64,000 nt of DNA from Candidatus Nealsonbacteria bacterium DGGOD1a (GTDB lineage Bacteria; Patescibacteriota; Minisyncoccia; Minisyncoccales; UBA5738), in the NCBI GenBank assembly GCA_022530585.1, contig CP092821.1:649525-713524 (forward strand), written 5' to 3'. A program made the translations under genes and the position numbers. The notes beneath the pieces are model-generated. The model saw nothing but the letters and a program-made list of their open reading frames with translations. It was not told where the DNA came from and made no database searches. Positions 1 to 64,000 of this stretch are shown here, one piece after another. Each line of letters starts with the position of its first letter. The first letter of the stretch is position 1.

Positions 1-86
1 GTATTCTCCGAAAGGCCTTTTTCAATCTCGCAATAATCAAGAAAATCGGGGATATGGCTTATTATGGTTTTGTTAGATTCGTTCAT
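1..86 (-). CDS. Tyrosine recombinase XerC/XerD-like, N-terminal 28 codons only (gene runs off the left edge)
   Basis: Reverse translation from ATG at 86-84 gives MNESNKTIISHIPDFLDYCEIEKGLSEN, a typical Xer/integrase N-terminus (FL.Y...EKGLS.NT). Absent from the ORF track because it is truncated. Confidence 0.45.
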   Translation of the reverse strand, partial: MNESNKTIISHIPDFLDYCEIEKGLSEN

Positions 87-384
87 TAGAATAAAACAGG
101 GTGAAGTAATTATCGATTGTCATAATAAAAAAATTTATTTAAATTTTCACGATGCAATCAAGTAAAGACTATGAAAATCCATGATCTTTTCAGCGGAGAA
201 GCGCTCCGCCGGACCAAGAGGGGTTTAACCGCGCGATTAGCGGATGAAAACCGTGAAATTCGGCAAAATCCGGGTTTTGGCTTTATTTGGCGCCACAACG
301 CCGCTTAACCTATATTGTGCGACATTGCCCTTGGCTGGTCTTCCGCGCGTGATTTAACATCTTTCGATCCGTAAACGCATTTCC

Positions 385-696
385 CTATTTAATCTTATAA
401 CCAAAAAATCCCGCAAACCAATCACCGACCGCGGGATAATATTCCTCTTTGAATGATTGGCAGATATTCCCCGCGTCGGCTTTTGTCTCTTCAAATTGCC
501 GCGCAGCGTCTCGCGCGATTGCCGGCGCCCGCTTGGCCGTCTCGCCCTGCAAAAAATTCACCGTGCCGTCAATTCCGCCGGCGACGCGATCCATAAATTC
601 ATCGGGTATAAAAACAATACCCAACACCACCAACAGTGCCAACAGCGCCAGTTTAAACGCGCCGAAAATTATTGCTTGAACAAAGTCTGTCCGCAT
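385..696 (-). CDS. Small membrane-anchored hypothetical protein (103 aa)
   Basis: ORF track. One N-terminal hydrophobic helix (AIIFGAFKLALLALLVVLGIVFI). Co-directional with gltX and overlaps its stop. No recognisable family. Confidence 0.45.
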   Translation of the reverse strand: MRTDFVQAIIFGAFKLALLALLVVLGIVFIPDEFMDRVAGGIDGTVNFLQGETAKRAPAIARDAARQFEETKADAGNICQSFKEEYYPAVGDWFAGFFGYKIK

Positions 697-2228
697 ATTG
701 AACCGCCAATAAGTTCTTTGGCGGCGGTTATTCTTGCCATAGTTTTTTCCTTGCCGAGAACATCCGCCATTTCAAACGGACCAATGGACATTTTTTGCCC
801 GCACAAACTAACCCGCAAAGGCCACAACAGATAACCCCGGTCTTTTTCCGGCAATCCGCGCGATAAGTTGAATTCCGCAATTTGCGGCAAAACAACTTGT
901 TCCAATTTTTCCCTTCCCCATTCCCCCGTTTCTATTTTTGAAAACAAATATAATAATTTGTCAAGAGCAAGCTCAATCTCGCTGAAAGATGCTTCTTTCC
1001 ATTTCAGCAAATCTTTTTCGTATTCCAATCCAGACGCGAAAAAATAGCCTGATGATTCCGCGGCTTCGGCAAGTTTTTTCATTCGCGATTGCTGATATAA
1101 AACTATCTTCTTTATGAATTCAAAATCAACCCGCTCCCCTGTTTGCGCGTTTTTATAAACCGAAACGCCATCGTTAATCTCTTCGGCGATAAAGCCGGCT
1201 CCGATAAAATAAGGTACGCAAAGCCGGGCCAATTCATCGATTGATTCCCGGCGGATATATAATCCGTTAAGATAATCCAAGCGAACCGGATTAAACACCG
1301 CTCCCCCTTTCTGCACCTTATCCAGGGAGAAATCCCGCAATAATTCTTCCATCGAGTAAATCTCTTTTTCCGTTCCCGGATTCCATCCCAAAAAAGCGGT
1401 AAAATTTATAAGGGCTTCCTTTAAATAACCCTGGCGGCGGTATTCGGTTATCCCAACCGCGCCATGGCGTTTGGAAAGCTTGCTGCGATCCGCGCCCATA
1501 ATAATTGGCAAATGCGCGTACTCGGGCCGGGCAATCCCCAGCGCCTCCTGAACCAATATCTGCTTGGGAGTGTTGGAAATGTGATCCTCGCCGCGGATCA
1601 CATGGGTAATCCCCATATCAAAATCATCAACCACGACCGTAAAATTATAAAGCGCGTTATCCATATCCTTGGCAATCACAAAATCGCCGGTCAGTCCGGT
1701 ATCGAATTCGATATCGCCCCGCACCAAATCGTTAAATTTTATTTTTTTATTTTCCGCGCGAAACCTGATGACATATTTTTTCCCCCGAGCGATCAAATCG
1801 TTGATTTCACTCTCGGCAAGATGAGCGCATTTCCCCGAATATGCCGGCGCTTCGCCGCGCGACATTTGGTATTGCTTTTGAGCTTCCAGTTCCTCCTGCG
1901 AGCAAAAACAATAATAGGCTTTATTCTCATCCAGCAATTTTCGCAGATAATGTTTATACAACTCCCCTCTTTGCGTTTGATAAAACGGCCCCTCATCCCA
2001 TCCAAGCCCGAGCCATTCCAAACCATCAAGAATATCGTCGGCAAACTCCTTTTTTGAACGCTCTTTATCGGTGTCTTCCATCCGTAAAATAATTGCGCCA
2101 TCGCGCTGTTTGGCAAAAAGATAGTTAAAAAGCGCCATCCTCAAAGTTCCGATATGCATATATCCGGTTGGCGAAGGCGGCATCCTCACCCGCACTGTTT
2201 TTTTTATTTTTTTATTTTCGTCAGCCAT
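669..2228 (-). CDS. gltX: Glutamyl-tRNA synthetase
   Basis: Class I aaRS motifs: PSPTGYMHIGTLR (HIGH) and KLSKRHG (KMSKS). Length 519 aa. Confidence 0.95.
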   Translation of the reverse strand: MADENKKIKKTVRVRMPPSPTGYMHIGTLRMALFNYLFAKQRDGAIILRMEDTDKERSKKEFADDILDGLEWLGLGWDEGPFYQTQRGELYKHYLRKLLDENKAYYCFCSQEELEAQKQYQMSRGEAPAYSGKCAHLAESEINDLIARGKKYVIRFRAENKKIKFNDLVRGDIEFDTGLTGDFVIAKDMDNALYNFTVVVDDFDMGITHVIRGEDHISNTPKQILVQEALGIARPEYAHLPIIMGADRSKLSKRHGAVGITEYRRQGYLKEALINFTAFLGWNPGTEKEIYSMEELLRDFSLDKVQKGGAVFNPVRLDYLNGLYIRRESIDELARLCVPYFIGAGFIAEEINDGVSVYKNAQTGERVDFEFIKKIVLYQQSRMKKLAEAAESSGYFFASGLEYEKDLLKWKEASFSEIELALDKLLYLFSKIETGEWGREKLEQVVLPQIAEFNLSRGLPEKDRGYLLWPLRVSLCGQKMSIGPFEMADVLGKEKTMARITAAKELIGGSICGQTLFKQ

Positions 2229-2261
2229 ATGTTTGATCCATCCTTTGGCGCTTATTTTTTA

Positions 2262-3383
2262 TCACTTATTCGCGAACTTTACAATATAATCCGCGATCGT
2301 TAAAGCGGCGTTTGGACGGGCAAATTGCGCCGCGGCTTCAGACATCGCGGTTAAAGTTTCGGCTGACCCCAAAAGCTCTCGAATTTTTTCCAAAAACAAA
2401 TGGCTGGTAAAATTATTTTCTTCCATAACCAGCGCCGCGCCCGCTCGCGCGTAAGCATAAGCGTTCTTTACCTGATGGTCCTGGGCCGATTCCGGCAAGG
2501 GAATCAGAATGCTGGGTTTTTTTACCGCCGCAATCTCAAACACGCTCCCCGATCCGGCGCGGCTGATAATTAAATCCGCGGCGGCGTAAATGTTGGCAAG
2601 CGCCCGCTCATCGGCAAATCCAAGCGGATGATAATATCCCAAAGCTTCGGACCCGACCGTGATTTTTGATTCCTTCATTATCTGGTTAATGTTTCTTGGC
2701 CCGGTGATATGAATAACTTCGTAAGATTTAAGCAGTTCGGGCATTGCGTCCAAAATCTTGTCATTGATCCTCCGCGCGCCTTGAGACCCGCCAATAATCA
2801 ATATTATCGGACGGTCTCCGATAATCCCCAAAGCTTGAACGGCTTCCTGTTTTGACCCGTCAACCATTTCCCGGCGCACCGGATTGCCGACAAGCGCCAC
2901 CTTACGCGGCGGAAAATTTTCCGTATCGGGAAAAGAAACGAAAATAGCCGCGGCGTATTTTGAAGTTTTTTTGCTTACCAGCCCCGGGACACTGTCTGAT
3001 TCCTGCAGTAAAACCGGAATGCCAAGCATCCAAGCCGAAAACGCCACCGGAAAAGAGCCGTAACCGCCTTTTGAAAAAACCACATCCGGGTTCATTAAAA
3101 AAAGCAAAAAAAATGATTGCAGAACTCCCAAAGGCACTTTAACCAGCGTGTCAATAACATTTTGAATTATGGACAGAGGATCCATATAGCGCCTAATTTT
3201 CCCCGAAAGTATGTGCCGTACCTTCACGCGCTCCCGCGCCAAAACCACATTGCAGAAATTATCCTTCGGGCCGATATAGGAAAGTTGAATATCCGTACCG
3301 TATTTTTTCTTGATCTCGCGGACTATCGCCACGATTGGATAAATATGCCCGCCCGTGCCACCGCCCGTAAAAATTATCTTCAT
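2262..3383 (-). CDS. murG: UDP-GlcNAc:lipid I N-acetylglucosaminyltransferase MurG
   Basis: N-terminal GGGTGGHIYP glycine loop. Length 373 aa. Sits next to ftsW and murD. Confidence 0.93.
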   Translation of the reverse strand: MKIIFTGGGTGGHIYPIVAIVREIKKKYGTDIQLSYIGPKDNFCNVVLARERVKVRHILSGKIRRYMDPLSIIQNVIDTLVKVPLGVLQSFFLLFLMNPDVVFSKGGYGSFPVAFSAWMLGIPVLLQESDSVPGLVSKKTSKYAAAIFVSFPDTENFPPRKVALVGNPVRREMVDGSKQEAVQALGIIGDRPIILIIGGSQGARRINDKILDAMPELLKSYEVIHITGPRNINQIMKESKITVGSEALGYYHPLGFADERALANIYAAADLIISRAGSGSVFEIAAVKKPSILIPLPESAQDHQVKNAYAYARAGAALVMEENNFTSHLFLEKIRELLGSAETLTAMSEAAAQFARPNAALTIADYIVKFANK

Positions 3384-3461
3384 TGGTTTTATGTTAACCC
3401 TTAAGCAAATTATACGCCATTTTAGTCCATTTTAAAATCCCTTCCCTTTCCCTTTGTTTAT

Positions 3462-4583
3462 TTATAAGGAACGGGATTGGCGGGAAATGTTTAAAAGAAG
3501 ACCGGCGGCGGCAAGTTCCACCGCGATCGCCGTCCCGCCATAGCTTATAAACGGCAGCGGAATACCGCTCAACGGAATCAACCCCGTCGTGGAAGAGATA
3601 TTGATCACCGCCTGCAATGTTATCCAAACAATTATCCCGCAAGCCAAAAGATATTCGAATTTATCGTTACTGGCCCGAGCGACAGAAAAACCGCGCCAAG
3701 CAAATAGCACGAACAACCCCACCAATAAAAGACTGCCGGCAAAGCCCAATTCCTGCGCATAGGGCGCGAAAACCGAATCGCCGATAAGCTCGGGCAATAA
3801 AGTATATTTTGACGATGATGAACCCAACCCCTGCCCAAAAACACCGCCCGACCCCACAATAATCAGCGCCTGGTTGGCCTGAAAATTTTTTCCCAACGGA
3901 TCCGACTCCGGAGAAAGCCACGATGAAAGCCGATCAAGGCGGTAAGGCTCGGAATAGACCAAAACCAAAAGCGCCAACACGCCGACGCCAACCATCAAAA
4001 AAGTATGGCGCAACGGGGTGCCCGAAAGAAAATACATGGCAAACGCGGTCACAACCACAATGCCAAAAGTACTTAGATCGGGCTGCTTGAGCAACAAGAA
4101 ACCAACCAAACCGATAACAAGCAAAAAAGCTCCCAATGTATTGCTAAAATCGGTTTTGGAATTTTTGCGTCCGGCGATCCGCGAAGACAGCCAACTGGCA
4201 AGATACACGATAAAAACCAATTTCAACACTTCCGATGGCTGGATCGAAGCGAATCCAAGATGAATCCAGCGTTGCGCTCCGCCGGCAGAAAATCCAAAAC
4301 CCGGCACAAAAACCAAAATTAGAAGAGAAACCGCGGCCAAAAGAAACAATGGGGCGAATTTGCGCACCAAGCCCAAAGGTATCTTATAAGCCAAAAATCC
4401 CAAAAAAAAGCCCGGAAGTATCCCCATCATCGCTTGATGCTTGATTAAATAATAACTGTAATGGAATTTGGATTGCGCCAACATCGCTGACGCGCTGGAC
4501 AATATCAAAATACCCAAAACCATCATAGTTATGATTACCGCCAACAAAACAAAATCCGGGTTTTTCGGCTGTTCTTTGGTCAT
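3462..4583 (-). CDS. ftsW: SEDS-family peptidoglycan polymerase FtsW/RodA
   Basis: About 10 TM segments, SEVLKL and PLPFISYGGT motifs. 4-nt overlap with murD. Confidence 0.9.
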   Translation of the reverse strand: MTKEQPKNPDFVLLAVIITMMVLGILILSSASAMLAQSKFHYSYYLIKHQAMMGILPGFFLGFLAYKIPLGLVRKFAPLFLLAAVSLLILVFVPGFGFSAGGAQRWIHLGFASIQPSEVLKLVFIVYLASWLSSRIAGRKNSKTDFSNTLGAFLLVIGLVGFLLLKQPDLSTFGIVVVTAFAMYFLSGTPLRHTFLMVGVGVLALLVLVYSEPYRLDRLSSWLSPESDPLGKNFQANQALIIVGSGGVFGQGLGSSSSKYTLLPELIGDSVFAPYAQELGFAGSLLLVGLFVLFAWRGFSVARASNDKFEYLLACGIIVWITLQAVINISSTTGLIPLSGIPLPFISYGGTAIAVELAAAGLLLNISRQSRSL

Positions 4584-5926
4584 TTCGGTTTATTGATCTT
4601 AGCCAAGCTCTGCTTGAATTTATCGCCGCGGTCGGCGTAATCTTTGAATCCGTTAAAACTTGCCGAAGCCGCGGAAAGCAAGCAAATCCGGCCCGGACCG
4701 GTTCGGGCGATCGCCAGATCAACCGCTTTATCCATATTATCGGTGAAATAATGGCCGATTTGAGCCAATCTTTCGTTCTCGCCCAGAACTAACGCTTTTT
4801 TTTCGATTTCCCGCCATATTCTCTGGCCGGTAACGGGAAAAAGAATCAGTGTATTAATTTTTCCCTTAAGAACCGCCTCGGCTAATTTTTCAAAAGGCTG
4901 GCCGCGATCAAATCCGCCGGCGATCAGCGTCTCCACCCGATCTCCCAATCCCTGAATCGCGGCCACCGCGCTTTCCTGAATCGTCGATAAAGAATCATTG
5001 TAACAATCGATACCGAAAAAATTTCCGATAAATTCCAGCCGGTTATCAAGAGGTTCGAATTCCGCGATCGCGGCGTTAATATCGTTATCGCCAACACCGA
5101 TAATTCTCCCGATTATCGCGCCGACTTTGGCATTTTCCAAATTGAATTTGCCAATCAATTTGGTTTTACCGGCATAATTCCAGCTATATTCATTAAAAGC
5201 GATTTTTCGCGCCAACGATTCGCTTGCGATCGATTTAACTTCAAGATTGCCGGAATCATAAATCAAACAATCTTCTTTTGATTGATGAATAGCTATATTC
5301 GCTTTTGAGCGAATATATTCTCTAAAGTTATTGTAATAATCCAAATGCTCTTGATATATATTTAAAATGACCGCGATATGCGGACTTTTCTTTAAATTAT
5401 ACAATTGATGCGCCGATAACTCGCAAACAAATATGCTTTCCTTGTCCGCTCCATCAAGATAAGAAAGCATTGGCGTACCGATATTCCCCAATAATTGGAC
5501 TTTGGCACCCCCTCTTTTGAGAATCGCGCAAGTTATCGATGAGGTTGTACTCTTGCCCTTGGTACCGGTTATTCCGACAATAGTCCCCGGGCACAAGTTA
5601 AAAAAAATTTCCGTTTGAGATGTAATCTTGCCCCGCGCGTATGCTTGTTCTATTTCCGGAAGATGAATTGGAATACCTGGAGTTTTTACGACCACATCGT
5701 AACTCTCCAAACTCAAAAGATAATTCTCGCCTAAAAAAGTTTTTATATCGGGATTTTTCGCGATCAAGTTTTTTGCCGGTTCGCTCAAATTATCCATATT
5801 GGAGCTATCCGCGATTCCAATCTCGTTTTTCGGACAGTTGTCTAAAAAGAACCTAAGACTATCCACCCCTTCCCGGCCCAATCCTAAAATCAATATTTTT
5901 TTACCATTATATATGCTTAAATCCAT
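4580..5926 (-). CDS. murD: UDP-MurNAc-L-Ala:glutamate ligase (MurD; possibly the L-Glu-adding MurD2 type)
   Basis: Mur ligase P-loop GITGTKGKSTTS, N-terminal Rossmann GLGREG. Length 448 aa. Confidence 0.9.
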   Translation of the reverse strand: MDLSIYNGKKILILGLGREGVDSLRFFLDNCPKNEIGIADSSNMDNLSEPAKNLIAKNPDIKTFLGENYLLSLESYDVVVKTPGIPIHLPEIEQAYARGKITSQTEIFFNLCPGTIVGITGTKGKSTTSSITCAILKRGGAKVQLLGNIGTPMLSYLDGADKESIFVCELSAHQLYNLKKSPHIAVILNIYQEHLDYYNNFREYIRSKANIAIHQSKEDCLIYDSGNLEVKSIASESLARKIAFNEYSWNYAGKTKLIGKFNLENAKVGAIIGRIIGVGDNDINAAIAEFEPLDNRLEFIGNFFGIDCYNDSLSTIQESAVAAIQGLGDRVETLIAGGFDRGQPFEKLAEAVLKGKINTLILFPVTGQRIWREIEKKALVLGENERLAQIGHYFTDNMDKAVDLAIARTGPGRICLLSAASASFNGFKDYADRGDKFKQSLAKINKPK

Positions 5927-6345
5927 ATTTTCATTTTGTATTTTAACATCAAAAAAACATTTCGGAAAAGCCGTTTTAAACCAAATCTAAGGAGAGATAC
6001 CGGCCCGCTCCCCTTAATTGTCTTGAAATTGATTTCAAAACAATTAACGGAAGCGTTCCGCAGAGCTCTCCTTAACATGCTCGGGTGCTTTCGCATCCTT
6101 GCCGATGAGATAATTTCTAAAATAATTTTGGCTCCGGCAATCATTCCCTGAAATTGCCTTTCCTTTTGTTGCGGAAAAGCAACTTCATCCAAACAATTAT
6201 CTTTCTTTCAAAAATTATTTAGAAACCGCGAATTATTAATGTACTGTACTGCCGTTACCTTTTTATTTTACCTTACCGCGACAAACTGTCAAACAGAGTT
6301 ATCCACAATATATGGCTCCGCCGAAGGCGCGGCCGATTCAATGGA

Positions 6346-7716
6346 TTACTCCAAAACGGCTCTTTCCACGGCTGGGACTAACGATTCCGGTATGTTGTGC
6401 GATCCGTTCCACGACGAAATAATTTTTTTTGATTGCGATTCAAGTCTTGGATATTTGGGTAAAATATTTTTTTCAAAATAAGCCAAAAGACAAGGCTTGG
6501 CGCCTTCGGTGTTTGAAAGCGACAAATAAAACGCGGCCAATGTTTCATTCGCCGTACCGACACATTCAAAAGGCTTGCAACCCGATTGGCCGCAAAGCTG
6601 AAGCATTACCGGCAACAATTCCGAGTCTTCAAAAAGATTTTTACCGAAGATTTTTTCCGCCGCGAATTTGCCGATAAAAGGATACAACATCGCAAATATA
6701 GACAAACACTTGGAGCAGCGGCCGCACCATCCGAAATCTTGGCCGTTTTCGCGCGCGGAAATCGTGAATGGCTTGTTGCAACTTAAAAAACTCTGCCGAT
6801 ATTCCGGATAACGGGAAAATATCTTGGAAATTTGAATTTCGTAAAGCGGGCGCAAAAAACTGAAGTATTCAATATTTTTTGCCAGATATTTTTTGGAATA
6901 AGCGCGGAATTTATTCTCAAAAGCGAATGATTTCGAATACTGATGGTTCACTTCCCGGCCCAGATATTCAACATTCCCCTCGCTGGAACTGCGTTCCTGC
7001 GATATCGCGACATATTTATAACCATAAAGCGCGGCCAAGCCGACTCCCAGCGCCGCCAAGATCGATGAAAACGGCGTGTGGCCGTTTAGATATCCTTGCC
7101 CGTTCAATTCAACCAGTTTCGGGTCGATGCGCCTTTCCACAAAAATGTTTTTTGCGCCGGATACCGCGATCACTTTTTTTAAAGCCGCGTTCGCGTTTAA
7201 AGTAAATGTTTCGATTTCTTTATTTTTGGCGCGAAGCAATTCCAAGGTAACCAGCGAATCTTTGCCGCCGCCCATCGGCACCAAGTATCGACCGGAAAAT
7301 CGTTTTTGAATCGGCGCGATTTTCTGTTTTTGCGCGACAACTTCAAATTCAGGCTTTAAAAACGGCAATTCATTTTCATAAAAAAACTGGCCCATATTAA
7401 AAATCAAATCCTGCCAAAACTTTATTTGTCCCTTATCCATATAGCCGGCCTTAACGACAATCTTTGGCGGACAAGCCGCTTTCCAATAACTGGGAATCTC
7501 CGCCAAACCTATATTGAAAATCAAATTCGAAATTTCCGATTTCCCGATTTTTTCAATTTGCGCCAAGTTGACCTTGCGGATAATTATACCGGGGTTGAAT
7601 TTTATATTTCCCATCGTAAAAGAAAAATTGGCGGTCAAATCACCGCCTCCAATCTCCCAATTGTAGCTTTCATAGATAAATTTCGGATATTTTTCTTGCA
7701 ATAATTCCAATTCCAT
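6346..7716 (-). CDS. PP-loop (GGGKDS) ATP-pyrophosphatase-like protein; candidate MurL (UDP-MurNAc-L-Ala-L-Glu epimerase)
   Basis: ORF track 6346..7755. I prefer the ATG at 7716 (MELELLQEKYPKF), which avoids overlapping mraY. Has a PMGGGKDSLVTLELL PP-loop-like motif and a Cys cluster (WCGRCSKC). Located between mraY and murD. The MurL call rests on context only. Confidence 0.6.
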   Translation of the reverse strand: MELELLQEKYPKFIYESYNWEIGGGDLTANFSFTMGNIKFNPGIIIRKVNLAQIEKIGKSEISNLIFNIGLAEIPSYWKAACPPKIVVKAGYMDKGQIKFWQDLIFNMGQFFYENELPFLKPEFEVVAQKQKIAPIQKRFSGRYLVPMGGGKDSLVTLELLRAKNKEIETFTLNANAALKKVIAVSGAKNIFVERRIDPKLVELNGQGYLNGHTPFSSILAALGVGLAALYGYKYVAISQERSSSEGNVEYLGREVNHQYSKSFAFENKFRAYSKKYLAKNIEYFSFLRPLYEIQISKIFSRYPEYRQSFLSCNKPFTISARENGQDFGWCGRCSKCLSIFAMLYPFIGKFAAEKIFGKNLFEDSELLPVMLQLCGQSGCKPFECVGTANETLAAFYLSLSNTEGAKPCLLAYFEKNILPKYPRLESQSKKIISSWNGSHNIPESLVPAVERAVLE

Positions 7717-7726
7717 TTTTTTATGA

Positions 7727-8836
7727 TTACCCCACCAAACGAATGGCCACGCCAAGAGCCGCGAAAATTATGCCCAATATCCAGAAACGCATCGTTACTT
7801 GGTGCGCCGGCCAGCCAATCGCCTCAAAATGATGGTGAATCGGCGTTGACAGCCAAATTTTTTTCCTGAATATTTTCTTGGAAATCAGCTGGATTATCAC
7901 CGAACCGGCCTCCATTACCAATAAGCCGGCAATTATCGGCAAAACTATCACCGAATCGGTAAGAAACGCGACTACGGTCATTGTCGAGGTAAGTCCCAAA
8001 ACTCCGGTTTCCGCCATATAAAATTTTGCCGGCGGAATATTGAACCACAAAAAAGCGAACAAAGCGCCGCAAATAATGGCGCAAAAAGTGGCCAAGTCGG
8101 CTTTTCCTTGGGAAAACGCGATTAACGCAAACGCGGCGAAAATAGACGCGAAAGCTCCGCCCGCCAAACCATCCAGTCCGTCAATCACCCCGCCGGCCCA
8201 CGATGCCAGCATTACCGCCACGAATAACGGTATATAAAATATGCCGACAGGAACATCAAGGCCGGCCGGAAAATTAAGAAAAAGCGGGATATGCATCGTA
8301 GTGTAGCCCAATTTGTAATAGAACCACCAACCGCCGGTCAAGCCGATCAAAGCAACGATCATCAAGCGCCGTTTGAAACTGATTCCGCCGCCGACATATT
8401 TTCCGCCGCCGTAAACCGTGAGCGCGTCGTCAAACAAACCCACCAATGATCCGGCGACAAGAGTAAACAGCGGCAGCCAAACCTCGCGCCGAGTAAAAAA
8501 ATCAAGCAACGAGAACCACCAAGGATGCGTTATGCCCAAATTCACCCAAATCTGATCAGGAATACTTGTGATTCCCCACACCGAAAGGGTCACCGCCAGG
8601 ACCGACAGCCAAATCAACAAACCGCCGCCGCGCGGCACCGTCGTTTCGCGCAGTTTATGAAGCGATAAAAAGACCGAAGCTTCCTCGCCGGTTATGGTTT
8701 TGTTGCGGGCATTTTTTTTCCAAAATTTAACGCGATTCAAAAAACGGATCAGGTAGGGCGCGGCTAAAAAAGCGACAACCGAAGTCAGCGCGGTAAAGGC
8801 AAGCATTCGTATGATATTAAAAGTGAATAAAGTCAT
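7727..8836 (-). CDS. mraY: Phospho-MurNAc-pentapeptide translocase MraY
   Basis: Polytopic membrane protein with FDDALTV and PIHHHFE motifs. Length 369 aa. Confidence 0.94.
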   Translation of the reverse strand: MTLFTFNIIRMLAFTALTSVVAFLAAPYLIRFLNRVKFWKKNARNKTITGEEASVFLSLHKLRETTVPRGGGLLIWLSVLAVTLSVWGITSIPDQIWVNLGITHPWWFSLLDFFTRREVWLPLFTLVAGSLVGLFDDALTVYGGGKYVGGGISFKRRLMIVALIGLTGGWWFYYKLGYTTMHIPLFLNFPAGLDVPVGIFYIPLFVAVMLASWAGGVIDGLDGLAGGAFASIFAAFALIAFSQGKADLATFCAIICGALFAFLWFNIPPAKFYMAETGVLGLTSTMTVVAFLTDSVIVLPIIAGLLVMEAGSVIIQLISKKIFRKKIWLSTPIHHHFEAIGWPAHQVTMRFWILGIIFAALGVAIRLVG

Positions 8837-8846
8837 AACGGCCCGG

Positions 8847-9851
8847 CTAATTATCGTTATTGTTGGCGAAATTGATTAACTTTTGCATCTCCGCAACGCG
8901 CGTCTCCGGCGAAGTCGAACCAAGCAATATATTTATGTATCGTTGATTTTTTTGATTTTCGACAATCAAAACCATGCATCCCCCGGCTTTCTCGGTATAA
9001 CCGGTCTTGCCGCCAATCAACGATTGGCCGTCCCATAATTTAATATTAAAAATACCATTCTCGGTAAGATACATATCGGACCGGATCGTAAAATAGAAAA
9101 TTTCCCGATGATTTTCAAGTATGTATTTCACTAAAATTATCAGGTCGGCGGCGCTGGAATGGTTGGTATTCCCGTCATCCATATCCAATCCGTTCGAATT
9201 GTAGAACACCGTATCCTCAAGTCCAAGCGATTGCGCCTTTTTATTCATCGCGGCGATAAACTCGTCATTCCCCATAACTTCCGATAAAGCATAGGCTGCG
9301 TCATTGCTTGAATAAAAAAGCATCAAATTTAAAAGCCGTCGGACGGTATAAGTTTCCCGCGCCTGTAAATTCCCGAATACCGGCACATCATTCTGGGCGG
9401 CCGCGGCCTCGCTGACCATAATCTGCCTATCCAAAACATACGGATTCGGATTTTCAAACACAACCGCCGCGGTCATCAATTTGGTCAATGACGCGATCGG
9501 CAGAACCTCGTCGGCGTTCTTCTTGAATATTGTTTTTTCGCGGCCGGTGGCGCCGATCCTTAACGAAACCGACGCTTTGGCATCAAGATATAAATTCGGC
9601 GCCGCTTTTTTCTCCGGCATAAAAAAATCCATCTGGCCGATCGGCGCCGACGCTTGCGCGTATAAATAATTTTCCAAACTTGACTGTCCGTCATTGATCG
9701 CGGCGCATGCCAATCCGCCGGCCAATCCGGCAACAATAAAAATCAACAGTCTTTCCGCAACCTCCGACACGCTTCCACGATTGTCTTTTCGGTTCCGCAG
9801 TTTTAATTCCGGCAGAGGTGCCGGAGAAGGTTTTATCATTTTTGATTTCAT
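8847..9851 (-). CDS. Serine-type D-Ala-D-Ala carboxypeptidase (peptidase S11, low-MW PBP)
   Basis: SxxK (ASLTKLMT), SxN (SSNDAA) and KTG (KTGYT) motifs, plus an N-terminal membrane anchor. Confidence 0.85.
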   Translation of the reverse strand: MKSKMIKPSPAPLPELKLRNRKDNRGSVSEVAERLLIFIVAGLAGGLACAAINDGQSSLENYLYAQASAPIGQMDFFMPEKKAAPNLYLDAKASVSLRIGATGREKTIFKKNADEVLPIASLTKLMTAAVVFENPNPYVLDRQIMVSEAAAAQNDVPVFGNLQARETYTVRRLLNLMLFYSSNDAAYALSEVMGNDEFIAAMNKKAQSLGLEDTVFYNSNGLDMDDGNTNHSSAADLIILVKYILENHREIFYFTIRSDMYLTENGIFNIKLWDGQSLIGGKTGYTEKAGGCMVLIVENQKNQRYINILLGSTSPETRVAEMQKLINFANNNDN

Positions 9852-9865
9852 CGCTCGATTTCCAA

Positions 9866-11278
9866 TTATTTAACAGGTTCTTTTTTAATGATCGAAATGC
9901 CAAGCTCTTTCAACTGTTCCGCGGAAACTTCCGAAGGCGCCGCGAGCATCAAATCGCGGTTATCGCCCGTTTTGGGAAACGCCATTACTTCGCGGATATT
10001 CGGTTCGCCCAACATCACCGCCAGGAAACGGTCAATACCCGGTGCCATGCCCCCATGCGGCGGCACGCCATAAGAAAAAGCCTCAAAGTAATGCGAAAAT
10101 TGTTTCTTGGTTTCTTCGGGCGTATGGCCAACCACCTCAAATACCGCGGTAAAAGTTTCCATATTCGTGTTCCGAAGGCTGCCGGAAAATATTTCAAAGC
10201 CGTTTAACGCCATATCATATTGGTAAGCCATGATTTTTTCCGGACATGCCTTGATTTCCTCCGGATCTTCGGTGCGCGGTTTGGTAAAAGGATGGTGCAT
10301 GGCGTTCCATTTCTTTTCTCCGGCAAGCCATTCAAACATCGGGAAATCGGTTACAAAACAAAACGCGAGCTCATTCGGATCATTTTTATCTTTGCGCAAA
10401 TCCGGCTTGTCGTTGCCGTATTTTTCCATTGACTCTTTCCATGTCAACCTCGGAAACGGAATCTGGCTGATCTTTTTCTCCGGGAACAAATCCTTCACAA
10501 GCGCGACAAACATCTTTTCGGCCAAATCCAAAACTTCATCTTCGTCGGCAAACGACATTTCCACATCAAGCTGGGTATGCTCGGCTTGCCGGTCCGCGCG
10601 CGGATCTTCATCGCGCATACATCGCGCCACCTGAAAGTAACGCTCCAACCCGCCGACCATCAATAATTGCTTGTATTGCTGGGGGCTTTGCGGCAAAGCG
10701 TAAAAATTACCCGGCTGCAACCTTGCCGGCACCAAAAAATCGCGCGCGCCTTCGGGCGTCGATTTGGTCAATACCGGCGTTTCCACCTCTATAAACCCCT
10801 GGCCGGTCAGAAATTGCCGCATAAAGTTAATCACCTTGTGGCGCACCACCAGATTGCGATGCAAGCGTTCGCGCCGCAAATCCAGATAACGGTATTTTAG
10901 ACGCTTATCCTCGGAAATATCATAACCATCAGTATCAATGGTAATCGGCAAAGTTTCGGCTTTCGACAGAACCTCCATGCTTTCCACGAACAATTCAATC
11001 CCCCCGGTGGCGATTTTATCGTTAACCATATTCGCCGGCCTCGCGTTAACGGTTCCCGCCAAACTGACCACCCATTCGGACCGCACATCCTTGGCCAAAT
11101 CAAAATCAGCCATTTTAGGGATAACAACAGCTTGAATAACACCGCTCCGATCGCGCAAATCGAAAAAAATAACTTTGCCGTGCGCACGCACGGTTTGCAC
11201 CCAACCGCAAATTCGCACGGTTTGGCCAACCGCGGCCGGCAAGTCGCCAACAAGAGTTCGAAATAATTTGTTTTTCAT
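9866..11278 (-). CDS. aspS: Aspartyl-tRNA synthetase (short 470-aa form, probably non-discriminating)
   Basis: OB-fold N-terminus (FFDLRDRSGVIQ) and class II motifs (FRDEDPRADRQAEHTQLD, GMAPGIDR). gatCA lies in the same window. Confidence 0.93.
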   Translation of the reverse strand: MKNKLFRTLVGDLPAAVGQTVRICGWVQTVRAHGKVIFFDLRDRSGVIQAVVIPKMADFDLAKDVRSEWVVSLAGTVNARPANMVNDKIATGGIELFVESMEVLSKAETLPITIDTDGYDISEDKRLKYRYLDLRRERLHRNLVVRHKVINFMRQFLTGQGFIEVETPVLTKSTPEGARDFLVPARLQPGNFYALPQSPQQYKQLLMVGGLERYFQVARCMRDEDPRADRQAEHTQLDVEMSFADEDEVLDLAEKMFVALVKDLFPEKKISQIPFPRLTWKESMEKYGNDKPDLRKDKNDPNELAFCFVTDFPMFEWLAGEKKWNAMHHPFTKPRTEDPEEIKACPEKIMAYQYDMALNGFEIFSGSLRNTNMETFTAVFEVVGHTPEETKKQFSHYFEAFSYGVPPHGGMAPGIDRFLAVMLGEPNIREVMAFPKTGDNRDLMLAAPSEVSAEQLKELGISIIKKEPVK

Positions 11279-11289
11279 AATCTTTCAGT

Positions 11290-13461
11290 TTACTTCATTT
11301 CCGGCCAAGATTCAACAATCATATCTTTCTTATTTTTGACCGGCAGAAACCGATAAACTTCTTCGGTGATGAACGGCATAAACGGATGCATCAATTTCAG
11401 CAAATTCGCCAAAGTAAAAATCAGAATTGATTTTGTTTGTTCGGCCGCGAGCTTGTTTTTCGGACGGTTAATCTGAATTTTCGCGGCTTCAATATAGATA
11501 TCGCAAAACTCGTGCCAAAAAAATTCATACAGTTCGCGAATCGCATGGCCGAATTCATATTTATTGATGCGCTTTTCCGTCGACAACGCAATCTTCTTCA
11601 GCCCGGCCAGTATCCGACGATCCGCTTTGGAAACCGCCGGCGGCTTAACGCTGGCGGAATATAATCTTTTACCGTCTCCCAGTTGATACAAAATAAATTT
11701 GGCCGCGTTCCATATTTTATTGCAGAATTTCCCTCCGGAAACCATATTGTCTTCATTGAAATGCATATCCTGGGATTCGGTCACCTGCCAAGCCAAGCCG
11801 AAACGCGTGGCATCGGTTCCGTATTTTTCAATCAACATCATTGGATCAATCCCGGTGCCAAGCGATTTTGACATCCGTCGGCCATCCTTGGTGAGCACCA
11901 TGGCATTGATCATAACATTCGCGAACGGTGATTTTTTGGTAAATTCCAATGCCGAAAATACCATCCGAGACACCCAAATGCTGATGATATCCCTTCCGGT
12001 TGTAAGCACCGAAGTTGGAAAAAATTTCTTAAAATCTTTGGTCGCCTTTGGCCAACCGAATACAGCCATTGGCCATAATGCCGAAGAAAACCAAGTATCG
12101 AATACATCTTCGCTGCGCTTTGGCTGACAATTTTTACATATCGGGCAAACCTTGGGCGCGGTTTTAGCCGCAAAATATTCTTCGGGGCGATTCTGGCAAA
12201 ACCAAACCGGCATACGCTGCCCCCACCAAAGCTGGCGCGATAAACACCAGTCGCGCGGCTCCGTTAACCATGAATAATAGGTATTTTGCCAGCGCTTGGG
12301 ATGGAATTTGACCTTGCCTGATTTTCCGGCTTTCAACGCTTTATTTGCCAATTCGTCCATTTTTAAAAACCATTGCTTGGAAGGAATCAGTTGGATACCC
12401 GCGCCGCAGCGGGAACATTTCGGCACTTGGTGAGTATAATCCTCAATTTTTTCCACCAAACCCAAAGACGATAATTCGGCAACTATTTTTTCGCGCGCTT
12501 CCGCCGCCTTTAATCCGCGATATGACTCGGGGCCATTCTGGTTGATCTTGCCCCTTTCGTCAATCACCGAGATCATCGGCAACTTATGGCGTTGCCCGAT
12601 TTGCCAGTCGCTTGAATCATGCGCCGGCGTCACCTTCACCGCGCCCGTCCCAAAACCAATTTCGATGGCATTGTCGGCAATAATTGGAATTTTCCGGTTA
12701 ACAATGGGCAAAACCGCAAATTTGCCCGCCAAACTCTTAAAGCGCTTGTCTTTGGGGTTAACCGCGACCGCGGTATCGCCCAGCATGGTTTCCGGCCTGG
12801 TCGTGGCAACGGTAATAAATCCGCCTCCGCTATCCGCAATGGGGTATTTCAGATACCAAAGCTTTGACGATTCTTCACCGAAATCCACCTCAAGGTCCGA
12901 AATCGAGGTACCGCATCGCGGACACCAATTAACCACTCTTTCGCCGCGATAAACCCATCCCTGTTGGTAATAATGGATAAAAGCGGCCTCAACCGCATCA
13001 ACATAATCCGGATCCATCGTGAACTTAAGGCGCGACCAATCGCAAGACGCCCCCATTGCGCGAATCTGGTTCAAAATAATGTTACCGTACTGCTCGCGCC
13101 ATTCCCATGCTTTTTCAATAAATTTCTCCCGACCAAGATCAAAACGGCTGACCCCCTCCTTGCGCAGCCTTTTTTCCAAAGTACTTTGCAAGCCAATGCT
13201 GGCGTGATCGGTCCCCGGTATCCATACCGTCGCATCCCCTTTCATTCTATGATAGCGCACCATGGCATCCTGAATGGTAATATTCAACGCGTGGCCCATA
13301 TGAAGGGTTCCCGTGACATTGGGCGGCGGCAAAACGACCGAAAACACTTTTTTCGATCTTGCTTTGAACTTATCCGGGTTAAAATAACCTTTCCTTTCCC
13401 AATTTTCGTAATGTTTTTTTTCCGATTCTTTGGGATTATAGTGTGTCGATAATGGTTCCAT
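11290..13461 (-). CDS. valS: Valyl-tRNA synthetase (723 aa, lacks the long C-terminal coiled coil)
   Basis: PPPNVTGTLHMGHAL (HIGH) and RMSKSLGT (KMSKS), with a CP1 editing region. Confidence 0.94.
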   Translation of the reverse strand: MEPLSTHYNPKESEKKHYENWERKGYFNPDKFKARSKKVFSVVLPPPNVTGTLHMGHALNITIQDAMVRYHRMKGDATVWIPGTDHASIGLQSTLEKRLRKEGVSRFDLGREKFIEKAWEWREQYGNIILNQIRAMGASCDWSRLKFTMDPDYVDAVEAAFIHYYQQGWVYRGERVVNWCPRCGTSISDLEVDFGEESSKLWYLKYPIADSGGGFITVATTRPETMLGDTAVAVNPKDKRFKSLAGKFAVLPIVNRKIPIIADNAIEIGFGTGAVKVTPAHDSSDWQIGQRHKLPMISVIDERGKINQNGPESYRGLKAAEAREKIVAELSSLGLVEKIEDYTHQVPKCSRCGAGIQLIPSKQWFLKMDELANKALKAGKSGKVKFHPKRWQNTYYSWLTEPRDWCLSRQLWWGQRMPVWFCQNRPEEYFAAKTAPKVCPICKNCQPKRSEDVFDTWFSSALWPMAVFGWPKATKDFKKFFPTSVLTTGRDIISIWVSRMVFSALEFTKKSPFANVMINAMVLTKDGRRMSKSLGTGIDPMMLIEKYGTDATRFGLAWQVTESQDMHFNEDNMVSGGKFCNKIWNAAKFILYQLGDGKRLYSASVKPPAVSKADRRILAGLKKIALSTEKRINKYEFGHAIRELYEFFWHEFCDIYIEAAKIQINRPKNKLAAEQTKSILIFTLANLLKLMHPFMPFITEEVYRFLPVKNKKDMIVESWPEMK

Positions 13462-13478
13462 ATTTTTCCTTAATATGA

Positions 13479-13636
13479 GAGCGTGGAAAAACTATTTTCA
13501 GAACGAAATTTTCAGATTTCGAGCGAGAAAAATGAGGAAGGAGAAGGCATACTTGGCTTAAAGTCTGCCGCCGACTGACGAATTTTTCGCAGCCGAAAGA
13601 TGAAAATTGCAATTGAAATATAGTTTTTCTACGCTC
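13479..13636. mobile_element. MITE-like element, family B variant (related core, different termini)
   Basis: The core is the reverse-complement homologue of the 22370-22528 and 57206-57365 cores. It has its own 17-bp imperfect TIR: GAGCGTGGAAAAACTAT / ATAGTTTTTCTACGCTC. Confidence 0.5.
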
Positions 13637-13702
13637 TCAATATATACAAAATAGCACCAAACCAACCAAAAATAAACCCCTCCCGGCTTAAATTGCGAAA
13701 AA

Positions 13703-15421
13703 TCAAGCTTGCGAATTTCCAAATTTATTTCGCCGCGGCGCCGGCGGTAAAATCGCCGCCGGGTTCTCCTTGTCCGAGTTCATCGGCAATTCAATGATAA
13801 ATTCCGTTCCCTTCCCCCAACCAGACGATTCAACGCGAATCGTACCGCCGTTGCCCTTGATCATCTGCGCCGCCAAATATAACCCAATACCCTTGCCATT
13901 GACATTGACATTTCTAGCTTTTTCGCCACGTTCAAAAGTGCGGCCGAACAGGCCTTGCTGGTCTTTTTTATCCATCCCAATACCCGTATCGGCAACCGAT
14001 ATGCGCAACTTATCCGTAGCAACAGCGACAGCAACGGTAACTCCGCCCTCTTGGGTATATTTAATAGCATTGTCAATAATATTATAAATCGCCTCTTTTA
14101 TACCACGCGCATCAATAACAATAGGAGGTACCGGCGTTGCCGGTTTTTTAAAACGCAGATATATATTTTTTAATTGCGCAAGTTTTTCCGAATCAGCCAC
14201 CACTCCACCAATCAAATTTATAGCATCAGTCAATTCCTTGGCAACCACGCCCTTATTCATCTTGAAATGGGCCACATCCAAAAGATCGTCAACCAAATGA
14301 ATCAATTTTTGTGTCGCTTTGAGCGAAGCATCAATTTTTTCTTTGGCCCTTGCCGGTATTCTACCATAATCTCCATCATCGATCATACTCAAATATCCTT
14401 GGACCACCGAAAGAGGGCTACGCAAATGATGCTGAGTGGAAAGCAAAAATTGTGTCTTAGCACCATCCAACCGACGCAATTCATCCGCCAATGCTTCCGC
14501 TTTGCGCCGCAACTCCCGTTCCAATACTGCCGCTTTTTCAGCTTCTTCTCTAAGGAATCTTTCTTCCGCAGCCATCATTTCGGCATACTCCCTTCTTTCA
14601 TTCTCTTTATGCGCGACTTCTATCAAATAATAGCCGAATATACAGAATAAAACAAAAACTACACCAGTAAGTATCCTCAAAGTAATTGTTGGCATTGAAA
14701 ATGGAACTGCTAAAAGCACAAATCCCATAAAAATTACCAAAAGTTCCGTAAGAATAACTTTGGTATTAAATAAATGATATTTCGTAATCGCAAGCGTCAA
14801 TATAAGAACACAGAAAACGGCAAATAAATATGTAAAAGGAGGGATATCAATTCCGTAAGCAGGTAAAAACGCCAAAGAACTTAAGTTCAAAATTAAAAAA
14901 GCCACTAATATATAATTTGCTTGAGCTTTTTCAACCCCTGTTATTTTTTTACGATATGAAAAAATAGTATTAAAAAACATTACTATATAAATAATAAAAT
15001 AAACTATAAATAAATTATGAAACACCTTCGCTTGCGAATGAACCCCCCACGGATATTGATAAACCCCATTAATAAAATAATCTGTCTGAATTAATAATAA
15101 AAAGATTAAAGACAAAGCATAACCATTCGCAAGTGTTTTTTTACGATTTATTTTAGCTACAGCTAGTCCGAAATGATAGATTGTAATTGGTATAAAAACA
15201 ACACCAACATACGCAAATCTATCAAAAAAAACTTGTGACCCAACATCTTTGCTCAAAAGCATAAAAGTAGTTGCAAACAACCAGATAGAAATGCAAACAA
15301 TCGCACGGAAAAGTGCCTTGTTAATATTCGATTTTCTATTGTTCAACAAAACAATTATACCAAGCCACAAGGCAGATATTCCGCTAATTAAAGGGATGAG
15401 AATGTACACCGCATTAAACAT
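13703..15421 (-). CDS. Membrane sensor histidine kinase
   Basis: H-box HHLRSPLSVVQGYL, N-box DNAIKYT, G-boxes DTGIGM and GKGIGL. AT-rich multi-TM N-terminus. Start moved to ATG 15421 (MFNAVY), giving an 8-nt overlap with the upstream gene; the track ORF extends to 15565. Confidence 0.85.
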   Translation of the reverse strand: MFNAVYILIPLISGISALWLGIIVLLNNRKSNINKALFRAIVCISIWLFATTFMLLSKDVGSQVFFDRFAYVGVVFIPITIYHFGLAVAKINRKKTLANGYALSLIFLLLIQTDYFINGVYQYPWGVHSQAKVFHNLFIVYFIIYIVMFFNTIFSYRKKITGVEKAQANYILVAFLILNLSSLAFLPAYGIDIPPFTYLFAVFCVLILTLAITKYHLFNTKVILTELLVIFMGFVLLAVPFSMPTITLRILTGVVFVLFCIFGYYLIEVAHKENERREYAEMMAAEERFLREEAEKAAVLERELRRKAEALADELRRLDGAKTQFLLSTQHHLRSPLSVVQGYLSMIDDGDYGRIPARAKEKIDASLKATQKLIHLVDDLLDVAHFKMNKGVVAKELTDAINLIGGVVADSEKLAQLKNIYLRFKKPATPVPPIVIDARGIKEAIYNIIDNAIKYTQEGGVTVAVAVATDKLRISVADTGIGMDKKDQQGLFGRTFERGEKARNVNVNGKGIGLYLAAQMIKGNGGTIRVESSGWGKGTEFIIELPMNSDKENPAAILPPAPRRNKFGNSQA

Positions 15422-16529
15422 ATTTTTTAAAACCGCTGATTGATATTTGTTTTCCAAACGATGTAAATGGGGCATGGTAAAAACCATATTTCCTACCCCA
15501 TTTATTTGTTGTTTCGATAAATGATTCATCAATATGACCAACATGATGCCTTTTATCCCCTTCAAGCGCGATCATCGCGGTTTCGGTAAAACAAGCGAAT
15601 GTGCTTCCCATGGGCGGACCCATCGGAAATTTTAAATCAATACCGGTTATATCAACATAATCACCATCAATCTTAAAAATATCAGATCGTTGTTTGGCAA
15701 CCGCGCGGCTAAGATTCATCGGTTGAGCAATATCATAAACCACGGCATTCGTTTTTAAATCTTCTTTTTCCAATAAATATGAAGGATGGGATGTCGCCGT
15801 TATCACAAAATCAGCATTGGAAATCGTTTTTATGTTGGTCGAGATTGTTGAAATATATTGTTCTAATCCTTCATTTGCCATTCTTTTTTTAATCAGTTCA
15901 ATTTTCTCGGGAATACTTTCAACTAATGTCAGTCGATAACCCTTTCGCGCCAAAAATACACAAAGTTCTCGCCCAATCAAACCATAAGCTCCTACTACCG
16001 CAACCTTGTCCCGCGAAGGGTCAAATTTGAATTTATGCAAAATCATTTCTATCCCTTGTTGAGCGATCACCACCGTAAAAGTATCCCCATGTGTTACTGT
16101 AAGGTTTATCCCTGGTTGCTTTATTACCCATTCGCCACCATCGGTAACAGAAGTAGTGAGTGAGCCAAGACCAATAACATCAACCTTCAACCCATTTTGC
16201 GCGTAAAGAATCGCATCTAAAACCCTTTTTCTCACTTTTTCAATTGGCAAAGACATCATTTGTCGGCCATTCAACAATACAGCTATAATATATCCTTCAA
16301 CTTCTTCTCCGGCTCTTTTAAAATTAAATTTAGAACACACCGTGAACCCTGCCCTTCCGTGTAATAACTTCATAATTACATCGACCAAAAATCCAGGGGC
16401 CCAACGTGTAAACCAAAAACGTCTCGTCACATCAGAATTATCTCTTGGATGGATTAAAAAAGCGAATTTTTTCATTGTTGGATTGTGTGTTTTTATTGGT
16501 TGCTGATGGACAAAATCGGCAATTGGCAA
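15414..16529 (-). CDS. COG5322-type NAD(P)-binding oxidoreductase, acyl-ACP reductase (Aar)-like
   Basis: FAFLIHPRD N-terminus, VAVVGAYGLIGRE Rossmann loop and C-terminal FACFTETAMIALEG, all parallel to motifs I recall from cyanobacterial Aar. Assigned from memory of that family. Confidence 0.6.
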   Translation of the reverse strand: MPIADFVHQQPIKTHNPTMKKFAFLIHPRDNSDVTRRFWFTRWAPGFLVDVIMKLLHGRAGFTVCSKFNFKRAGEEVEGYIIAVLLNGRQMMSLPIEKVRKRVLDAILYAQNGLKVDVIGLGSLTTSVTDGGEWVIKQPGINLTVTHGDTFTVVIAQQGIEMILHKFKFDPSRDKVAVVGAYGLIGRELCVFLARKGYRLTLVESIPEKIELIKKRMANEGLEQYISTISTNIKTISNADFVITATSHPSYLLEKEDLKTNAVVYDIAQPMNLSRAVAKQRSDIFKIDGDYVDITGIDLKFPMGPPMGSTFACFTETAMIALEGDKRHHVGHIDESFIETTNKWGRKYGFYHAPFTSFGKQISISGFKKYV

Positions 16530-16556
16530 ACAAAAAAACCGGCTTGGCGCATTTTT

Positions 16557-16670
16557 TTATTTAAAAATAAATTTAATTACCGCGCTCATCGCGGGAAGGT
16601 TCTGCACAATCGCGTAAAATATAATTACGAAAAACGCGACCATCAAAATGAAATCAACAAACTTGCTCAT
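16557..16670 (-). CDS. Possible 37-aa hydrophobic micro-protein
   Basis: ATG at 16670, MSKFVDFILMVAFFVIIFYAIVQNLPAMSAVIKFIFK, stop at 16557. Fills the gap between the lipase and the reductase. Below the ORF-track cutoff. Confidence 0.25.
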   Translation of the reverse strand: MSKFVDFILMVAFFVIIFYAIVQNLPAMSAVIKFIFK

Positions 16671-16756
16671 GTTTTTACATTTTTATTATAGCTCAATTAT
16701 CCGCAATCAATCAATAAATCAAGCCGGTTAATTTTATCTTGCGCCATCCAGCCGCC

Positions 16757-19552
16757 TCAATAACTCCATTCCAATTTCCCCTTGTTCGTGGCGAAATCGA
16801 GCAACTTCAAACCGCTGAATGTTTTCAAATTGAGTTTTTTGTTTTTGTATTCCAAAAGCAAGGTTTTATTGTTGCCAAAAAGAGCGACGATAAACGATCC
16901 GTCTTTGAGTTTGGCCTGCTGAAGCAAGAACGAAAGCGGGCCGGGTTTGGGCAAGGTTTTGGGGATTGGCGGCAACAATTGCAAACCGGTCAACAACAGC
17001 GGCAGTTTGGGAGTGTAGCCATAAAACCAAGCGAGCGCCAACTGGCTGCCGCTCAAATCAACCATTTGGCCGTTGTATGACAATCCTAATAATTGCGCCC
17101 GCAAAGATTGCTTGCGATTCTTTTCTTTGAATGACAATTCAACCGTATTCCCGGCTTGATCGGTTGCGATCAAACTGCCATTCTTATCGACAATGGCAAT
17201 CGTGTTTGAGGCGGAATAATTATCGGCGGCGGAAAATGCCAAATCTTTTTTCGTTTGACTAAAACCAAATTTCAACTCTGGTGAAGTTTTGTCAATAACG
17301 AAGCTGATGTTCTTTTCTTCTTCATCATTCCCCAATTTGTCTTTGGCGCGATAGCTTAAAGTATGTTTTCCTTCGTTGACAACCGCAATTGTCGTGGTCG
17401 TGCCCAATGTCGTCGTGGCGGCGCCATCCAGCCGGTAATTGATTGAAAGCACTCCCGCCGAATCAGTTCCGGTTTGGGCAAAATCGGTTGCCGACAAAGT
17501 TATCGCGGCGTGGTCATTGTAAAATTCTTTTGGCGTTTGGCCGTTAATCAAAACCGTGGTTTGCGGCATAATCGCGTCGCCAACCGCGCCAACCGGAATT
17601 TCCACCGAGTCAATCCGTACGCCGTTGGTTTTAATTATTTGAGCGTTACCTTCAATTTCCAAACTGCCGGAAAAATCAGTTGTTACCGGAATATCGGCGA
17701 AAACATCGGCCGATACCGCGTTGTCACCTTCAATCTCTTCCTTGATCAGCGTAAAAGTGCCGCTGCCGGTTCCTTGCAAATCAATTTGATATTGCTCGTT
17801 ATCGGCAGTGGGCAAATAGACAAACTTGCGGTCGCCAACAGTTTCAAAACTCGCTCCGGGAATTTCGTTTTTTAAGCCAACGCCTTCAACCGATTCAATC
17901 AAATTGCCAAATTGATCGCTCACTTTGATGGCCAGCGGACTTTCAATTTTAATCGTCGCGCCGTAAAGCCGGCATTGATTGGGGTTATCCGATAATTCCG
18001 ATTTAGAAATAATTTTGCCGGCCGCGATCGGAATGTCATTGCCCGAAATTATGGAAACTATTTTTTCCTTAATGCCGTCAAAGCTGGGCATTCGGCCGTG
18101 TTTAACCTTGGGCGCGTAGAATGTCTTGCTATCGACGGCAAGAAAGCGGTTGGCGGATTCAAGCGGCACCGTGTCATCGCCATTGCTCGGCGCGCCGAAA
18201 TCATAATTGCTATGGGTGCCGTCGGTATTTTGCCAATCTTCAACCGTACCGAAAGTCGCGGATCTGCAGCCCACGATATTGTAGGAATCAACGCCTTTGG
18301 CCCAAAAATTGGCATAGACATAATCACCGTCAAAATCGCTTGAATGTAACGCGGTGGCGTTGTCGATTGCCGTGCCGTTCAAATTGGCGCCCGCCAGATA
18401 TATTTGCGTTTGGGTGTAATCCAATCTGCTCACATCATTCACGCCGGAAACGCCACTCGGCTTGTAGATATTAACCCAATTGCCCTTATCGGAAAAATAC
18501 TCTTGGCTGGGAAGCAAATCATAGGCCGCGGGCATATTTTGGACAATCTTTTTCAATTCCTGCGGATTCAATCCGAAAACTCCGAAATCCGTACCGGACA
18601 ACAGCGCTTTTCCCGCCAGCGGCGCGCCCAAATTAGGCACGCCCACAAATACCATTTTATTGATTTTTAGATTGCTGTTTTCAAGAATATACTTCTTGGC
18701 AATCAATCCGCCCAAACTGTGCGCGATCACATCCACCTCGCCCGTGGGTGAAATTTTCGCCAACCGGTCAATCTCAATTTTCAACAAATCACTGTTGGTC
18801 AACGGCCGTTGCGAGGTTCCCGCCGACACTGGGTATATCCCGCTGGCGCCATACCGCCAATCATACGGAAAAGTATAAAAAGTTTGCCCCGAACTCCCCT
18901 CCGCCGCATCATACCCCTGCGCTTGGAATTCCTTGATGAGTCCATCGGAATAATCATAATTAAATTTTATTATCCCCATCAAATCATAAATTTTTTTGCC
19001 TATAACGCCAGCAAGCGATAAATTATTATTAATTGGCAAAAAAACATCGCTTAAACTCAACGAATCCATAAACTCATCAGAATTTACCGGATTGAACATT
19101 GCATCATTAATCCAAACAAAATCACCCCCATCTTTGATGTAAGTTCCCAATAACCCCGGCACAAATAAAATTGGCGTTCTTGATAAAATCTGTGGTACAT
19201 CCCCAATTTTCGCGCTTGCCAAATCATTGGTCCAGACCTCATCAGCGTGGCAAATCACAGCCTCGTTTGGCAAAATAAAACTCGCATCATTGACATCGAT
19301 TGCCTCATTGGAAACTGATTCAATCCCTACAGTCCAAATTTCATCCGCGTGGCAAACCGTGGCCTCATTGGGCAACAAAAAATTTGCGTTGCCGGAATCA
19401 ACCGCACCCGCGGGAATTATCCCAACCTCGGCGTCCCAAACTTCATCCGCACCGCTTACGCTAATCATCGGCGACTCATCGGCAAAAATCGACTGCGCCA
19501 GCAAGAATGCCGCGGTTGGTATAAACATAAAAAATGAAAAATGAATTTCCAT
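16757..19552 (-). CDS. Secreted 931-aa alpha/beta-hydrolase (lipase/esterase, LCAT/PGAP1-like) with Ig-like C-terminal domains
   Basis: Signal-like N-terminus and nucleophile elbow VIAHSLGGLIAKKY. Tandem N-terminal repeat (ADEVW...LPNEA.V.CHADE.W) and a long beta-rich C-terminus. Confidence 0.8.
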   Translation of the reverse strand: MEIHFSFFMFIPTAAFLLAQSIFADESPMISVSGADEVWDAEVGIIPAGAVDSGNANFLLPNEATVCHADEIWTVGIESVSNEAIDVNDASFILPNEAVICHADEVWTNDLASAKIGDVPQILSRTPILFVPGLLGTYIKDGGDFVWINDAMFNPVNSDEFMDSLSLSDVFLPINNNLSLAGVIGKKIYDLMGIIKFNYDYSDGLIKEFQAQGYDAAEGSSGQTFYTFPYDWRYGASGIYPVSAGTSQRPLTNSDLLKIEIDRLAKISPTGEVDVIAHSLGGLIAKKYILENSNLKINKMVFVGVPNLGAPLAGKALLSGTDFGVFGLNPQELKKIVQNMPAAYDLLPSQEYFSDKGNWVNIYKPSGVSGVNDVSRLDYTQTQIYLAGANLNGTAIDNATALHSSDFDGDYVYANFWAKGVDSYNIVGCRSATFGTVEDWQNTDGTHSNYDFGAPSNGDDTVPLESANRFLAVDSKTFYAPKVKHGRMPSFDGIKEKIVSIISGNDIPIAAGKIISKSELSDNPNQCRLYGATIKIESPLAIKVSDQFGNLIESVEGVGLKNEIPGASFETVGDRKFVYLPTADNEQYQIDLQGTGSGTFTLIKEEIEGDNAVSADVFADIPVTTDFSGSLEIEGNAQIIKTNGVRIDSVEIPVGAVGDAIMPQTTVLINGQTPKEFYNDHAAITLSATDFAQTGTDSAGVLSINYRLDGAATTTLGTTTTIAVVNEGKHTLSYRAKDKLGNDEEEKNISFVIDKTSPELKFGFSQTKKDLAFSAADNYSASNTIAIVDKNGSLIATDQAGNTVELSFKEKNRKQSLRAQLLGLSYNGQMVDLSGSQLALAWFYGYTPKLPLLLTGLQLLPPIPKTLPKPGPLSFLLQQAKLKDGSFIVALFGNNKTLLLEYKNKKLNLKTFSGLKLLDFATNKGKLEWSY

Positions 19553-19570
19553 AATTTTTTATTAACCAAA

Positions 19571-19915
19571 TTAACCAATTTGAGGACTTACAATCATATA
19601 ATAAAGCATTACCCAAAAAAACATAACATTCAAAAAAACAAACAAACAAATCAAAGGAAACAAAATAATAAAAAAAGATATTTTCAATTTTTTATTTATT
19701 GATATCTTTTTAATTATTAAAAAAATACCCAACAATCCAACTAAAGGAAACAAAACCATTGAACATGAAAATAAAACATTTAAAAAATGTCCAAAATCAA
19801 CAAACGGAAGCCATGGAATATCAACTGAATTTCGTACGCCAAACACACGCAAAATTAAAGGTGCCAGAAACATGGCCAAAAATACCGCAAACCAGATTTT
19901 TTGATTTTTTGTCAT
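19571..19915 (-). CDS. Hypothetical 4-TM membrane protein (AT-rich gene)
   Basis: ORF track. Four hydrophobic segments. No family recognised. Confidence 0.55.
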   Translation of the reverse strand: MTKNQKIWFAVFLAMFLAPLILRVFGVRNSVDIPWLPFVDFGHFLNVLFSCSMVLFPLVGLLGIFLIIKKISINKKLKISFFIILFPLICLFVFLNVMFFWVMLYYMIVSPQIG

Positions 19916-19949
19916 TGCAATTTTTTAAAGGATTAATCTCTTCCGTTTC

Positions 19950-21266
19950 TCATTTTTTAAAATTTTTTGTCAGTTTTTTCGACAGCTCATAAATGTCGCC
20001 CGCGCCCATCACCAAAACTATTTCGCCGCCTTTGATTTCTTTTTTCAATCTTTCAAAAATCTCTTTTGAGGATATATATTCCGCCCGGCCGCCGACGGCT
20101 CTTGCCAGTTTTTGGCTGCTGACTTTTTTTTGGATCGCGGCCGATTCGCGGCCCGCGACTTGATAAATATCCGTAATCAAAACTTCATCGAGCGGATTTT
20201 TTTTAAAAACATCGACGAATTCGCCAAAAAGCAAATGCGTGCGCCATGCCTGATGCGGCTGGAAAACGCAGACGATTTTCTTCTTGGGCCATTTGGCGCG
20301 CGCCGCGGCCATTGTCATCTTAATTTGCGTGGGGTGATGGCCGTAATCGGAAACCACGGTGATTCGTTTGCCCGCGACCATTCCCGGCTCCCGATCAAAC
20401 CGCCTCCAAGAACCTTTGTATTTCGCCAAAGAATGGAATATTTTTTTATCGGAAATTTTCAACAATCGCCCCACCGCCAGCGCGGCCAATCCGTTTTCGA
20501 CATTGTGTTCGCCGGGAATTTTCAAAAACGAGCGCAATTTTTTTGATTCCGATTGCGCCAATGAATATTTCTTGATTCCCATTCTATCCGGCTCGATCCG
20601 GCCAAGAATCTCGGAAACATTGGCATCGTCGCCGCAAGCCACCAGCGTTCCCGTTTTTGGCAAATGGCGCGCGAATTTTTCAAACGCCGCCATCAATTCA
20701 GTTTCGCTTTTGTAGCATTCCATATGATCCATTTCAATATTGGTTATCACGATAATTTCAGGCCAATAATTCAAAAACGACCCATCATATTCGCAGGCCT
20801 CAATCACCAAATATTTTGATTTTCCCAAACGAAAATTCGAGTCGCCGAACTCTTTGACTTTGGTGCCCACGATAACCGTGGGATCAAGCCGCGCCGCAAT
20901 CATCATCAAACCGATAATCGCCGTGGTCGTGCTCTTGCCGTGCGCGCCCGCCACCGCGATCGTTTTATAAAGCTTGGTCAGTTCGCCCAAGGCCTGCGGA
21001 TAACTTATTGTTTTTATTCCCAACCGCCTCGCTTCCTTCAACTCCGGATTCGTGTCTTTCACCGCCGGACTGTAAATCACCGCGTCCGGCATCAACAATT
21101 TTAAACTTTTTTCGCCGGCGTAAATTCGCGCGCCCAGCTTTTTTAATGCCGCGGTGATATCCGAAGATGTTAAATCCGAACCGGAAACCCGCCAGCCCTG
21201 CGCCAAATAATAACGCGCCAACGCGGAAACTCCGATGCCGCCGATACCGACAAAATGCACTTTCAT
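19950..21266 (-). CDS. murC: UDP-MurNAc:L-alanine ligase MurC
   Basis: MKVHFVGIGGIGVSALARYY and the GAHGKSTTTA P-loop. Start set at ATG 21266; the track ORF extends to 21338 into a repeat. Confidence 0.93.
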   Translation of the reverse strand: MKVHFVGIGGIGVSALARYYLAQGWRVSGSDLTSSDITAALKKLGARIYAGEKSLKLLMPDAVIYSPAVKDTNPELKEARRLGIKTISYPQALGELTKLYKTIAVAGAHGKSTTTAIIGLMMIAARLDPTVIVGTKVKEFGDSNFRLGKSKYLVIEACEYDGSFLNYWPEIIVITNIEMDHMECYKSETELMAAFEKFARHLPKTGTLVACGDDANVSEILGRIEPDRMGIKKYSLAQSESKKLRSFLKIPGEHNVENGLAALAVGRLLKISDKKIFHSLAKYKGSWRRFDREPGMVAGKRITVVSDYGHHPTQIKMTMAAARAKWPKKKIVCVFQPHQAWRTHLLFGEFVDVFKKNPLDEVLITDIYQVAGRESAAIQKKVSSQKLARAVGGRAEYISSKEIFERLKKEIKGGEIVLVMGAGDIYELSKKLTKNFKK

Positions 21267-21290
21267 AAAAATTTTAAATAAAAATATCAA

Positions 21291-21410
21291 AAATAAATTG
21301 GGTTCTTGCGTCGGGGTATTAACCCCGCCATCAGCCAAAGGATGTTTCCTTTGGACTCCTCATTCTTTTTGTTCCCCGCGGCGAGCTGGCGGGGTATAAA
21401 AAGAATAAAA
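21291..21410. repeat. Family A modular GC-hairpin repeat, copy 1 (left and right modules)
   Basis: AAATTGGGTTCTTGCGTCGGGGTATTAACCCCGCC ... ATTCTTTTTGTTCCCCGC-GGCGAGCTG-GCGGGGTATAAAAAGAAT. Recurs at 22680, 32165 and 43601. Confidence 0.8.
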
Positions 21411-21411
21411 A

Positions 21412-21494
21412 TAACAATTGAAAAATATAAAATTAAAATTTCTTATGGAATTTTTTCTTAATTTTACATTTTGATTTTTAAATTTTAATTTTCT
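21412..21494. repeat. Family C AT-rich palindromic element, degenerate copy
   Basis: The right arm TTACATTTTGATTTTTAAATTTTAATTTT matches the arms at 26930, 47080, 47670 and 58680. Confidence 0.55.
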
Positions 21495-22082
21495 TTAATC
21501 TCCCAATTTTAAACTTTCCAAAATCGTGTACGCCGGGCCGCCTTTCTTTAATTGGCTTTCCATGACCTCGATGGATTCAACCATAAATGTCCGGCTGATT
21601 TTTTCGTTTATTTCCGGTATCTCTTCCGGTTCCATTTGCGCCAATCCGGCGAGCTGCAACCGCGCCAGAGTGATATGCGGCGCGAAACTGTAAATTTCGC
21701 TCTCGCGATACTCGCCGCCGCAAAATTCATAAAGCGAAGTTTCCAAATCTTTTTGCAACGCGCCCAATTCCGGCGAACTGTTCCCAACCGCCCATATCAT
21801 TTTAGGCGGTTTTTTGGACAAATTCCCCACCGGGCCATACGCCACTTTATCAATGGTCAGATCAAACGGTTCATGGCGCATGGCGATTTCCGCCGCGTTT
21901 TTGCATATCTCGCAAACTTCTTCATCGTTGGCGTTGCCTAAAAAATTCAAAGTTATATGCAAACTTTCCATTTTGGTCCAGCGCGCCGGCAATTCGGGCC
22001 AGCGATCCTGAAACAAACCCAATTCATTGCGCAATTTATCCGGCAAATTGATTGCGATAAATATCCGATGCAAATTATTCAT
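21495..22082 (-). CDS. thpR: RNA 2',3'-cyclic phosphodiesterase / 2'-5' RNA ligase family (ThpR/LigT)
   Basis: Two HxT motifs (LHITLNFLG and PHITLARL). Length 195 aa. Confidence 0.85.
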   Translation of the reverse strand: MNNLHRIFIAINLPDKLRNELGLFQDRWPELPARWTKMESLHITLNFLGNANDEEVCEICKNAAEIAMRHEPFDLTIDKVAYGPVGNLSKKPPKMIWAVGNSSPELGALQKDLETSLYEFCGGEYRESEIYSFAPHITLARLQLAGLAQMEPEEIPEINEKISRTFMVESIEVMESQLKKGGPAYTILESLKLGD

Positions 22083-22247
22083 GGCTGATCAGTAATCTTT
22101 GTATTAAATTTAAACCAATTTTACAAAAAATGAAAGCTCTTCGGTTTTATGTTAGAATTTAAAAAGAATGGCTTATCGGACGGCTGCACAAAAACAACAA
22201 TACGAATTGAATCAAAAATATATTTTTCAAATGTATTTCGTCGTGCG

Positions 22248-22348
22248 GGGTATGAACCCCGCACGACGACCAAAGGGGGCGCCCCTTTGCAAGAGTACTT
22301 GCGGATTACCTTTGGAATCCTCTTGGTGCACCCCGGGGCAAAGCCCCG
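22248..22348. repeat. Cluster of perfect GC-rich hairpins (divergent family A relative)
   Basis: Three hairpins. 22248-22279: 14-bp stem TCGTCGTGCGGGGT/ACCCCGCACGACGA, loop ATGA. 22281-22299: 8-bp stem CAAAGGGG/CCCCTTTG. 22334-22348: CGGGGC/GCCCCG. Confidence 0.7.
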
Positions 22349-22369
22349 AGTTATTGCACTCAATAAAAA

Positions 22370-22528
22370 GGTCTGTTGTCGAATTAGCTTCAACCGCAAT
22401 TTCCATTTTTCGGTTGCAAAGAATTCATCATTCGTCGCCAGATTTAGCTTAAATATGCCTCCTCATTCTTCATTCTTTTCGCTCGAAAACCGAAAATTTC
22501 GTTCTGAAGCCAATTCGGAGACAGACCC
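22370..22528. mobile_element. Family B MITE, copy a (159 bp)
   Basis: Near-identical to 57206-57365. Termini GGTCTGTTGTCGAATTAGCTTCA / TGAAGCCAATTCGGAGACAGACCC, flanked by TAAAAA on both sides. Confidence 0.8.
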
Positions 22529-22679
22529 TAAAAAATACCGTCAAATTATCAAATATCATTTAATTTGTACCTCTCATATATATGCGAATAGTATTCGTAT
22601 CATACGAACGCCGCTAAAATTGACAAAAACCCGGTCGAAGGGTAAACATATTATCGTATCAATAAAAAAATACATTGAT

Positions 22680-22782
22680 GTCGGGGTATTAATCCCGCCG
22701 TCAACCAAAGGATGTTTCCTTTGGACTCCTCATTCTTTTTGTTCCCCGCGGCGAGCTGGCGGGGTATAAAAAGAATAAAAAT
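22680..22782. repeat. Family A repeat, copy 2 (lacks the leftmost 15 nt)
   Basis: GTCGGGGTATTAATCCCGCC ... GCGGGGTATAAAAAGAATAAAAAT, ending directly at the ATG of the next CDS. Confidence 0.8.
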
Positions 22783-23088
22783 ATGAAAATAATCGTTAAC
22801 GGACCATTCAAAAATAATATAAACAACATAATGCGCGATTTGGGATACCATTTCCAAGGCGAAGACCCTACCGCCAAAGAACTGGGGTTCACCCGGCCGA
22901 GAATCGGTTACCCGCGGCTCCACTTGTTCATAAAACCGGACAAGGAAAGCGTTGCGTTGAGCCTTCATCTTGACCAGAAAAAACCGGTTTATCAAGGATC
23001 GGTGGCGCATTCCGGTGAATATGACGGGCCGGTGGTGGAACGCGAAATGGCGCGCATCGAAAAATACTTGGAAAGCTGCAAACGCTAA
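22783..23088 (+). CDS. Hypothetical protein (101 aa)
   Basis: ORF track. First gene of a co-directional trio with tsaC and the GAF-ANTAR gene. No motif recognised. Confidence 0.5.
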   Translation: MKIIVNGPFKNNINNIMRDLGYHFQGEDPTAKELGFTRPRIGYPRLHLFIKPDKESVALSLHLDQKKPVYQGSVAHSGEYDGPVVEREMARIEKYLESCKR

Positions 23089-23098
23089 TTGATCCCAT

Positions 23099-23689
23099 AT
23101 GGAAATAATCTCGCTGACGCCGAATAATTTTCAAATCGCGGTGGAAACCGCGAATCGACTGATCCAAAAAGGAGGAGTCGTTGTCGTGCCCACCGATACG
23201 GTCTACGGTCTGCTGGCGAACGCCGCGAACGAAAACGCGGTAAAAAAAATTTACGCGATCAAAGACCGCCCTCAAGGAAAACCATTACCGGTTTTTGTGA
23301 AAAATATGGCAATGGCAAAAAAATTAGCAAAAATATCGGCAAAACAGCAAGAGTTTTTGGAAACCAAATGGCCGGGGAAATTCACCGCGATATTGTTTCG
23401 AAAACCGGACGCGAAGATTTTTGGCGCCGACGACAAGACTATCGCGCTGCGCATACCATTTTACGCATTCGCAAATTCTTTGCTGGAAACCGCCAACCAA
23501 CCGTTGGCGGCCACATCGGCGAATCTTTCCGGACTGCCCGCGGCCACGAAAATCGATGAAGTTCTAAACCAGCTTGCCCGCGCGGCCATTATGCCTGATT
23601 TGGTCATCAATGCCGGCGATCTTGATGATTCAAAACCGTCGATCATCGCCGACTTGACTCAACGCGCAATCAAAACAGTGCGCGAATGA
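23099..23689 (+). CDS. tsaC: L-threonylcarbamoyladenylate synthase (YrdC/TsaC family)
   Basis: VVVPTDTVYGLLANA and ATSANLSG motifs. Length 196 aa. Confidence 0.9.
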   Translation: MEIISLTPNNFQIAVETANRLIQKGGVVVVPTDTVYGLLANAANENAVKKIYAIKDRPQGKPLPVFVKNMAMAKKLAKISAKQQEFLETKWPGKFTAILFRKPDAKIFGADDKTIALRIPFYAFANSLLETANQPLAATSANLSGLPAATKIDEVLNQLARAAIMPDLVINAGDLDDSKPSIIADLTQRAIKTVRE

Positions 23690-24399
23690 AACATATGGAG
23701 AAAAGACCTGCAATCAAAAAAAATCAAGAATTGAAAATACTCCGGGAAATCATTGAAACAATCAGTTACAATCTTGATCTGAAGGAAGTTTTGAACCGCA
23801 TCGTAAAAATCGTGAGCGGCGTGACTAAAGCCGATTCTTGTTTTTTGTACCTGATCGATGGCGGCGATCTGGTTTTGCGCGCGTCCCTCAACCCCAAACC
23901 GCTGGAAATCGGCAGCATCAAACTGAAACTCAACGAAGGCATAACCGGCTGGGTGGCGCGCAACAAACTCACCGTCGCGATCGCAAAAGAAGCTTACAAT
24001 GACCAACGATTTAAATTCGTCAACAGCCTGCCCGAAGACAGATTCGAGGGATTCCTGTCGGTACCGATAATTTACCGCGACAAAGTTTTGGGCGTGATCA
24101 ATGTCCAGCATTCCAAACCGCGCGCCTATTCAAAAACCGAGACGGTCTTATTCGAATTGGTGGCCAAAGCCGTTGGGGGCGCGATTGAAAATGCCCTGCT
24201 CTTTTCGGAAAAAGAAGCGTTAAAGGAAGCGCTGGAAACCCGCAAAGTGATCGAAAAGGCCAAAGGAATCCTGATGAAAGAGTTTTCCATCACCGAAAAC
24301 GACGCCTATAAATTACTGCATAAAAAATCAATGGATAAACGCCTGTCAATGAAAGAAATCTCAAACGCGATTATTATTTCCGCTGAATTTAAAAAATAA
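23686..24399 (+). CDS. GAF-ANTAR RNA-binding antiterminator-type regulator
   Basis: N-terminal GAF-like fold (ADSCFLYL...EGITGWVA...LSVPII..VLGVINV) and C-terminal ANTAR signature LETRKVIEKAKGILMKEFSITENDAYKLLHKKSMDKRLSMKEIS. ATGA overlap with tsaC. Confidence 0.85.
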   Translation: MKHMEKRPAIKKNQELKILREIIETISYNLDLKEVLNRIVKIVSGVTKADSCFLYLIDGGDLVLRASLNPKPLEIGSIKLKLNEGITGWVARNKLTVAIAKEAYNDQRFKFVNSLPEDRFEGFLSVPIIYRDKVLGVINVQHSKPRAYSKTETVLFELVAKAVGGAIENALLFSEKEALKEALETRKVIEKAKGILMKEFSITENDAYKLLHKKSMDKRLSMKEISNAIIISAEFKK

Positions 24400-24414
24400 T
24401 TTTCCAAACAAAAA

Positions 24415-24434
24415 ACCGCGGCGGCGGTTTTTTT
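24415..24434. terminator. Bidirectional intrinsic terminator
   Basis: ACCGC-GGC-GCGGT stem flanked by an A-run and a T-run, between convergent genes. Confidence 0.7.
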
Positions 24435-24449
24435 GTTTGTCGCGAATCT

Positions 24450-26642
24450 CTAAAAATTGAATTCTTTCACCTTTTCCCAAGTGTTTTCGTCGAGTACCGC
24501 GATCTTGTTGCCGCCGATCATATAAAGATAATCATTGATGTAGATCGCCCGATTGGGATTGATACCGCTTACCGCCTTAAGCAAGGAAAGTTTATCGTTC
24601 AGATATGAGAATACATAACCGCCGTTGCTTCCCGGCATAAAAAATATGCCGTGTTTGCCGTCCATCAAAAACGCATGATGGTTGCTAACGGCCTCCGACC
24701 AATATTCTTTAAGCGAATATTTATCCATTTCCGCGGGATGGGCCGGATCGCTGACATTAAAATAAGAAATTTTAACATTGGAATCTTCCATGCCAATGCC
24801 GATAATTCTGTCTTTATTCACCGGGTGCAAATATCCCGAATATCCGGGAATCTTGAGCTCTCCGGCAAGTTTGGGATTTTTCGGGTCCTTTAAATCAATA
24901 ACATAAAACGGATCGGTTTGGCGGAAAGTGACAATGTAACCCTTGTCTTCAATGAACCGGGCCGAATATATCTTTTCCGTCTTGCCCAGATCAAGCGCCG
25001 AACCGCTGATTTTCATTTCCGGGTCAAGGACATAGACATCATTGGCGGTTTCGCTGCGCATAAACCATGAGCTGCCGACCGTGGTGGCTATCCTCAAGTT
25101 ACCATTATATTCGTCAAGAGAAAACTGGTTTAACGGCTGACCCGGAACCGATCCGGCGGCATAAAATTTCAAATCCCCCAAACCGATCTTGGCGACAACC
25201 GTTTTGTCAAAATTCCTTAAGCGCGTTTTGCGATATTCCGCCAGACGGTTTTGCATTTCATTTTCGAACCTCAAGCGATTGTCGGAGCTCAATCCGTTTT
25301 CGTAATTATTCAAGATCGTGTCCAACTCAACCATTTTGGCCGATGAACCGATATCGTAACTTTCAAGTTTTACGATTTGATCGACCAACGAAGCGCTCAC
25401 CAAATCCTTCATGTTTTCCTTGATCAAACCCGCATGGATATCAAACTCGCTTTCATAGGCCGGATATGTAATGAAAAGATTCTCCGGCGACATATAAATA
25501 ACCGACGAATCGCCCAAACCGGCAAACGAAGTTTTTTGCTCCACCGCGCCATTCGCCGCGTTAATGACAAAAACGCTAAAAATGGCATTGGTCGGAAGAA
25601 CCCGCTCCGGATGGTAAATTGAATCGCAAGCAATCGAAACCCCAACACCGCCGATCGTCAACGGCCTTATCGGACAAATATCGGTTGTGCCGATAGTGGT
25701 TTTCGCCACCATATAAATCTTGCCGTTGCGCAACCGCGAACCGATGATTGAAGCATTGCCTTCGGGTTTTATGTTCCATGTTTCAATTGGATTCTCCGGA
25801 TCCGCGACATTATAACCGGTTACCCCGCCGTCACCGAAAACCGCCAAAACATTGTTGAATAATAACAAATCGCCGGATTTCTTAATGTTTGCGTCAACCG
25901 CCATATCATTCAGCGGCAGGGCTTTTATGGCTTTGGTGTTTGCCGACTGGCAATCATAACAGCGCGAAACATTGTCGGTTGCGGAAATCCCGCCGCCCGC
26001 GCCCCACCAATAAATCGGGCTCGACCCGGAATAATAAATCTCTTTACCGTCTGTTTTTACGATATCCGGTTCATCGATTCCCGCCACTTGCACATTGGTG
26101 GCTGACGCGCGATCTGTCAAAACGGCTCCGGCGGCGGTTGGAGCGGAAATACTTTTCGCACTACCCCCGGCATTCGACCCCAAACCGTCCATCGCAGTCG
26201 CCATCCCCGATCCGCCGCCCAAGGAATTCCGGCTGTGGTTGTCGCTTGTTTCTTGGATTGCTTTTTGAAAATAAATCTTGAAATCCGCGGCGGCGACAAA
26301 TGTTTTAAAGCCTTCCGAACCGGTGCCGACGGGCGCCGAATTATTTCGGAGATTGGCGATTCCCTGCGGCCCGACTTTCAAGCCGTTCCAACCGCCATAC
26401 CACGAAGAATAAAATGCCTTTACGGCACCGATTGTCTGCGCGCCGTAATACCCGGTGGCTCCGGCCGGAATACCAAATCCCGCATCGATCAAACACGATT
26501 GCAAATTAACCACCGCGTCGCTTTTTTGATAAGCCGCGACCGCCTCCAGCTTGGAAGGATCGCATCCTGCCGCGCCGGCCAAAGCAAATCCCATGAACGC
26601 GATCGTTAAAGACAGCGCGAAAACAATTGGCAATTTATTCAT
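24450..26642 (-). CDS. Secreted beta-propeller domain protein (COG4880-like) with an N-terminal peptidoglycan-binding-like domain
   Basis: Signal peptide and a PG_binding_1-like segment (VVNLQSCLIDAGFGIPAGATGYYGAQTIGAVKAF). The C-terminus resembles the Beta_propel family (YVFSY...AVLD). Confidence 0.75.
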   Translation of the reverse strand: MNKLPIVFALSLTIAFMGFALAGAAGCDPSKLEAVAAYQKSDAVVNLQSCLIDAGFGIPAGATGYYGAQTIGAVKAFYSSWYGGWNGLKVGPQGIANLRNNSAPVGTGSEGFKTFVAAADFKIYFQKAIQETSDNHSRNSLGGGSGMATAMDGLGSNAGGSAKSISAPTAAGAVLTDRASATNVQVAGIDEPDIVKTDGKEIYYSGSSPIYWWGAGGGISATDNVSRCYDCQSANTKAIKALPLNDMAVDANIKKSGDLLLFNNVLAVFGDGGVTGYNVADPENPIETWNIKPEGNASIIGSRLRNGKIYMVAKTTIGTTDICPIRPLTIGGVGVSIACDSIYHPERVLPTNAIFSVFVINAANGAVEQKTSFAGLGDSSVIYMSPENLFITYPAYESEFDIHAGLIKENMKDLVSASLVDQIVKLESYDIGSSAKMVELDTILNNYENGLSSDNRLRFENEMQNRLAEYRKTRLRNFDKTVVAKIGLGDLKFYAAGSVPGQPLNQFSLDEYNGNLRIATTVGSSWFMRSETANDVYVLDPEMKISGSALDLGKTEKIYSARFIEDKGYIVTFRQTDPFYVIDLKDPKNPKLAGELKIPGYSGYLHPVNKDRIIGIGMEDSNVKISYFNVSDPAHPAEMDKYSLKEYWSEAVSNHHAFLMDGKHGIFFMPGSNGGYVFSYLNDKLSLLKAVSGINPNRAIYINDYLYMIGGNKIAVLDENTWEKVKEFNF

Positions 26643-26739
26643 TTTTTTGTTTTATTTTAATTATTTATTTGTCTGTTTATCAAATTATAACATCTTGGGC
26701 CTTAGGAAGAAATAACTTATTACACGAAAGAATTATGCT

Positions 26740-26768
26740 TTGACTTATTTGATTAAATGCGGTAAATT
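26740..26768 (+). promoter_or_regulatory. Candidate sigma70-type promoter of glnA
   Basis: TTGACT (26740-26745), 17-nt spacer, TAAATT (26763-26768). Confidence 0.55.
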
Positions 26769-26777
26769 ATTAACATT

Positions 26778-26839
26778 AAGCACAACGAAGTGCTTTCAAA
26801 CAAGACAATGGCGTCTCCGAACCGAATTCGGGGATTTTT
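26778..26839 (+). promoter_or_regulatory. Candidate ANTAR-responsive leader: P1 and P2 hexaloop hairpins plus an overlapping intrinsic terminator
   Basis: P1 at 26778-26795: AAGCAC[AACGAA]GTGCTT. P2 at 26803-26816: AGAC[AATGGC]GTCT. Terminator at 26814-26834: TCTCCGAA[CCGAA]TTCGGGGA followed by TTTTT. Confidence 0.55.
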
Positions 26840-26844
26840 GTTAA

Positions 26845-26960
26845 ATTAAAATATAAAAATCAAAGATCAAAATGACAATGCAAAATTTAAAAATTTATAA
26901 ATTATAAAATTTTGAATTTTTAATTGTATTTTTTCATTTTGATTTTTAAATTTTTAATTT
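26845..26960. repeat. Family C AT-rich palindromic element, copy immediately upstream of the glnA ATG
   Basis: AAAAATCAAAGATCAAAATGACAATGCAAAA ... TTTTTCATTTTGATTTTTAAATTTTTAATTT. Confidence 0.7.
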
Positions 26961-26965
26961 GGAAT

Positions 26966-28399
26966 ATGGAAGCAAAAGAAATAGTTGAGTTATGCGAAAA
27001 AGCCGGCGCCAAAATGATTGATTTGAAGTTTTGCGATCTTCCCGGCGCGTGGCAGCATTTTACGGTGCCGCTGGACCAATTCAACGAGAAGGTTTTTTCC
27101 GAAGGCATCGGTTTTGACGGATCGTCGATCCGCGGTTTCAAGAACATCGAAGAAAGCGATATGGTACTCGCGCCTGACGCCAAATCATTCGTTATCGATA
27201 TGTTTGCCAAAGAACCGGTCGGCAGTTTGATTTGCGATGTTTACGAGCCCCCCGTTTCCGCCAAGGAATCCGGCGGAACGAAAGATCGCAAAACCCGATT
27301 CGGCAACGACCCGCGCGCGATCGCGCAACAAGCCCAAGAGTACTTAAAAAAAACCGGCGTTGCCGACACCGCCTATTATGGCCCGGAAGCGGAATTTTTT
27401 ATTTTCGACCGCGTTGAATTTGCCAACGGCCAAAATCACGCTTTTCACCGGATCGAATCCGGTGAAGCCAACTGGAGCGATAATGGCGAAGACAACGGTT
27501 CGGGGTATAAAATTCGTAACAAAGAAGGTTATTTTCCGATGCCGCCAACCGATCAAACCGCGGATATCCGCCGCGACATGGTGGCGGAGCTGAAACGCCT
27601 GGGCATTGAAGTCGAAAAAGAACACCATGAAGTCGCCACCGCGGGGCAAGCTGAAATCGATATAAAATACGACTCCTTGCTGTCGCAAGCCGATAAAATA
27701 ATGATGTTCAAATACGCGGTAAAAAATGTCGCCCGGCGCGCCGGCAAAACCGCCACATTTATGCCCAAGCCCTTGTTTGGCGACAATGGTTCGGGAATGC
27801 ATACTCATATTTCTCTATGGAAAGATTCTGAAGCCTTATTCTTTGACGCCAACGGCTATGCCGGCTTGAGCCAAACCGCGCTATGGTTTATCGGCGGATT
27901 GTTAGCGCACGGAAGATCGCTGATGGCGTTTTGCGCGCCCTCGACCAATTCCTATAAACGGCTCGTACCCGGATTTGAAGCGCCCACAAACTTGGCATAT
28001 TCGGCCCGCAATCGTTCCGCGGCCATCCGCATCCCGATGTACAGCGGCGCGCCCGCCTCAAAACGCATCGAATTTCGGCCGGCCGACGCTTCCTGCAATC
28101 CTTATCTGGCATTTTCGGCCATGCTAATGGCCGGCTTGGACGGTATTGCCAATAAAGTTGATCCGGGCAAACCCGCCAACGGCAATATATATAAAAACCG
28201 CGATTCAATTTCGCAAGTTCCCGCATCGCTGGAAGAAAGCTTGGCGGCATTGGAAAAAGACCGCGAATATCTATTCGCCGGTAATGTTTTTTCAAAAACC
28301 ATTGTTGAAAGTTGGATCAGCCACAAAAAAACCGCCGAATATGATATTGTGCGCACCCGGCCGACTCCGATTGAATTTGAACTTTATTACGACATCTAA
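26966..28399 (+). CDS. glnA: Glutamine synthetase type I
   Basis: FDGSSIRGF, KPLFGDNGSGMHTHISLW and NSYKRLVPGFEAP motifs. Start set at ATG 26966 (MEAKEIVELCEKAG); the track ORF starts at 26924 inside the AT-rich repeat. Confidence 0.95.
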   Translation: MEAKEIVELCEKAGAKMIDLKFCDLPGAWQHFTVPLDQFNEKVFSEGIGFDGSSIRGFKNIEESDMVLAPDAKSFVIDMFAKEPVGSLICDVYEPPVSAKESGGTKDRKTRFGNDPRAIAQQAQEYLKKTGVADTAYYGPEAEFFIFDRVEFANGQNHAFHRIESGEANWSDNGEDNGSGYKIRNKEGYFPMPPTDQTADIRRDMVAELKRLGIEVEKEHHEVATAGQAEIDIKYDSLLSQADKIMMFKYAVKNVARRAGKTATFMPKPLFGDNGSGMHTHISLWKDSEALFFDANGYAGLSQTALWFIGGLLAHGRSLMAFCAPSTNSYKRLVPGFEAPTNLAYSARNRSAAIRIPMYSGAPASKRIEFRPADASCNPYLAFSAMLMAGLDGIANKVDPGKPANGNIYKNRDSISQVPASLEESLAALEKDREYLFAGNVFSKTIVESWISHKKTAEYDIVRTRPTPIEFELYYDI

Positions 28400-28422
28400 A
28401 AAAACCGGATAAAAACAAAAAA

Positions 28423-28442
28423 ACGGCAAACTGCCGTTTTTT
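28423..28442. terminator. Intrinsic terminator after glnA (bidirectional context)
   Basis: ACGGCA-AAC-TGCCGT followed by TTTTT, with an A-run upstream. Confidence 0.75.
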
Positions 28443-28461
28443 GTTTGATGCGGCCGCGCGG

Positions 28462-29055
28462 TTATTTCAATAACAATGCTTTCTTGATTCTTTGCGCGGC
28501 GGTAACATTCGTTAAAATCGCCAGCGCTGCCAGCAAAAATGACGCCAGCGCCGGATAATAATTCAAGGACGCGATAACCACCGCGAAAATTATCAGCCGT
28601 TCGGCGCGCGACAACAAGCCACCCTTTAGCTCCAAGTCGCTTAAACCTTTTTCTTTGGCCGCGGCTTTGGCATAAGTGGTCATCATCGACCCGAAAAGAA
28701 CTAAAAATATCCACGCCGGCGCCGGCATAAAAAAAACCGGCAATTCAACAAACAAAAATCCGAAAAGCAGTGTCGCTTCCACATAGCGATCGGCAATTGT
28801 ATCCCAATAGGCCCCCTTTTTGTTGGCCAAATTTTTCGCGCGCGCCACCGCGCCATCAATAAAATCAAGAGTGGCGGCAACGGCAAAAAGCGCCAGCGCG
28901 ACCCAATAGCCGCCGATGATCAAAAAACAAAGCGCCGCAAAAGCGGCGGCAACGGAGCAAGCCGTGTATTGGTTGGGAGTAAGGGGTAAGCGGGCGAAAA
29001 TACCGGCAACTCTGTTTTCCAAACCCTTAAATTGATTGCGGTAAAGATCAAGCAT
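28462..29055 (-). CDS. CDP-alcohol phosphatidyltransferase family protein (197 aa)
   Basis: Signature D-x2-D-G-x2-A-R...G-x3-D-x3-D seen as LDFIDGAVARAKNLANKKGAYWDTIADRYVE. Five to six TM segments. Adjacent to inositol-phosphate synthase. Confidence 0.85.
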   Translation of the reverse strand: MLDLYRNQFKGLENRVAGIFARLPLTPNQYTACSVAAAFAALCFLIIGGYWVALALFAVAATLDFIDGAVARAKNLANKKGAYWDTIADRYVEATLLFGFLFVELPVFFMPAPAWIFLVLFGSMMTTYAKAAAKEKGLSDLELKGGLLSRAERLIIFAVVIASLNYYPALASFLLAALAILTNVTAAQRIKKALLLK

Positions 29056-29059
29056 CGGT

Positions 29060-29101
29060 GATTTAAGATTTAAGATTTAAGATTTAAGATTTAAGATTTA
29101 A
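29060..29101. repeat. Heptanucleotide tandem repeat (GATTTAA) x6
   Basis: Six perfect head-to-tail copies, followed by inverted ATAAATC motifs at 29104-29132. Confidence 0.95.
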
Positions 29102-29141
29102 ATTCATAAATCTTATTTCATAAATCATAAATCGTGAGTTG

Positions 29142-30260
29142 TTAGCGATCGCGCTTTCCCGCGATGAATTCCTCCACCATTTCATACGCTTGGCTGTCGG
29201 TAAACTGCGCCGGCGGATGTTTCATAAAATATGACGAAGGGCTTGTGAGCGGTCCGCCGATTCCCCGTTCTTTGGCCAACTTTACCATGCGCACGGCGTC
29301 GATGACCACGCCCGCGGAATTGGGCGAATCTTCCACGCTCAAACGCAATTCTATTTCCACCGGAACATCGCCGAATTTGCGGCCCTCCATGCGAATAAAG
29401 CAAATTTTATTGTCTTTCAAAAACGGCACCCAATCCGACGGCCCGATATGGAGATTATCATAACTTAATCGTTTGCCCAACTGCGACTCCACGCTTTCGG
29501 TTTTGGAAATTTTCTTTGATTTCAGACGGTCGCGCGACAACATATTCAAAAAATCCGTATTGCCGCCAAAATTAAGCTGGTAAGAACGATCGATCGTCAC
29601 TCCCCGCTTGGTAAACAAATTACTCAATGCGCGATGCACGATCGTGGCGCCGATTTGCGACTTGATATCGTCGCCAATGCAGGGAATTCCGGCTTTGGCG
29701 AATTTTTCTCCCCAAACATTATCCGAAACTATGAATATGGGCATACAATTCACGAATCCGCAACCCGCATCCAACGCGGCTTGAGCGTAATATTCGGCCG
29801 CCTTTTGCGATCCCACCGGCATATAGCTGACCAAAACATCGGCTTTGGCTTTTTTCAATTCATCGGCCACATCAACCGCGGGCAAATCCGCCACCGAAAA
29901 AGTTTGGTCTTCGGGATAATCCTTCATATGATCGGCCACCCCGTCAAAAACCGGCCCCATTTGCACTTTAACCTCCAAATCGGGAACTTCTTTGCAAAAA
30001 ACCTTGGTGCAGTTGGGCAAAGCGAAAATCGCTTTGGCAATATCGCGCCCCACCTTGCGCTTATCCACATCAAACGCCGCCACGATTTCGATATCGCGCG
30101 GAGCGTAATCCCCGACCACATTGTGCATCAACCCCGGAACCGGATCGTCATCGGCGCCAATATTTTTATAATAGGTTATCCCCTGCACCAAACTGGAACA
30201 GCAGTTGCCGATGCCGGCAATCGCCAAACGGATTTTTTTTCTTTGGTTTGTTTCTGCCAT
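29142..30260 (-). CDS. ino1: myo-Inositol-1-phosphate synthase (inositol-3-phosphate synthase)
   Basis: RLAIAGIGNCCSSLVQGI Rossmann N-terminus, then GDDIKSQIGATIVHR and LNFGGNTDFLNM motifs. Length 372 aa. Confidence 0.88.
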   Translation of the reverse strand: MAETNQRKKIRLAIAGIGNCCSSLVQGITYYKNIGADDDPVPGLMHNVVGDYAPRDIEIVAAFDVDKRKVGRDIAKAIFALPNCTKVFCKEVPDLEVKVQMGPVFDGVADHMKDYPEDQTFSVADLPAVDVADELKKAKADVLVSYMPVGSQKAAEYYAQAALDAGCGFVNCMPIFIVSDNVWGEKFAKAGIPCIGDDIKSQIGATIVHRALSNLFTKRGVTIDRSYQLNFGGNTDFLNMLSRDRLKSKKISKTESVESQLGKRLSYDNLHIGPSDWVPFLKDNKICFIRMEGRKFGDVPVEIELRLSVEDSPNSAGVVIDAVRMVKLAKERGIGGPLTSPSSYFMKHPPAQFTDSQAYEMVEEFIAGKRDR

Positions 30261-30362
30261 ATTTTTTGTTAAAATGAATTATGGTATGTTTTACATTATG
30301 TAACTATTTTACCATCGTAAAATAACAAGTCAAGTATAAGAAAGTTTTCATCAATATAACAT

Positions 30363-30671
30363 ATGTTGCCCATCCAGCGCCTGAATAAATCCAATACCAC
30401 CGACAACCTTTGGCTGTATATTCTGGCCATCCTTGACAAACAACCGCTTTACGGCTGGGAAATTCCCGCGCTGATAGAAAAAGAATTCGGTTTCCGGCCG
30501 GGCAAGATCACCCCCTACCGCGTTTTTTACCGCCTGGAAATTGATGGATTCGTGAAAAGCGAAATGAACAAGCGCCGCCGGATATATGAAATCACTTCCA
30601 AAGGCAAGGAAGAATTAAAGAAAGCGAAAATTTTTTATCAAAATATCCTGAACCAAATAAATGGACAATAA
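30363..30671 (+). CDS. PadR-family transcriptional regulator
   Basis: Winged-helix pattern LWLYILAIL..PLYGWEI...ITPYRVFYRLEIDGFV...RRIYEITSKGKEEL. Confidence 0.85.
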   Translation: MLPIQRLNKSNTTDNLWLYILAILDKQPLYGWEIPALIEKEFGFRPGKITPYRVFYRLEIDGFVKSEMNKRRRIYEITSKGKEELKKAKIFYQNILNQINGQ

Positions 30672-31326
30672 AATCATTTCCGACAAATTAACCCAAATCG
30701 CCGATCTGCTGGAAATCAAGAGCGACAAACCGTTCCGCATCCGCGCCTATCGCAAAGCCGCGGCGGCGTTGGCGTCTTGCGAAACCGATATCGCCCAAAC
30801 ATACAAGAAAAATAAAACCATACCCAAAATCAACGGCATTGGAAAAAGCATCGGCGAAAAAGTAACGGAATTGTTGAAAACCAAAAAAATAAAATATCTG
30901 GAAAAATTAAAAGAAGACACCGCCATCCGCCAAATCGTCACTTATTTTTTTGAAACCAAAGGCGTGGGATTGGACGAACTCAAGCGCGACGCGCGCAAAC
31001 GGGATATTGTTTATTCGCGCTATACAAAACCGGCAAAACAATTGATCGAACTGGCCGGTTCGCTTGAAAAAGCCAAAAGCGCGATAAAAATCGTGGCCGA
31101 TTGGGCCAATTCGCGGAAATTGGACTACACCATTGAAACAGTTTTTAAAAAATGGCTGGAATTGGATAAATTAAAACCCAAAGAGATCGTCAAAAAACCG
31201 TTCTACCGCGACGACCCCATGATTTGGTCGGAAAACCGCAAAAAATGGTTCGTCGTCACTTCCGGCGGCGAATGGCTTGAATATTGCGACAAAATCGAAA
31301 AAATCGAGTGGCGGATCGTCGAATAG
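30661..31326 (+). CDS. Hypothetical protein with a DNA polymerase X-like N-terminal helix-hairpin-helix (8-kDa-like) domain
   Basis: LTQIADLLEIKSDKPFRIRAYRKAAAAL...INGIGKSIGEKVTELL resembles the PolX N-terminus. No polymerase or PHP domain follows. 11-nt overlap with the PadR gene. Confidence 0.55.
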   Translation: MDNKIISDKLTQIADLLEIKSDKPFRIRAYRKAAAALASCETDIAQTYKKNKTIPKINGIGKSIGEKVTELLKTKKIKYLEKLKEDTAIRQIVTYFFETKGVGLDELKRDARKRDIVYSRYTKPAKQLIELAGSLEKAKSAIKIVADWANSRKLDYTIETVFKKWLELDKLKPKEIVKKPFYRDDPMIWSENRKKWFVVTSGGEWLEYCDKIEKIEWRIVE

Positions 31327-31541
31327 CGCGCGCTTTCTTGACTTAAAACTAAAAATAAGGCAAAAATAGTTATATAATTGTTTAAATTCGAAGTACGAAG
31401 CTCGAATATTCGAAACAATGTTCAAAATTCGAATTTTCAAACGAACGAAACGGGAACTTGATTCCGTTTTGAACATTCGAATTTTGGTCATTTAAATTTG
31501 TTTCGGATTTCGAATATTCGGATTTCGGATTTTATGAAGAT

Positions 31542-32102
31542 ATGCTGAATTATTTTGATTTGCGCAAAGGCGTACTGTTTATTTTGGACGGCCAGCCTTA
31601 CGAAGTGCTGGAATTCCAGCAGATTATCAAAGCGCAAGACGCCACGGTTATCCGCACCAAGGTCAAAAATTTGATTACCGGAAAAATCGTGGACCGCACT
31701 TTCCATAAAGGCGACTCTTTCGAAGAAACCGAAAGCGAGAGAGCGCAAGTGAAATTTATTTACAATAATCGCGGAAAATTTATTTTTTGCCGGGAAAACG
31801 ATTCTTCAAAAAGGTTTGAATTGCCCGAAGAAAAGATCGGGGCCGGCGCCAAATTCCTGGTACCCAACACAATTCTTGACGGCGTGGTCTATGAAGATGA
31901 AGTAATCAGCGTCACCCTGCCCATCAAAGTCCAGTTGAGGGTTAAAGAAGCGGCTCCGGGAGTTAAGGGAAATCGGTCGCAATCCGGCACCAAAGCCGTG
32001 GTTCTGGAAACCGGCGCCACCATTCAAGCTCCGCTGTTCGTGGAACAGGGAGATGTGCTGGAAATCAACACGGAAACCGGAGAATATACGAAAAGAATAT
32101 AA
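31542..32102 (+). CDS. efp: Elongation factor P (atypical tip loop)
   Basis: Collinear with EF-P over 186 aa (LDGQPYEV...RTKVKNLITG...APGVKGNRSQSGTKAVVLETGA). The loop reads IIKAQDA where KPGKGQA is expected. Confidence 0.9.
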   Translation: MLNYFDLRKGVLFILDGQPYEVLEFQQIIKAQDATVIRTKVKNLITGKIVDRTFHKGDSFEETESERAQVKFIYNNRGKFIFCRENDSSKRFELPEEKIGAGAKFLVPNTILDGVVYEDEVISVTLPIKVQLRVKEAAPGVKGNRSQSGTKAVVLETGATIQAPLFVEQGDVLEINTETGEYTKRI

Positions 32103-32131
32103 ACGCCGAAATCATATCATCCAAACAAAAA

Positions 32132-32151
32132 AGCGCGGCCGCGCTTTTTTG
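32132..32151 (+). terminator. Intrinsic terminator after efp
   Basis: AGCGCGGCCGCGCT palindrome followed by TTTTTT. Confidence 0.8.
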
Positions 32152-32164
32152 TTTGAAACCAACG

Positions 32165-32243
32165 ATAAATTGGGTTCTTGCGTCGGGGTATTAACCCCGC
32201 CGCAACCAGAGCATGTTTCCTCGAAGATTACTTCCGATTACTA
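32165..32243. repeat. Family A repeat, copy 3 (left and middle modules only)
   Basis: ATAAATTGGGTTCTTGCGTCGGGGTATTAACCCCGCCGCAACCAGAGCATGTTTCCTCGAAGATTACTTCCGATTACTAA. Runs into the stop codon of the next gene. Confidence 0.8.
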
Positions 32244-32576
32244 AAAATTTTCCTCGTCAAAATTTTTTGATTTTTTTTCTTTTTTGGGCGGTTTTTTCCG
32301 TTCCTGATCCGCTTCTCGGTCTTGCATTTTATTTTTAAGCCCGATCAGCTTTTCAAGCAAGGCGACAATCCCCGCGATGCCGACGGAAAAACTTGAAATT
32401 TTGTTTTTGACTTCCGCTACCGCGTTTTTCGCCTCGATGACGGTGTTTTTTATTTCCATCTCAATAGATATGGCTTTACGCATAATCATAACCGTGAAAA
32501 ATAAAATTACCGCCAAAATCGCGATAGACAAAAAGAAAAATATCGAACCCAGAAAATAAAAAATTGTTTCGATCAT
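32241..32576 (-). CDS. Hypothetical membrane-anchored coiled-coil protein (111 aa)
   Basis: ORF track. N-terminal TM helix and a Lys/Glu-rich C-terminus. Confidence 0.5.
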   Translation of the reverse strand: MIETIFYFLGSIFFFLSIAILAVILFFTVMIMRKAISIEMEIKNTVIEAKNAVAEVKNKISSFSVGIAGIVALLEKLIGLKNKMQDREADQERKKPPKKEKKSKNFDEENF

Positions 32577-32811
32577 AATAATTGGTTATTGCAATTATAT
32601 TTTGACGCAATTAAATCTTGCCGTCAAGCAAAATTTACCGCGATCGGGATATTGCCGAGGCTTGAATCAATCGAAAATCTTGAAAGAATATTTTTCTTTG
32701 CAATTTATAGGTATGTCCGCGCAATCAATGATATTTTTTGTCTTTGCCGGAACTGATTTTCAGGTCTTGTTTCGCGTATTATAAAAAAACAAATTGAATG
32801 AATTCCGCCGC

Positions 32812-33339
32812 TTATATTTTTTTCAAGAACGACTCCATCGGCATTGATTTTTCCAGCAATTTTGATTTTAATTCGCAATATCTTTTAACCATGCCTCCGT
32901 TAGTTATCAAGATATCGCCTGAAAATTTTCCCGCCTTGTCATAGTTGAAAATCAGCAAATTCTGATCGTCGAAAAGCCAAAAATCCTTGGGATCGAATCC
33001 GTACGCGGCGATAATCTCCCGGTAATCATTTTCGTTCAAAAATAAAACCTGTTCGCCGTTCTTGTCGGGATTTTTCCGCCAGCGGCTGATTTCAAATTTT
33101 ATGTAATCCGGCAAAGTTTTCGGCGCCACGCGCACGCGCTGGACGACAACTCCTTTTTGCGAGGCTTTCTTCAGCGATGCCTGCCATCCGCGCCATTCTT
33201 TGTTTTTCCCTGAATCGGTATCGTTCTGCTTCCATTTGGCGATATCTTCCTGTTCTCCGGACAAACGGTATTCAACCCGGCCTTCAAGCCGAAAAATGTT
33301 TTTTTTGGCGTTCCTCCAATTTTTATCAAAATTATTCAT
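32812..33339 (-). CDS. DUF6879-like protein (176 aa from ATG 33339)
   Basis: FRLEGRVEY...RVRV.P..LPDYIKFE...FWLFDDQNLLIFNYD pattern recalled from DUF6879. The track ORF extends to 33492 and overlaps the upstream gene. Confidence 0.5.
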   Translation of the reverse strand: MNNFDKNWRNAKKNIFRLEGRVEYRLSGEQEDIAKWKQNDTDSGKNKEWRGWQASLKKASQKGVVVQRVRVAPKTLPDYIKFEISRWRKNPDKNGEQVLFLNENDYREIIAAYGFDPKDFWLFDDQNLLIFNYDKAGKFSGDILITNGGMVKRYCELKSKLLEKSMPMESFLKKI

Positions 33340-33439
33340 TGGTAGTATATATGTTAAAAGAAGCGCCAAAAAGGGCTCTCCTGTACCAAGGATAGCCCTT
33401 TTTGGCGAAAAATGCAACCGTTTAACGATAATCGCCCGA

Positions 33440-34501
33440 TTATCGGTTCTGCCAGATGCGCCTGGCCAGCTTCCAGCCATACTTGGCGACAATCAGCAAA
33501 ATGAACGCGTAAATGGCATACTGCAACAAGATAAACATAAATCCAATCAGATTAATGCTGATATTTTGGATGGTTTGGTTGATCTCGGCGATTAAAACCT
33601 TAAGAGCCAGATTCCACGAGTCTCCCAGATTTTGAAAGTCGATAAACGCGCCGTTAACGATGTTCACGGAAAAATAAGTGTAATTCAAGCGGTCAACCTG
33701 CTCGGCCTTCCCGCGGCGGATTTGTTCCAGCTGGGAGTTAATGCTGATCCGCTGCTGCGTCAACCTCTCAATTGTGTTTATTTTACTATCGATGACTTTC
33801 GCCAAAGTTTCGATGTCCTTAGCGCCGGCCGCGGCTTGCGTTACATCATCGTAGGCACCCGTCGCGTTGTTGAGAGTTTCATCGATTGACGCCAACTTCT
33901 TCTGCAAAATATCGATCCGGCTGGTATAATCATCAACCTGCCGCTGAATGGTGTAAGTGCTTCCGGATAATTCTTTGGGATCCATTTCTTTGATCAATGC
34001 CAGTATCTCATCGGTTTTGGCGCGATTGACCTTGAACGAATAACTGCAACCGTTGCGATATTCGCGGGCACTTTCAAAAATAACATCCTCCCGCGACTTT
34101 AATCCGCCGATGGCGGCGCAAGATTTTTCCAGCTGGCCGGTCTCAATGCTGGCATTATAATCGGTAACTTCATATTTTTCCGCTTGATTTCCGATTGCAT
34201 ACCCATTGTCGATATATGAGTCGTCACCGTCCGAAGAAGCCGCGTTCCTCGACGATAATCCGGCTGATTTGAAAATTTCTGATTCCGCCGGCATCGGCGC
34301 AGCCGCATTTTCCAAATAACCGGAATCATAATTCGCCATTTTCGAATAGCCGCCGATCGATTGCGTTTTTCCCGAATACGAGCCGAATAGCGATCCCAGA
34401 AAAACAAACACCGCGTAAAGAATAATTGCTCCCAAAACCGCCAAACCGCCGATCTTTAAAACCGGTTTGACCCAAAGATTGATTTTTTCCATTATTGCCA
34501 T
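33440..34501 (-). CDS. DUF4349-like membrane protein (N- and C-terminal TM helices, central coiled coil)
   Basis: Topology and the YNASIETGQLEKS...YSFKVNRAKTDEILALIKEM segment resemble DUF4349. Assigned from memory. Confidence 0.5.
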   Translation of the reverse strand: MAIMEKINLWVKPVLKIGGLAVLGAIILYAVFVFLGSLFGSYSGKTQSIGGYSKMANYDSGYLENAAAPMPAESEIFKSAGLSSRNAASSDGDDSYIDNGYAIGNQAEKYEVTDYNASIETGQLEKSCAAIGGLKSREDVIFESAREYRNGCSYSFKVNRAKTDEILALIKEMDPKELSGSTYTIQRQVDDYTSRIDILQKKLASIDETLNNATGAYDDVTQAAAGAKDIETLAKVIDSKINTIERLTQQRISINSQLEQIRRGKAEQVDRLNYTYFSVNIVNGAFIDFQNLGDSWNLALKVLIAEINQTIQNISINLIGFMFILLQYAIYAFILLIVAKYGWKLARRIWQNR

Positions 34502-34595
34502 ATTTATATTTTACTTTAATATATTTATATTCTATCATCGCAATTCCAATGTTTGCAAATTGCGAATTGAGTATTGAGTTTTCCGCGGCGCGCAT

Positions 34596-34619
34596 CGAAA
34601 AACCCCGCGGCGGCGGGGT
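34596..34619 (-). terminator. Intrinsic terminator after the Cys-rich ORF
   Basis: Minus strand reads AAACCCCGC-CGCC-GCGGGGTTTTT. Confidence 0.75.
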
Positions 34620-34632
34620 TTAACTTCAAAAA

Positions 34633-34815
34633 TCAAAATTCTGCCTTCTCTTCGCTTTTCTTCACGCGATTTTTGCAACCGCAAACGCACTCATCGCCGC
34701 ATTTACAACAGTGGTAGCAAAGCGTGGGATTGCAGGAACAAGCGTCCTGCTCATTCTCCAAAGGCATACGGCACCCCTTGCACTTGTCAAACTCTTGGTT
34801 CGGATCAGTAAACAT
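34633..34815 (-). CDS. Cysteine-rich mini-protein (60 aa, 11 Cys), metallothionein-like or zinc-binding
   Basis: CKGC, CSC, CYHCCKC and CVCGC clusters. A strong intrinsic terminator follows on the minus strand (34596-34619). Confidence 0.5.
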   Translation of the reverse strand: MFTDPNQEFDKCKGCRMPLENEQDACSCNPTLCYHCCKCGDECVCGCKNRVKKSEEKAEF

Positions 34816-34950
34816 ATTTTTGTGATTACTTTACACGGACCTTTCACCTATATTTTGGCAAATAACTTGCGAATTGGCAAAGCTATTCTACCTTTTCCAT
34901 GGCAAAACTGGAAAAAAATGCGGAATTTTGCTATGGTATATTTGTTTTGA

Positions 34951-35025
34951 GGCCCCATCGTCTAGCGGTTAGGACACTTGGTTCTCAACCAAGGAACACC
35001 GGTCCGACTCCGGTTGGGGCCGCCA
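34951..35025 (+). tRNA. tRNA-Glu (anticodon CUC), CCA encoded
   Basis: Acceptor GGCCCCA/TGGGGCC, D-arm TCTAGCGGTTAGGA as in tRNA-Glu, anticodon arm CTTGG-TTCTCAA-CCAAG, T-arm CCGGTCCGACTCCGG. Confidence 0.9.
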
Positions 35026-35053
35026 AATTGCATATACGCCATTTTCCATACCG

Positions 35054-35076
35054 ACCGCGGCTTCACCGCGGTTTTT
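35054..35076 (+). terminator. Intrinsic terminator after tRNA-Glu
   Basis: ACCGCGG-CTTCA-CCGCGGT followed by TTTT. Confidence 0.75.
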
Positions 35077-35306
35077 CGGTTATCTTTTCGATAAGCCTCC
35101 CCCTCCCTCCCTGTGGGAGCGTTCCCGTAATTTGAAAATCCGGACTTTAATTCTCATTATTTGATAATCATTGCCATCCGTGGATTTACGAGCACATAAA
35201 TAGAATTTTTGTATAGACATAGGCTTACGATGTGATAAACTAAATTTTAATAGCAGAAATAAAGTTGCCTATTGTTAATTAAAATTCTACTACTATAATT
35301 TAGTAT

Positions 35307-35504
35307 ATGTTAAACCTTGCCGACAATTTAAAACGCCTTAGAAAGGCTAAAAATCTAACCCAAGAAAAACTGGCGCGTCTTGCCGATTTAACCAATAACA
35401 CAATAATCAAAATCGAAGCCGGTAAAAATCAGAATCCAACACTTGCTACCCTCAAAAGCATTTCCAAGGCCCTTGATATAAGTGTGAATGAGTTAATAAA
35501 ATAA
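35307..35504 (+). CDS. XRE-family helix-turn-helix transcriptional regulator (65 aa)
   Basis: LKRLRKAKNLTQEKLARLADLTNNTIIKIEAGKNQNPTLATLKSISKAL is a canonical HTH_3. TTGTTA-16-TATAAT (35272-35299) ends 8 nt before the ATG, so the mRNA may be leaderless. Confidence 0.85.
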   Translation: MLNLADNLKRLRKAKNLTQEKLARLADLTNNTIIKIEAGKNQNPTLATLKSISKALDISVNELIK

Positions 35505-35509
35505 ATTTT

Positions 35510-36154
35510 ATGGGAAATAATTATTTTGAAAAATTAAAATCATCAGTAAGGGGAAAAGTTGCGATATTTATCGATGCTGCAAATTTAGAACAGTCTGTAA
35601 GGAAAATGTGGGTAAATCCAAAAGATATTCCGGATAATTTAAAAAACCTTACCACAAGCGAGTTGCGCTGGTCTGTCGATTATAAAAAAGTAAAAGATTT
35701 TTTTGAAAGTATCGGCAAAGTGCAATCAATACGATTTTATTCTGCCAATTTTGGATCAGAAAACCATTTCGGTTTTCTGTTTTTCTTACGAAAAGGGTTA
35801 AAATTTATTTTGAACACAAAACCTTTAAAATGTTATTCTGACGATACAGACGATAATCATCATCGTAAGGCAAATTTTGATGTTGAAATTGCAACAGATG
35901 CCATGTTTTATATGAATAAATATGATACTTTTATCCTATTTTCCGGTGATTGCGATTTTGAATATCTGCTTAAATTTCTGCGAGGGCATGGCAAAATCAC
36001 AATTGTTTTTTCTCGAAGCGGTAATGTGGCAAAAGAGCTACCACCAGCTTGTCACCAATACTTTGATATAATAGATTTTAGAGCAGAAATTTTAAAAGTT
36101 GCTCAAAAAGCGAAGAACCCCGCACCAGACACTGGTACGGGGCCCCGCAATTGA
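35510..36154 (+). CDS. NYN/LabA-like (DUF88) domain protein, predicted RNase fold
   Basis: VAIFIDAANLEQS and FDVEIATDAMF...TFILFSGDCDFEYLLKFLRGHGKITIVFS match the NYN acidic motifs. Confidence 0.75.
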   Translation: MGNNYFEKLKSSVRGKVAIFIDAANLEQSVRKMWVNPKDIPDNLKNLTTSELRWSVDYKKVKDFFESIGKVQSIRFYSANFGSENHFGFLFFLRKGLKFILNTKPLKCYSDDTDDNHHRKANFDVEIATDAMFYMNKYDTFILFSGDCDFEYLLKFLRGHGKITIVFSRSGNVAKELPPACHQYFDIIDFRAEILKVAQKAKNPAPDTGTGPRN

Positions 36155-36214
36155 TATCATTTGGCACTACTGCCATATGTACTAGTATGTTAATCTATCA
36201 AAAAAGTTATGTCA

Positions 36215-36253
36215 AATTTTACCCACTAATTTTACCCACTAATTTTACCCACT
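36215..36253. repeat. Direct repeat AATTTTACCCACT x3 (perfect, 13-nt unit)
   Basis: Three contiguous identical units, read directly. Confidence 0.95.
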
Positions 36254-36273
36254 AAGTTAACAAACCGCCGCCT

Positions 36274-36307
36274 CGCCGTGGAATTTAATCCGCCGTGGAA
36301 TTTAATC
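36274..36307. repeat. Direct repeat CGCCGTGGAATTTAATC x2 (perfect, 17-nt unit)
   Basis: Two contiguous identical units, 20 nt after the 13-mer array. Confidence 0.95.
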
Positions 36308-36484
36308 GCAAATCGGGGACAGATAAGGTTTTTAGTGATTCTAACCTGTCTAAAATTATATTTGATGACTTTTTGTTGTTAGCGATGAAATGATTAATTA
36401 GTTGTCGGCCAGGGCTGACCGGTTCTGTTTTTGATGAAATTTTGCTATTATAAATAAACAATTTATAACGATTTAAAAAAATTT

Positions 36485-37207
36485 ATGGATTTAATTCCAT
36501 TTAAAAAGATAATGTTGAGCAGCGTGACAGTCACGGCAATTCTTCCGGGAATATGTTCTGCTTCTTGTTCTACAAATGCAGCGGATTGTTTTCCGATGCC
36601 AACGTTTGCGGAATTTTTAACTGCGTCCGGAGATTGGATCACGGGTCCATTTATTATGATTTTTGGGATGATATGGCCTTTTTTATTATTTTTAGGAATT
36701 ATTATAACCCTTATATCTCTTCGTAGAAATCACATGCTAAGGCTACGGGATTGGATGGGCTTAGAATTATTTAAACGACTCATTGGGCTTTTCTTTTTAT
36801 ATTTGCTATTCCTTTTTATGCTTTATTTAAGTGATAAAGAGAAATTTTGGAAATGGTCTTTGGGGAGTTTGTTATTTCTGATTATAATTTCAGCCTTGGT
36901 TTCGATTATTCATAAATTCAAAAACAAAAATTGGCAAAAAAAGATGAATCAAATTATTTCGTTTGCTACGAAAAACAAATTAAATGATATTATTTATAAA
37001 TTTATCAACGAGTTCCGCCATAGCGGAAAAGGATTGAAATTTTCTTGGAATTATCGAGGATATAGCTTTGATTGTTATCGATTGGATGATTTGCGAAGTA
37101 TTTTACGCGAAAAAGGGCTGGAAATAACGAAAAGCAAGCTTCTTGATTTACTCATTTATTACATTGATATTCAGGAACGATCAATTACTTTAAAAGGATC
37201 AAATTGA
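36485..37207 (+). CDS. Hypothetical membrane protein (240 aa, AT-rich gene)
   Basis: ORF track. About five TM segments and a soluble C-terminal ~90 aa. Followed by hairpin terminators at 37218-37236 and 37262-37291. Confidence 0.55.
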   Translation: MDLIPFKKIMLSSVTVTAILPGICSASCSTNAADCFPMPTFAEFLTASGDWITGPFIMIFGMIWPFLLFLGIIITLISLRRNHMLRLRDWMGLELFKRLIGLFFLYLLFLFMLYLSDKEKFWKWSLGSLLFLIIISALVSIIHKFKNKNWQKKMNQIISFATKNKLNDIIYKFINEFRHSGKGLKFSWNYRGYSFDCYRLDDLRSILREKGLEITKSKLLDLLIYYIDIQERSITLKGSN

Positions 37208-37293
37208 CGACATCATTGAACACACCCTCGGTGTTCAATTTACGCATTTCTATTATAAATTAAAAAACTACACAATAAATTTTGTGTAGTTTT

Positions 37294-39039
37294 TCAATTG
37301 CGACTGTTGCCTGCCGCTTGCGCGGTAGTCGTCGCCGCGGTTGTGGTCGCGTAAATTGCCGGAGGGGCTGCGGGAGGCGCGGCGGGTTTTTTGATTTCTT
37401 CATTGGGCGGAAGCTGGCTCACATAGATCACATACTTCGCCAGTTCGGTGAAAACCGGGATGGCGGAATACTCGGCGGTGTTTACATTGGGAGCTTTGAG
37501 TTTGACCAGAATTAAAAATTTCGGATCATCGCTGGGAAAATAACCGATAAAACTCTGCGTGGTTTTGTCCGAATAACCCGATTGTTTGATGTTTAAAGTC
37601 GACCAAGACATTTGCGCCGTACCGGTTTTGCCCGAAATGGTATAGCCCAAAACCTTGGCGGCCTTGCCAAAACCGTTGTCAACCACGCTGGCCAGCATTT
37701 TGGAGATCGTTTTTGAAGTTTCCGGAGAAATCACCTGCCGTTTTTTCGCCGGATCAAATTCGGCGCGGCCGTCGCGCGCCACCGACGGCTGAACCAGCCG
37801 CCCGCCATTGGCCAACGCCGAATACGCGCGAATCAATTGGATTGATGTCATCCAAATACCCTGCCCGTAAGAAGCTGTCACATAATTGATCGCGTAACCT
37901 TTTTTGAATCCCGAATTATTGGAAAAAGTTTCCGGCAAATCAATGCCCGTAGGCTCGAAAACGCCGAATTTTTCGATATAATCGGTAAACTGCCGGTCGC
38001 CCAATTGCTTCTCCGCGAACGCCGCGCCCGTGTTAATCGAATGTTCCAAAACATTGATCATCGTTTGCCGGCCGTAAGAACGATGGCCGTAATTATAAAT
38101 GGTATCGGGTCCCACGGTGAGCGATCCGGAATCGAAATAACTGGTTTCGGGAGTAACCTTGCCGTCATTGAGCGCCGAAGCCATGGTAACGCCCTTGAAC
38201 ACCGAACCGGGCTCGAACAAAGTTTGGCAAGAATCGTTTCTGAATATATTGATATTTTTGTTCGCCGATTCTTTGTAATTGTTGGGGTCGAAATTGGGAT
38301 CTTTGGCCATGGCTAAAATCGCGCCGGTTTTCGGGTCGGCGACAATGGCTTCGGCATCCAATGCCTGGAGTTTTTCCCGCGCGGCCGCCAGCATTTTCTC
38401 GGCCTGGTATTGGATATTGTAATCAATATTCAGAACAATGCTTTTTCCTTTGGCCAATTCATCGTTATAATATTCTTCCAGCCCGTAACGGCCGATATTG
38501 TCATCATCGACAAACCCGGCCAGTTGAGCCGCCACGCCGCCTTGCGGATAATAACGCATCTTCTTTTGATCGGTATACACGCCCTTGATATCCGCCTCTT
38601 TAATTTCGCGGGCTTCATCATCGCTGATTTTTTCCTTAAGCGGAACATAAAGCGATTCCCGGTTGAATTTTTCGATAAGATCTTTTTCGTCCAAACCAAG
38701 AGTCTGCGCCACTTTCTGCGCCGCGAACTCTTTGTCTTTGATGTTCATTGGCGAAGCATAGGCGTAGTTGAAATCTTTGTTAATCGCCAAAGGCTGGCCT
38801 CCGGAAAAAAATATCTCGCCGCGAGTCGGCGCGGCGGTCTGGCGCGAGAACGACATCAGCCCCTGCGACCAAGCGCGGTAATGCTCGCTCATCGTTATTT
38901 GCAAATAATACAAACGCCCGGCAACCAACGCCCACGCCAAAAGCAGGCATCCCAGCGCGAAATTGGCGCGTAAATCAATATTGGCGGTTTTCGCGGTTTT
39001 TCTGGCGATCATACCCCTAATAAAATGCCCCGCGGCCAT
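37294..39039 (-). CDS. ftsI: Class B penicillin-binding protein / peptidoglycan transpeptidase (FtsI/PBP2-like)
   Basis: SxxK (GSVFKGVT), SxN (HSINTG) and KTG (KTGTA). N-terminal TM anchor. Pro/Ala/Thr-rich C-terminal tail. Confidence 0.9.
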   Translation of the reverse strand: MAAGHFIRGMIARKTAKTANIDLRANFALGCLLLAWALVAGRLYYLQITMSEHYRAWSQGLMSFSRQTAAPTRGEIFFSGGQPLAINKDFNYAYASPMNIKDKEFAAQKVAQTLGLDEKDLIEKFNRESLYVPLKEKISDDEAREIKEADIKGVYTDQKKMRYYPQGGVAAQLAGFVDDDNIGRYGLEEYYNDELAKGKSIVLNIDYNIQYQAEKMLAAAREKLQALDAEAIVADPKTGAILAMAKDPNFDPNNYKESANKNINIFRNDSCQTLFEPGSVFKGVTMASALNDGKVTPETSYFDSGSLTVGPDTIYNYGHRSYGRQTMINVLEHSINTGAAFAEKQLGDRQFTDYIEKFGVFEPTGIDLPETFSNNSGFKKGYAINYVTASYGQGIWMTSIQLIRAYSALANGGRLVQPSVARDGRAEFDPAKKRQVISPETSKTISKMLASVVDNGFGKAAKVLGYTISGKTGTAQMSWSTLNIKQSGYSDKTTQSFIGYFPSDDPKFLILVKLKAPNVNTAEYSAIPVFTELAKYVIYVSQLPPNEEIKKPAAPPAAPPAIYATTTAATTTAQAAGNSRN

Positions 39040-39091
39040 GGCGAGGCATGATTATCCAAATTTGAAATATAATAAGTTGTCGGCATCTGAT

Positions 39092-39415
39092 TTATCTTCT
39101 TGCAAACTGTTCCTTGGGCGCTTGGACATACCGAATGCCGGCCACATCAACTTTTTCGTAATTTCCGGCCTGCGCGATCTCATATTGGTTGAAATTTTCC
39201 AGAGAATTTGATTGGGAAAGCTTGGCTTCGAGAATATCATTCTCCGAAGATAGCGCCGCGATCCGCTTTTTCGAATCTCCCAACAATGAGTTCTGATGGA
39301 TATTCGCGTTAATCTGCAAAACCGCGCCCGCCAACAAAGAAAACACCGCCAACGACGCGACCATCCAAAAACTTTTTGTTTCCCTTTTCGCGCGGGATCG
39401 CGATTGTCTGTTCAT
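39092..39415 (-). CDS. ftsL: FtsL/DivIC-like cell-division protein
   Basis: Basic N-terminus, single TM helix and a coiled coil. Canonical position between rsmH and ftsI. Confidence 0.55.
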   Translation of the reverse strand: MNRQSRSRAKRETKSFWMVASLAVFSLLAGAVLQINANIHQNSLLGDSKKRIAALSSENDILEAKLSQSNSLENFNQYEIAQAGNYEKVDVAGIRYVQAPKEQFARR

Positions 39416-39437
39416 AATGTATATGTCTTTAAAATGA

Positions 39438-40355
39438 TTAAACTGTTTTCATTATCGCCCGCAATTTTGCCGAGCGCGCCCGAGGGTTTTTTGAAATTTC
39501 TTGTCTGCTTGCCACGACCGGCTTTTTAAATATCAACTTCGCGCGGCCCGATTTTGCCAATTCGACGAATTTTCGTTTCACAATCCCGTCTTCAAGCGAG
39601 TGGAACGAAACTACCGCCATCCTGCCGCCATCTTCCAAGAGATTGAAACCATCGCCGATCCCCTTTTCGACATTCTCAAACTCGCGGTTAACTTCAATTC
39701 GCAATGCTTGGAAAATCCTTGCCAATCCCGGCCTTTTCCGCGGCGGCCCGGGGATTTTTTCGATCAAAGCCGCCAGCTGGCGCGTCGTTTCGATCGGTTT
39801 TCGCGATCTGGCTTTCTCGATCGTTTCGACAATTTTTCCGGCGTTCCCTTCCTGGCCGTAATCTTTAAAAATTCTCTCTAAATCCGGCACCGGATATTTG
39901 TTAATAATTTCAGCCGCGGTTGTTCCTCCCGAGGAATACCTCATATCAAGCAGCTCGTCTTTTGAAAAACTGAAACCCTTTCGGCTTTCATCCAGATGCC
40001 ACGACGACATCCCCAAATCAAATAATATTCCGCCGATTTTATTAAAATTATGCTTTTTAACAATCGCCTCGACATTCGCGTAAGAATCGTTTTCGATTAT
40101 CAGCCTTTTGTTTTGTCGGATTTCGGCAGGCAGGCTATCCAGACTCCGGTCGTCCCATTCAATCCCCAGCACAATCCCGTCCGGCGCGGTCATTTCCAAT
40201 ATCGCCAAACTGTGCCCGCCAAAGCCAAATGTGCAATCAATAAAATTTTCACCGGGCTTGGGATCCAGCGCCTTGATCGTTTCTTTCAATAAAACAGGTA
40301 TGTGCACTTTAAAACTCCAATTTTCAATAAATGGCACAATGTTCCAATGTTTCAA
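39438..40355 (-). CDS. rsmH: 16S rRNA (cytosine1402-N4)-methyltransferase RsmH (MraW)
   Basis: HIPVLLKETI, DCTFGFGGHS and FHSLEDGIVKR motifs. Confidence 0.94.
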   Translation of the reverse strand: MKHWNIVPFIENWSFKVHIPVLLKETIKALDPKPGENFIDCTFGFGGHSLAILEMTAPDGIVLGIEWDDRSLDSLPAEIRQNKRLIIENDSYANVEAIVKKHNFNKIGGILFDLGMSSWHLDESRKGFSFSKDELLDMRYSSGGTTAAEIINKYPVPDLERIFKDYGQEGNAGKIVETIEKARSRKPIETTRQLAALIEKIPGPPRKRPGLARIFQALRIEVNREFENVEKGIGDGFNLLEDGGRMAVVSFHSLEDGIVKRKFVELAKSGRAKLIFKKPVVASRQEISKNPRARSAKLRAIMKTV

Positions 40356-40431
40356 ACAAAATTCAAGTGCGCATTCCGTTTGTTACATTGATAAATTGAA
40401 AATTCATTGAAAATTGAAAATTGAAAATTAT

Positions 40432-40884
40432 TCAAACGCCTAATTCATTCAGCCTCTCCGCGATATTTCCGGCTTCTTTTTCCGTAACTTTTTTGTACGA
40501 CTTCCAAATATCCTCGTCCCAGATTTCAATGCGGCTGTACAGCCCGGCCACCACCACTTTCTTTTTCAGCTGCGCGTAATCTTTTAAATAATCAGGAACT
40601 AAAATCCGGCCCAGATTGTCAAATTCGACTTCCATCGCCCCCGAAAGCATTATCCGCGAAAATCCCCGGGCGTCGGCGCGCGACAACGGCATTTCGCTCA
40701 ATTTTCGGGCCAGCTTTTCCCATTCGCCGCTGGAATAGAGAAAAAGGCAATTATCCAAACCGCGGGTGATCACTCCCCCTTTTTTTAATTGCCGGCGAAA
40801 TTTCGGCGGCACGGCCAATCTTTTCTTGTCGTCGATTGAATATGAATACTCGCCAATAAACATTTCATTTAAGGAAGCTTTCAC
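40432..40884 (-). CDS. mraZ: Transcriptional regulator MraZ
   Basis: FIGEYSYSIDDKKRLAVPPKFR and a second SpoVT/AbrB-like repeat. Length 150 aa. Confidence 0.94.
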   Translation of the reverse strand: MKASLNEMFIGEYSYSIDDKKRLAVPPKFRRQLKKGGVITRGLDNCLFLYSSGEWEKLARKLSEMPLSRADARGFSRIMLSGAMEVEFDNLGRILVPDYLKDYAQLKKKVVVAGLYSRIEIWDEDIWKSYKKVTEKEAGNIAERLNELGV

Positions 40885-40920
40885 AAACGGCTTCCATATA
40901 TTTCCCGTAAATCCATCTTA

Positions 40921-40944
40921 CCACTCGTTTCCACTTCTTACCAC
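40921..40944 (-). promoter_or_regulatory. Candidate MraZ operator: three GTGG boxes with exact 10-nt phasing
   Basis: Plus-strand CCAC at 40921, 40931 and 40941. Minus strand reads GTGGtaagaaGTGGaaacgaGTGG, between the predicted -10 and the mraZ ATG. Confidence 0.5.
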
Positions 40945-40962
40945 TTTTTAACACCTATACCT

Positions 40963-40991
40963 ACTTTAGTCCCATTCAATCCCATTGTCAA
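40963..40991 (-). promoter_or_regulatory. Candidate Pmra promoter
   Basis: Minus strand TTGACA (40991-40986), 17-nt spacer, TAAAGT (40968-40963). The spacer contains ATGGGA twice. Confidence 0.55.
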
Positions 40992-41043
40992 ATCCAAGGA
41001 AAATAAAGCTAAATCGGGGTGTTTTTCCACAGGGGCAAATATC

Positions 41044-41069
41044 AAAAAACCGCGGGATTGCCGCGGTTT
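41044..41069 (-). terminator. Intrinsic terminator after the response-regulator gene
   Basis: Minus strand AAACCGCGG-CAATC-CCGCGGTTTTTT. Confidence 0.75.
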
Positions 41070-41080
41070 CCAAGATTGAT

Positions 41081-41500
41081 TTATGAAAGCGTTGTCCCAA
41101 CTCGATGGCTGTTTTCGAAATAATCATTCATTATCTCCAGCAGTTCCGCCGGATTATAATGCGCCTTGATGAGATATTTCTCGGGTTTTATACCCAAATG
41201 ATTTATCTGGCGGTCAAGATCGGGATTCTGGTAATTGGTAACCGCGAACACCGGGATGCCGCGCGTGATGAAATTCTTTTTCATCGCCTTTAATATCTCG
41301 ATTCCGTGGCCATCGACAAGCATAAAATCCAAAACCACCAAATCGGGTTTGCTCGAATTGCCGTTGCGGATCTGGCGCAACTCTTCAAGCATCTCGTCCT
41401 TGCTTGAAGCCAGCTCGACTTCAAAATCCGCATGCTCAAACATTCGGCGATAAAGATTGATCTGGACAGGTTCGCTTTCGACAAGAATTATTTTTTTCAT
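41081..41500 (-). CDS. Stand-alone response-regulator receiver domain protein (CheY-like)
   Basis: Receiver acidic pocket (LVES...DLVVLDFMLVDGHG) and conserved T/K (VFAVTN...KPEKY). No output domain. Confidence 0.85.
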   Translation of the reverse strand: MKKIILVESEPVQINLYRRMFEHADFEVELASSKDEMLEELRQIRNGNSSKPDLVVLDFMLVDGHGIEILKAMKKNFITRGIPVFAVTNYQNPDLDRQINHLGIKPEKYLIKAHYNPAELLEIMNDYFENSHRVGTTLS

Positions 41501-42171
41501 TTTATGATTTTTACAAAACGCAATTCGCCGAACTGATCGTTAAAAAACTCCGCTGACGAATATCCGCCGGCTTCAACCATCTTTTTGACCGCGTTCGCTT
41601 GCGATTTGTCGAATTCCATATAGATGAAACCGCGAACTTTCAAAAAATTTTTGGCCTCTTTTAAAAATTTATCGATTGTGTCCGTTCCCCCGGCGCCGGA
41701 AAAAAGCGCGGTACGCGGTTCATAATCAAGGACCGATTTTTGCACCTCGCCGATTCTGGCCGGATCAATGTAGGGCGGATTGGCCAAAATGGCATCGTAT
41801 GTGTTTCCTGCAGGGATGTCGTTGAAAATATCGGATTTAAAGATATTAACGCGATTTTTATCGATACCGTTGATTTCAAGATTGATTTTTATCTGCCAAA
41901 CGGCGCGAGAATCAATATCGGACAAATCGACATTCGCGGCCGGCAACTTTTTCGCCGCCGCAACGCCGATACAGCCCGAACCGGAAAAAATATCCAGAAT
42001 CCGAAGATTCTCTTTCTTTAAATTTTCCAAATCCTTGATTGCCGCGGCAGTCCAAAATTCGGTTTCGGGCCGCGGAATCAACACGCGCATGGAAAGATCA
42101 ATCTTGCATCCGAGAAATATCGCGCGGCCGGTTTGGTATTCTTCGGGAAGATCGGATTCTGTTTTGACCAT
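41497..42171 (-). CDS. prmC: Release-factor glutamine N5-methyltransferase PrmC/HemK (short form)
   Basis: SAM-binding DIFSGSGCIG and the NPPY motif (ILANPPYI). Confidence 0.85.
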   Translation of the reverse strand: MVKTESDLPEEYQTGRAIFLGCKIDLSMRVLIPRPETEFWTAAAIKDLENLKKENLRILDIFSGSGCIGVAAAKKLPAANVDLSDIDSRAVWQIKINLEINGIDKNRVNIFKSDIFNDIPAGNTYDAILANPPYIDPARIGEVQKSVLDYEPRTALFSGAGGTDTIDKFLKEAKNFLKVRGFIYMEFDKSQANAVKKMVEAGGYSSAEFFNDQFGELRFVKIIK

Positions 42172-42180
42172 CGCGAATTT

Positions 42181-42927
42181 CTATTTATGGATCACGCTTC
42201 CGTCAAACGGTTCGCCGTCGATCGCTTTTTGGAAATTGTCGAAATCCGTGCCTCGAATAAGTTTGGCGGTAAGATTGATTTTCTTCGCCACCTTGGCTCC
42301 GGCCGGATCAACCGGCGAAGATAATCCGGGAATCCATTTCGCCGGAATCAATTTTTGATACTCGCTCCATGTCAAATCCATTATCGGCTTGGCGTCGGAA
42401 AATTTGCGCGGATCCTTGTCGCACACATAGGGCGCGTCGCCGGCGATAATCACTTCCGGCTGGTTGAATAATCTGGCGCACTGGATCGCGTCGTAATCGG
42501 TCGACCATCCCGGCTGCCAGCCGGAGACCATCAAAACCTTTTTATTGCTTTTTAAAAACGCGTTGATTTCTTTTCTTCCGGGTTCATGGTCAAGGATTCG
42601 CGGGAAAGAAACTTCTTTCAAAATTTTGGCCATAAACAACGCGTTGGTTTTGGTTGCCTGAATGCCGATCCAGTCAAGATCAAGGTTGTTCTTTTTTTCG
42701 CCCAAAACTTCGCGGGCGGCCTTCTGGTACATCCGGCAGGGTTTACCTCCGCCCACCACAATAATAAACCTTTTGCCTTTTTTCGCGTGTTTAAGAATAA
42801 ATTGGCGGAACTCGCGCAAAAACGAAACATCCAAGCCGTTTAAACTTGCTTCGGCGTACGGATACACGATGGAACCCCCCAAAGAAACGACGACAATCCC
42901 CGGCTTTTCGGCTATTTTTTTATTCAT
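42181..42927 (-). CDS. pyrH: UMP kinase, archaeal-type (amino-acid-kinase fold)
   Basis: VVSLGGSIV, IVVGGGKPCRMY, IGIQATKTNA, PGWSTDYDA and VDPAGAKV, collinear with archaeal PyrH. Confidence 0.75.
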   Translation of the reverse strand: MNKKIAEKPGIVVVSLGGSIVYPYAEASLNGLDVSFLREFRQFILKHAKKGKRFIIVVGGGKPCRMYQKAAREVLGEKKNNLDLDWIGIQATKTNALFMAKILKEVSFPRILDHEPGRKEINAFLKSNKKVLMVSGWQPGWSTDYDAIQCARLFNQPEVIIAGDAPYVCDKDPRKFSDAKPIMDLTWSEYQKLIPAKWIPGLSSPVDPAGAKVAKKINLTAKLIRGTDFDNFQKAIDGEPFDGSVIHK

Positions 42928-43063
42928 AATCTTTTGTTTTCAGGCAAAAAAAATATAATACTATTATATTTCTTATATATTTCTTATCTTCTTTATCCTA
43001 CTCCTTTTCGGAAAAATCTTCAAGATGTCTTCAAAAAAACGAATTTTCTGCTAATATCCACCT

Positions 43064-43558
43064 ATGGAACCAATGTATATCTATCCGGGCACTTTTTGTC
43101 CGCCGCATTACGGACATATCGCCGTTGCCAAAGAAGCGGTGGCGGTTTTTGGAAAGATAACCGTTATTTGCTCGGTCAATCCGGTCAAAGAAGGCAAAAT
43201 GCCGTTCGACCCGAAGGAATGCAAAAAAATGTGGAAAAGTTACGACCTTGGGAAAAACATTGATGTCGTCACTCTCGACGAGTTTCTAGCAAATAGAGAC
43301 AACTCGGTAACGACCATAATGATCCGCGGTATCCGCAACGACAATGACATCAAATACGAAAACAGCGTCATACTTTATAATTGCGAAAACTACGGCGTCC
43401 GGCATTACCATTACATCTTGAGCCGAAAAGAGTTTGAAAATATGTCATCCACCAAAGCGCGTTTGGCCGCAAAATCCGGCGATCTGGCCGAACTCGAAAA
43501 ATTGGTCAACGCGGGCACCTCCGCAAAAATGCTGGAAAGATTCCGCATCGAGAATTAA
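43064..43558 (+). CDS. coaD: Phosphopantetheine adenylyltransferase
   Basis: YPGTFCPPHYGHI (variant of GTFDPxxxGH), IRGIRNDNDIKYE and SSTKAR. Length 164 aa. Confidence 0.75.
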   Translation: MEPMYIYPGTFCPPHYGHIAVAKEAVAVFGKITVICSVNPVKEGKMPFDPKECKKMWKSYDLGKNIDVVTLDEFLANRDNSVTTIMIRGIRNDNDIKYENSVILYNCENYGVRHYHYILSRKEFENMSSTKARLAAKSGDLAELEKLVNAGTSAKMLERFRIEN

Positions 43559-43600
43559 AATTCACTCCCATTGTCATTTGTTTGAAAATTGACAATTGAA

Positions 43601-43741
43601 AATAAATTGGGTTCTTGCGTCGGGGTATTAACCCCGCCGCAACCAGAGGATGTTTCCTCGAAGATTACTTCCGATTACTAAGGAATCCTCATTCTTTTTA
43701 TTCCCCGCAGCAAGCTGACGGGGTATAAAAAGAATTAAAAA
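43601..43741. repeat. Family A repeat, copy 4 (full length: left, middle and right modules)
   Basis: AAATAAATTGGGTTCTTGCGTCGGGGTATTAACCCCGCC...CGAAGATTACTTCCGATTACTAAGGAATCC...ATTCTTTTTATTCCCCGCAGCAAGCTGACGGGGTATAAAAAGAAT. Confidence 0.85.
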
Positions 43742-43772
43742 ACCGGAAGTTATTCCGGTTTTTTGGCGCGTG

Positions 43773-43844
43773 TGCCCCCAGCAGGGCTCGAACCTGCAAC
43801 AAACTGCTTAAAAGGCAGCTACTCTACCATTGAGTTATGGGGGC
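43773..43844 (-). tRNA. tRNA-Lys (anticodon UUU)
   Basis: Reverse complement GCCCCCATAACTCAATGGTAGAGTAGCTGCCTTTTAAGCAGT...GCAGGTTCGAGCCCTGCTGGGGGCA. Anticodon loop CTTTTAA. CCA not encoded. Confidence 0.9.
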
Positions 43845-43904
43845 AAACTCTTCCCCGCTTGAGGGCGGGGGAAAATTTTCAATTTCTAATTTTCAAACGA
43901 GATA

Positions 43905-45011
43905 CTATAAACCTTCGTTTCTCAACTGTTCCAACAGTTCTTTTTGTTTGCGATTTAATTTTTTGGGAATTTCCACATTGATCCGGGCATACATATTGCC
44001 GCGGCCATAACCGGAAAATCGAGTAACGCCTTTGCCGGAAACCCGGAAGACTTTTCCCGATTCGGTGCCGGCAGGCACTTTCAACAATATGTTTTTGCCC
44101 TCAATGGTCGGCAATTCAATCTCTCCGCCCAAGGCCGCTTGCGCCATAGTGATATTTTCCGCCACATACAGATCATCGCCTTTCCGGTCAAACACCGGAT
44201 GGGCTTTGACGAATATCCGCACATAAACATCGCCGGATTTCCCGCCTCTTCTCCCAGCCTCACCTCTTTGTTCTATCTTAATTACCTGGTTGTTGTCAAC
44301 CCCGGTCGGAATTGATACTTTGATTTTTTCATCGTTCTTCACCCGGCCTTCGCCTTTGCAAACATTGCACGGCTTCTCGGGCCGATAGCCTTCGCCCGCG
44401 CACTCCGGACAAATAACATATTTGGTGAATGACCCCATGAAAGTTTTCTTGATCTGCTGGACCTGACCGGTGCCGCGGCAGGAAAAACACTCTTTGATTT
44501 TGGTTCCCGGTTCGGCGCCCGATCCGGTACACCGCGGGCAAACATTGTTCTTTGACACCACAAATTCTTTTTCCGCGCCAAAAAACGCTTCTTCCAAAGA
44601 AATCTCTATGTCCAAACGGATGTCTTTGCCCTTTTTGGGATCGCGGCGTTTTTTGCCCGGATGGCCGAATCCGAACATTTCTTCCATCATATCGCCCAAA
44701 TCCTCGAATTGCACATCGAAATCCGCGCCCGGCCTGCCCCAAAACCAGCCGTCCTGCGAAGCGCCGCCGCCAAAACCGCCAAAACCTCCGCCGCCCGGCT
44801 GTCCCGTGAACGCATTGCCATATTGATCGTACTGGGTGCGCTTGTCTTTGTCCGACAATATCTGGTAGGCTTCGTTTATTTCCTTGAACTTTTCCGCGTC
44901 GCCGCCTTTGTCCGGATGGTACTTGTGCGCCAAATTACGATACGCTTTTTTGATATCGTCGGCGCTCGCGGTTTTTTCAACCCCCAAAATTTTGTAATAA
45001 TCTTTGCTCAT
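43905..45011 (-). CDS. dnaJ: Chaperone DnaJ
   Basis: J-domain (DYYKILGV...HPDK), G/F region and four CxxCxGxG zinc-finger repeats. Confidence 0.95.
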
Positions 45012-45071
45012 TTTTTGGATTGAATGTTAAAGTCCGCCTCACCGCAGTGAAGCGGACTCACTCAAACTCAA

Positions 45072-46988
45072 TTATTGTTTTTCTTTAAACTCGCCTTCCT
45101 GCGGACCGGCATCCTTGCCGGCGCCGTCATTCGACTGGCCGCCTTGCGATCCCTGTTGTTCCGACTGGCCGCCTTGCGATCCCGGCTGTTGGTATAATTG
45201 CGCGCCGGCTTTGGAAAGCGTTTGCGACAAGTCGTCGGTCTTTGCCTTAATATCTTCTATGCTATCCCCATCTTTAATTTTTTTCAAGTTCTCGATCTTT
45301 TCGACAATGCCTTTCCTTGCGTCGTCCGAAAGCTTTTCGCCCGCGTCGCGCATCGCCTTTTCCGCGGTATAAATCAGATTATCGGCCAGATTGCGGCTGG
45401 CGATCACCTCTTGTTTTTTCTTGTCGCTTTCGGCGTTAGCCTCGGCCTCGCGTTTCATCCGTTCCACCTCTTCTTTGGAAATACCGGTTGATCCTTCAAT
45501 GCGGATAGTTTGCGTTTTATTGGTCGCTTTATCCTTGGCGGTTACGCTCAAAATACCATTGGCGTCAATATCAAAGGTAACTTCAACCTGCGGAATTCCG
45601 CGGGGCGCCGGCATAATGCCGTCCAGAATAAACTGGCCCAAAGATTTGTTATCCGCGCTCATCGGCCGCTCGCCCTGCAAAACATGAATTTCCACCGAGG
45701 TCTGATTGTCCGACGCGGTTGAAAACACTTGCGACTTCGCCGTCGGCACCGTGGTATTTTTGGATATTAAAACCGTGTTCACCCCGCCCATAGTTTCAAT
45801 TCCCAAAGAAAGCGGCGTCACATCCAACAACAGGACATCCTTCACTTCGCCCTGCAGGATTCCGGCTTCAACGGCCGCGCCAATCGCCACCACTTCGTCG
45901 GGATTGATTGACTTATTCGCTTCCTTGCCGAAAAAATTTTTCACTTCTGCTTGAATTATCGGCATGCGCGTCTGGCCGCCCACCAAAACAATCTCTTCGA
46001 TATCCTTGGGAGAAAGTTTGGCGTCATCCAAGGCTTGGCGCACCAAAGTCATCGACTTCTCGATCAAATCGCGCACCAAATCTTCCAATTTCGCGCGAGT
46101 CAATTTGTAATATAAATGTTTCGGTCCGGCCGCGTCGCTGGTAATAAACGGCAGATTAATCTCGGTCTCCATCGCCGTCGAAAGTTCAATCTTGGCTTTC
46201 TCTCCCGCTTCTTTCAAGCGTTGCAGCGCCAAATCGTCTTTTGACAAATCGACGCCATTGTCCTTTTTGTATTCATTAACCAACCAGTCCATTATTCTTT
46301 GGTCGACATCATCGCCGCCCAAATGCGTATCCCCGCCGGTGCCTTTCACTTCCACGGTATCCTCGGAAATATCCAGGATCGAAATATCAAAAGTTCCGCC
46401 GCCGAAATCATAGACCAGCACCTGCTCGTTTTTCTTTTTGGTCAAACCGTAAGCCAAGGCGGCCGCGGTCGGCTCGTTGATGATGCGTTTCACATTGAAC
46501 CCCGCGATCTCGCCCGCCAGCTTGGTGGCCTTGCGCTGCGAATCGTCAAAATAGGCCGGTACGGTGATGATTGCGTCGGTTACCGGCTCGCCCAATTTCG
46601 CCTCGGCATCCTGCTTCAATTTCTGCAAAACCATTGCCGAGATTTCCGGCGCCGCGTACCATTTATCGTCCATTTTCACTTCCACTCCGCCGTCTTCGGC
46701 CCGCTCGCGGATCTCATAGGGCAATAATTTCAAATCGCGCTGAACTTCCGGATCGGAAAATCTTCGGCCGATAAACCGCTTTACCGAAAACAAAGTGTTT
46801 TTGGGATTGGTAATCTGCTGGCGCTTTGCCAACACTCCGACCAGCCGCTCGCCGGTTTTTGTCATTGCCACCACCGACGGCGTCAAACGCGATCCTTCCT
46901 TGTTTTCCAAAATTTTGGGCTCGCCGTTAACGATGGCCGCCACTTCGGATAATGTCGTCCCCAAATCAATACCAACTGTTTTTGCCAT
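45072..46988 (-). CDS. dnaK: Chaperone DnaK (Hsp70)
   Basis: [20 protein letters not shown] and [10 protein letters not shown]. Start set at ATG 46988; the track ORF extends to 47036 into the repeat. Confidence 0.96.
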
Positions 46989-47000
46989 AGTATTTTTGTT

Positions 47001-47115
47001 AATTGAAAATGTAAAGATCAAAATGGAAAATGACAATTAAAAATTAAAAATGTTGAATTCTTGAATTTTTAAACTTTGCACTGTCATTTTGATTTTTGAT
47101 TTTTCAATTTTAAAT
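47001..47115. repeat. Family C AT-rich palindromic element (between grpE stop and dnaK start)
   Basis: Differs from 47600-47709 only by a 7-nt indel and two substitutions. Arms AAAATGACAAT / ACTGTCATTTT. Confidence 0.85.
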
Positions 47116-47592
47116 TTATTTTACCACTTTAACCTTTGCCGGCCGCAATAATCGGCCGTTGACCATATATCCTTTTTCAACTTCTTCGATGATGATTCCC
47201 GATTCTTTACCCTCGGCTTCCACGGCTTGGATAACTTCGTGCAAAGCCGGATCAAAATTCTTGCCCAGAGAATCAATGGCTTGGGCGCCGTTGGCTTTCA
47301 AAAAATCTTCCAACTGGGTTTTAACCATCATTAAACCCTTCACATTGGCATCTTCCAATAATTCCGGCGGCATTTTGCCGACGATCAAATTCATATTATC
47401 CAGAATCGGCAAAATCGTTTCCAAAAAGCTTTCTTTGGCGTAGCGCATCAATTCTTGCGCCCGCTCGGATTCATCTTTTTTGTAATTGATAAAATCCGCG
47501 GCGGCGCGCTTCCAACCGCTTAAATTAACCTCGCATTGTTTTTTACATTCATCGAGCTCGGTTAATTTATTTTCTTGTTCTTGGTCTGCCAT
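47116..47592 (-). CDS. grpE: Nucleotide exchange factor GrpE
   Basis: The coiled-coil N-terminus and C-terminal beta domain (FDPALHEVIQAV...GYMVNGRLLRPAKVKV) are typical GrpE. Start at ATG 47592. Confidence 0.92.
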   Translation of the reverse strand: MADQEQENKLTELDECKKQCEVNLSGWKRAAADFINYKKDESERAQELMRYAKESFLETILPILDNMNLIVGKMPPELLEDANVKGLMMVKTQLEDFLKANGAQAIDSLGKNFDPALHEVIQAVEAEGKESGIIIEEVEKGYMVNGRLLRPAKVKVVK

Positions 47593-47599
47593 CTTTTTT

Positions 47600-47709
47600 A
47601 ATTGAAAATGCAAAGATCAAAATGGAAAATGACAATTAAAAATGCTGAATTCTTGAATTTTTAAACTTTGCACTGTCATTTTGATTTTTGATTTTTCAAT
47701 TTTAAATTT
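47600..47709. repeat. Family C AT-rich palindromic element (between hrcA stop and grpE start)
   Basis: See 47001-47115. The right end contains the hrcA stop codon. Confidence 0.85.
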
Positions 47710-48418
47710 CGTTAAACAGTTTCAACACTTCATTGGTCAGCGCGATATTTTTCTCATAGGCCATTCTTTTGGGCCCCACAATCGACAGGATAACTTCTTC
47801 CTGTTCGACCGGCTGGAGCGAAAAGGTTATGGCGCTGAAATCTCCGGCTTTGGAAAAATGGTTTTCGCCGCCGATGTGAATATCCAACTTGGCTTCCGAG
47901 CCTCGGGATTTGACATCGTCCTCCAAATAACCCAAATAATTGATGAAATTCTCAATGGCGGCCTTGTCCTCGAATTCCGGATTCTGCAGCAAATCTTCCC
48001 AGCCCTCTTTCCAAATAACATCTTCCTGCCGCAAATAACCCAGCACCAGCGACGACGATGCCTGCGCCAAACTGCGCGTGAGCGAATTGGCCAGCTTGAA
48101 AACATCTTCAAATTCATCCTCAATGCTTTTTCCGGGTTCAAAATCCAATTCCCGAACTTCCATTTGGTTTTCGCTTTTCAATAAATCGTTCACGAAAAGC
48201 CGGTAGCCCTTATCGGTGGGCACCCGCCCGGCCGAAGTGTGCGGCTGTTCCAAAAACCCGTCATCGGTCAACTTTTGCATTTCAATGCGAATCGACGCCG
48301 GACAAATCCCGAAATCATACTTTTCCCCCAGATACATCGAAGACACCGGCCGCGCCGATTCCACATATTCCCTGATAATCGTGTCCAATATATTTTTCTG
48401 CCGCTCGGATATCTGCAT
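47702..48418 (-). CDS. hrcA: Heat-inducible transcription repressor HrcA (short, 238 aa)
   Basis: N-terminal winged helix ERQKNILDTIIREYVESARPVSSMYL...IRIEMQKLTDDGFLEQPHTSAGRVPTDKGYRLFV. First gene of hrcA-grpE-dnaK-dnaJ. Confidence 0.88.
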   Translation of the reverse strand: MQISERQKNILDTIIREYVESARPVSSMYLGEKYDFGICPASIRIEMQKLTDDGFLEQPHTSAGRVPTDKGYRLFVNDLLKSENQMEVRELDFEPGKSIEDEFEDVFKLANSLTRSLAQASSSLVLGYLRQEDVIWKEGWEDLLQNPEFEDKAAIENFINYLGYLEDDVKSRGSEAKLDIHIGGENHFSKAGDFSAITFSLQPVEQEEVILSIVGPKRMAYEKNIALTNEVLKLFNEI

Positions 48419-48435
48419 AATCGCATAAGCTGAAA

Positions 48436-48492
48436 GCGAATTTGTGGAGGTTTGACCTCGGCTTTTGAGAGGTCAATCCTCAACGAATTCGC
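48436..48492. repeat. Family D structured palindrome (GAGGT/ACCTC hairpins), short copy
   Basis: GCGAATTtgtgGAGGTttgACCTCggcttttgaGAGGtcaatCCTCaacGAATTCGC. Related to the inner part of 57852-58020. Confidence 0.7.
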
Positions 48493-48638
48493 GCCCGCCC
48501 AAACCACGCGTTTCATTTTTCATCGCACACTCTAATCTTTATACTCCCATTCTATCACCCCCAAATTATCAGTCAAGCCCCCCGAGTGATAATCACCAAT
48601 TTAAAAGAAAAAGTGAATATTTCAATCCACTTACATTC

Positions 48639-49058
48639 TCAACACCGGGATTTTATTTTTTCCCAAAGAACCAAAAATTCGCCCCTATCCAATCCATCCT
48701 TTTTATCAACAAATGAACGCCCGCACGACTCAGCTTCGCCATTGAATTGACGAATTATTTTCTTTTTTTGCGACACCACCAATCCATACTCGTGATGCCA
48801 TCGCTTCGGCTTGGCGCAGAATCCAACAAAATTTTCTCCATGGTAAGGAATTTCTACATCATCAGCGACTCTCTCTTTGGAATAAAACAATTTAATCCAA
48901 TATCTCTCGCCACCTTCTTGATACGGACCCTCTATCTTTTCCTTGTTCTCTTCAATTTTGTATTTCCGCTGCTGTCCAAGCCCCGAAGCCCCAGACAAAA
49001 ACTCCGCCCACTTGGCAAAAGTATCCATTTCCTCTATGCTTTCCCCTTTTCCCGCCAT
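48639..49058 (-). CDS. Hypothetical soluble protein (139 aa)
   Basis: ORF track. Lies 5 nt downstream of the preceding membrane ORF. No motif recognised. Confidence 0.5.
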   Translation of the reverse strand: MAGKGESIEEMDTFAKWAEFLSGASGLGQQRKYKIEENKEKIEGPYQEGGERYWIKLFYSKERVADDVEIPYHGENFVGFCAKPKRWHHEYGLVVSQKKKIIRQFNGEAESCGRSFVDKKDGLDRGEFLVLWEKIKSRC

Positions 49059-49063
49059 TCAAA

Positions 49064-49405
49064 TCACCTTCTATAGAGCTCTTTATTTCGAGCTCTTACC
49101 AATTTTTTTCTTTTGGCTTCCATGCGGAGACCTCTTACAAACAACAAAATGGTCACAATGCCAGTCAACGAACTACCAACATAAAACCATAATGGCAATT
49201 GGCCAATTCCATCATTTCTGATGAAATCAATGAAGACAAGAGATATGATTGCTGCGAAACAGCCAAAAATAAAATAAAGCCATTTCGTGTTTCTCTCAAT
49301 TGTTTTCTTTCCGCCACCCGCCAACCATTCTTGATATTTTTCATTTGCGGGCTCAGTTGAATCTTTAAAAGATTCAATGACCACATCTAAATTCGATTTT
49401 CCCAT
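49064..49405 (-). CDS. Hypothetical 2-TM membrane protein (113 aa)
   Basis: ORF track. Two hydrophobic helices and a basic C-terminal tail. Confidence 0.5.
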   Translation of the reverse strand: MGKSNLDVVIESFKDSTEPANEKYQEWLAGGGKKTIERNTKWLYFIFGCFAAIISLVFIDFIRNDGIGQLPLWFYVGSSLTGIVTILLFVRGLRMEAKRKKLVRARNKELYRR

Positions 49406-49635
49406 TCAAATCAACACCTGAAAAGAACTATCCTGAACTAATCTTGACATTAAAATAATTTTTCATTTTGTCAATCCCCTCACTGTCCTCCCTATTTTAT
49501 CGTATCTTTTAAAATTATTCCGGTATTCTGCGGAACACCGGAACATCAGTTAACGGACATTCTCACATTCTTGAGAATATGAGAATGTTGTTTTTTTGAT
49601 TTATTTGGACAAATTCGGGTGAGGACAGGCCTTCT

Positions 49636-49848
49636 TTAAATTTTTAGATCGGAGTATTCGCGCAGAGTTTTTAATGTTGCCTGCACCGTGGAATTTTGCG
49701 TGTTAAGCAGTTTAATGTTTGAAAATTCTTGCGCTAATTTTGTAATCACTTCATCCGCTCATGAAGGCGTTAAAACTTTTACGCCGTCAAAATCAATCTC
49801 CAGCAATTCTTGGCGGTCAACACCTTTGGTTAAATAATACGAAACCAT
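49636..49848 (-). pseudogene. Possible disrupted small gene (71 codons with an in-frame TGA at 49759-49761)
   Basis: MVSYYLTKGVDRQELLEIDFDGVKVLTPS*ADEVITKLAQEFSNIKLLNTQNSTVQATLKTLREYSDLKI. Lies in a 760-nt region with no ORF of 60 aa or more. Confidence 0.2.
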
Positions 49849-49867
49849 TAAATTCAGATACCCTGGA

Positions 49868-49905
49868 GGGGTCTAACCCTTGCGATTACGCAAGGGATAG
49901 ACCCC
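49868..49905. repeat. Isolated 38-nt near-perfect hairpin
   Basis: GGGGTCTA-A-CCCTTGCG-ATTA-CGCAAGGG-A-TAGACCCC: 16 bp with a symmetric A/A mismatch. Confidence 0.8.
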
Positions 49906-50170
49906 AAATGCAAAGCGTTTCGTAATTCAAGATAATTAAATTTTAATAATCGCCAAACATCCTTGAATTTTTTGATCCGCCGGACCGATGTTGAAATCAT
50001 CGTTCAATTCCGCTTTGGCATCGCCGGAGAAGATATGATTTATCATTACAAAAATCGGGGAAATGGGAAACTTAACGGGAAACTATGCAAGAAAACTATG
50101 CGGGTTGCGGTGGCGAGCAAAGCAATGTAGGATGGAAATGTATAATCCGGGATAAGCCCGACATAAAACA

Positions 50171-51079
50171 ATGCGGCAGACAATCAACAATAATAATTTC
50201 ACCTGGGTGGATATCATCGAACCGAAAGATGAGGACATTCAGTATTTGAAGGATAAGTTCAAAATCCATCCGCTGACCGCCAGCGCCATCATTCCGGCCA
50301 TCCATTATCCGGACTTGGACTCGTTTAAAAATTATCTTTTTATCATCCTGCACTACCCGCATTATAACGAAAAGGGAGAAATCAATATCCGCGAGTTCGA
50401 TTTCATCGCCGGCCAGAACTTTTTGATAACCAGCCGCCAGGATGAGATTGCTCCCCTGCGCCGGGTTTTTGACAACTACCGCAACGCCGGCGGCCGGCGC
50501 GCCGACTATATGAACAGCGCCGGTTATATCCTGTTTTCGATCCTCAACATTTTCCTGAAAGATATCCTGGCCAAGATCAACGAAACGACCAAAGAGATCG
50601 ATGATCTTGAAGCCCGGATATTCACCGGGCAAGAGCGCGAAATGGTGGCCGCGATCTCCAGCCTTAAAATGAAAGTGCTTGATTTTTGGCGCATCGTGGA
50701 ACCCCAGCGGATGATCTTTGAATCTCTGCGCGTTTCCGGCGTCAATTTTTACGGCCCGGATTGCCGGCATTATTTCGTAATCCTGCACCGCGCGCACCGC
50801 CGTATCGAAAACACCTTGAAAAGCGCCAAAGAAACCATCGAGGCGCTGGAAGAAACCAACCATATTCTGGTTACGGTGAAAATGAACGAGGTGATCAAAG
50901 TACTCACGCTTTTTTCGGTAATCTTTATGCCGCTCACCCTCCTGGCCAGCATCTGGGGCATGAATACCGTTTTCCTTCCCTTCCATTATACCAATCTTGA
51001 TTTTTTCTTTATCATGCTCATTATGATCGCCACTCTCGCCGCCATGCTCTTCTTTTTCCGTTATAAAAAATGGCTGTAA
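50171..51079 (+). CDS. corA: Magnesium/cobalt transporter CorA
   Basis: C-terminal two TM helices with a WGMN (YGMNF-type) motif. Length 302 aa. Confidence 0.9.
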   Translation: MRQTINNNNFTWVDIIEPKDEDIQYLKDKFKIHPLTASAIIPAIHYPDLDSFKNYLFIILHYPHYNEKGEINIREFDFIAGQNFLITSRQDEIAPLRRVFDNYRNAGGRRADYMNSAGYILFSILNIFLKDILAKINETTKEIDDLEARIFTGQEREMVAAISSLKMKVLDFWRIVEPQRMIFESLRVSGVNFYGPDCRHYFVILHRAHRRIENTLKSAKETIEALEETNHILVTVKMNEVIKVLTLFSVIFMPLTLLASIWGMNTVFLPFHYTNLDFFFIMLIMIATLAAMLFFFRYKKWL

Positions 51080-51132
51080 TTTTTTAGACGATAACCCGCC
51101 CGGCGATAATGCCCGCCTCGTGACTATCGCGA

Positions 51133-51158
51133 AAAACTCCCTTTTGACAGGGAGTTTT
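51133..51158. terminator. Bidirectional intrinsic terminator (corA / pilin operon)
   Basis: AAAACTCCC-TTTTGACA-GGGAGTTTT. Confidence 0.75.
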
Positions 51159-51243
51159 CACGGCCGCGGCGAACTTTCGCGATCAGGCTGAATTTGTTTT
51201 TAATCCTTCCGGATTTATTCGCCGATATAATATGCCCCAAAAC

Positions 51244-51753
51244 CTACCGAACAATTTCCAAAATTGCCGTCCGGGAAATATTGGGCTCGGTTTCCGTGGC
51301 GATAACATGGATTCTGCCGGAGCCGGAATCTTTATAAATTGAATATCCGGTATTTATACCCGTGTATTTCCCGCTCGGATCAACAGGCAAAGCCTGAATA
51401 TAAGTCGGCGTCAAACATTTAAGAGCGGCCGATACCGTTGTCGTGCCGGACGCCATATCGGCGACAATCAATGTCGTCGTTGCCGGCAATAAACCGCAAA
51501 CATAATCAACGCCGTCGCCCCCCTTGAAAGTTCCCTCAAAAACACCTTTGTTGTCGGCTATGCGCTGGCCAACGGCATTCAAAATTGAATTCAAGTTGCT
51601 CGTTCTTTGAGTGTCGCGGCCTTGGGCGAATTGGCGAGCCGGATTTATGGCGACAATGACAACGGCCGCCAACAAAGCGATCAACCCGATCGCCACCAGA
51701 ATTTCGATCAAAGTAAAACCGGCATTCGCGGTTTCCTTTTTTTGTTTTTGCAT
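51244..51753 (-). CDS. Type IV pilin (probable major pilin)
   Basis: Class III signal NAG/FTLIEILVAIGLIALLAAVV with Glu at +5. Length 169 aa. Last gene of the operon. Confidence 0.85.
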   Translation of the reverse strand: MQKQKKETANAGFTLIEILVAIGLIALLAAVVIVAINPARQFAQGRDTQRTSNLNSILNAVGQRIADNKGVFEGTFKGGDGVDYVCGLLPATTTLIVADMASGTTTVSAALKCLTPTYIQALPVDPSGKYTGINTGYSIYKDSGSGRIHVIATETEPNISRTAILEIVR

Positions 51754-51827
51754 AATTTTTTTATTTTATTTTTTGTTATTTACATTATTGACTGCGCTTG
51801 TTTTTTCGACCTTTGTGAAAACGCAAA

Positions 51828-52202
51828 TTAAAATTCGCGCCAATCGTTAATCGTAATTTTGTTGTTTTCCAGCTTCGCGGTCACTCTCAAATTCGTGCGG
51901 GAATTTTTCCAATTCGCGGTTGCGGTTATCGTATAGGGATCATCTATGCTTATTTCAAGATTTTCACATTTTTCCGAAACATCGACATTTTCGTTACGAA
52001 CGATTCTCAACAGCGCGGCTTGAACGCATCCTTCCGCGCGCGCGGCGCTGATCTTTTTATTTTCTCGCGCCAACAGATCAAATCTTGCCCAAAAAGCCGC
52101 GCGCGATACGGATGCGGCGGCAACCAATAAAACCGCGGAAATCACCACCGTGGAAATCAGCGCGACGAAACCTTTTTCATTTTTAAGATTAAAGCGTTTC
52201 AT
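51828..52202 (-). CDS. Minor pseudopilin (PilX/GspK-like, no Glu+5)
   Basis: EKG/FVALISTVVISAVLLV hydrophobic N-terminus. 4-nt overlap with the upstream pseudopilin. Confidence 0.65.
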   Translation of the reverse strand: MKRFNLKNEKGFVALISTVVISAVLLVAAASVSRAAFWARFDLLARENKKISAARAEGCVQAALLRIVRNENVDVSEKCENLEISIDDPYTITATANWKNSRTNLRVTAKLENNKITINDWREF

Positions 52203-52594
52203 TTGGGCGAAGAATAAACCGTTGAAAAATCCTGCGAATAATCCTTCCCCGAATCGGTTTTCGCGCTCAAACTGAAACTTGCCGTTACCAATCCCCCGTC
52301 GGTTGAACTGGCAAATTCCAAGTTGGCCAGCCGCGTGCTTGAATTATTAAGAGGAACTCCGTTAATTTTCAAATACCCGCTTTCAACACCAAAAACCGTG
52401 GAAGTGGAATTCGCTTTCCGTTCGATTTTCGCCAATAAAAAATTCCCTTCCTCCAAAATCATAATCTGCGTGTCGTTGCGTCCGGTATTTTCAATGATCG
52501 CGAAAGCGGAAACAAACAAACCCGAAAACAACAATCCGATAAGCGCCAAATATATCAAAACTTCGATTAAAGTGAAACCAAGTTGATTTTTCAT
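52199..52594 (-). CDS. Minor pseudopilin
   Basis: MKNQLG/FTLIEVLIYLALIGLL prepilin cleavage/methylation motif. Confidence 0.8.
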   Translation of the reverse strand: MKNQLGFTLIEVLIYLALIGLLFSGLFVSAFAIIENTGRNDTQIMILEEGNFLLAKIERKANSTSTVFGVESGYLKINGVPLNNSSTRLANLEFASSTDGGLVTASFSLSAKTDSGKDYSQDFSTVYSSPK

Positions 52595-54099
52595 TTTGCC
52601 GTGATCACCGATATGTAACTTTTACCGCCGTTGTTTGAACCTATAAAAAAATAATTGCCTTCGCAATCAAAAGACGGTTCAAAAAATTCGCCGCTGGCGG
52701 CGTTGATTGCCGCCGACCCCCAATTGAAAATATTTGGCAAATCATCGATTTTCAAAATTTGAAAATTTGTTTTTGTAAGCAAAAATGCCAAATAATCACG
52801 AACGATTATTCCGTCAACGCTGCTGTTAATTTCTTTGGCATATGGCCGCGGAGAAGCAGAATTATTAATTTTTAAATTTTCAGGACTGGCATTATCCAAA
52901 ATGTAAAATTCGGGTATCGTGTCGGGTGGCCCTGAAATATGGCTGTTTGTTTTGCCAAGATAGAGCATATCGCCGATCAAATACAAACTTTTGCCATTAC
53001 CCGCCATACCGTCATCGTAGAAACCGCCGACCCGCCGCAAATGCGAATCAGCCGGATTTGAAATATCCAAAACCGTCAGTTGTTCTTGCGGGCAACCGCC
53101 GCTTCCATCCGCATCGGTAGGATGCGCCAGATAAACATATTTTCCTTTAACATAGATACTGTTTATATCGTGCCCTAAACTGCCGCCCGACGGCCAATGG
53201 CTGACCGCCATCGTGCTTGAAACGTTTTTAACATCAATAATATAAAATTCGGGAGTATTATTGCTTGTTGAAGTCAACCCAAGATAAATATAACCGTTAT
53301 CATAAAAAATGCTGTTGCCTTTGCCCCCGTTAACATTTTCAATATTGTATTTCTCCGGCGATTCAATGGGAAATTTTTTAAGATTAAAAATCTGCAACTG
53401 ATTATCCGAACTACTATTGGCAACATAGGCATAATCGCCATTTACCGCAACCGCGTTCAGCCCGCCTTTATTGTTGGAATTATTATCAATTTTTTCTTTG
53501 AATTTTATATCTTCGGGATTAGAAATATCAAAAATAAAAAATGTCGGATCGGTTGAGGTGGCGCTGCCGCCCGCAGTTACATAAAGTTTGCTTTTGTACG
53601 CGTCAATGTCGCTGATCGTGCTTGACGCGACGCCGGTTAATTCAAAAAAATCAAACTCTTTAACTTGCGGATGCGCCCAGTCGCCGGATAAGTTTGAATC
53701 GCAAGTGTCGTTGCCGGCCGTGCCATTATAGTCGGCAATCAAAGTTTCCAATCCAACTTTTTGCGGCCGGCCGGCCATACCCCACTCAACTTCAATGATC
53801 ACATTTTTAACGAACGGAGAATGACTGGAAACTTTAACTTTCCCGTTAAAAATTCCTTCCGCCTCGCTTGAGGAATTTACAAGCCGGAAATCTTTTAATC
53901 CCAATGCGCGCCGTTTTTCAAGCAATTTTTGCGCGTAATTGAGCGCTTCCGAACTTAGCCGAGAATCCGCGGCCAAGCTTTGCCCGCCGAACAACATTAA
54001 AATCGCGCCGGACAACGCGATAATCATAATCGCCATCGCCAGCAAAATCTCCAAAGTCAAGAAACCAAGTTGATATTGTTTTATTTGATCGAAATCCAT
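52591..54099 (-). CDS. Pseudopilin fused to an LVIVD-like beta-propeller (502 aa), candidate pilus-tip adhesin
   Basis: QLG/FLTLEILLAMAIM prepilin motif. At least five blades of the form Y.Y(V/L)(A/G)....(F/L).(I/V)(F/L)D(I/V)SNP, e.g. LTVLDISNPAD, FFIFDISNPED, FYIIDVKNVS. Confidence 0.8.
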   Translation of the reverse strand: MDFDQIKQYQLGFLTLEILLAMAIMIIALSGAILMLFGGQSLAADSRLSSEALNYAQKLLEKRRALGLKDFRLVNSSSEAEGIFNGKVKVSSHSPFVKNVIIEVEWGMAGRPQKVGLETLIADYNGTAGNDTCDSNLSGDWAHPQVKEFDFFELTGVASSTISDIDAYKSKLYVTAGGSATSTDPTFFIFDISNPEDIKFKEKIDNNSNNKGGLNAVAVNGDYAYVANSSSDNQLQIFNLKKFPIESPEKYNIENVNGGKGNSIFYDNGYIYLGLTSTSNNTPEFYIIDVKNVSSTMAVSHWPSGGSLGHDINSIYVKGKYVYLAHPTDADGSGGCPQEQLTVLDISNPADSHLRRVGGFYDDGMAGNGKSLYLIGDMLYLGKTNSHISGPPDTIPEFYILDNASPENLKINNSASPRPYAKEINSSVDGIIVRDYLAFLLTKTNFQILKIDDLPNIFNWGSAAINAASGEFFEPSFDCEGNYFFIGSNNGGKSYISVITAK

Positions 54100-54105
54100 A
54101 TGAAA

Positions 54106-54600
54106 TTATCGCCAATCAATGCGGCCTTCGGAATTAGTTTCAACGGCCGAAATATGCCCCGCGCCATCTTTCAGGATTATGGTTGTTGCCGTTGAATTCC
54201 CGCTGATCCGGTCAAAAATTATATCGACGGATGAAGATGCGTCGATATAAACCGTTTTATTATCAAACAAAATCGTTTCATTGGCCGGATCGCTTGCGCT
54301 GTAACCGCCGCCCTGAAAAATAACAATTTCTCTTTTTGCCGGATCAAAATGAACGCCGTGCGATTTACCATCCGCGCAACCGGCGCCGGAACATACATTG
54401 TTAACCGCCAAGCTTCTCGCCCGCCGAAGAACGCCGACAACCATATCGCGATCGCTGTGAAACGAACCGCCGCGCAAAATTTCCGAACTCATAAACAAAC
54501 CCAGCGAACCGATGATCGCCAGCAAACCCATTGCAAGGCAGACTTCAATCATGGTAAGCCCCTGGTTTGGTTTGCTAATGCAAACTTTGGGTGATTCCAT
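54106..54600 (-). CDS. Minor pseudopilin (FimT/GspH-like)
   Basis: NQG/LTMIEVCLAMGLLAIIG prepilin motif. Length 164 aa. Confidence 0.75.
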   Translation of the reverse strand: MESPKVCISKPNQGLTMIEVCLAMGLLAIIGSLGLFMSSEILRGGSFHSDRDMVVGVLRRARSLAVNNVCSGAGCADGKSHGVHFDPAKREIVIFQGGGYSASDPANETILFDNKTVYIDASSSVDIIFDRISGNSTATTIILKDGAGHISAVETNSEGRIDWR

Positions 54601-55903
54601 AAATCGGAGAAATTATCGAAATCGCGATGAAACCGACCAACACGCCCATAAAAATCATCAGCGCCGGCTCAATGCTCGAAGCGAGATTTTTGGTGGAATT
54701 GTTCATTTCATCTTCATACATTTCCGACAAATACATCAAGCTCGATCCCAAATTGCCGGTCATCTCGCCCACTCCCACCATCTGCGACACAAGCGGCGGG
54801 AAAAGCAATTTATCCTTTTCCATATTTTCGGCCGCCGAACCGCCGCCAACGACACCCTCGGCAATCTTCTTAAACGCTTCCTTGTAAGCCAAGTTTCCCG
54901 CGGTATCGCCTACAATCTTCAACGCTTGGACGATACCGATTTCGCTTTTCAAAAGCAGGCTGAAAGTGCGGGTGAAATTGGCGATAAAATAACCGCGGAA
55001 CATCTTTCCCAACAAAGGGACGCGCAAGATCATCCGATCGGCGGCGCGGCGCGGCGCTTCCTTGCGCAACAATAAAACGCATATCCCCGCGAAGAAAAAA
55101 ATCCCGGCCAGATAATACGGCCAATAAGCTTGGACGGCGCCGGATACGGCAACAATCATCTTGGTCGTCCAAGGAAGCTCGGCTTTGAAGCTGGAAAATA
55201 TGGGCAGGATTTTAGGAAAAACATAAACAATCAGCATAATCACGATAGCGATTGTCGCCGCCGCGATAAAGGCCGGATAGATTAACGCGGCGATGATGGC
55301 GCGGCGCAGTTCCTGTTTCTTATTGAGCTCGGCGGCAAGATAATCAAGATTTTGCGCCAATGTGCCGCTTGTTTCTCCCACCAGCACGATGTTGATGCCA
55401 AAGTTCCCGAAAACATTTCTGTATTTTTCCATCGCTCTTGCCAGCGGCTGTCCCTTTTCCACGCACTCGCGCAAATGGCCGATGATTTTTTTTGATTCCT
55501 CGGAAACCGCCTGTTTTTTAAGAATATCCAGCGCGACAACGATTGAAACACCCGCCTTGGCCATAATCGCCAGCCGCCGGATGAAAACGATCTGCTCGTT
55601 TCCGGCCATTCTCGGCTTGAAACGAAAAAATTCAATCCGGGAAACGGCGCCGGATTCGAGCGTCCCGGATTTATCGGTTCCAATGCCGAAAAAGATCGCG
55701 GCGCGCCATTTCTTAATAGCTGTTTTCAAAACACGGAATCCCGTAAAAATCTTGCGCGAAAAAATCAGAACCGGAACGGCGATTTCTTCTTCGAAAAAAT
55801 TTTTGAATTTACTATTCATAAACGAAGCTTGTGAACAAATCGTCATAAACGATTTATTCATAAACGAAGTTTGTGAACAAATCGTCATAAACGATTTATT
55901 CAT
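54575..55903 (-). CDS. pilC: Type IV pilus platform protein PilC (GspF family)
   Basis: Two GspF repeats (FIRRLAIMAKAGVSIVVAL... and FTRTFSLLLKSEIGIVQAL...) and three TM helices. The true start is uncertain because of the 42-nt tandem repeat. Confidence 0.88.
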   Translation of the reverse strand: MNKSFMTICSQTSFMNKSFMTICSQASFMNSKFKNFFEEEIAVPVLIFSRKIFTGFRVLKTAIKKWRAAIFFGIGTDKSGTLESGAVSRIEFFRFKPRMAGNEQIVFIRRLAIMAKAGVSIVVALDILKKQAVSEESKKIIGHLRECVEKGQPLARAMEKYRNVFGNFGINIVLVGETSGTLAQNLDYLAAELNKKQELRRAIIAALIYPAFIAAATIAIVIMLIVYVFPKILPIFSSFKAELPWTTKMIVAVSGAVQAYWPYYLAGIFFFAGICVLLLRKEAPRRAADRMILRVPLLGKMFRGYFIANFTRTFSLLLKSEIGIVQALKIVGDTAGNLAYKEAFKKIAEGVVGGGSAAENMEKDKLLFPPLVSQMVGVGEMTGNLGSSLMYLSEMYEDEMNNSTKNLASSIEPALMIFMGVLVGFIAISIISPIYGITQSLH

Positions 55904-55906
55904 AAA
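55814..55906. repeat. 42-nt tandem duplication (2.2 copies) at the pilB/pilC junction
   Basis: Units at 55814-55855 and 55856-55897 differ at one base; a partial third unit is at 55898-55906. Encodes MNKSFMTICSQ(T/A)SF twice. Confidence 0.9.
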
Positions 55907-57107
55907 GCATTCTTAAAACTTCACCGATTGTGGTAATACCGTCCCGGGCTTTGGCAAATCCGTCCTCAACGATCGTTTTCATTCCCTCGGCAATCGCGAT
56001 CCGCCGAACTTCTCCGGCGGACGCTTTCCGCAAAACCGCTTCGCGAATGGGACCGTCGGGAACCAAAACTTCCTGAATTCCCACGCGGCCGCGGTAACCG
56101 GTATTGCCGCACTCGGCGCATCCCCGGCCAAAATAAAACTCTCTTTGGCTTTCCAGAATTTCGCCAGGCATCACTCCGCTCAAGCTCTTTAACTCCGCGG
56201 AAGTTATGGCGCGCGTTGATTTGCAATTGGAACAAATTTTGCGCGCCAAGCGCTGGCCGATGGCAATGTTGACCGTGGACGCGATCAAATAACTTTCTAT
56301 TCGCATATCCAAAAGGCGCGGCAAAGTGGTGGCCGCGTCGTTGGCGTGCAAAGTCGAAAGCATCAGGTGGCCGGTGAGCGCGGCGTTCACGGCGATACCC
56401 GCGGTTTCCGGATCGCGGATCTCGCCCACCATAATTATGTTGGGATCTTGGCGCAAAATACTGCGCAAACCGCCGGCAAACGCCAAACCGGCGCGCGAAT
56501 TCACTTGCATCTGCTGGATACCGTCAATCGCGTATTCCACCGGGTCTTCAATCGTAATAACCGAAACTTGTTCGGTATTCAAAGCTTTTAACAAAGTATA
56601 AAGCGTAGTGGTTTTGCCGCTGCCGGTCGGACCGGTGGCCAGGATCATCCCATAAGGTTTGCGGACGGCGATTCTGATTTTTTCGGCGTTCTCCGGAGAA
56701 AATCCCAAACTCTCCAGCGTGAAAGCTTCGGCATTGTCGGAAAGCAGGCGCAAAACGCTGTTCTCGCCATGATAAGTCGGCGCCACCGAAACGCGAATAT
56801 CCAGCGGCCGGCCGCCGATCATCATCCGAAAACGGCCATCCTGCGGCGCCTGATGTTCATCCGTGCGCAAACCGGATAAAATTTTGATGCGGCTGATGAT
56901 TTCGGGCAACAAACGAATCGGCAGATTATGAAATTCTTTAAGCGCTCCATCAACGCGGTACCGCACGCGAATGGTTTCGTTCTGCGGATCAATATGAATA
57001 TCCGAAGCCTGCAAGGATTGAGCCTCTTCAATCATAAAATCCACCAGTTTGATCACCGAAGCCAACCGGCCTTTGACGAGTTCTTGTTGTATTATATTTC
57101 CCCCCAT
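55896..57107 (-). CDS. pilB: Type IV pilus assembly ATPase PilB (GspE family, short N-terminus)
   Basis: Walker A GPTGSGKTTT, Asp box, Walker B and a tetracysteine motif (CSNC...CAEC). Confidence 0.92.
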   Translation of the reverse strand: MGGNIIQQELVKGRLASVIKLVDFMIEEAQSLQASDIHIDPQNETIRVRYRVDGALKEFHNLPIRLLPEIISRIKILSGLRTDEHQAPQDGRFRMMIGGRPLDIRVSVAPTYHGENSVLRLLSDNAEAFTLESLGFSPENAEKIRIAVRKPYGMILATGPTGSGKTTTLYTLLKALNTEQVSVITIEDPVEYAIDGIQQMQVNSRAGLAFAGGLRSILRQDPNIIMVGEIRDPETAGIAVNAALTGHLMLSTLHANDAATTLPRLLDMRIESYLIASTVNIAIGQRLARKICSNCKSTRAITSAELKSLSGVMPGEILESQREFYFGRGCAECGNTGYRGRVGIQEVLVPDGPIREAVLRKASAGEVRRIAIAEGMKTIVEDGFAKARDGITTIGEVLRMLYE

Positions 57108-57205
57108 AGTTTCGCCGGTTCTCGATCAAAAGACAAACCCTGGCGGCAAACAACGCTCATTTAACAACAATATCCCATTTTAACAAAAAATATACCGACA
57201 ATAAA

Positions 57206-57365
57206 GGGTCTGTTGCCGAATTGGCTTCAACTGCAATTTCCATTTTTCGGCGGCAAAGAATTCATCATTCGCCGCCGGATTTAGCTTAAATATGCCTCCT
57301 CATTCTTCATTCTTTTCGCTCGAAATCTGAAAATTTCGTTCTGAAGCCAATTCGGCAACAGACCC
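57206..57365. mobile_element. Family B MITE, copy b (160 bp, perfect 24-bp TIR)
   Basis: GGGTCTGTTGCCGAATTGGCTTCA ... TGAAGCCAATTCGGCAACAGACCC, flanked by TAAA on both sides. Confidence 0.85.
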
Positions 57366-57432
57366 TAAATACCGGTTTGGAAAACTTCCTTAAGCAAAAC
57401 CTGCCATCGCGTAAAGCTATGGCAGGCAAATG

Positions 57433-57507
57433 CGGGCCAGACGGGATTTGAACCCGTAATCTCCTCCGTGACAGGGAGGCGTGATAACCAGGTTACACTA
57501 CTAGCCC
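57433..57507 (-). tRNA. tRNA-Asp (anticodon GUC)
   Basis: Reverse complement has anticodon arm CCTCC-CTGTCAC-GGAGG, T-arm CGGGTTCAAATCCCG and acceptor GGGCTAG/CTGGCCC. Confidence 0.88.
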
Positions 57508-57605
57508 ATTCGATAACAATCTATTCTTTATCATGAATCGCGAATATATTCAACAAAAATATAATTCCCGCCGAACGGGAAAAACACGGATAACTTTCGC
57601 CTTTG

Positions 57606-57677
57606 TGCCGACGGCTGGATTCGAACCAGCGACCTCGGCCTTATGAAGACCTCGCTCTGCCACTGAGCTACGCCGGC
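57606..57677 (-). tRNA. tRNA-Met, elongator type (anticodon CAU; an Ile2/lysidine type cannot be excluded)
   Basis: GCCGGCGTAGCTCAGTGGCAGAGC...TTCATAA...GCTGGTTCGAATCCAGCCGTCGGCA, with a G1-C72 pair. Confidence 0.8.
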
Positions 57678-57699
57678 TTCAATTTTTCAGCGATGTTTG

Positions 57700-57770
57700 T
57701 CGCGGGGCCTGGAATTGCACCAGGGCCTCCAGCTTATGAGACTGGTGAGATACTACTTCTCTACCCCGCA
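57700..57770 (-). tRNA. tRNA with CAU anticodon, atypical (U1-G72, T-loop UGCAAUU)
   Basis: TGCGGGGTAGAGAAGTAGTATCTCACCAGTCTCATAAGCTGGAGGCCCTGGTGCAATTCCAGGCCCCGCGA folds as a cloverleaf. Identity (initiator, Ile2 or Met) is unresolved. Confidence 0.6.
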
Positions 57771-57851
57771 ATATCGGCGCGCAAAAAAACAAACCGCCAA
57801 TACCAGTTGATTTTACCTTAAATTCCGTTTTCAGTCAACTACTCAAATAGC

Positions 57852-58020
57852 AACCCCTCACCGGGGAGCAAATTTGTTGAGGTTAGTCTCGAGAATTTGC
57901 ATTTTGAGGTCAATCCTCAACGAATTTGCGGTAAGGGCCGGCGCGAATTTGAAGGTCAAACCTCTCGCAAGCCGAGGATTGACCTCCAAATTCGCTATTT
58001 TTGCTCCCCGGTGAGGGGTT
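57852..58020. mobile_element. Family D composite palindromic element with a perfect 21-bp TIR
   Basis: AACCCCTCACCGGGGAGCAAA (57852-57872) and TTTGCTCCCCGGTGAGGGGTT (58000-58020). The interior holds GAGGTCAATCCTC / GAGGATTGACCTC hairpins. Confidence 0.75.
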
Positions 58021-58063
58021 ACCTCAAATAACACCGCTCAAACGGCGCGGCGGCCGGCGGCGG

Positions 58064-58585
58064 CTATTTATCCCTGAACGCCGCCATATCTTTCAAGGCC
58101 TGCTCAAACGAAAGGAACGCGATTTTGGCCGTCGGATAATCCAGCTTGATGTTTTTGTCGGCAACGATCTTTCGATAGAGTCCGTCGGCTTCCTTTATCG
58201 CGTCAATATCGGAAAACCTTTCGGGATCGGCGTTTTCCAATTTTTCGGCCAAATTCGCGCCCGCGAAAGCCGCCCGGTTCATAACATCGTTCACCAGAAG
58301 ATCGGCTTCAATGATCGCCAATTTAAATTCGTATTCGTTTTTTGTTATAAGCCGCTTTTTTATCTTGATCCAATCGTGATCGATAAGCCGCGAAGTATAG
58401 GCGCGATAAGTGAAGAATTCCACCAGATCAATGATGAAAAGCCGCCTTAAATAAATCGTGGTCGTCCAAACATAAATCATGAACGCGAGCACGCCCATGT
58501 TGAAAAGGATGAAAAAAATCTTGGCAACCAAAAGCCATCCGGTCACGGGAGGAAATAAAACTGTTTCCAAGTCGCTAAAAACCAT
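58064..58585 (-). CDS. Hypothetical membrane protein (173 aa)
   Basis: ORF track. Two N-terminal TM helices and a helical soluble C-terminus. Confidence 0.55.
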   Translation of the reverse strand: MVFSDLETVLFPPVTGWLLVAKIFFILFNMGVLAFMIYVWTTTIYLRRLFIIDLVEFFTYRAYTSRLIDHDWIKIKKRLITKNEYEFKLAIIEADLLVNDVMNRAAFAGANLAEKLENADPERFSDIDAIKEADGLYRKIVADKNIKLDYPTAKIAFLSFEQALKDMAAFRDK

Positions 58586-58587
58586 TT

Positions 58588-58706
58588 TCAGTTAAAAATG
58601 TAAAAACAAAGATCAAAATGACAGTTAAAAATGTAAAATGTCGGAATTTAGACATTTTTAAACTTTACATTGTCATTTTTCATTTTGATTTTTAAATTTT
58701 AAATTA
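58588..58706. repeat. Family C AT-rich palindromic element
   Basis: AAAAATGTAAAAACAAAGATCAAAATGACAGTTAAAAATG ... CATTGTCATTTTTCATTTTGATTTTTAAATTTTAAATT. Abuts the ATG at 58585. Confidence 0.8.
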
Positions 58707-58721
58707 TTGCCGCCGCGTAAA

Positions 58722-60146
58722 TCATATATGCCGGAACATTGATTTGCCTATTTCAAAGATTGTCGGCTCGTCAAAGTGTTTGCCGATGATCTGCAAGCCC
58801 GCCGGTAAATCGCCGATCCGGCCGCACGGAATCGCCAGCGAAGGCACCCCGGCCAAATTTATCGAAACAGTGAAGATATCCTGCAAATACATTGTCAGCG
58901 GATCGTTAATGTTTTCACCGATTTTAAACGGCAATGTGGGCGATACCGGCGCCACGATCGCGTCAACCTCCAAAAACGCTTTGTCGAAATCTTGTTTGAT
59001 GAGCGTCCTTACTTTTTGCGCGCGCACATAGTAAGCATCGTAATAACCCGCCGATAGAACATAGGTTCCCAGCATTACGCGGCGGCGCACTTCCGGCCCG
59101 AACCCCTGTCCGCGGCTCTCCAGATAAATATCGTTGATGTTTTTCGCTTTTTGCGCCGAATAGCCATAGCGAATGCCATCGAATTTCGCCAAATTGGCGC
59201 TGGCTTCCGAAGTCGCGATGATATAATAACAAGCCAGGGCGTATTCGGCGTGCGGCAAGCTGATTTCGACAATCTCGTTGCCAAGCTTTTGATATTCGTC
59301 CAATTTTGCCCGGATTGCCGCTTCAACCTGCGGATCGATGCCTTTAATAAAATATTCCTTGGGAACGCCCACCCGGTATTTCTGTTTTTTCTCCGGATCT
59401 AACTGAAAATCAACCGCCGTGCCATCCATCGGATCCGCGCCGCGGATCGCCTCAAAAACCGTTTGGGCGTCTTCGACATTTTTAGCCAAAGGCCCGATCT
59501 GGTCAAGCGACGACGCGTAGGCCGCGCAACCGTAACGCGACACCGCGCCGTAAGTGGGTTTCAAACCCGCCACGCCGCAAAAACACGCGGGCTGGCGGAT
59601 GGAACCGCCGGTATCCGAACCCAGCGCCGCCACGCATTGGCGAGCCGCCACCGCGGCCGCCGAACCGCCCGACGAACCTCCGGGAACGCGTTCCAAATCG
59701 CGCGGATTGCGCGTCGCGCCAAAAGCCGAAGTTTCGGTGGAACTGCCCATGGCAAACTCATCCATATTGGTCTTGCCTAAAATCACCGCGCCCCGTTCTT
59801 TTAATTTCTTAATGACCGTGGCGTCATACGGCGCGATATAATTTTCCAAAATTTTCGATCCCGATGTGCATTGCAAACCGTCAACCATTATATTGTCTTT
59901 GATCGCCATCGGAATTCCGGCCAGCGTCGGCAAATCATCGCCATCTTTTATTTTTTGATCGATTATTCTCGCTTGCGCCAGCGCGTATTCCCGCGCGATA
60001 TTCAAAAATGCGAAAATCCCCTCATTGGCCTTCTCGGCCCGGGATAAATGAGCTTCGGTCAGTTGAACCGCGGAAAAATTTTTCGCCGCCAATCCTTCAT
60101 GGGCTTCATTGATGGTTAAATCGGTTAACTCTTTTATTGATTCCAT
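58722..60146 (-). CDS. gatA: Glu/Asp-tRNA amidotransferase subunit A
   Basis: Amidase signature GGSSGGSAAAVA. Start set at ATG 60146 (MESIKELTDL); the track ORF extends to 60185. Confidence 0.94.
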   Translation of the reverse strand: MESIKELTDLTINEAHEGLAAKNFSAVQLTEAHLSRAEKANEGIFAFLNIAREYALAQARIIDQKIKDGDDLPTLAGIPMAIKDNIMVDGLQCTSGSKILENYIAPYDATVIKKLKERGAVILGKTNMDEFAMGSSTETSAFGATRNPRDLERVPGGSSGGSAAAVAARQCVAALGSDTGGSIRQPACFCGVAGLKPTYGAVSRYGCAAYASSLDQIGPLAKNVEDAQTVFEAIRGADPMDGTAVDFQLDPEKKQKYRVGVPKEYFIKGIDPQVEAAIRAKLDEYQKLGNEIVEISLPHAEYALACYYIIATSEASANLAKFDGIRYGYSAQKAKNINDIYLESRGQGFGPEVRRRVMLGTYVLSAGYYDAYYVRAQKVRTLIKQDFDKAFLEVDAIVAPVSPTLPFKIGENINDPLTMYLQDIFTVSINLAGVPSLAIPCGRIGDLPAGLQIIGKHFDEPTIFEIGKSMFRHI

Positions 60147-60165
60147 AATAGTTCCATTATACGCG

Positions 60166-60468
60166 CTAATCCGCTTTCGTTTCAAAAATTGACCTTACCT
60201 TGAGATAACCGTCTTTTGTTTGCGGCATCTGCGACCTCAATTTTCCCAACTCTTCTTTCGTTCTTTCAATCTTCGCGTCCGGACGCAAAACATTGGCCAC
60301 CTCGATCGAATGAGTAAACGGCGCCACACCCTCGATATCCACTTCCTTCAGTTTATCGATGTAGCCCAAAATATCCGAAAGATCCTTTTGGTATTTAACT
60401 ATCTCCTCCTCGCTCAATCCCAGCCGCGCGAGCTTGGCGATATGTTGCGTTTCTTGTTTGGATAACAT
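60166..60468 (-). CDS. gatC: Glu/Asp-tRNA amidotransferase subunit C
   Basis: IAKLARLGLSEEE...DILGYIDKL pattern. Length 100 aa. Directly upstream of gatA. Confidence 0.9.
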   Translation of the reverse strand: MLSKQETQHIAKLARLGLSEEEIVKYQKDLSDILGYIDKLKEVDIEGVAPFTHSIEVANVLRPDAKIERTKEELGKLRSQMPQTKDGYLKVRSIFETKAD

Positions 60469-60609
60469 ATGAGTGCAATTTTGATTACAAAATTAATTTT
60501 CAATTTCCAATTACCAATTTTCAATAAATATCCAATTTCTCAATATTCAAACAAAAATCAATACTTAATAATACCCCAAATCCCGCCCCTTGTTAATCTT
60601 GACAAATGC

Positions 60610-60768
60610 CTACAAAACAGACCCAGCGCGCTTGCTTTGCCTTTGAATTTCCATTTTTTTCCAAAAAGCAACGCTCTTTTTCAGCCAAATCATTCTTTGG
60701 AGCGGCGTGGTGTTTTTGACGATATGCATCAAATGCTCATCAACCATTTCTCTTTTTTTGTTTGCCAT
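60610..60768 (-). CDS. Possible 52-aa protein translationally coupled to hicA
   Basis: The ATG at 60768 lies 1 nt after the hicA stop (60770-60772). Product MANKKREMVDEHLMHIVKNTTPLQRMIWLKKSVAFWKKMEIQRQSKRAGSVL. Below the ORF-track cutoff. Confidence 0.3.
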   Translation of the reverse strand: MANKKREMVDEHLMHIVKNTTPLQRMIWLKKSVAFWKKMEIQRQSKRAGSVL

Positions 60769-60769
60769 T

Positions 60770-60991
60770 TTATTTTTCAAGCAAATTGATCATATCCATA
60801 AAACTCAAATTTGCTTCGCGCAAAATCATTTTCAAAAGCGATCGATCAAGCAAACGATAATTAGGAACGGTTATCGGCGGCTTCCCCTCACACGCTAATC
60901 GAATATGGCTTCCCCTCTGCCTCATCGGAGAATAACCGATTTTGCCCAACGCCTTAATTAATTCCTGGCTCGAAATTAATGGCAAGCGCAT
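60770..60991 (-). CDS. hicA: HicA-family mRNA interferase toxin
   Basis: ISSQELIKALGKIGYSPMRQRGSHIRL is a typical HicA/YcfA motif. Length 73 aa. Confidence 0.85.
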   Translation of the reverse strand: MRLPLISSQELIKALGKIGYSPMRQRGSHIRLACEGKPPITVPNYRLLDRSLLKMILREANLSFMDMINLLEK

Positions 60992-60996
60992 ATTTT

Positions 60997-61266
60997 TTAC
61001 AAAGTTATCGTTTCCAATCTCATTTCATTCCGCGCGTACGCATCCAATCTATCACGATTTTCTTTCTCTTCCAAAACCAACTCAATCGCCTCGCGGATAT
61101 TCGCCATTGCCTCTTCAATGGTTTTGCCTTGGGTGTAACAACCCGAAAAAATCGGACAAACAACCACAAAAAAGCCATCTTGACCCTTTTCCACCAATAA
61201 AGGAATTTTATTCCCCTGATATTTTTGATAAATATTCACCTTTTTCATAATCAAACTATAACCCAA
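60997..61266 (-). CDS. hicB: HicB-family antitoxin
   Basis: FFVVVCPIFSGCYTQGKTIEEAMANIREAIELVLEE is a typical HicB N-domain. Lies 5 nt upstream of hicA. Confidence 0.85.
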   Translation of the reverse strand: MGYSLIMKKVNIYQKYQGNKIPLLVEKGQDGFFVVVCPIFSGCYTQGKTIEEAMANIREAIELVLEEKENRDRLDAYARNEMRLETITL

Positions 61267-61285
61267 ATTTCCTTCCTTGTTAATC

Positions 61286-61314
61286 TTGACAAAATCAATT
61301 ATTTATGCTATCAT
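61286..61314 (+). promoter_or_regulatory. Candidate promoter giving a leaderless mRNA for the zinc-finger mini-protein
   Basis: TTGACA (61286-61291), 17-nt spacer, TATCAT (61309-61314). The ATG at 61321 is 7 nt after the -10. Confidence 0.5.
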
Positions 61315-61320
61315 CAAAAC

Positions 61321-61482
61321 ATGGAAAAATGCCCTTATTGTAGCGGGAAGGGGTATGTTAAATACCCCGTAAGTCAGAGCCACGATGTAACCCACCCCTG
61401 CTCCGGTTGCAGGGGAAGCGGAAAACTTGGATCGCAAGGTAATTGCGACCCAAGCAATGAAAAAGTGGATTATGTTTATTAA
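61321..61482 (+). CDS. DnaJ-type zinc-finger mini-protein (53 aa, two CxxCxGxG motifs)
   Basis: MEKCPYCSGKGYV...HPCSGCRGSGKLG. Has its own promoter and an intrinsic terminator. The track ORF (61225..) has an unlikely upstream start. Confidence 0.6.
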   Translation: MEKCPYCSGKGYVKYPVSQSHDVTHPCSGCRGSGKLGSQGNCDPSNEKVDYVY

Positions 61483-61508
61483 AATTTTTCCTTTTCTTTT
61501 TACAACGC

Positions 61509-61532
61509 CGCCCCGCTTTCGCGGGGCGTTTT
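61509..61532 (+). terminator. Intrinsic terminator
   Basis: CGCCCCGC-TTTC-GCGGGGCG followed by TTTT. Confidence 0.85.
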
Positions 61533-61557
61533 GATACAAATTCAAATGCAGTTTGCC

Positions 61558-61595
61558 GAGGTCGCACCTCGGCGAGTACGCCGAGGAACGACCTC
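61558..61595. repeat. Family D-like hairpin with a symmetric internal loop
   Basis: GAGGT-CGCA-CCTCGGC-GAGTAC-GCCGAGG-AACG-ACCTC. Confidence 0.7.
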
Positions 61596-61618
61596 AAATA
61601 CAAATACGAATGCAAAAA

Positions 61619-62731
61619 TTACTTCGGGGGTTCCAATTCTTTGGTTTCGATCAGGACTTCGCGGAGCTGGTCAAGGTTTTCCAGCACCATGCCCGCGCCG
61701 CGGACGACGCTGGTTTTGGGATCTTCCACGGTTTTCACCGGCATCCGCGTTTCCTTGGCGATCAACTCGTCCAAACCGCGCAACTGGCTACCGCCGCCGC
61801 ACAAATAGATGCCGTTGGCCATAATGTCGGAAACCAGTTCCGGCGGCGTTTCTTCAATGGCCATCTTAATTTCATTGACAATCTGGCGCACCGATTTATC
61901 AATCGCGCGCCGGATCTCATCTTCGGAAATCACGATTTCTTCGGGCAAACCGGTCACCAAATTGCGGCCGCGCATTTTAAAATCGCGTTTGACGGGTTTT
62001 TCTTTTTTCGCCGCCGCGGATCCGGCCTTGCCCGCGGCGCTATCCGAAGAATAGGCCAAACCAATGCCTATTTTAATGTTCTCGGCCATCCGTTCGCCGA
62101 TAAGTAATTTATATTCGTCCTGAACGAATTGCATTATATCTTCACAGAGCTTGTCTCCGGCAATCCGCAAACTTTTTCCCAATACGATGCCGCCCAATGA
62201 AATTACCGCGATCTCGGTGGTGCCGCCGCCCAAATCAACCACAAAACTTCCCTGCGCTTCCTGTATCGGCAAACGAATGCCGATTGCCGAAGCCATTGGT
62301 TCTTCAATCAAATAAACTTCGCGCGCGCCCGCGGAACGGCCGGCGTCAATCACGGCTTTTTTTTCCACTTCCGTCACCCCGACCGGCACGCCCACAATCA
62401 CCCGCGGCCTCATATTGAAAATCAGCCGCCGTTTGCGCGCTTTCTCGATAAAATAACGGAACATTTGTTCGGTAACTTCAAAATCCGAAATCACTCCGTG
62501 GCGCATAGGCCTGACCGCCGTAATATGCGACGGCGTGCGGCCCACCATTTTTTTGGCTTCTTCGCCCACTGCCAAAATCTGGCCGGTTTTCTGATTGACC
62601 GCCACCACCGACGGTTCAAACATCACAATCCCCCTTCCTTGAACATAGACCACACAATTGGCCGTGCCCAGATCAATGGCCATATCTTCGGAGAATAACT
62701 TGGTTAATTTATCCCAGAATTTCATCTTCAT
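61619..62731 (-). CDS. mreB: Rod-shape-determining actin homologue MreB (with a Lys/Ala-rich insertion)
   Basis: MAIDLGTANC, VVDLGGGTTE and ICGGGSQLRGLD motifs. About 16 extra residues (SSDSAAGKAGSAAAKKEKPVKRDF) relative to the E. coli segment I recall. Confidence 0.92.
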   Translation of the reverse strand: MKMKFWDKLTKLFSEDMAIDLGTANCVVYVQGRGIVMFEPSVVAVNQKTGQILAVGEEAKKMVGRTPSHITAVRPMRHGVISDFEVTEQMFRYFIEKARKRRLIFNMRPRVIVGVPVGVTEVEKKAVIDAGRSAGAREVYLIEEPMASAIGIRLPIQEAQGSFVVDLGGGTTEIAVISLGGIVLGKSLRIAGDKLCEDIMQFVQDEYKLLIGERMAENIKIGIGLAYSSDSAAGKAGSAAAKKEKPVKRDFKMRGRNLVTGLPEEIVISEDEIRRAIDKSVRQIVNEIKMAIEETPPELVSDIMANGIYLCGGGSQLRGLDELIAKETRMPVKTVEDPKTSVVRGAGMVLENLDQLREVLIETKELEPPK

Positions 62732-62735
62732 TTTT

Positions 62736-63986
62736 CTAAAATTTATAGTCCGCGATCTCGCCCAAACCGATCAATTTAATTTCCAATTCGCCGCGCTTTT
62801 TTAATTCAACGCTGTTTTTTTCCAGCGTTTTCGCGCCAACAACGATCCGGTTGGGTATGCCAAAAAGGTCGCTGTCTTTGAATTTCTCCCCGGCGGATTT
62901 GCCCGCCCGGTCATCGTATAGTACTTCGATTTCATTTTTTTGTAAATCTTGGCAAATTTTTTGGCTGGTTTCTTTTATCCGGCGATTGGTCTCTTCGTCT
63001 TTTGATTCCAACTCTATCAAGTGCGCGGCAAATGGCGCAACCGCCGCGGGCCAAACGATTCCCGCGTCGTCATGGCAAATTTCGGCGATCGTGCCCATCA
63101 CGCGCGTCAAACCAATGCCATAGCAACACATCAAAACCGGCAATTTGCATCCATCGCCGCCGGTCGCTTCAAAACCGAACGCGCCGCTGAATTTTGTTCC
63201 CAACTTGAAGATATTTCCAACCTCAATCGTTTTTTTCTCGCTGAATTTCTCGCCGCCGCATTCCGGACACTTCGGATATTCGGATTTTATTTCGCGATTG
63301 ATCGCGATCCCGCAATTATCGCAAAGATAGATCAAATCCTCGCCCGCTTCCGTGGCGGTTTGGAATTCGTGGGAAAACTTGGAAAAAGTTCCGCCGCTCG
63401 ATAAGGTCAAATAAGTATCCTGAACTATGCCCGCTTGCTTGAAGATCGAAAAATACGCTTCCTTCACCCGTTCGTAATATTCATCGCAGTCTTTCTGGCC
63501 GATATGAAAAGAATATAAATCTTTCATCAAAAATTCCCGGCCGCGCAACAATCCGGATTTGGCGCGCAATTCATTGCGGAATTTGGTTTGAATCTGGTAA
63601 ATGGCAAAAGGGAAATCTTTATAGGAAAAAGCGAATTTCTTCGCCAAAGGGGTAACCACTTCTTCAAGCGTGGCCGCCAACCCGTATTCCTCCCCTCCGG
63701 CGCCTTTGAGTTTAAAAAGGTCGTAATTCCAGCGGCCGGTGGTTTCCCAATTTTTCTTGGGTACAAGCGCGGGCATAATCACGCGCTGGGCGTCCAGCCC
63801 GTCCATCGCGGCGGCAATGATCTTTTCGATCTTTTGAAGCGTCCGCAAACCAAGCGGCAGAATCGTGTAAACCCCGGCCGCGGTTTTATCAATAAAACCG
63901 GCGCGCGATAACAATCGCGTACCCGCGCTGGTTTCGTCCCCGGAAACTTCTTTTTGAGTTTTGGTGAAAAGTTGAGACTGCCTCAT
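62736..63986 (-). CDS. proS: Prolyl-tRNA synthetase, bacterial-like but lacking the INS editing domain (416 aa)
   Basis: Class II motif 2 FRNELRAKSGLLRGREFLMKD and motif 3 GCYGIGLTR. CDNCG...CPECGG occupies the INS position. Confidence 0.92.
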   Translation of the reverse strand: MRQSQLFTKTQKEVSGDETSAGTRLLSRAGFIDKTAAGVYTILPLGLRTLQKIEKIIAAAMDGLDAQRVIMPALVPKKNWETTGRWNYDLFKLKGAGGEEYGLAATLEEVVTPLAKKFAFSYKDFPFAIYQIQTKFRNELRAKSGLLRGREFLMKDLYSFHIGQKDCDEYYERVKEAYFSIFKQAGIVQDTYLTLSSGGTFSKFSHEFQTATEAGEDLIYLCDNCGIAINREIKSEYPKCPECGGEKFSEKKTIEVGNIFKLGTKFSGAFGFEATGGDGCKLPVLMCCYGIGLTRVMGTIAEICHDDAGIVWPAAVAPFAAHLIELESKDEETNRRIKETSQKICQDLQKNEIEVLYDDRAGKSAGEKFKDSDLFGIPNRIVVGAKTLEKNSVELKKRGELEIKLIGLGEIADYKF

Positions 63987-64000
63987 ACCGGATAATTTAG

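Follow-up and report, generated by a model that had tools for sequence, protein, structure and literature searches.

The glnA leader of a Candidatus Nealsonbacteria genome as a probable ANTAR-class transcription attenuator paired with a GAF-ANTAR protein

What decides whether RNA polymerase enters glnA in the 64,000-nt stretch of DNA analysed here (the window), from Candidatus Nealsonbacteria, an ultra-small bacterium of the Patescibacteria? The initial annotation read the region 5' of this glutamine synthetase gene as a leader of the ANTAR-substrate type and assigned it to a GAF-ANTAR protein encoded upstream. Our analysis supports the attenuator reading with conservation across 33 loci, compensatory changes in hairpin P1, and an overlap of hairpin P2 with the terminator in 32 of 33 leaders. 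Taken together, the sequence evidence indicates that the glnA leader is probably an ANTAR-class transcription attenuator under the control of the GAF-ANTAR protein. The features of the locus are collected in Table 1.

Table 1. Features of the glnA locus, in window coordinates
Feature	Coordinates	Strand	Description
GAF-ANTAR one-component regulator gene, 237 aa	23686..24399	+	Pfam
Beta-propeller protein gene, signal-peptide-like N-terminus	24450..26642	-	Pfam Beta_propel PF09826, E 1e-109
Promoter, sigma-70-type, predicted	26740..26768	+	TTGACT-17-TAAATT; consensus scan 9/12
P1 hairpin	26778..26795	+	6-bp stem AAGCAC/GUGCUU, hexaloop AACGAA (A1, G4)
P1-P2 linker, 7 nt	26796..26802	+	UCAAACA; sequence read directly
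P2 antiterminator hairpin, predicted	26803..26816	+	stem AGAC/GUCU, hexaloop AAUGGC (A1, G4)
Intrinsic terminator, predicted	26813..26842	+	9-bp stem GUCUCCGAA/UUCGGGGAU, loop CCGAA, U-tract
AT-rich palindromic repeat element, 117 nt	26843..26959	.	arms 26843-26900 and 26902-26959
glnA, type I glutamine synthetase, 477 aa	26966..28399	+	Pfam Gln-synt_N, Gln-synt_C

Direct reading of the sequence places every leader element where the initial annotation had put it. In particular, the promoter boxes lie at 26740-26745 and 26763-26768, separated by a 17-nt spacer; their position and identity stand, and the earlier description "near-consensus" is slightly generous for a scan score of 9/12. We infer from this arrangement that glnA transcription starts at about 26775-26777, just 5' of P1. 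Both hexaloops carry A at position 1 and G at position 4, as annotated. The terminator core, TCTCCGAA / CCGAA / TTCGGGGA, occupies 26814-26834 and is followed by T5 at 26835-26839, giving a U-tract composed of U26835-U26839, G, and UU. The 8-bp hairpin annotated there is present; the terminator scan and RNAfold extend its stem to 9 bp (26813-26835) through a G26813-U26835 wobble, with four of the nine pairs being G-C by the terminator scan. The P2 3' arm is contained in the terminator 5' arm, and the extended stem brings the overlap, annotated as 3 nt, to 3-4 nt.

This anatomy corresponds element by element to what is required of an ANTAR-target RNA (PMC3369931): two stem-loops of at least 3 bp each (P1, with 6 bp, and P2, with 4 bp, three of which form the conserved core), A1/G4 hexaloops (both loops in the window), a linker (7 nt in the window), and mutual exclusion of P2 and the terminator (through the shared nucleotides 26813/26814-26816). 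The coding sequence that follows is a glutamine synthetase by NCBIfam TIGR00653 (621.6 bits, cut-off 429), and its homologues align from the ATG at 26966.

Folding calculations predict a leader whose resting state would be terminated. The minimum-energy fold of 26770-26845 comprises P1 and the terminator (-20.6 kcal/mol, z = -3.4), and none of 200 shuffled sequences folds as well. The leader fold with P1 and the terminator has an energy of -17.7 kcal/mol, versus -14.7 kcal/mol with P2 enforced, a penalty of 3.0 kcal/mol, and enforcing P2 leaves a residual 5-bp terminator stem that is detached from the U-tract. As isolated hairpins, P2 and the terminator have energies of -2.3 kcal/mol and -10.3 kcal/mol, respectively. 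The energy cost of P2 is consistent with a need for protein. RNAalifold predicted P1 independently.

The complete architecture is unique in the window. A composite scanner, seeking two A1/G4 hexaloop hairpins, a linker of 3-14 nt, and an overlapping terminator on both strands, returned exactly one site in 64 kb, the glnA leader, and none in 60 simulated first-order Markov sequences. Without the terminator requirement, eight dual hexaloops were observed versus 7.6 expected, which is chance level; we therefore rejected the hairpin pair by itself as evidence, and count only the composite and its conservation. A covariance model run unfiltered over the window gave 81.8 bits for the leader, a score expected by construction because the window sequence is in the training alignment of the model. 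The informative outcome is that no other window site matches, the next match having 12.7 bits and an E-value of 0.24.

The candidate regulator has the domain composition that the initial annotation described. Specifically, Pfam identifies a GAF domain (GAF_2, 65.2 bits, E 9e-18) at residues 30-168 (23773-24189), followed by a helical linker and by an ANTAR domain (PF03861, 71.8 bits vs a cut-off of 27.3, E 4e-20, profile positions 1-54 of 54) at residues 177-230 (24214-24375), and finds no receiver (REC) domain in 23686-24399. Alignment of the ANTAR part with EutV (6wsh, E 1e-11) requires no gaps and, for the coiled-coil helix that would join sensor to ANTAR, sets the heptad leucines L172, L179, and L183 opposite EutV L128, L135, and L139. 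Eight of the 11 EutV RNA-contact residues are identical (R186, K187, K191, K193, E204, Y208, M216, and R219), and three differ: one conservatively (N173 in EutV, D217 here), and the others at H212 and S221. The identical positions include the residues with which EutV contacts G4, R142, K149, E160, Y164, and M172, corresponding to R186, K193, E204, Y208, and M216 here. Alanine substitution of EutV E160, Y164, or M172, all of which are identical in the GAF-ANTAR protein, lowers binding affinity 55- to 60-fold or abolishes binding (PMC8934654). A tblastn search with the ANTAR domain found no second ANTAR gene in the window.

The pairing of regulator and leader recurs well beyond this genome. A leader of the same type adjoins a GAF-ANTAR gene in 33 related loci, where it precedes a glutamine synthetase gene (28 of 33), an ammonium transporter gene (2 of 33, loci L038 and L039), or a small Cys-rich ORF (3 of 33). 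Fifteen genome loci and 13 metagenome loci have GAF-ANTAR gene, leader, and glnA in direct succession. The named genome records among the 33 loci are Patescibacteria and one Elusimicrobia MAG; no taxon is given for the metagenome loci. The covariance model finds one match per related locus, always in the leader position next to the GAF-ANTAR gene. In at least 12 relatives glnA comes immediately after the GAF-ANTAR gene, and in most relatives the GAF-ANTAR stop codon and the glnA start are about 140-330 nt apart. The window is atypical in the distance between the two genes: the regulator is encoded upstream of glnA as annotated, and the beta-propeller gene, which lies outside the switch, is inserted into a normally adjacent pair, an arrangement found only in the window, L003, and L006. 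Because the GAF-ANTAR gene adjoins glnA in most relatives, the assignment of the regulator is firmer than the initial annotation had it. In the available sequence of the close relatives L005, L008, L025, L031, L032, and L034, no leader or glnA is present beside the regulator, an observation that weighs against the attenuator reading. Pfam assigns no family to the small Cys-rich ORFs or to a 122-aa ORF located 3' of the leader in some loci.

Loss of the hexaloops in relatives with the same gene pair had been named at the outset as an outcome that would speak against an ANTAR leader; across the 33 loci both hexaloops are conserved, with G4 present in both loops of all 33 leaders. The closing C-G pair is present in 32 of 33 leaders for P1 and in 32 of 33 for P2. 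Thirty-two of the 33 leaders have a terminator that overlaps P2, starting inside the P2 loop or 3' arm, and terminator stems have many different sequences with pairing retained (a descriptive observation). Linkers in the relatives are 2-11 nt long, or 18-29 nt with an inserted hairpin. Of the 33 leaders, 22 have a promoter of the form TTGACx-16..18-TAnnnT whose 3' end lies 4-12 nt upstream of the P1 block. Loop position 1 is A in 30 of 33 and G in 3 of 33 P1 loops, and A in 26 of 33 and G in 7 of 33 P2 loops; A1 is essential in EutV and NasR, and the G-containing loops count against the ANTAR reading.

P1 covaries. In the 33 sequences, analysed on fixed 20-nt blocks picked by eye, 92.9% of P1 cells are paired, 62 cells are changed on both sides, and five of the six pairs change on both sides, with a covariation score of 0.82 versus 0.25 for shuffled blocks and at most 0.23 for slid blocks. 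Fourteen cells are G-U, indicating that the pairing is in RNA and is not a DNA palindrome. Some selection bias is possible, since the P1 blocks were picked by eye and family members made up the training set of the covariance model. The terminator 3' arms are out of register in the whole-leader MAFFT alignment, A1, on which no terminator pairs were counted; MAFFT alignment A3, in which the P1 3' arms are split in short-linker sequences, was dropped. Across the 33 leaders P2 offers no covariation, its GAC/GUC core being invariant (intact in 32 of 33); that P2 pairs is suggested by this invariant complementarity and by analogy.

Glutamine riboswitches occur upstream of nitrogen genes in other phyla. 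The leader could by that precedent be a metabolite riboswitch, or the target of another RNA-binding protein, with the nearby GAF-ANTAR gene a coincidence; we regard this as highly improbable. Rfam at the gathering score finds only tRNAs in the whole window, and at E-values up to 10 the leader returns no glnA RNA or other leader family except a weak local match to narK RNA (RF03032) at 26751-26817, over P1-P2. The consensus of narK RNA itself has two C-(A)NNGNN-G hexaloop hairpins; the leader scores 14.9 bits (E 1.7) where membership of that family requires 43.2, the gathering score, and so falls outside it. Only about 40 nt of the leader are conserved, and within them conservation is limited to the two hexaloops and the pairs that close them, as is characteristic of ANTAR targets; co-location with a GAF-ANTAR gene in 33 loci argues against coincidence.

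The AT-rich DNA downstream of the terminator raises a different alternative, in which the leader yields a constitutive short transcript (a small RNA or permanent attenuator), glnA is transcribed from a downstream promoter, for example in the repeat, and the GAF-ANTAR protein acts elsewhere. AT-rich DNA such as 26843-26959 often holds promoter-like sequences, the glnA transcription start is a predicted position only, and regulator and glnA are 2.3 kb apart in this genome. A promoter scan, however, found no + strand promoter-like site from 26769 to 26965; the leader lies directly 5' of a glutamine synthetase or ammonium transporter gene and beside a GAF-ANTAR gene in 30 loci, most of which have no repeat between terminator and start codon; and the conserved overlap of P2 and terminator would serve no purpose in a constitutive terminator. 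We consider this alternative very unlikely.

For the favoured reading, an attenuator under GAF-ANTAR control, we propose the following sequence of events. Transcription would begin from the promoter immediately 5' of P1. By default, the nascent leader would fold into P1 and the terminator (26813-26835 and U-tract), and transcription would stop before glnA. When competent to bind RNA, the GAF-ANTAR protein, presumably as a dimer, would place one ANTAR domain on the P1 hexaloop and the other on the P2 hexaloop. The weak P2 hairpin, stabilised by protein, would occupy the first 3-4 nt of the terminator 5' arm and, because the leftover 5-bp stem is detached from the U-tract, RNA polymerase would read through into glnA. 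The GAF domain would set the activity of the protein, and glutamine would be expected to switch antitermination off, providing product feedback on glutamine synthetase.

Sequence comparison of the GAF domain points to nitrogen status, as glutamine and/or 2-oxoglutarate, as the most likely signal. The best PDB match is the GAF domain of PtsP (3ci6, 8e-21; also 3trc) and the best NCBIfam match is PRK11061 (PtsP, 6.6e-23), with the NifA GAF domain next; this order of matches suggests the candidate signal, an assignment drawn from domain similarity only, at about 30-35% identity. Only the GAF region matches PRK11061, and the score of 80.8 bits accordingly stays far short of the equivalog cut-off, 583. 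Invariant motifs of the GAF domain are ADSCFLY, EGITGW, and GVINVQH. We know of no ligand-bound structure of the PtsP GAF domain. Among solved and named domains, none is closer to the sensor domain than the N-terminal GAF domain of PtsP (EI-Ntr), which binds glutamine and serves as a readout of nitrogen status (PMC4848567); its output is a phosphotransferase, versus an RNA-binding domain here, and the likeness is one of domain-level sequence.

It is conceivable, if less probable, that the leader is a real ANTAR attenuator whose GAF domain responds to a partner protein, such as glutamine synthetase or a PII-like protein, or to another ligand, such as a cyclic nucleotide. GAF domains have very diverse ligands and also make protein contacts (PMC3369931; 10.1101/660928), which favours control by something other than a nitrogen metabolite; the ANTAR protein AmiR, controlled by its partner AmiC (PMC3369936), is a precedent for partner-protein control; and the domain-level likeness to PtsP leaves room for another ligand. 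Against this, PtsP and NifA, the two highest-ranking named matches to the GAF domain, both sense nitrogen status, and the predicted target genes are glnA and amt. A tblastn search of the 64-kb window found no PII gene (E. coli PII query) and no ammonium transporter gene, results that say little about the rest of the genome.

The circuit can be placed among characterised ANTAR systems. Like the leaders of eutP, eutG, eutS, and eutA that EutV controls in Enterococcus faecalis, the model case of ANTAR antitermination, the glnA leader has two A1/G4 hexaloop hairpins (PMC3369931, PMC8934654), a P2 3' arm in common with an intrinsic terminator, and a short linker, 7 nt here versus 5-12 nt in the natural eut leaders, where constructs with 3 or 14 nt are defective (PMC3369931). 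Unlike EutV, a receiver-domain response regulator phosphorylated by EutW that targets ethanolamine utilisation genes, the protein here has a GAF domain, implies no kinase, and has glnA as its predicted target. NasR, which acts on the nasF leader of Klebsiella oxytoca, is, as proposed here, a one-component, ligand-gated antiterminator of a nitrogen-assimilation operon with P1, P2, and a terminator (PMC3369936, PMC7496416), and its ANTAR domain matches the GAF-ANTAR protein at E 5e-8; its sensor is a nitrate/nitrite-binding NIT domain in place of GAF, and its targets are nitrate assimilation genes. GnfR of Geobacter sulfurreducens also antiterminates at leader terminators of nitrogen genes (nifH, glnK, and amtB) through an ANTAR domain, but is a receiver-domain response regulator with the kinase GnfK in a nitrogen-fixation cascade (PMC2995071).

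Close parallels are ANTAR leaders predicted in Firmicutes before glutamine synthetase genes and beside ANTAR regulator genes, in Desulforudis (Daud_2028), Carboxydothermus hydrogenoformans, and Alkaliphilus (Amet_3385/3386) (PMC3369931 Table S2). In these cases, an ANTAR regulator gene, a dual-hexaloop leader with overlapping terminator, and a glutamine synthetase gene occur in the same order and with the same logic as here. The Desulforudis and Carboxydothermus regulators are ANTAR-containing response regulators and that of Alkaliphilus is an ANTAR regulatory protein (Table S2), versus a GAF sensor here. The lineage also differs, the present loci belonging to Patescibacteria and other uncultivated phyla; the Firmicutes cases are likewise computational only. 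Since the Firmicutes predictions for glnA date from 2012, the leader and its GAF-ANTAR protein are a solid new example of a known ANTAR mechanism, not a new mechanism, and leave the understanding of ANTAR mechanisms unchanged.

The example is unusually clean: it combines one small protein and one leader of some 65 nt with a single evident output (glutamine synthetase or an ammonium transporter) and a specific candidate ligand. The GAF-ANTAR combination is common, and in mycobacteria it outnumbers every other ANTAR architecture (10.1101/660928); the searchable literature nevertheless yielded no GAF-ANTAR protein whose ligand or RNA target is known, and nothing specific on ANTAR in Patescibacteria. 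Few gene-regulation circuits can be made out this concretely from Patescibacteria (CPR) genomes, and this one could be tested entirely in vitro or in a heterologous host, an advantage given that these organisms are mostly uncultivated. A broader proposal, which we advance tentatively and think more doubtful than the attenuator itself, is that GAF-ANTAR gene, leader, and nitrogen gene form a self-contained two-gene feedback module in which the GAF domain senses glutamine and/or 2-oxoglutarate directly. Such a module would serve as the principal and perhaps sole nitrogen circuit of minimal Patescibacteria genomes, replacing PII/NtrBC/GlnR-TnrA networks, and recombination would have joined it to different types of glutamine synthetase and to amt across several uncultivated phyla. 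If so, this would be the first GAF-ANTAR protein with both ligand and RNA target defined.

The AT-rich palindrome between terminator and glnA start codon, noted as a caveat by the initial annotation, is real, and the caveat is resolved by its identity as an insertion of a repeat family, a passenger outside the conserved switch. Its arms are 58 nt long and 78% complementary, relatives of it occur in the window at 46992-47122, 47606-47716, 58592-58715, and approximately 21395-21500, and it is missing from the leader of the closest relative, L003. We considered and rejected the palindrome as a second regulatory element, because it belongs to a dispersed repeat family and does not occur in the L003 leader. 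Although the promoter scan found no + strand site within it, the element could, from its place between terminator and start codon, carry a promoter or alter the fate of the mRNA, a point against the attenuator reading.

Direct reading of the sequence recovers every element of the glnA leader at the positions assigned by the initial annotation: a promoter, the hexaloop hairpins P1 and P2, their linker, and a terminator overlapping P2. In a consensus scan the terminator stem has 9 pairs (26813–26835), because G26813 can pair with U26835, and the P2/terminator overlap is therefore 3–4 nt. The lowest-energy RNAfold structure of 26770–26845 consists of P1 and the terminator (−20.6 kcal/mol, z = −3.4). 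In particular, P2 alone is calculated at −2.3 kcal/mol and the terminator at −10.3 kcal/mol; enforcing P2 costs 3.0 kcal/mol (−14.7 vs −17.7 kcal/mol), and the stem that remains, of 5 bp, is then separated from the U-tract. Since P2 is weaker than the terminator, the modelled default state is termination, and a factor would be needed to hold P2; the GAF-ANTAR protein would do so, allowing read-through into glnA. Termination by default with a protein-held P2 is the logic of the ANTAR antiterminators EutV, NasR, and AmiR (PMC3369931, PMC3369936).

Features of the glnA locus in the window
Feature	Position	Strand	Basis or detail
GAF_2 + ANTAR protein, without receiver domain	CDS 23686-24399		Pfam
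730-aa beta-propeller protein	CDS 24450-26642	-	Pfam
Promoter TTGACT-17 nt-TAAATT	26740-26745 + 26763-26768	+	direct read; consensus scan 9/12
P1 AAGCAC/AACGAA/GTGCTT	26778-26795	+	direct read
Linker TCAAACA, 7 nt	between P1 and P2	+	direct read
P2 AGAC/AATGGC/GTCT	26803-26816	+	direct read
Terminator TCTCCGAA/CCGAA/TTCGGGGA	26814-26834, then T5	+	direct read
AT-rich palindrome, 117 nt	26843-26959		58-nt arms, 78% complementary
Glutamine synthetase, type I (glnA)	CDS 26966-28399		Pfam; type from NCBIfam

Searching both strands of the 64-kb window with a custom scanner for two hexaloop hairpins with A at loop position 1 (A1) and G at position 4 (G4), a 3–14 nt linker, and an overlapping terminator yields exactly one site, the glnA leader; 60 Markov simulations yield no site. 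Dual hexaloops without the terminator requirement occur at chance level (8 observed vs 7.6 expected).

Scanning the GAF-ANTAR protein against one genome per species gave 30 loci, mostly from Patescibacteria (Paceibacterota, Minisyncoccales, and Staskawiczbacteria), the remainder being from one Elusimicrobia MAG, several Omnitrophota MAGs, and one Planctomycetia MAG; a metagenome scan gave 80 further loci. An identical protein is present in NCBI assembly GCA_029216075.1 and in JGI metagenomes. In most relatives tblastn places glnA directly after the GAF-ANTAR gene (gap of 140–330 nt), and the beta-propeller gene splits the pair only in the window, in the closest relative (L003), and in L006; regulator and target are thus linked far more closely than their 2.3-kb spacing in the window would imply. 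The beta-propeller protein has a possible peptidoglycan-binding motif. Metagenome homologues at 47–56% identity again have the leader and then a glutamine synthetase downstream; some metagenome glutamine synthetases are only ~35% identical to that of the window, which suggests a different subtype.

The leader is carried by 35 loci. In 33 it lies directly downstream of the GAF-ANTAR gene, preceding a glutamine synthetase (28), an ammonium transporter (2; L038 and L039), or a small Cys-rich ORF (3). The last are Staskawiczbacteria loci (L019, 6725–7081; L021, 6755–7107; L023, 6727–7089) with promoter, dual hexaloop, and terminator after the GAF-ANTAR gene and an ORF of 75–82 aa in place of glnA; these ORFs match no Pfam family and lack a convincing homologue within the window. 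In two metagenome loci the leader is instead upstream of the regulator gene (L037, 237–304; L044, 3408–3857, where a 122-aa ORF matching no Pfam family intervenes), which may reflect autoregulation or another operon layout. The leader is absent from ~10 more loci having adequate flanking sequence, and distant homologues (identity up to ~48%, L058 excepted) give no covariance-model match. Two tandem GAF-ANTAR paralogues are present in Omnitrophota and Planctomycetia loci (complete in L027, L029, and L030; second copy cut by the contig end in L028), with no glnA in the flanks and no leader-model match.

Conservation of the leader RNA is extensive. With 14 full leaders aligned by MAFFT, RNAalifold predicts P1 and a 3-bp P2 core unprompted. 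For P1, we compared 33 ungapped 20-nt blocks, picked by eye and anchored on the invariant loop: standard pairs fill 92.9% of cells (64% when shuffled; ≤45.5% with the partner slid), two-sided changes occur at 5 of 6 pairs (62 cells), and the covariation score is 0.82 (0.25 shuffled; ≤0.23 slid). The 14 G-U cells argue for a sense-strand RNA structure and not a DNA palindrome. In P2, 32 of 33 leaders retain the GAC/GUC core and the C-G closing pair of the predicted stem, and at this level of invariance no covariation is seen. As anticipated for relatives with the same gene pair, the hexaloops are conserved: G4 is present in both loops of all 33, position 1 is always a purine (A in 30/33 for P1 and 26/33 for P2, otherwise G), and both hairpins close with C-G. 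A hairpin trailed by a U-tract starts within the loop or 3′ arm of P2 in 32/33, with widely varying inner stem sequences. A TTGACx-16..18-TAnnnT promoter ends 4–12 nt 5′ of the P1 block in 22/33, which would put P1 right at the transcript's 5′ end. Trained on 14 leaders, a covariance model scores 81.8 bits at the window's leader, as expected by construction for a training sequence; with filters off nothing else in the window matches (next, 12.7 bits, E 0.24), and each related locus with a match has a single one, always at the leader.

P1 covariation, invariant G4, the terminator–P2 overlap, and gene linkage give strong comparative support to the proposed ANTAR-antiterminator control of glnA, and we consider it likely that the leader is a GAF-ANTAR-dependent glnA attenuator. 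A 2012 paper (PMC3369931) established the ANTAR-target RNAs as a class, together with their mechanism, and its Table S2 lists dual-hexaloop leaders with terminators before glutamine synthetase in Desulforudis, Carboxydothermus, and Alkaliphilus; those Firmicutes leaders adjoin ANTAR regulator genes. Among ANTAR regulators of nitrogen genes, GnfR of Geobacter has been studied experimentally (PMC2995071). GAF-ANTAR is a recognised one-component architecture, and the one-component ANTAR proteins characterised as of papers from 2020 and 2025 are only NasR (NIT) and PAL (PAS-LOV) (PMC7496416, PMC12591593). We found nothing specific in the literature on GAF-ANTAR function or on ANTAR in Patescibacteria. 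The mechanism is ordinary for its class; the sensor domain is uncharacterised and the lineage poorly understood. The Rfam narK RNA (RF03032) consensus has two hexaloop hairpins of the form C-(A)NNGNN-G (CCAACGGCGG; GACAAAGACGUC), and window positions 26751–26817 match it weakly (14.9 bits); the narK family itself may be an ANTAR (NasR/NasT-type) binding site.

Pfam agrees that the regulator combines a GAF-like sensor with ANTAR and lacks a receiver domain. For the ANTAR region, the alignments to EutV (6wsh, E 1e-11), Rv1626, and NasR are gap-free. Mapping of the EutV RNA-contact residues (PMC8934654) shows that R142, K143, K147, K149, E160, Y164, M172, and R175 are identical (R186, K187, K191, K193, E204, Y208, M216, and R219), that N173 is conservatively changed (D217), and that R168 and R177 are changed (H212 and S221); E204, M216, and R219 are invariant in a 12-sequence family alignment. 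The GAF region is closest to the N-terminal GAF of PtsP/EI-Ntr (3ci6, 8e-21; 3trc; NCBIfam PRK11061, 6.6e-23), then to NifA (5.7e-9), and some family members carry the JGI label 'GAF and PtsI domains'. The EI-Ntr GAF binds glutamine, inhibiting autophosphorylation (PMC4848567). Given glnA and amt as the targets of regulation, we tentatively infer that the GAF domain might sense glutamine and/or 2-oxoglutarate, the best-grounded ligand hypothesis. Public annotations of the family are generic or wrong; JGI names many members (P0005, P0010, P0023, and others) 'uroporphyrinogen-III synthase', which conflicts with their GAF + ANTAR Pfam content and looks like a propagated mis-annotation.

The palindrome reported between the terminator and the glnA ATG is present, at 117 rather than 115 nt; a part in the switch was rejected in favour of a passenger insertion, given its dispersed copies (46992–47122, 47606–47716, 58592–58715, and ~21395–21500) and its absence from the L003 leader. 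It is a member of a dispersed, REP/MITE-like intergenic AT-rich repeat family of ~110–120 nt, with at least 4–5 copies in the 64 kb. A consensus scan finds no + strand promoter-like site inside it. AT-rich palindromes that may or may not belong to this family occupy equivalent intergenic spots in L007, L012, L013, L016, and L017. The gene-caller glnA start, TTG 26924 (491 aa), has its N-terminus MYFFILIFKFLIWN inside the repeat; because the alignment of glnA homologues from all loci begins at ATG 26966 (477 aa), the public annotation probably begins the gene 14 codons too early.

Some relatives have an extra hairpin in an 18–29 nt P1–P2 linker (L012, 6683–6772; L013, 6828–6923; L004, L017, L024, L047, and L051), which in L012 and L013 bears a third A1/G4 hexaloop, AAAGCA; such leaders could represent an ANTAR site with three hairpins, or the extra hairpin could act as a spacer holding P1 near P2.
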